Positions 1-18,970 of a DNA stretch of 18,970 nucleotides are shown here, piece after piece. The position numbers and the translations under genes are program-made. The notes under the pieces were generated by a model. The model saw only the letters and a program-made list of their open reading frames with translations. It was not told where the DNA came from and did not search any database. This DNA is from Octopus sinensis (taxonomy: Eukaryota), in contig NW_021824391.1 in the NCBI RefSeq assembly GCF_006345805.1, positions 1-18,970 on the forward strand. Direction: 5' to 3'. Position 1 is the first letter of the stretch. Every line of letters begins with the position of its first letter.

Positions 1-9
1 GTATGAGCC

Positions 10-222
10 AAAGAGACCTCTATGTGGTAGCTAGATCTGTAGAAATAGCAGCTAAATCTCTACATGGTGACTGGACTCATTAGAAATAACAACAAATCTC
101 ACTCAAGTCACATTTTAACAACTTAAAAAAAGGGAAGGTCAGATGAGATAATATTGTCCACAGATTCATAGATCGGGTATTGCTTATGTTTAATCATCAG
201 ACATTAAACGATGATGATGATG
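10..222 (+). mobile_element. Dispersed repeat/SINE-like 3' fragment ending in (GAT)n
   Basis: The motifs ctctacatggt, gaaatagcagc and aatctcactcaagtcaca are shared with the segment at ~14688-14800, and the fragment ends in a short (GAT)n tail. Confidence 0.5.
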
Positions 223-237
223 ATATATATATATATT

Positions 238-630
238 CCATCAGCATTGCCCAAATGATGTTGGCATCACTTTAAGGTACATCCAAGGCTTGGGCCGTGC
301 CATCCGCCCAAAACAAAAATCGCACTCTCATCTCATAACAACAATACGGCACAATTATTTCACCTCAATTGGCCCCGCTCTCTTTAACATTACACCAAAA
401 CATTAAAACAGAAACTGACCCTATAGGGTTCAAGAAGTCTTTGACAGATTCTTCAAAAATCCCGGAAAAACCCCCTACACCCGGAATGTCCTGTAAACAA
501 TAACTCTCTACTTGAGTGGGTCATAGTGCCAAAATTCTGACTTGAAAGACTTCACCAGGTGGTGCTATTAAGTTAGACATGCCTGGGCCAATAATGGCCG
601 AAACCTATCAAAGTATCAAAGTATCAAAGT
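238..630 (+). mobile_element. 5'-truncated CR1/L2-group LINE 3' end (degenerate ORF2 C-terminus plus 3'UTR)
   Basis: Translates with frameshifts to ...IRHNYFTSIGPALFNITPK..ETDPIGFKKS.DRF..IPEKPPTPG..NNSLLEW, resembling the CR1-type ORF2 tail. The 3'UTR has a GGCCA-ATAA-TGGCC stem-loop and a (TATCAAAG)x3 tail at 606-629. Paralogous to 8119-8446. Confidence 0.8.
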
Positions 631-701
631 ATATATGTATGTATGTATATATATGTATATATATATATTATGTATGTATATATATATGTATATATATATA
701 C
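631..701. repeat. (TA)n/(TATG)n microsatellite
   Basis: Direct inspection. Similar tracts lie at 951-1000, 1363-1514, 1710-1858, 3343-3446, 3668-3780, 4548-4773 and 4951-5150. Confidence 0.95.
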
Positions 702-857
702 TACATGCTACCAAGCCCTCACAAGAGTAAAAAAGAAACAAGAGACAGAAAGAAAAAAGGAAAATGTCCCTTGCATTTGAAAACTATGGAAATATTTTTA
801 AAAAAAAAACATTTCATTTAATTTTTTCCACAATTTAATTGTTTTTCATGCTTTACT

Positions 858-897
858 CTAAGTTGAAAAAGTTGCAAAGACTGAAACCGGTACTAAA
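858..897 (+). ncRNA. Minimal type I hammerhead-like motif, U3-A8 core variant
   Basis: TTGAAAA (863-869), stem II AGT(T)/(G)ACT (870-882), GAAA (883-886), palindromic stem III ACCGGT, GUA triplet ending at 892. Stem I is only 2 bp (AG/CT). Confidence 0.45.
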
Positions 898-950
898 ATG
901 TTCTTCATGATAAAATTATTTTAGCATTTTCTACCTTGTCTTATTTTCCT

Positions 951-986
<36 letters not shown>

Positions 987-1001
987 ATATATATATATTA
1001 C

Positions 1002-1231
1002 ATATTGTATAGAGGGCATTATTACACATAAATGCCTCACACTAGGAGGGACAGAGTCATTACTACCAAAATTATACTAATCATACCAAATGCAGTTTTT
1101 CAAAGCAAGACATTAAAAATGGTCTTGCTTTGAAAAACTGCATTTGGTATGATTAGTATAATTTTGGTAGTAATGACTCTGTCCCTCCTAGTGTGAGGCA
1201 TTTATGTGTAATAATGCCCTCTATACAATAT
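1002..1231. repeat. Perfect inverted repeat, 110-bp arms with a 10-nt spacer
   Basis: 1002-1111 is the exact reverse complement of 1122-1231 (checked base by base). The spacer is ATTAAAAATG. Confidence 0.97.
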
Positions 1232-1404
1232 AGATATAATAATTTGTTCAGAAGAAAAAAAATTATTTTCGGATTCTTTTCTTTTATGAGGTTTTCACGC
1301 TAGCTACCTGTAATTTCTTGTTAAGATCCCTTATTAAGAGATTATCCTTAATTGTTAAAACTTATATATATATACATATATACATATATATTATATGTAT
1401 ATAC

Positions 1405-1436
<32 letters not shown>

Positions 1437-1585
1437 GTATGTACATATATAATATATATATGTATATATATTATATGTATATACATACTATATATGTATA
1501 TACATATATATATAAATGTGACCTTGTGTGTACCGTTGGCGATTTTTTTCCTCTGTCTTCCCTTCTCGGATCTTTCCTTCTCCTA

Positions 1586-1620
1586 TGTTCCGACGAAGAG
1601 CTCCGCTCGAAACGTTAAAT
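1586..1620 (+). ncRNA. Minimal type I hammerhead-like motif (U4->C) in a probable Penelope-like pLTR remnant (1517-1710)
   Basis: CCGACGA (1590-1596), one extra A, stem II GAGC-TCC-GCTC, GAAA (1609-1612), palindromic ACGT stem III, GUU triplet, weak stem I (TT/AA). Confidence 0.55.
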
Positions 1621-1705
1621 CCTCCTTCTTTCCTGAGCATCCAGTAATATATATTTGTTCCACGTCCTCGTGTTGTTATGTTTTTTTGTGCTTTCTTGTT
1701 TGGAT

Positions 1706-1755
<50 letters not shown>

Positions 1756-1823
1756 ATATGTATATATATGTATATACATATATATACATATGTAGTATAC
1801 ATAATATATATATATATATATAT

Positions 1824-1858
<35 letters not shown>

Positions 1859-1859
<1 letters not shown>

Positions 1860-2226
1860 TAGCAGTATCGCGCCCGGCGTTGCTCGGGTTTGTAAGGAAA
1901 TAACTATAAAGCATTTTTAGAGAGTTATAGCCAAACAATGGGAAAAAATGATGGTAAATTTTTTTTTAGTTAAAAAGGTCGAGTGCGTCCCCTAGACAGT
2001 CTGTGGTTTGTGTTTCTGATTCTCGACCCCATGTCGAATTTATCGATTTTTTCAGAACTGGGGAACTTTTCAAAATTTTCACTGCGTTAGTTTTGAATTA
2101 TGACATTGGGCTATGTGTGTGTCAAGTTTCATCAGAATCGGTTGAAAGCCGTGGTCAGGGTGAGGGTACGAGAAAACAGACACACAGAAACACACTCAGA
2201 CAAACTGCCGTTTATATATAGAGAGA
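1859..2226 (-). mobile_element. Non-autonomous Helitron, complete copy
   Basis: The minus strand starts TC (A|TCTCTCTATATATAAACGGCAG) and ends with the hairpin CCCGAGCAACGCCGGG (1888-1873) followed by CTAG|T. It is inserted between A and T with no TSD. Homologous to 7744-8068 and 8462-8870. Confidence 0.88.
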
Positions 2227-2235
2227 TATATATAT

Positions 2236-2476
2236 GACGTTTGAACGTTGGGCTTCACAGAGGCAATGACAAAAGACAGCATACCTCTGGAGGTATGCTG
2301 TGACTGAGAAGACCCGGCAAATAAAGTGAGTCTACAGTTGTAACCTACACCAGTGTCACATAACCAGCCCACTCAAAAGTACCTTGGATCGTAGGGTGAC
2401 ATGCCGTGCTTGAGGAGACCTTTTGAGTGAAGTACATCAAGATCAAATGGAAATTGTATTTGCGATCCCAGTGCCA
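2236..2476. mobile_element. Probable dispersed repeat fragment with an internal partial duplication
   Basis: atgctgtgactgagaagaccc recurs as atgccgtgcttgaggagacc. The segment contains a perfect 12-bp hairpin at 2276-2301. Family not assignable. Confidence 0.4.
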
Positions 2477-2657
2477 TGTTATGTTAGCAAACAATCTTTA
2501 CTCCAAAGTACTGCTGCTGAATATCTCTCGTTGTGAGATTTAGAAATAATAATTTTCTTATTTATAAGTCAGTGACTTGTTGTCACTTTGAAAACTATAT
2601 ATTTTGAATGGAAATATGGCAGCGCCACCTCTAGCCAAGCAATTATTCTGTGCTGAT

Positions 2658-2923
2658 CATCATCATTTAGCGTCCGCTTTCCATGCTGGCATGGATTGGA
2701 CGGTGCAACTGGGGTCTGGGAAGCCAGAAGGCTGCACCAGGCCCAGTCTTATCTGGCAGTGTTTCTACAGCTGGGTGCCCTTCCTAACGCCAACCACTAC
2801 ATGAGTGTAGTGAATGCTTTTTACATGCCAGGCGAGGCTGGCGAACAGCCACGATCGGATGATGCTGTTTACGTGCCACCGGCACGGAGGCCAGGCAAGG
2901 CTGGCAATGGCCACGATTGGATG
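2658..2923 (-). mobile_element. Truncated SINE/retroposon 3' part with (GAT)n tail
   Basis: GC-richer segment starting (CAT)n-ttagcgtccgctttccatgctggcatgg, with an internal repeat (gatgc..ttacrtgcca). Candidate 8-bp TSD GTGCTGAT at 2650-2657 and 2924-2931. Confidence 0.7.
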
Positions 2924-3343
2924 GTGCTGATGAAGAGAAATAACCTGGAAATCGTGATACACAGATATTGTTTTGAGCTGAGTGGGGGTGCTAGATTCCC
3001 TTGTTCGAAAATATAAGGACACAGATCATGTCGTATAGCCAGCTGGAGACGATGTCTCCTGGGGCTAAATTACAGTAACATTTGTCCTAAACCAGGAATG
3101 CCATTTTATGTTGGCAAACAATCTTTACTACAATAATGGCTCTCTAAAATTCAGTATGAGATTCCACAGACATAGTCTGGAACATAAAGAATACAGAAGG
3201 GACTAAATTTTCGTTGTCATCCTTAGGGATGGTCATATTTACGAATTAACAATATCTATTTCAATACATGATTGCACATAAAAAAAATCTGCTAAACTAA
3301 TACATAAATACGAATTTTCAAATTACTCTGCTAATTTAAAGTA

Positions 3344-3374
<31 letters not shown>

Positions 3375-3471
3375 CTATATATAGGAGGAAGGAAGCACTC
3401 TGTTGGTTACGACGATGAGGGATATATATATATATATATATATATAACAATTGCAGCGTGCAGCACGGATT

Positions 3472-3522
3472 TTTGTCAGTGAACAGGTCGCGGTCTTAAA
3501 GCGACGAAAATATTTTGACAAA
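3472..3522 (+). ncRNA. Minimal type I hammerhead ribozyme, G3-C8 core variant
   Basis: Stem I TTTGTCA/TGACAAA (7 bp), core GTGAACA (3479-3485), one extra G, stem II GTCGC/GCGAC (5 bp, 9-nt loop), GAAA (3506-3509), palindromic stem III AATATT. Predicted cleavage after U3515. Confidence 0.75.
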
Positions 3523-3665
3523 TCAAACTTAAATGTAGAAGTGAATCAAACGGTTTTTGTGTGTTTCTTAAATGGCTTACAAACACCTTCCACGCTGCAA
3601 TTGTTTTCATTTCAGCACATGATCTCAGATCAAATCACTTGCTATGCAAGTACATCTCGTAAATA

Positions 3666-3702
<37 letters not shown>

Positions 3703-3840
3703 AGTGTGTGGTTTGTGTGTGTGTGTGTGTGTGTATGTTAATGTATATACATATATATATTTATTTGTATATATTTATGCACACTGATAAATATCAGTTA
3801 ATGGTTGACAAAAAATTAAAACTTACATCATCACATTCAT

Positions 3841-3918
3841 TAGCTAACAGTTGTTTCGGTAATAAATGTGCACCGAATGCTGAGTGCTCATGCAACATTA
3901 TAAGCCTCCTCGGAGCCA
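3841..3918 (-). ncRNA. Type I hammerhead-like motif with long stem II (U4->C)
   Basis: Minus strand reads TGGCT CCGAGGA GG-CTTATAATGTTGCA...TGCACATTTATTA-CC GAAA CAACTG TT AGCTA. Stem I has 5 bp including one G-U, stem III ACAACTGT is near-palindromic, and the triplet is GUU. Confidence 0.6.
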
Positions 3919-3975
3919 TTCATACATATCTAGATATTCATTCACAACACACTGATACACAAAATATATACATAT

Positions 3976-4240
3976 ATATTAAATTTAATTAAAGGTTGTG
4001 TTAACCGCATACGGGGATGGTTTCATCAGAGGAAATACCAGTTCAATATCTAGTATTTTGGGGGAATTAATTTCCTTAAAATAATAGCTATATATAGATA
4101 AAAACATAGTTTATATTCATATAAAAGAAGAAAAAGGAAATGGAGATAAAGAAGTTAAAATTTTTTTATTATTATTAACAGAAAATGAATCATCATTCCT
4201 TACAGCTGTTTCAATTAATGCTCAGTAAATATTAAATTTA
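3976..4240 (-). mobile_element. Probable Penelope-like/retrozyme monomer carrying a circularly permuted (split) hammerhead
   Basis: The minus strand has GAAACAGCTGTA-AGGAA (4212-4196) and, ~160 nt later, TTCCT-CTGATGA (4034-4023). AGGAA/TTCCT form stem I. A 12-bp direct repeat ATATTAAATTTA lies at 3976-3987 and 4229-4240. Confidence 0.45.
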
Positions 4241-4251
4241 TATTTATACCA

Positions 4252-4372
4252 GCACTATGACCCAGACTTATGATGAAGACACTAACCCATGATACAGTGT
4301 TGCAGGATTGAACCCGAAGCATTTTGCTTGTGAAGCCAAATTCTTAACCACAGAACCATACCTGTACCTATA
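4252..4372 (-). mobile_element. Diverged tRNA-derived SINE head
   Basis: Minus strand has an A-box-like TGGTTCTGTGG and a B-box GGTTCAATCC, then agtgtcttc as in the 8888/9310/14030 family. Confidence 0.7.
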
Positions 4373-4646
4373 CATACATACAAACACACAAACACACACT
4401 GAGATACACATATAGGACACACAAACACATTTTCCTCATCTCCTAATTATTATTATTATTATTATTATGAATGATTTGTTAAGAACTAAATATGACAATC
4501 GAAGTTAAAATGTTTTTTTTAATCTATGACAAAATGACACATTACATCATATACATACATACACATATATATATACGTATATATATATATATATAATATA
4601 CATATATATATATACATATATATATATACATACATATATATATATA

Positions 4647-4678
<32 letters not shown>

Positions 4679-4732
4679 CATACATACATATATATATATG
4701 TGTAATTATATATATAGATTATATATAAGATA

Positions 4733-4777
<45 letters not shown>

Positions 4778-5164
4778 CATAATAACAGAAATAGTCTGAT
4801 GAAATTATTTTTAACAGTAACAAAATTGTAATATCACAACAAATTGTTTTCATAACTTAAAGACATGTAAATAATTTGTATTATTATAATTATAATAAAT
4901 ATATTACCTATATTGCTTGCATTAATGCAAAAGGCATAAATCCTTCAGGTGTATATATATATATATATATATTATATCTATATATATATATATATGTATA
5001 TATATATGTATATAAAATATTCATTTCAATGTATGTATATGTGTGGTGTATATACTCACAGATACACATAGGCACATATAATGCTATGCCACATGTGTTG
5101 AAGAAATAAATAGTATATATATATATATATATATATATTTTGTATATAGAATATCAATAGTTGT

Positions 5165-6125
5165 GAAAACAAAGAAGAAGAAAGAGAAGAAGAAGGAGGA
5201 GGAGGAAGAAGGAGGAGAGGAGGAGGAGGAAGAAGTGGAAGAGGACAGGCAACAGAAATGGAAGGAGACAGAAGAGGAAGCAGATAGAAGGAGACGATGA
5301 CAGGAGAAAGGAGAGAGAATGGAAAGGGACAGGAGACAGAGGTGAAAGAAGACAGGAGGGGAAGTAGACAGAAATTAGAGAAGATGGGAGGTGAAGAGAA
5401 GAGGTGAAGAGGAGGAGACAAAAGTGAAAGGGGACAGAAGAGGAAGACAGGAGGTGGAAGCGGAAGACAGGAGGCAGAAGTGGAAGAGGATGGAAGGGAA
5501 AGACAGGAGGCAGAAGTGGAAGAGGCTGGAAGAGGAAGACAGGAGGCAGAAGCGGAAGAGGACGGAAGAAGAAGAGAGGAGGCAGAAGCAGAAGAGGAAG
5601 ACAGGAGACAGAAGTGGAAGAGGATGGAAGAAGAAGAGGAAGGCAGGAGGCAGAAGTGGAAGAGGATGGAAGGGAAAGACAGGAGGCAGAAGCAGAAGAG
5701 GAAGACAGGAGGCAGAAGCGGAAGAGGAAGACAGGAGCGGAAGAGAGAAGACAGGAGCGGAAGAGGAAGACAGGAGCGGAAGAGGAAGACAGGAGGCAGG
5801 AGCAGAAGAGGACGGAAGAGGAAGACTGCAGGCAGAAGTGGAAGAGGAAAACAGGAGGCAGAAGTGGAAGAAGAAGACAGGAGGCAGAATTGGAAGAGGA
5901 TGGAAGAGGAAGACAGGAGGCAGAAGTGGAAGAGGACGGAAGAGGAAGACAGGACGCAGAAGCGGAAGAGGAAGACAGGAGGCAGAAGTGGAAGAGGAAG
6001 ACAGTAAATGGAAAAGAAGATGGAGGGAGAGGAGGATGGGCGAAAAGGGACAGAATGGAAAGGTAGAGGAGGGAGAAGAGAAAGAAGACAGAAAAGGAAG
6101 ACAGGAGGCAGAAGAGGAAGAAGAC
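5165..6125. repeat. Purine-rich minisatellite, ~26-36 bp units (GGAAGAGGAAGACAGGAGGCAGAAGY)
   Basis: Direct inspection. ORFs open in several frames on both strands reflect the lack of stop codons. Confidence 0.92.
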
Positions 6126-6131
6126 ATATAC

Positions 6132-6185
6132 CTTTGATATCTTGGTCTCCTCGCATTATTTCTGTATAATCTCGTGGGTCTGGAA
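6132..6185 (-). CDS. Internal 54-nt coding exon (phase 1-1) of an unidentified gene, peptide xPDPRDYTEIMRGDQDIK(G)
   Basis: The minus strand shows branch point CTAAC (6212-6208), pyrimidine tract ctccctcacatttctctttc, AG (6187-6186), an open 18-codon frame and donor AAG|GTATAT. It is a complex-sequence island between two simple repeats. Confidence 0.8.
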
Positions 6186-6211
6186 CTGAAAGAGAAATGT
6201 GAGGGAGGTTA

Positions 6212-6592
6212 GTGGTGGTGGTGGTGGTGGTGGTGGTGGTGGTGGTGGTAGTGATGGTGGTGGTGGTAGCAGTGATGGTAGTGGCGGTGGTGGCAGTGGT
6301 CATGATTTTAGCATAAACTGTCAGAAGTACTTCAATTAGTGGTGGTGGTGGTCGTAGTAGTGATGGTAGTGGTGGCAGTAGAGGTGGTAGTGGTGGTGGT
6401 GGTGGTGGGGTAGTGGTGGTGCTGGTAGTAGTAGAGATGGTAGTGGTGGTAGTAGTGATGGTGGTGGTGGGTTAGTAGTGGCGGTGGTAGTAGTGATGGT
6501 AGTAGTAGAGATGGTAGTGGTGGTGGTAGCAGATATGGTAGTGGTGGTGGTAGTAGTGGTAGTAGTGATGGTAGTGGTAGTGGTGGTAGTAG
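6212..6592. repeat. (GGT)n/(AGT)n trinucleotide tracts
   Basis: Direct inspection. Confidence 0.95.
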
Positions 6593-6639
6593 ACGTTGAC
6601 GATGGTTCAATGATACCGATAGAAACAGTAGCAACATCT

Positions 6640-7405
6640 GGGGTAAATTGCACCCCTAATAGTGCAAATGTTAGGAAGCAGTAGCCATGATACGGGTTGG
6701 TTGTAAGTAGCATCCCTATTTTAATGGTTACAGTTGTGATGGTCATGGCCAGCAAGGCTGTTAAAAGTACTCCCACTAATGATGATGCTAACAGTACTCT
6801 TATTTCACTAGTGATGGCCATGACTAGCTTGAATTGTTAGTTGTACCCCAGTTTTACTGGTGGTGGCCATGGTTAGCCTGGATTGTTAGTAGTATCCCAA
6901 TTTTACTGGTGGTAGCCATCGATAGCATGGATTGTTAGTTGTACCCCAGTTTTACTGGTGGTGGCTATGGTTAGCTTGGATTGTTAGTAGTACCCCAATT
7001 TTACTAGCGGTAGACATGGATAGCATGGATTGTTAGTTGTACCCCAGTTTTACTGGTGGTGGCCATGGTTAGCTGAATTGCTATAGTAGTACCCCAATTT
7101 TACTGGCGGTGGTAGCCATGGATAGCATGGATTGTTAGTTGTACCCCAGTTTTACTGGTGGTGGCCATGGTTAGCCTGAATTGTTAGTAGTACCCCAATT
7201 TTACTGGTGGTAGCCATGGATAGCATGGATTGCTAGTTGTACCCCAGTTTTACTGGTGGTGGCCACGGTTAGCATGAGTTGTTAGTTGTGCTCCTATTTA
7301 AAGGTGGTGGCCATGGTTAACGTGAGTTGTTAGTTGTACCCAAATTTCACTGGTGGTGGCCATGGTCAGCATGGATTGTAGTTAGTAGTACCCCTATTTT
7401 AGTAA
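6640..7405. repeat. 49-bp minisatellite with 98-bp A/B higher-order structure
   Basis: ATTGTTAGT recurs at 6833, 6882, 6931 and onward. Variants alternate (ttgtaccccagt..ggccatggttagcc versus tagtaccccaat..agccatggatagca), and units degenerate at both edges. Confidence 0.93.
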
Positions 7406-7545
7406 TAGCGGTAGTGGTGGTGGTGGTGGTGGCAGTCTCAACAGGGGGTGGGGAACATCAGGATGGTAAAGACGATGGTAGTTTCGGTTCTGGCTGATGG
7501 AGAAGATGGTACCATAAATGGAAATGGTTATTGGTGTTGCAACAT

Positions 7546-7735
7546 AAACCTTTTAGCATTCGGATTATCGTGTCAAATGTAATCCTTATTTATCCACGTT
7601 GCTAAGGGATTAATCATGGATTATCTCATCGCTTTGAGATTTCAACGATGTGATTGTTTAATCCTACAATGACATTGTGGGAAAGGTGCAAGAGGCCAGA
7701 TCTGGCTGCCTTGATCATAAAATAAGTTGAAAATA
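7546..7735. mobile_element. Possible truncated piggyBac-type MITE
   Basis: Starts TAAA-CCTTTTAGCATT, resembling a TTAA target plus a CCCTTTAG terminus. No matching right end is seen, and the assignment rests on recall of similar repeats. Confidence 0.35.
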
Positions 7736-7743
7736 TACATACA

Positions 7744-8067
7744 CTAGCAGTATAGCCAAAAAATAGCAAAAAGATGGAAAAAAATGATGGTAAATTTTTT
7801 TTTTAGTTAAAAAAGGTGGAGTTGCGTCCCCTAGACAGTCTGTGGTTGTGTGTTTCTGATTCTCGACCCCATGTCGAATTTATCGATTTTTTTCAGAAAC
7901 TGGGGGACTTTTCAAAATTTTCGCTGCGTTAGTTTGAATTATGACATTGGGCTATGTGTGTGTCAAGTTTCATCAGAATCGGTTGAAAGCCGTGGTCAGG
8001 GTGAGGGTACAAAGAAAACAGACACACAGAAACACGCACAGACAAACTGCCGTTTATATAGAGAGAG

Positions 8068-8068
<1 letters not shown>
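7744..8068 (-). mobile_element. Non-autonomous Helitron with the 3' hairpin deleted
   Basis: Near-identical to 1859-2226 and retains TC and CTAG termini, but ~60 bp including the hairpin is missing. Confidence 0.88.
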
Positions 8069-8099
<31 letters not shown>

Positions 8100-8118
8100 T
8101 ATATTATATATATATATG

Positions 8119-8446
8119 TTCAAGATCACAGCATACATGTACACTACAACATAATTTCTTTCCTCAACAGGCCCTGCCCTATTAAACATTGTCCCGAAAG
8201 AGATCAAAGAGGAACAGGATCCCATCAACTTTAAACGGAGTCTGGATAGATTCCTTCAAGGAATACCAGATAAGCCACCCATAATTGGATACAACTCACC
8301 CCAACAAAAACTCACTACTTGAATGGACCAGAAACAAAAACTTGACCTTAAAAGGATCGAATAATCTATTCACGGTGGCGCTATTAAGTTAGACATGGCC
8401 TGGACCAATCATTGGCGAAACATATCTAAGTTTTATCTAAGTTTAT
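8119..8446 (+). mobile_element. CR1/L2-group LINE 3' end, second subfamily
   Basis: Translates with frameshifts to LQHNFF..TGPALLNIVPKEIKEEQDPINFKRSLDRFLQGIPDKPPIIGYNS..NKNSLLEW. Shares the 3'UTR ggtggYgctattaagttagacatg..gaaac with 238-630. Tail is (TATCTAAGTTT)x2. Confidence 0.82.
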
Positions 8447-8461
8447 ATATATATGTGCGTA

Positions 8462-8870
8462 TCTCTCTCTAATATAAACGGCAGTTTGTCTGTGTGCCGG
8501 TCTGTGTGTCTGTCAGTTGTCTCACCCCTCACCCTGACCACGGCTTTCAACCGATTCTGATGAAATTAACACACACATAGCCCAATGTCATAATTCAAAA
8601 CTAACGCAGCGAAAAGTTTGAAAAGTTCCCCCAGTTCTGAAAAAAATGATAAATTCGACATGGGGTCGAGAATCTAAGCTTTTTATATGCAACACATTTT
8701 CTGTTGGAGACAGCTAGGAACATCGTATACTTAGAATTATGTTCGAGTGAAGAGAAGACGTTGAACCTACACATGCGCCTTCGTTCCCTGGAGGGAAAGA
8801 ACTAGATTGGGATTAGTCGTTGCCTACTAGGGGCTCTTACATACCCGGCAACGTCGGGTTATGCTGCTAG
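8462..8870 (+). mobile_element. Non-autonomous Helitron, variant with a different internal segment
   Basis: Starts A|TCTCTCTCTAATATAAACGGCAG, has hairpin CCCGGC-AAC-GTCGGG (8844-8858) and ends CTAG|T (8867-8871). The first ~210 bp match the other copies. Confidence 0.88.
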
Positions 8871-8887
8871 TATACATATAAAACAAA

Positions 8888-9058
8888 TACAGATTGGCTG
8901 TGTGGTAAGAAGCTTACTTCCCCATCACATGGTTCTGGGTTCAGTCCCACTGTGTGGCACTTCGGCAAGTGTCTTCTACTATATGTATCCTCGTCTCACA
9001 TTGACCAAGGCCTTGTGAGTGAACTTGGTTGAAGGAAACTGAAAGAAGCCATCGTATA
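8888..9058 (+). mobile_element. tRNA-derived SINE, 5' half
   Basis: A-box TGGCTGTGTGG (8895-8905), B-box GGTTCAGTCCC (8938-8948). Homologous to 9572-9716 (inverted) and 14030-14180. Confidence 0.88.
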
Positions 9059-9088
9059 TATAATATATATATAATTTATGTATGTTAG

Positions 9089-9122
<34 letters not shown>

Positions 9123-9309
9123 ACATATATATACGTATGTGTATATATATATATATAGTATGTATATATGATGTATAATGTATGTTAATATATATGTATG
9201 TATATATATATATATTATGTATATATAATATAATGTATGTATGTAATATATATATATATATATGTAGTATATATGTATATATATATATATATGTATGTAT
9301 TATATTATA

Positions 9310-9716
9310 TTCTTTTACTCTTTTACTTGTTTCAAGTCATTTGACTGTGGCCGCCGTGCTGGGCACACCGCCTTTAGTCGAGAAAATCGATCCCAGGACT
9401 TATTTTTTGTAAGCCCAGTACTTATTCTATCAGTCTCTTTTGCCGAGCCGCTAAGTTACGAGGACGTAAACACACCAGCATCGGTTGTCAAGCGATGGTG
9501 GGGGTTACAAACACAGACACACAAACTCACTCATGTATATATATATATGTATATATATACACACATATATACGACGGGCTTCTTTCAGTTTCCGTCTACC
9601 AAATCCACTCACAAAGCTTTGGTCGGCCCGAGGCCTCAGCAGAAGACACTTGCCCAAGGTGCCACGCAGTGGGACTGAACCCGGAACCATGTGGTTGGTA
9701 AGCAAACTACTTATCA
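9310..9716 (-). mobile_element. Near full-length tRNA-derived SINE with an internal microsatellite
   Basis: B-box at 9681-9671, head homologous to the 8888 copy, internal (TA/TG)n, 3' part homologous to 14210-14403, tail (GTAAAAGA)n. Confidence 0.9.
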
Positions 9717-9754
9717 CACACACAAGCACACACAAACACACGTACATATGTAAG

Positions 9755-9852
9755 ATGGGCTTCCACACAGTTTCCCTCTACCAAATCCAATCACAAGGCT
9801 TCAGTTGGCCCAGGGCTAGAGTGGAGACACTTGACTAAGGTCCTACACAGTG
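9755..9852 (-). mobile_element. SINE fragment, same family
   Basis: ctaccaaatccaatcacaaggct..gagacacttg matches 9596-9660. Confidence 0.8.
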
Positions 9853-9859
9853 TATCTGT

Positions 9860-10895
9860 GTTCCTCCCAACTCTCTCTCCCCTTCTCTCTCTCTCTCCCT
9901 CCTTCCCTCCCTAACTTCTGATCTGTCTATCTTTCTCTATCTCCCCTCTGCCTGTACCTATCTGCTTGTCTCTTTCTCCCTCTGTCTCTCACTCTCCCTC
10001 TCTCTCATTCTCTCTCTCTTTGTCTCCCTGTTTCTTCCTCTCTCCCTGTTGCTACTATTTCTTTATCTCTATCTTTCTGTCTGTCTGTCTGTCTCTCTCT
10101 CTCTTACACTACACAGCAGGTATTATTATCTATCTGTCTGTCAATCCTCCCCCCTCTCTCTCTCTCTATATATATATATAATTATCTATCTGTCTGTCTA
10201 TCCCTCTCTTTCTCTCACTCTCTCTATCTATCTGTCTGTCTGTCTATACCTCTCTCTATATATATGTCTGTCTGTCTATACCTCTCTCTCTCTTCTATCT
10301 ATCTGTCTGTCTAGCACCTTCTCTTTCTCTTCTCTCTCTATCTGTCTGTATGTGTCTGTCTATCCCTCTCTCTCTCTCTGTGTGTCTATCCTTCTCTTTC
10401 TCTCTCTCTCTATCTGTCTGTCTCTCTATCTATCCCTCTCTCTCTCTCTAGCCTTCTCTTTCTCTCTCTCTCTCTATCTGTCTGTCCTGTCTGTCTGTCT
10501 ATCACCTCTCTCTCTCTCTCCTCTGTGTCTATCCTTCTCTTCTCTCTCTCTCTATCTGTCTGTCTCTCTATCTATCCCTCTCTCTCTCTCTAGCCTTCTC
10601 TTTCTCTCTGTCTGTCTGTCTGTCTGTCTATCCCTCTCTCTATCTGTCTGTCTATCCTTCTCTTTCTTTCTTTTCCCTCTCTGTCTATCTATCTATCTAT
10701 CTATCTATCTGTCTGTCTGTCTGTCTCTATCTATCTATCTATTTATCTGTCTATCTATCTATCTATCTGTCTCTATCTATCTGTCTCTCTGTCTATCTAT
10801 CTATCTGTCTGTCTGTCTGTCTCTATCTATCTATCTATCTGTCTATCTATCTATCTATCTATCTGTCTGTCTGTCTGTTTGTCCCTTTCTTTCTC
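9860..10895. repeat. Pyrimidine-rich compound microsatellite (CT)n/(TCTG)n/(TCTA)n
   Basis: Direct inspection. Confidence 0.95.
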
Positions 10896-10944
10896 AGTGT
10901 CCATCACACCCTCTCTCTTGCATTAGCATGATTTGAAAGTGATC

Positions 10945-11500
10945 AAGCTACCCCTCCCACCACCACCCCCACCGTCTGCCTCCCCAATCCTATCTCCCCC
11001 GTCCCTCCCCAGGCATTAGTGGGTGGTGGTGGGGGGGGCAGGGGGGCGTTGCAGTTTGTCCAGAAAGAGAGGATAAAAAGAAAACAAACAAACAAACAAA
11101 CAGAAAGAGCCCCGTATACTTCGTTCGTCCCTTTCCTACTATGTCTAGCGGGTGCGCATCCACCACCACCGCCAACTACCCTACCGCACCACCACCGCCG
11201 CCGCACCACCACGCATGCCCGTCTCCCCAACACCCACCCACCCCCCGTCTGCTCGCCCCACCCCCACCCCGACTCCACAGACACACTTCCTCGCCCGTCA
11301 CCCCCACCTCCATCTCACTCCTCCGCACGCACGCACGCCTGACCCCCCCACGCCCCCATCCCCCACTTCCACCCGCCCGCCAACCCCCCCTTCAACTGCC
11401 CCTGCCCACTGCCCTCCTCCTCCTCCTCCAATTTGGCGGACTGCATCTCTAAACAGCAGCCCGAACACACATCACAACTATTCGACGCTCCGCTGAGCAA
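10945..11500. promoter_or_regulatory. GC/CpG-rich, C-skewed island, putative regulatory region
   Basis: Many CpGs and C-runs against an AT-rich background. Not homologous to other repeats in the window. Function is inferred only. Confidence 0.35.
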
Positions 11501-11534
11501 TTAACAGGTAGAATGAATTAAAAATAGCAGTGTC

Positions 11535-11686
11535 AATAACAAACAACAACCACAACAGCAGCAACAACAACAACAACAGCAATAATAATAATAATAATAA
11601 TAATAATATAATAATATAGAAACGATGATGATAATTGTTTGTATAATAATAATGATGATGATGATGATGATGAGATGATGATAATA

Positions 11687-11717
<31 letters not shown>

Positions 11718-12473
11718 TAATAATTATAATTATAATATTAATAATTATAATAATATATAATAATTATAATAATAATAATAATGATAATATAATAATAATT
11801 ATAATAATAGATAATAATAATAATTATAATAATAATATAATTATTATAATAATAATAATGATAATAAAATAATAATAATTATAATAATAATGATAATAAT
11901 ATATAATATAATTATTATTATAATAATAATTATTATATAATAATATAATATATAATAATAATTATTATTATATAATAATAATAATGATAATAATATAATA
12001 ATATAATATATAATAATAATAATATAATAAAAAACGATGATGAGATAATTGTTTGTATAATAATAATGATGATGATGATGATTATGATGATGATTATGAT
12101 GATAATAATAATGAAATAATAAAATAGAAATGATAATAAAGATGATGATGATGATGATGATAAAATCATTTCTGTAACGGTAATATTGATGATGATGATG
12201 ATGATGATTTCATTTATTCGTTACATGGGCGAAGGATATGTGGGGGGGGAGGGGGACAAAGTACAAAGACAGACATAGAGTGTGGATGACGACGATGATG
12301 TTGATGATGACGCTGCTGATAAAGGTAGTTCCTCTAATAATAATAATAATAATAATAATAATATATAATAATAATAATAATAGCAAAAAATTAAAACGAT
12401 GATGATGATAACAGTTCTTGTACTACTACTACTACTACTAAAATAATAATATAATAATAATAATGATGATGAT

Positions 12474-12538
<65 letters not shown>

Positions 12539-12653
12539 AATAATAATATAATAATAATAATAATAGCAAAAAATTAAACGATGATGTGATAACTTTCTTG
12601 TACTACTACTACTACTACTACTACTACTAATAATAATAATAATAATAATAATA

Positions 12654-12688
<35 letters not shown>

Positions 12689-12761
12689 AATAATAATAAT
12701 TGGTGCTAGATTAAAAAATAATAATCGTAATAATAATAATAGTGATAATTGATATTTCCTA

Positions 12762-12796
<35 letters not shown>

Positions 12797-12877
12797 ATAA
12801 TAATAATAATATAATAATCCTTTCTACTTTAGGCACAAGGCCTGAAATTTGAATAACAATAAAAAATAGTTCTTCAT

Positions 12878-12914
<37 letters not shown>

Positions 12915-12927
12915 TAATAATAATAAT
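11535..12927. repeat. (AAT)n/(GAT)n/(TAC)n/(CAA)n compound microsatellite with local duplications
   Basis: Direct inspection. aatagcaaaaaatta..ttcttgtactac occurs at ~12378 and ~12562, and aaacgatgatga..taattgtttgtataat occurs at ~11619 and ~12032. Confidence 0.95.
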
Positions 12928-13141
12928 GGTTGTAAAATTTGCCACAAGAGCTGCCATTTTGGAGGAGGGGATAAGTCAATCACATCAACCCCAGTATGTA
13001 ACTGGTACTTAATTTATCAACCCTGAAAGGATGAAAGGCAAAGCTGACCACAGCAGAATTTGAACTCAGAACATAAAGATAGGCGAAATACCGCTAAGCA
13101 GCTCACCTGGCATCCTAACGATTCTGCCAGCTTGCCACCTT
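12928..13141 (-). mobile_element. tRNA-derived SINE, second family
   Basis: Minus strand starts AAGGTGGCAAGCTGGCAGAATCGTTAG, has a B-box-like GAGTTCAAATTC and ends in (ATT)n. Confidence 0.78.
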
Positions 13142-13162
13142 GATAATAATGATAATAATAAT

Positions 13163-13471
13163 TCTATTTATTTATGTGCCCTTTTCAAGCCTAGCCAGGC
13201 TCATGGGCCCGGTTTCCCGGTTTCTGTGGTGTATGTGTTCCCCACACCTGGATGTGATGCCAGTGCATCGCAGTGTTACTCAAGAAACAGGAAGAGAGAG
13301 TGAGAGAAAGTTGGGGCGAAAGAGTACAACAGTGGTTGCCACTACCCCCTGCCAGAGCCTCGTGGAGCTTTAGATGTTTTCCTTCAATAAACACACACAA
13401 CGCCCGGTCTGGGAATTGAAACCCCGATCCGCCGGCCGTGAGTCCGCTGCCCTACCACTGGGCCATTGCTC
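13163..13471 (-). mobile_element. tRNA-derived SINE, third family
   Basis: Minus strand has A-box TGGCCCAGTGG, B-box GGTTTCAATTCC and a (TAAA)n tail at ~13165-13174. Confidence 0.82.
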
Positions 13472-13799
13472 ATTCGACAATAATAATAGCAATAATAATA
13501 ATAATAAGAAGAAGAATTCCTATGATGATGATAATGATGAAGATTCACTCATTATTGGCCACGTGGGCCACAAATAAACATTTCGCAAAAGAAGAAAAAA
13601 AAAAACTATGCAAAGACACACACACACACACACACACACACGTGCACACAACAACACACACCACACACACATACAAAAGATGTGGAGATTTACATAGAAA
13701 CATGTAAACAATTCTACAATAACAATTTACCTAAAAGAAAAAAAAAAAGAAAAGGTTTTAATGATGGTGATGAGGATGATGATGGTGATCATCATGGCT

Positions 13800-14020
13800 G
13801 ATTGACCGAACTGCATTATTTCCGGCTGCCCCCGGCCCTTTGCCAAATTCAAGTTTGTTCACCGACATATTCAAACCAGCAGGACTGTCCATTGGGCAAG
13901 ATGCCGATACCTCAACGTGGATACGGACGAAAAGTGCAGAAAGAATTGTGAGCAAGCCACACACTGAAACATGAGACATGGCTACACCTTGACTGCATTG
14001 ATCTTGGACATGACCACAAT
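13800..14020 (+). mobile_element. Degenerate fragment of an RLE-type (R4/NeSL/R2-group) non-LTR retrotransposon
   Basis: The frame from 13812 reads CIISGCPRPFAKFKFVHRHIQTSRTVHWARCRYLNV, matching the [H]IISGC...RH......[VI]HW..C motif that follows the CCHC knuckle and precedes the restriction-like endonuclease. Confidence 0.65.
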
Positions 14021-14029
14021 TATTTTAGC

Positions 14030-14403
14030 CCTGTCGTAAGAAGCCTGTTTCCCAACCACATGTCTCCGGGTTCAGTCCCACTGCATGGCACCTTGGCCAA
14101 GTGTCTTCTACTATAGCCTCAGGCCGACCAAAGTTTTGTCAGTTGATTTGGTGAATGGAAACTGAACGAACCCCATCGTATATATTCATGTATGTTAGTT
14201 TATCTGTATTTGTTCCCCCCACCATCACTTGACAACAGATGCTGGTGTGTTTACATCGCCGTAACTTAGCGGTTCATCAAAAGTAACTATAGATAGATAA
14301 GTACTAGGATTATAAAGGATGAGTCCCTGGGGGGGCAATTTGCTTGACTAAAGGCAGTGCTTCAGCATGCACAGAGTCAAATGAAAATGAACAAGTAAAA
14401 GAA
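14030..14403 (+). mobile_element. tRNA-derived SINE, same family as 9310-9716
   Basis: B-box GGTTCAGTCCC, conserved body, tail AAGTAAAAGA. Confidence 0.88.
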
Positions 14404-14421
14404 TATATATGTATGTGTATA

Positions 14422-14458
<37 letters not shown>

Positions 14459-14461
<3 letters not shown>

Positions 14462-14588
14462 GGTGAAGGCGGGGTTGTGTGGTAATAACTTGCTTACCAA
14501 CCACATGGGCATGTGTCTTCTACTATAGCCTTGGGCCAACCAAAGCCTTGTGAGTGGATTTGGTAGATGGAACTGAAACAAGCCCATC

Positions 14589-14590
<2 letters not shown>
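14459..14590 (+). mobile_element. SINE head with an internal deletion removing the B-box
   Basis: ccacatgg is joined directly to gcatgtgtcttctactatagcc. Confidence 0.85.
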
Positions 14591-14672
<82 letters not shown>

Positions 14673-14684
14673 GCGCCAGCAACG

Positions 14685-14950
14685 GTTCCTCTACATGGTA
14701 GAAATAGTAACCAACTTAATCCTCCCAATCTAATTGAACAGATCGAAATAGCAGCCAATTTGACCTCGAATCACACCCTACCATCTTTAGAAGGAAAATA
14801 CAACAGAAATAGGCCATATTGAATAATATAGAGACAGTTTTCCTGCAAGAAAGAAAACAAAAGGGATGGTCACATTTGGAATGCATTTGATCACAGGTTT
14901 GCTCACTCATGGAGAGACCTGGGGCTAAACAGAAAAACAACAACAACAAC
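14685..14950 (+). mobile_element. SINE-like 3' fragment ending in (CAA)n, seed of the downstream array
   Basis: Shares motifs with 10-140 and ends gacctggggctaaac..(CAA)n. Confidence 0.55.
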
Positions 14951-16625
14951 TGCTACCATTGTAATCATGACTATTATGGAAAGTAACCAGAAGGGATGGT
15001 CACATTTGGAACGTATTTGATCACATGTATTCGTGGTCATGGTGAGACTTGGGGTTAAACAACAATGATGACCACTAATATGATAATCACCACTATCACA
15101 CAAAGCAACTACAAGGGATGGCCACATTTGGAATGTGTTTGATCACAGGGATTTCTTAGCTATGGCGAGACCTAGGGCTGAATAATTACAACAGCAATAA
15201 CCACTATCATCATAACGATTGCTATAGTAGGAAGTAAGCAGAAGGGATGGTCACATTTGGAATGTGTTTGATCAAAGGACCTGCTCCGTCATGGAGAGAC
15301 CTGGGGTTAAATGATTACAACAGCAATAACCACTATCATCCTAACAATTGCTATAGTAGAAAGTTAGCAGAAGGGATGGTCACATTTGGAATGTGTTTGA
15401 TCAAAGGACCTGCTCGGTCATGGAGAGACCTGGGGTTAAATAATTACAACAGCAATAACCACTACCATCATAACGATTGCCATAGTAGAAAGTTAGCAGA
15501 AGGGATGGTCACATTTGGAATGTGTTTGATCAAACGACCTGCTCGGTCATGGAGAGACCTGGGGTTAAATAATTACAACAGCAATAACCACTACCATCAT
15601 AACGATTGCTATAGTAGAAAGTTAGCAGAAGGGATGGTCACATTTGGAATGTGTTTGATCAAAGGACCTGCTCGGTCATGGAGAGACCTGGGGTTAAATA
15701 ATTACAACAGCAATAACCACTATCATCATAACGATTGCTATAGTAGAAAGTTAGTAGAAGGGATGGTCACATTTGGAATGTGTTTGATCAAAGGACCTGC
15801 TCAGTCATGGAGAGACCTGGGGTTAAATAATTACAACAGCAATAACCACTATCATCATAACGATTGCTACAGTAGAAAGTTAGCAGAAGGGATGGTCACA
15901 TTTGGAATGTTTGATCAAAGGACCTGCTCGGTCATGGAGAGACCTGGGGTTAAATAATTACAACAATAACCACTATCATCATAACAATTGTTATAGTAGA
16001 AAGTAAGCGAGGGGGATGGTCACATTTGGAATGTGTTTGATCAAAGGACCTGCTCGGTCATGGAGAGACCTGGGATTAAATAATTACAACAATAACCACT
16101 ATCATCATAACGATTGTTATAGTAGAAAGTAAGCAGAAGGGATGGTCACATTTGGAATGTGTTTGATCAAAGGACCTGCTTGGACATGGAGAGACCTGGG
16201 GTTAAATAATTACACAGCAATAACCACTACCATCATAACGATTGCTACAGTAGAAAGTAAGCAGAAGGGATGGTCACATTTGGAATGTGTTTGATCAAAG
16301 GACCTGCTCGGACATGGAGAGACCTGGGGTTAAATAATTACAACAGCAATAACCACTACCATCATAACGATTGCTATAGTAGAAAGTAAGCAGAAGGGAT
16401 GGTCACATTTGGAATGTGTTTGATCAAAGGACCTGCTTGGACATGGAGAGACCTGGGGTTAAATAATCACAGCAGCAACAACAATCACTAGCATTGTAAC
16501 CATTGCTATCATACAAAGCAATACTGGAGGGATTGCCACATTAGGAATGCATTTGATCACAGGGCATGCTTGACCACAGTGAGGCCTAGGGCTGAAAAAT
16601 AACAACAACACAACAGCAATCACTA
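14860..16625. repeat. 129-bp minisatellite, ~14 units (10 homogeneous)
   Basis: GAAGGGATGGTCACATTTGGAATG recurs at 15241, 15370, 15499, 15628 and onward. Diverged units lie at ~14861, 14990, 15113 and 16527. Confidence 0.96.
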
Positions 16626-17008
16626 CTGTCATAACCCTCCCCACCCCACCCCCTTCCCCACCGGCTATCATACATGACAGCTCTCTACCCACATCATCAC
16701 TCTACCCCCACTTCATTTCTTCTCCCCTCCTCCTCCTCTTCCTCCTGCCACCCCAGCACCATTGGGCCTACCTACCACCACCACCACCACCACCACCACC
16801 ACCACCCACACACACACACACATTCCACTTCCGCCCCCTCATCTGCCCCCCACCGCTTCCTACTTTGTACCGATTCCGCAGAAAAAAAGCATCGTATATC
16901 ACACATGTCAAAATTTTTGTACTGATGTAACCATTTTCAATTGATGGCTAGGTTAGTGGAAGGCGTGGATGAATGGCTAGCGGAGTGCCTGTAGTGGAGC
17001 GTTGAAGC

Positions 17009-17241
17009 TATATACATACATATAAATATATATATATATGTGCATCTTATATACACATATATATATATATATTATATATATATATAATATATATATATGT
17101 ATATATGTGTGTGTATGTATATACATATATACATATCTACATAAACACACATGTGTGTATTTATATATATCTGTCTATATATATGTGTGTGTATGTGTAT
17201 ATATATATATGTATTTATTTATATAGACATCTCACACTCTT

Positions 17242-17288
<47 letters not shown>

Positions 17289-17716
17289 ATATATGTATAT
17301 AAATATATGTGTGCGTGTGTGTATACATGTATATAAATATGTGTGTGTATATATATATATGTGTGTACATAAATATGTGTGTGTGTGTGTATATGTGTAT
17401 ATAATATATGTGTGTGTGTGTGTGCGTATGTGTGTATTATATACATATATTTCAAACTCATCTCACTGGCTCCTTTTTCTTTCTCTCTCTATCCACACTC
17501 TCTTTTTTTAAGCAGAGCAATCACACACACACACACACACCACACACACACACACACCACAAATGGGATCCATACGTGTGTGGTGTGTGTGTGTGGATAT
17601 ACTTTTAACTTGAATTAAAAACCTAATGTTAAATTTCCAAAATCATTTTTCTGTTATTACTACACTTGTCACTCATTTTTGTTGAAACTATGTGTGTATA
17701 CATGTGTATACATGCA

Positions 17717-17749
<33 letters not shown>

Positions 17750-18310
17750 TATATATATATATATTGTGTGTGTGTTGCAATATATAAATATACACACATA
17801 CATATATATATATAAAGATACACATATTCTCTCTACACCATATATATATACTTATACGCATGCATATATACCATATATACACACATATACATCTACACAC
17901 ATACATATGCATACCCACACAGCATATATATATAGATACATATACATTTATATATACATATATGAACATATATATATATATATCATATATATATTAGATA
18001 GGATAGATATATATATATATATATTATATATATAAGCACACTTACACAAATATATTGTATATATATTCATAGATTAGACTCACAAATATAAGTGTGTAAT
18101 ATTGATGCACACTTTCACAAATATGTGTACATATATATTTATAATATACATATATGTGTTTATATGTATGTGTATACTTACACCTATATTTATGAATATG
18201 TATATAAGATTATACATACATGCGTGCATACATATATGTATGTATATGTGTTTGTACGTGCATGCAAGTATACATGTCTTATACACACACATGTGTGTGT
18301 ATGTGTGTAT
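17009..18310. repeat. (TA)n/(TG)n/(CA)n microsatellite field
   Basis: Direct inspection. Confidence 0.95.
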
Positions 18311-18513
18311 CCATCCTTATAACTGGTGTTAGTTTGTTTACATTCCTGCAAGAGGAGAGGGAGACTAAGCATCAGGCTTGCAAATATAAAAGATTTCGTC
18401 AAACTGGTTGAGTACAACCTTTAAGTAAGGTCACAGTCAAAGGATTGAAATTTGTAAAAGAATAAAAGAAAAGAAATTAAGAACTAGAGATAGACAAGCC
18501 CTACACCAGCATG

Positions 18514-18970
18514 AACATTGTTGATAGTGGTGGCCAAAATCTCCCTTTAACTGAGCATAGAAATTTCCATTCTGAGACAACCTGTGAAACTAACCTAAAC
18601 CAGAGAACATAGGTATCGTCAAATTGCAACCACCAGCAGAAGTTTTCTCTTGGTGAATTTCAAAAATATTGTTGATAGTGGTGCCAAAATCTCCCTTTAA
18701 CTTGCATAGAAATTCCAAATTCTGAGACAACCTGTGAAACTAACCTAAACCAGAGAACAGAGTATCGTCAATTGCAACCACCAGCAGAAGTTTTCTCTTG
18801 GTGAATTTCAAAAACATTGTTGATAGTGGGGCCAAAATCTCCCTTTAACTGAGCATAGAAAATTCAAATTCTGAGACAACCTGTGAAACTAACCTAAACC
18901 AGAGAACCGAGGTATCATTACAATTGCAACCACCAGCAGAAGTTTTCTCTTGGTGAATTTCAAAAACATT
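18514..18970. repeat. ~150-bp tandem repeat, at least 3 units, runs off the window
   Basis: ATTGTTGATAGTGG recurs with periods of 151 and 148, and a fourth unit starts at the window edge (period 152). Confidence 0.96.

What the first reader, a model, noticed from the sequence alone, without database searches (positions are those of the whole stretch)
3472..3522. Intact-looking hammerhead with a flipped G3-C8 core pair
Seen: 7-bp stem I, 5-bp GC-rich stem II, correctly spaced GUGAACA and GAAA, palindromic AAUAUU stem III and a UUU cleavage triplet. Both departures from CUGANGA are mutually compensatory. One extra nucleotide follows A9, a position where natural hammerheads tolerate an insertion. 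To my knowledge a natural G3-C8 core is rarely reported. This is the best-formed motif in the window.
Basis: partly seen in the sequence, partly recalled or inferred. Interest (0 to 1): 0.8.

Follow-up and report, generated by a model that had tools for sequence, protein, structure and literature searches.

The report
Flipped-core hammerhead in Penelope retrotransposon
This 51-base motif is one of more than 7,000 copies of a hammerhead-shaped RNA at the end of a Penelope-like jumping gene, in which two paired core letters are swapped (G3-C8 instead of C3-G8); sister families in the same genome use C3-G8 and U3-A8, so the swapped form likely still cuts itself, though cutting is untested.

Summary
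Observation confirmed. Window 3472-3522 is a minimal type I hammerhead fold with a G3-C8 core. It is the only hit of my scan in the window; the strict form never arose in 150 shuffles. It lies in a ~205-nt solo copy (3459-3662) of the pLTR and tail of a Penelope-like element. A full-length parent (L304) has G3-C8 motifs in both pLTRs around an RT + GIY-YIG ORF. An 18-base G3-C8 pattern matches 7,253 times in the genome, against 7 for C3-G8 in that context. Two homologous sister families carry C3-G8 and U3-A8, with compensated stem II pairs, so three pairings covary in one clade. A metagenome relative has C3-G8, so G3-C8 is probably derived. Against function: some older ORF-bearing lineages carry an unpaired G3/G8 core, lab swaps rescue only partly, and no cleavage data exist. 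I found natural U3-A8 in print but not natural G3-C8; the key paper (Lünse 2017) was not available. One phage contig also has a well-formed G3-C8 hammerhead. Verdict: new variant of a known kind, probably a slow, dimer- or protein-assisted ribozyme in the parent element; this solo copy is likely inert.

The parts
3422..3446 (.). (TA)n microsatellite, left flank (likely insertion target)
3446..3460 (-). 15-bp perfect inverted copy of 3591-3605; short 5' inversion of the kind common in this family
   Evidence: similar, longer inversions
3459..3662 (+). Solo 5'-truncated copy of a Penelope-like element: pLTR (to ~3604) plus ~58-nt tail
   Evidence: 3' ends of 119 copies cluster at two points: 70 at the tail end, 25 near 3604
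3472..3478 (+). Stem I, 5' strand
3479..3486 (+). Core G3-U4-G5-A6-A7-C8-A9 plus one extra G
3487..3505 (+). Stem II (5 bp, G10.1-C11.1) with 9-nt loop
   Evidence: pair probability 0.99-1.0 in context
3506..3515 (+). G12-A13-A14, palindromic A15.1..U16.1 (AAUAUU), U17; predicted cut after 3515
   Evidence: cut site inferred from hammerhead numbering
3516..3522 (+). Stem I, 3' strand
3572..3662 (+). First ~30 codons of the element's ORF (MAYKHLPR...); in this copy broken by a stop at 3620-3622
   Evidence: the same peptide opens a 608-aa frame in L277/L304
3666..3699 (.). (TA)n microsatellite, right flank

Best explanation
The motif is the minimal type I hammerhead of a Penelope-like retrotransposon family's pLTR, carrying a natural G3-C8 swap that likely preserves slow self-cleavage. 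Shown: PLE context, ~7,000+ copies, a parent with two such motifs, and 3-8 covariation across sister families. Inferred: in transcripts of full-length or tandem elements, two motifs would pair through their AAUAUU palindromes, or fold with help from the element's protein, and cut after U17, about 56 nt upstream of the ORF start, trimming unit-length RNA. G3-C8 would rebuild the tertiary pair that positions the 2'-OH of residue 8. The window copy is a solo, truncated insertion with no partner in cis and is probably a passive by-product.
For: Parent L304: 5' pLTR with G3-C8 at ~546-748, ORF 657-3871 (one frameshift), 3' pLTR with G3-C8 at 4907-5050. L224 has a 793-aa open frame with RT, CX3CxxC and GIY-YIG-like motifs (read by eye) and an adjacent inverted 5'-truncated copy. 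Sister family B: C3-G8, 1,563 pattern matches; 39 of 40 fetched copies CG, most of them chosen by that pattern. Family C, fetched by DNA similarity only: U3-A8 in 30 of 35. On 29 distinct hand-picked rows, pair 3-8 is CG 14, UA 8, GC 7, none unpaired; stem II has two compensated pairs; 98.9% of cells paired against 10-55% with slid partners. Invariant columns are core and stem II positions. Within the family, variation sits in loop II (6 of 9 positions >10%) rather than the core (1 of 11); contigs of four runs agree. The C3G/G8C double mutant partly restores cleavage in a PLE hammerhead (PMC11167929, passages).
Against: No cleavage assay and no RNA-end data. G3/G8 (unpaired) cores occur in pLTRs of older ORF-bearing lineages (L305 5' copy, L306-L308, L312) and in 9 of 119 copies, so a broken core was apparently carried by source elements. 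In the green-anole PLE, cleavage was not needed for insertion in vitro and no reads ended at the cut site (PMC11167929). PLE minimal hammerheads are slow even with a canonical core (PMC4209133). The double-hammerhead fold of the natural tandem L021 is 0.9-1.8 kcal/mol less stable than two monomer folds and 3-7 kcal/mol above the MFE in all 5 adjacent pairs. Covariation rests on about three independent family-level events, not 29.
Confidence: 0.62

Rival explanations
1. The hammerhead fold is kept as a structural element (protein-binding, RT-loading or translation control next to the ORF start), but cleavage is negligible or irrelevant in this family; G3-C8 preserves the fold, not catalysis.
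For: ORF-linked G3/G8 lineages; G3/G8 is about twice as common as the other transversions (first 100 rows: G8 33, A8 18; C3 20, U3 21, scaled to ~160 vs 60-90); cleavage dispensable for insertion in vitro (PMC11167929); only partial rescue of the swap (PMC11167929, PMC8495972).
Against: G5, A9, G12, A13, A14 and the U-H site are kept across three diverged families (U16.1/H17 read per family). All three large expansions use a Watson-Crick 3-8 pair.
Confidence: 0.3
2. The family's hammerhead died by G-for-C at position 3 and the later C8 is a neutral coincidence that happens to be complementary.
For: One in three random changes at position 8 would give C. The G3/G8 state exists in older lineages.
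Against: The rest of the core and both stems show no decay in any subfamily, and the youngest, ORF-intact subfamilies are G3-C8.
Confidence: 0.06
3. A chance hammerhead look-alike inside a MITE or SINE.
For: Short terminal inverted matches; no Rfam hit.
Against: The repeat is the pLTR and ORF start of an RT/GIY-YIG element; homologous families carry canonical cores at the same place.
Confidence: 0.02

Closest known systems
Minimal type I hammerheads of Penelope-like elements (Cervera and de la Peña 2014, PMC4209133)
   Same: pLTR location, extra nucleotide between 9 and 10.1, G10.1-C11.1, palindromic remnant of stem III, thousands of solo copies, predicted dimer activity.
   Different: Core pair G3-C8. 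The parts of that paper I read report C3-G8 and a U3-A8 family only. Stem I is longer (7 bp vs 4-5).
Natural U3-A8 hammerheads (PMC3088659; PMC4209133)
   Same: Compensatory change of the 3-8 tertiary pair.
   Different: Purine and pyrimidine are swapped: two transversions from either C3-G8 or U3-A8, with no wobble intermediate.
Engineered C3G/G8C double mutant (anole PLE hammerhead, PMC11167929; review PMC8495972)
   Same: Identical core change; partial rescue of cleavage reported.
   Different: Here it is fixed in nature in an element family that expanded to thousands of copies.
C-terminal-endonuclease PLEs with Zn-finger-like linker (Neptune/Nematis type, PMC8557442)
   Same: RT, CX2-5CxxC linker, C-terminal GIY-YIG, pLTR, tail, 5' inversion, (TA)n flanks.
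   Different: Clade name not determined: only ~21-25% identical in short stretches to a Neptune-like ORF of the same genome; 'Nematis' is my recalled guess, from no call. Tail ~58 nt vs the 30-40 quoted.
Non-LTR retrozymes (bioRxiv 10.64898/2026.07.22.740005)
   Same: L021 is a six-unit tandem of this pLTR (166-194 nt spacing).
   Different: The window copy is a monomer, and the family has an autonomous parent.

Membership tests
Hammerhead ribozyme (type I, minimal) | Three-way junction with stems I and II and A15.1-U16.1 | tested here: met
Hammerhead ribozyme (type I, minimal) | U4 G5 A6, A9, G12 A13 A14, U16.1 H17 | tested here: met
Hammerhead ribozyme (type I, minimal) | Literal consensus C3 and G8 | tested here: not met
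   G3 and C8; no Rfam hammerhead hit. Filed as a variant, not a consensus member.
Hammerhead ribozyme (type I, minimal) | Watson-Crick pair between positions 3 and 8 | tested here: met
   CG/UA/GC across three families
Hammerhead ribozyme (type I, minimal) | Site-specific self-cleavage after H17 | not testable with these tools
   Only assembled contigs were served
PLE minimal hammerhead | Extra nucleotide after A9, G10.1-C11.1, palindromic 15.1-16.1 segment | tested here: met
   against PMC4209133
PLE minimal hammerhead | Active as a dimer | tested here: inconclusive
   Dimer pairing possible but slightly less stable than monomers in silico
Penelope-like element (EN+) | RT followed by C-terminal GIY-YIG | tested here: met
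   Motifs read by eye, weak alignment to a PLE ORF in both domains, homologue named RT-domain protein; Pfam gave no hit on this ORF
Penelope-like element (EN+) | pLTR-ORF-pLTR with tail and inverted 5'-truncated copy | tested here: met
   L304, L224, L226
Nematis or Neptune clade | RT phylogeny with named references | not tested
   No named reference sequences available from the tools

The most novel reading that the evidence does not exclude
One retrotransposon clade in one genome has used three Watson-Crick identities of the hammerhead's 3-8 tertiary pair, and the G3-C8 family got there through an unpaired G3/G8 intermediate that still transposed and is preserved in older copies. The genome would hold a fossil series of a ribozyme crossing a fitness valley, and G3-C8 hammerheads would be a wider class missed by CUGANGA-based searches.
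Probability: 0.25. Interest if true: 0.72.

Novelty: new variant of a known kind. Interest (0 to 1): 0.52.

Why it matters
A core swap known from lab mutagenesis appears fixed in nature at very high copy number. It gives comparative support for the 3-8 tertiary pair with a third pair type. It shows that hammerhead searches anchored on CUGANGA or UUGANAA miss whole families. It also offers a matched natural series (C-G, U-A, G-C, G/G in homologous scaffolds) for the open question of whether PLEs need their hammerheads to cleave at all.

Tried and rejected
Rfam: no hammerhead hit. Sequencing runs: no RNA holder listed; 14 holders are only guessed to be RNA, all are contigs, so nothing can be said on expression, strand or RNA ends. 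In one search variants are listed only away from contig ends, so the lack of core variants there is weak. MITE/SINE reading rejected. The Neptune-like element found with PF01541 is not the parent; it has its own U3-A8 motif. A search for a further G3-C8 family with a non-G extra nucleotide gave counts near control (810 vs 757). G3/G8 as ancestral intermediate: not resolved. G3/G8 lineages nest inside the older group beside G3-C8 and G3/A8 copies with weak support (0.25-0.81); old G3/G8 copies are as diverged as old G3-C8 copies (0.087 vs 0.085); their clustering on the DNA tree (10 changes vs 17.4 shuffled) is inflated by local duplicates. PDB search with the ORF: no hit. Pfam: no hit on L224 ORF. 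Papers not held: Lünse 2017, Martick and Scott 2006, and one more DOI tried from recall.

Full report
Observation. The motif is at the stated place with the stated parts: 7-bp stem I, GUGAACA, one extra G, 5-bp stem II, GAAA, palindromic AAUAUU and UUU ending at 3515. It folds as described (z -2.35 for 51 nt, but weaker with flanks and similar on the reverse strand). My descriptor scan finds only this site in the window, with 0 strict and 2 loose hits in 150 shuffled windows. Rfam does not report it.

Context. The window is microsatellite-rich animal DNA from a 2.7-Gb genome. The nearest named relative of the element's protein is from Octopus vulgaris (55% identity), so the host is probably an octopus; that is an inference. 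The motif lies in a ~205-nt repeat (3459-3662) between (TA)n tracts. Many copies have an inverted partial copy at their 5' end or stand in tandem; in the window the inversion is 15 bp. 3' ends cluster at two points about 58 nt apart, matching the PLE 'tail' (PMC8557442, PMC11167929, passages read).

Parent element. Following a longer 5' extension (623 matches) led to L224, with a 793-aa open frame showing RT, CX3CxxC linker and GIY-YIG-like motifs, a ~1-kb 3' UTR, the G3-C8 pLTR and an adjacent inverted truncated copy. L304 is complete: 5' pLTR with G3-C8, ORF beginning MAYKHLPR about 56 nt after the predicted cut, one frameshift, and a 3' pLTR with G3-C8. The window repeat is thus the pLTR plus the first ~30 codons of this ORF. 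Pfam and PDB give no hit on the ORF; PLE membership rests on motifs read by eye, weak alignment to another PLE ORF in both domains, 167 homologues and the architecture.

Counts. In one 18-base context, G3-C8 matches 7,253 times, C3-G8 7 times (one of these, L032, is this family), G3 with another base at 8 486 times, and non-G at 3 with A, C or U at 8 314 times. A3/G8 and U3/G8 were not counted, and inverted partial copies are included. Transitions dominate the variants (hand counts of the first 100 rows: U8 49, A3 59), as expected for decay after insertion. Among 119 copies not fetched with the 3-8 patterns, 102 are G3-C8, 9 G3/G8, 4 deleted, 4 other (70 of these came with the 5' extension, so the sample is not random). 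Contigs from runs of four coded organisms hold the repeat; in the four runs laid on 3462-3530, listed variants fall only in loop II, a weak result because variants near contig ends are not listed.

Covariation. Family B (1,563 matches) aligns with the element over pLTR and tail and has C3-G8. Family C, found through its tail peptide and fetched by DNA similarity, has U3-A8 in 30 of 35 copies. All three have homologous GIY-YIG pieces upstream on the same strand. On 30 rows that I picked as representatives (29 distinct), pair 3-8 is CG 14, UA 8, GC 7, and stem II has two doubly changed pairs. The rows are related, so this is about three events. A tree of 218 C-terminal residues places the G3-C8 family as sister to B plus C (UFBoot 100; fragmentary rows, L193 left out as too short). 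A metagenome relative has a canonical core (L242). With the general consensus this makes C3-G8 the likely ancestor; the outgroup evidence is a single locus.

Mechanism. By analogy with PLE minimal hammerheads (PMC4209133, main text parts 1-2 of 4 and supplement part 1 of 3 read), the six-base palindrome cannot close a stable stem III alone; two motifs would pair through it and cut after U17. G3-C8 should rebuild the tertiary pair: single mutants abolish and the double mutant partly restores cleavage in the anole PLE hammerhead, which also needs the element's protein (PMC11167929, passages); a review gives 10^5-fold loss for G8C with partial rescue by C3G (PMC8495972, one passage). That the 2'-OH of residue 8 is essential is from the same passage. 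Cleavage of this RNA is inferred, not shown. The window copy is solo and its ORF start is broken, so any function belongs to full-length or tandem copies.

Results against. G3/G8 cores sit in pLTRs of older ORF-bearing copies (L305 5' copy, L306-L308 as one lineage, L312) and are about twice as frequent as other transversions, so sources with an unpaired core seem to have existed. Whether they are the intermediate or a later loss is unresolved. The double-hammerhead fold of the natural tandem is slightly less stable than two monomers in 5 of 5 pairs. In the anole element, cleavage was not required for insertion in vitro (PMC11167929).

Novelty. Natural 3-8 covariation is in print as U3-A8 (PMC3088659 passages; PMC4209133). 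Nine full-text searches found G3-C8 only as a lab variant (PMC3884650 and PMC11167929, passages). Lünse et al. 2017, the large survey of PLE hammerhead variants, was not held, and figures, most supplements and bioRxiv supplements were not seen, so a prior report cannot be excluded. Also read: PMC6765202 and PMC11014351 (passages), bioRxiv 10.64898/2026.07.22.740005 (part 1 of 5). G3-C8 is therefore rare but not unique to this genome.

Verdict. A real, high-copy natural G3-C8 variant of the PLE minimal hammerhead, with an autonomous parent and three-way covariation in one clade. New variant of a known kind; activity about 0.6 likely; interest 0.52.

Noticed in passing
window 1002-1231: Perfect 110-bp inverted repeat with a 10-nt spacer.
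   Followed up: no
window 14848-16570, 6802-7401, 18514-18970: Tandem arrays with 129-, 49- and 148-bp units; none passed my hammerhead scan.
   Followed up: partly
L002 (G000:C861): A second small contig repeats the window's element and flanks almost exactly; possible haplotig or segmental duplicate.
   Followed up: no
L021: Six tandem pLTR units with G3-C8 motifs, 166-194 nt apart: a retrozyme-like array and a natural dimer substrate.
   Followed up: partly
L045/L129 and relatives: A Neptune-like PLE family with a U3-A8 hammerhead and an upstream ORF overlapping the RT frame at a T-run, a possible frameshift.
   Followed up: partly
L192-L221, just 5' of the pLTR: A branch-point-like CTAAC, pyrimidine run and AG lie right before the point where many solo copies begin; possible intron end as in D. 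virilis Penelope, or a microhomology.
   Followed up: partly
L242:1672-1722: Metagenome relative of the same ORF clade (42% identity) with a canonical C3-G8 minimal hammerhead in its 3' end.
   Followed up: yes
L341 (170-kb viral contig): Well-formed type I hammerhead with G3-C8 (stems 5/5/10 bp): 1 of 30 G3-C8 pattern hits, against 0 of 44 G3/G8 control hits. It may be the phage of e1-5736661.
   Followed up: partly
L321-L323: ORF-linked pLTRs with a 4-nt deletion through core positions 8-9, another broken-core lineage (three near-identical copies).
   Followed up: no
L033, L037, L075, L093, L130, L140: Other canonical C3-G8 hammerhead-like motifs of unrelated repeat families.
   Followed up: no
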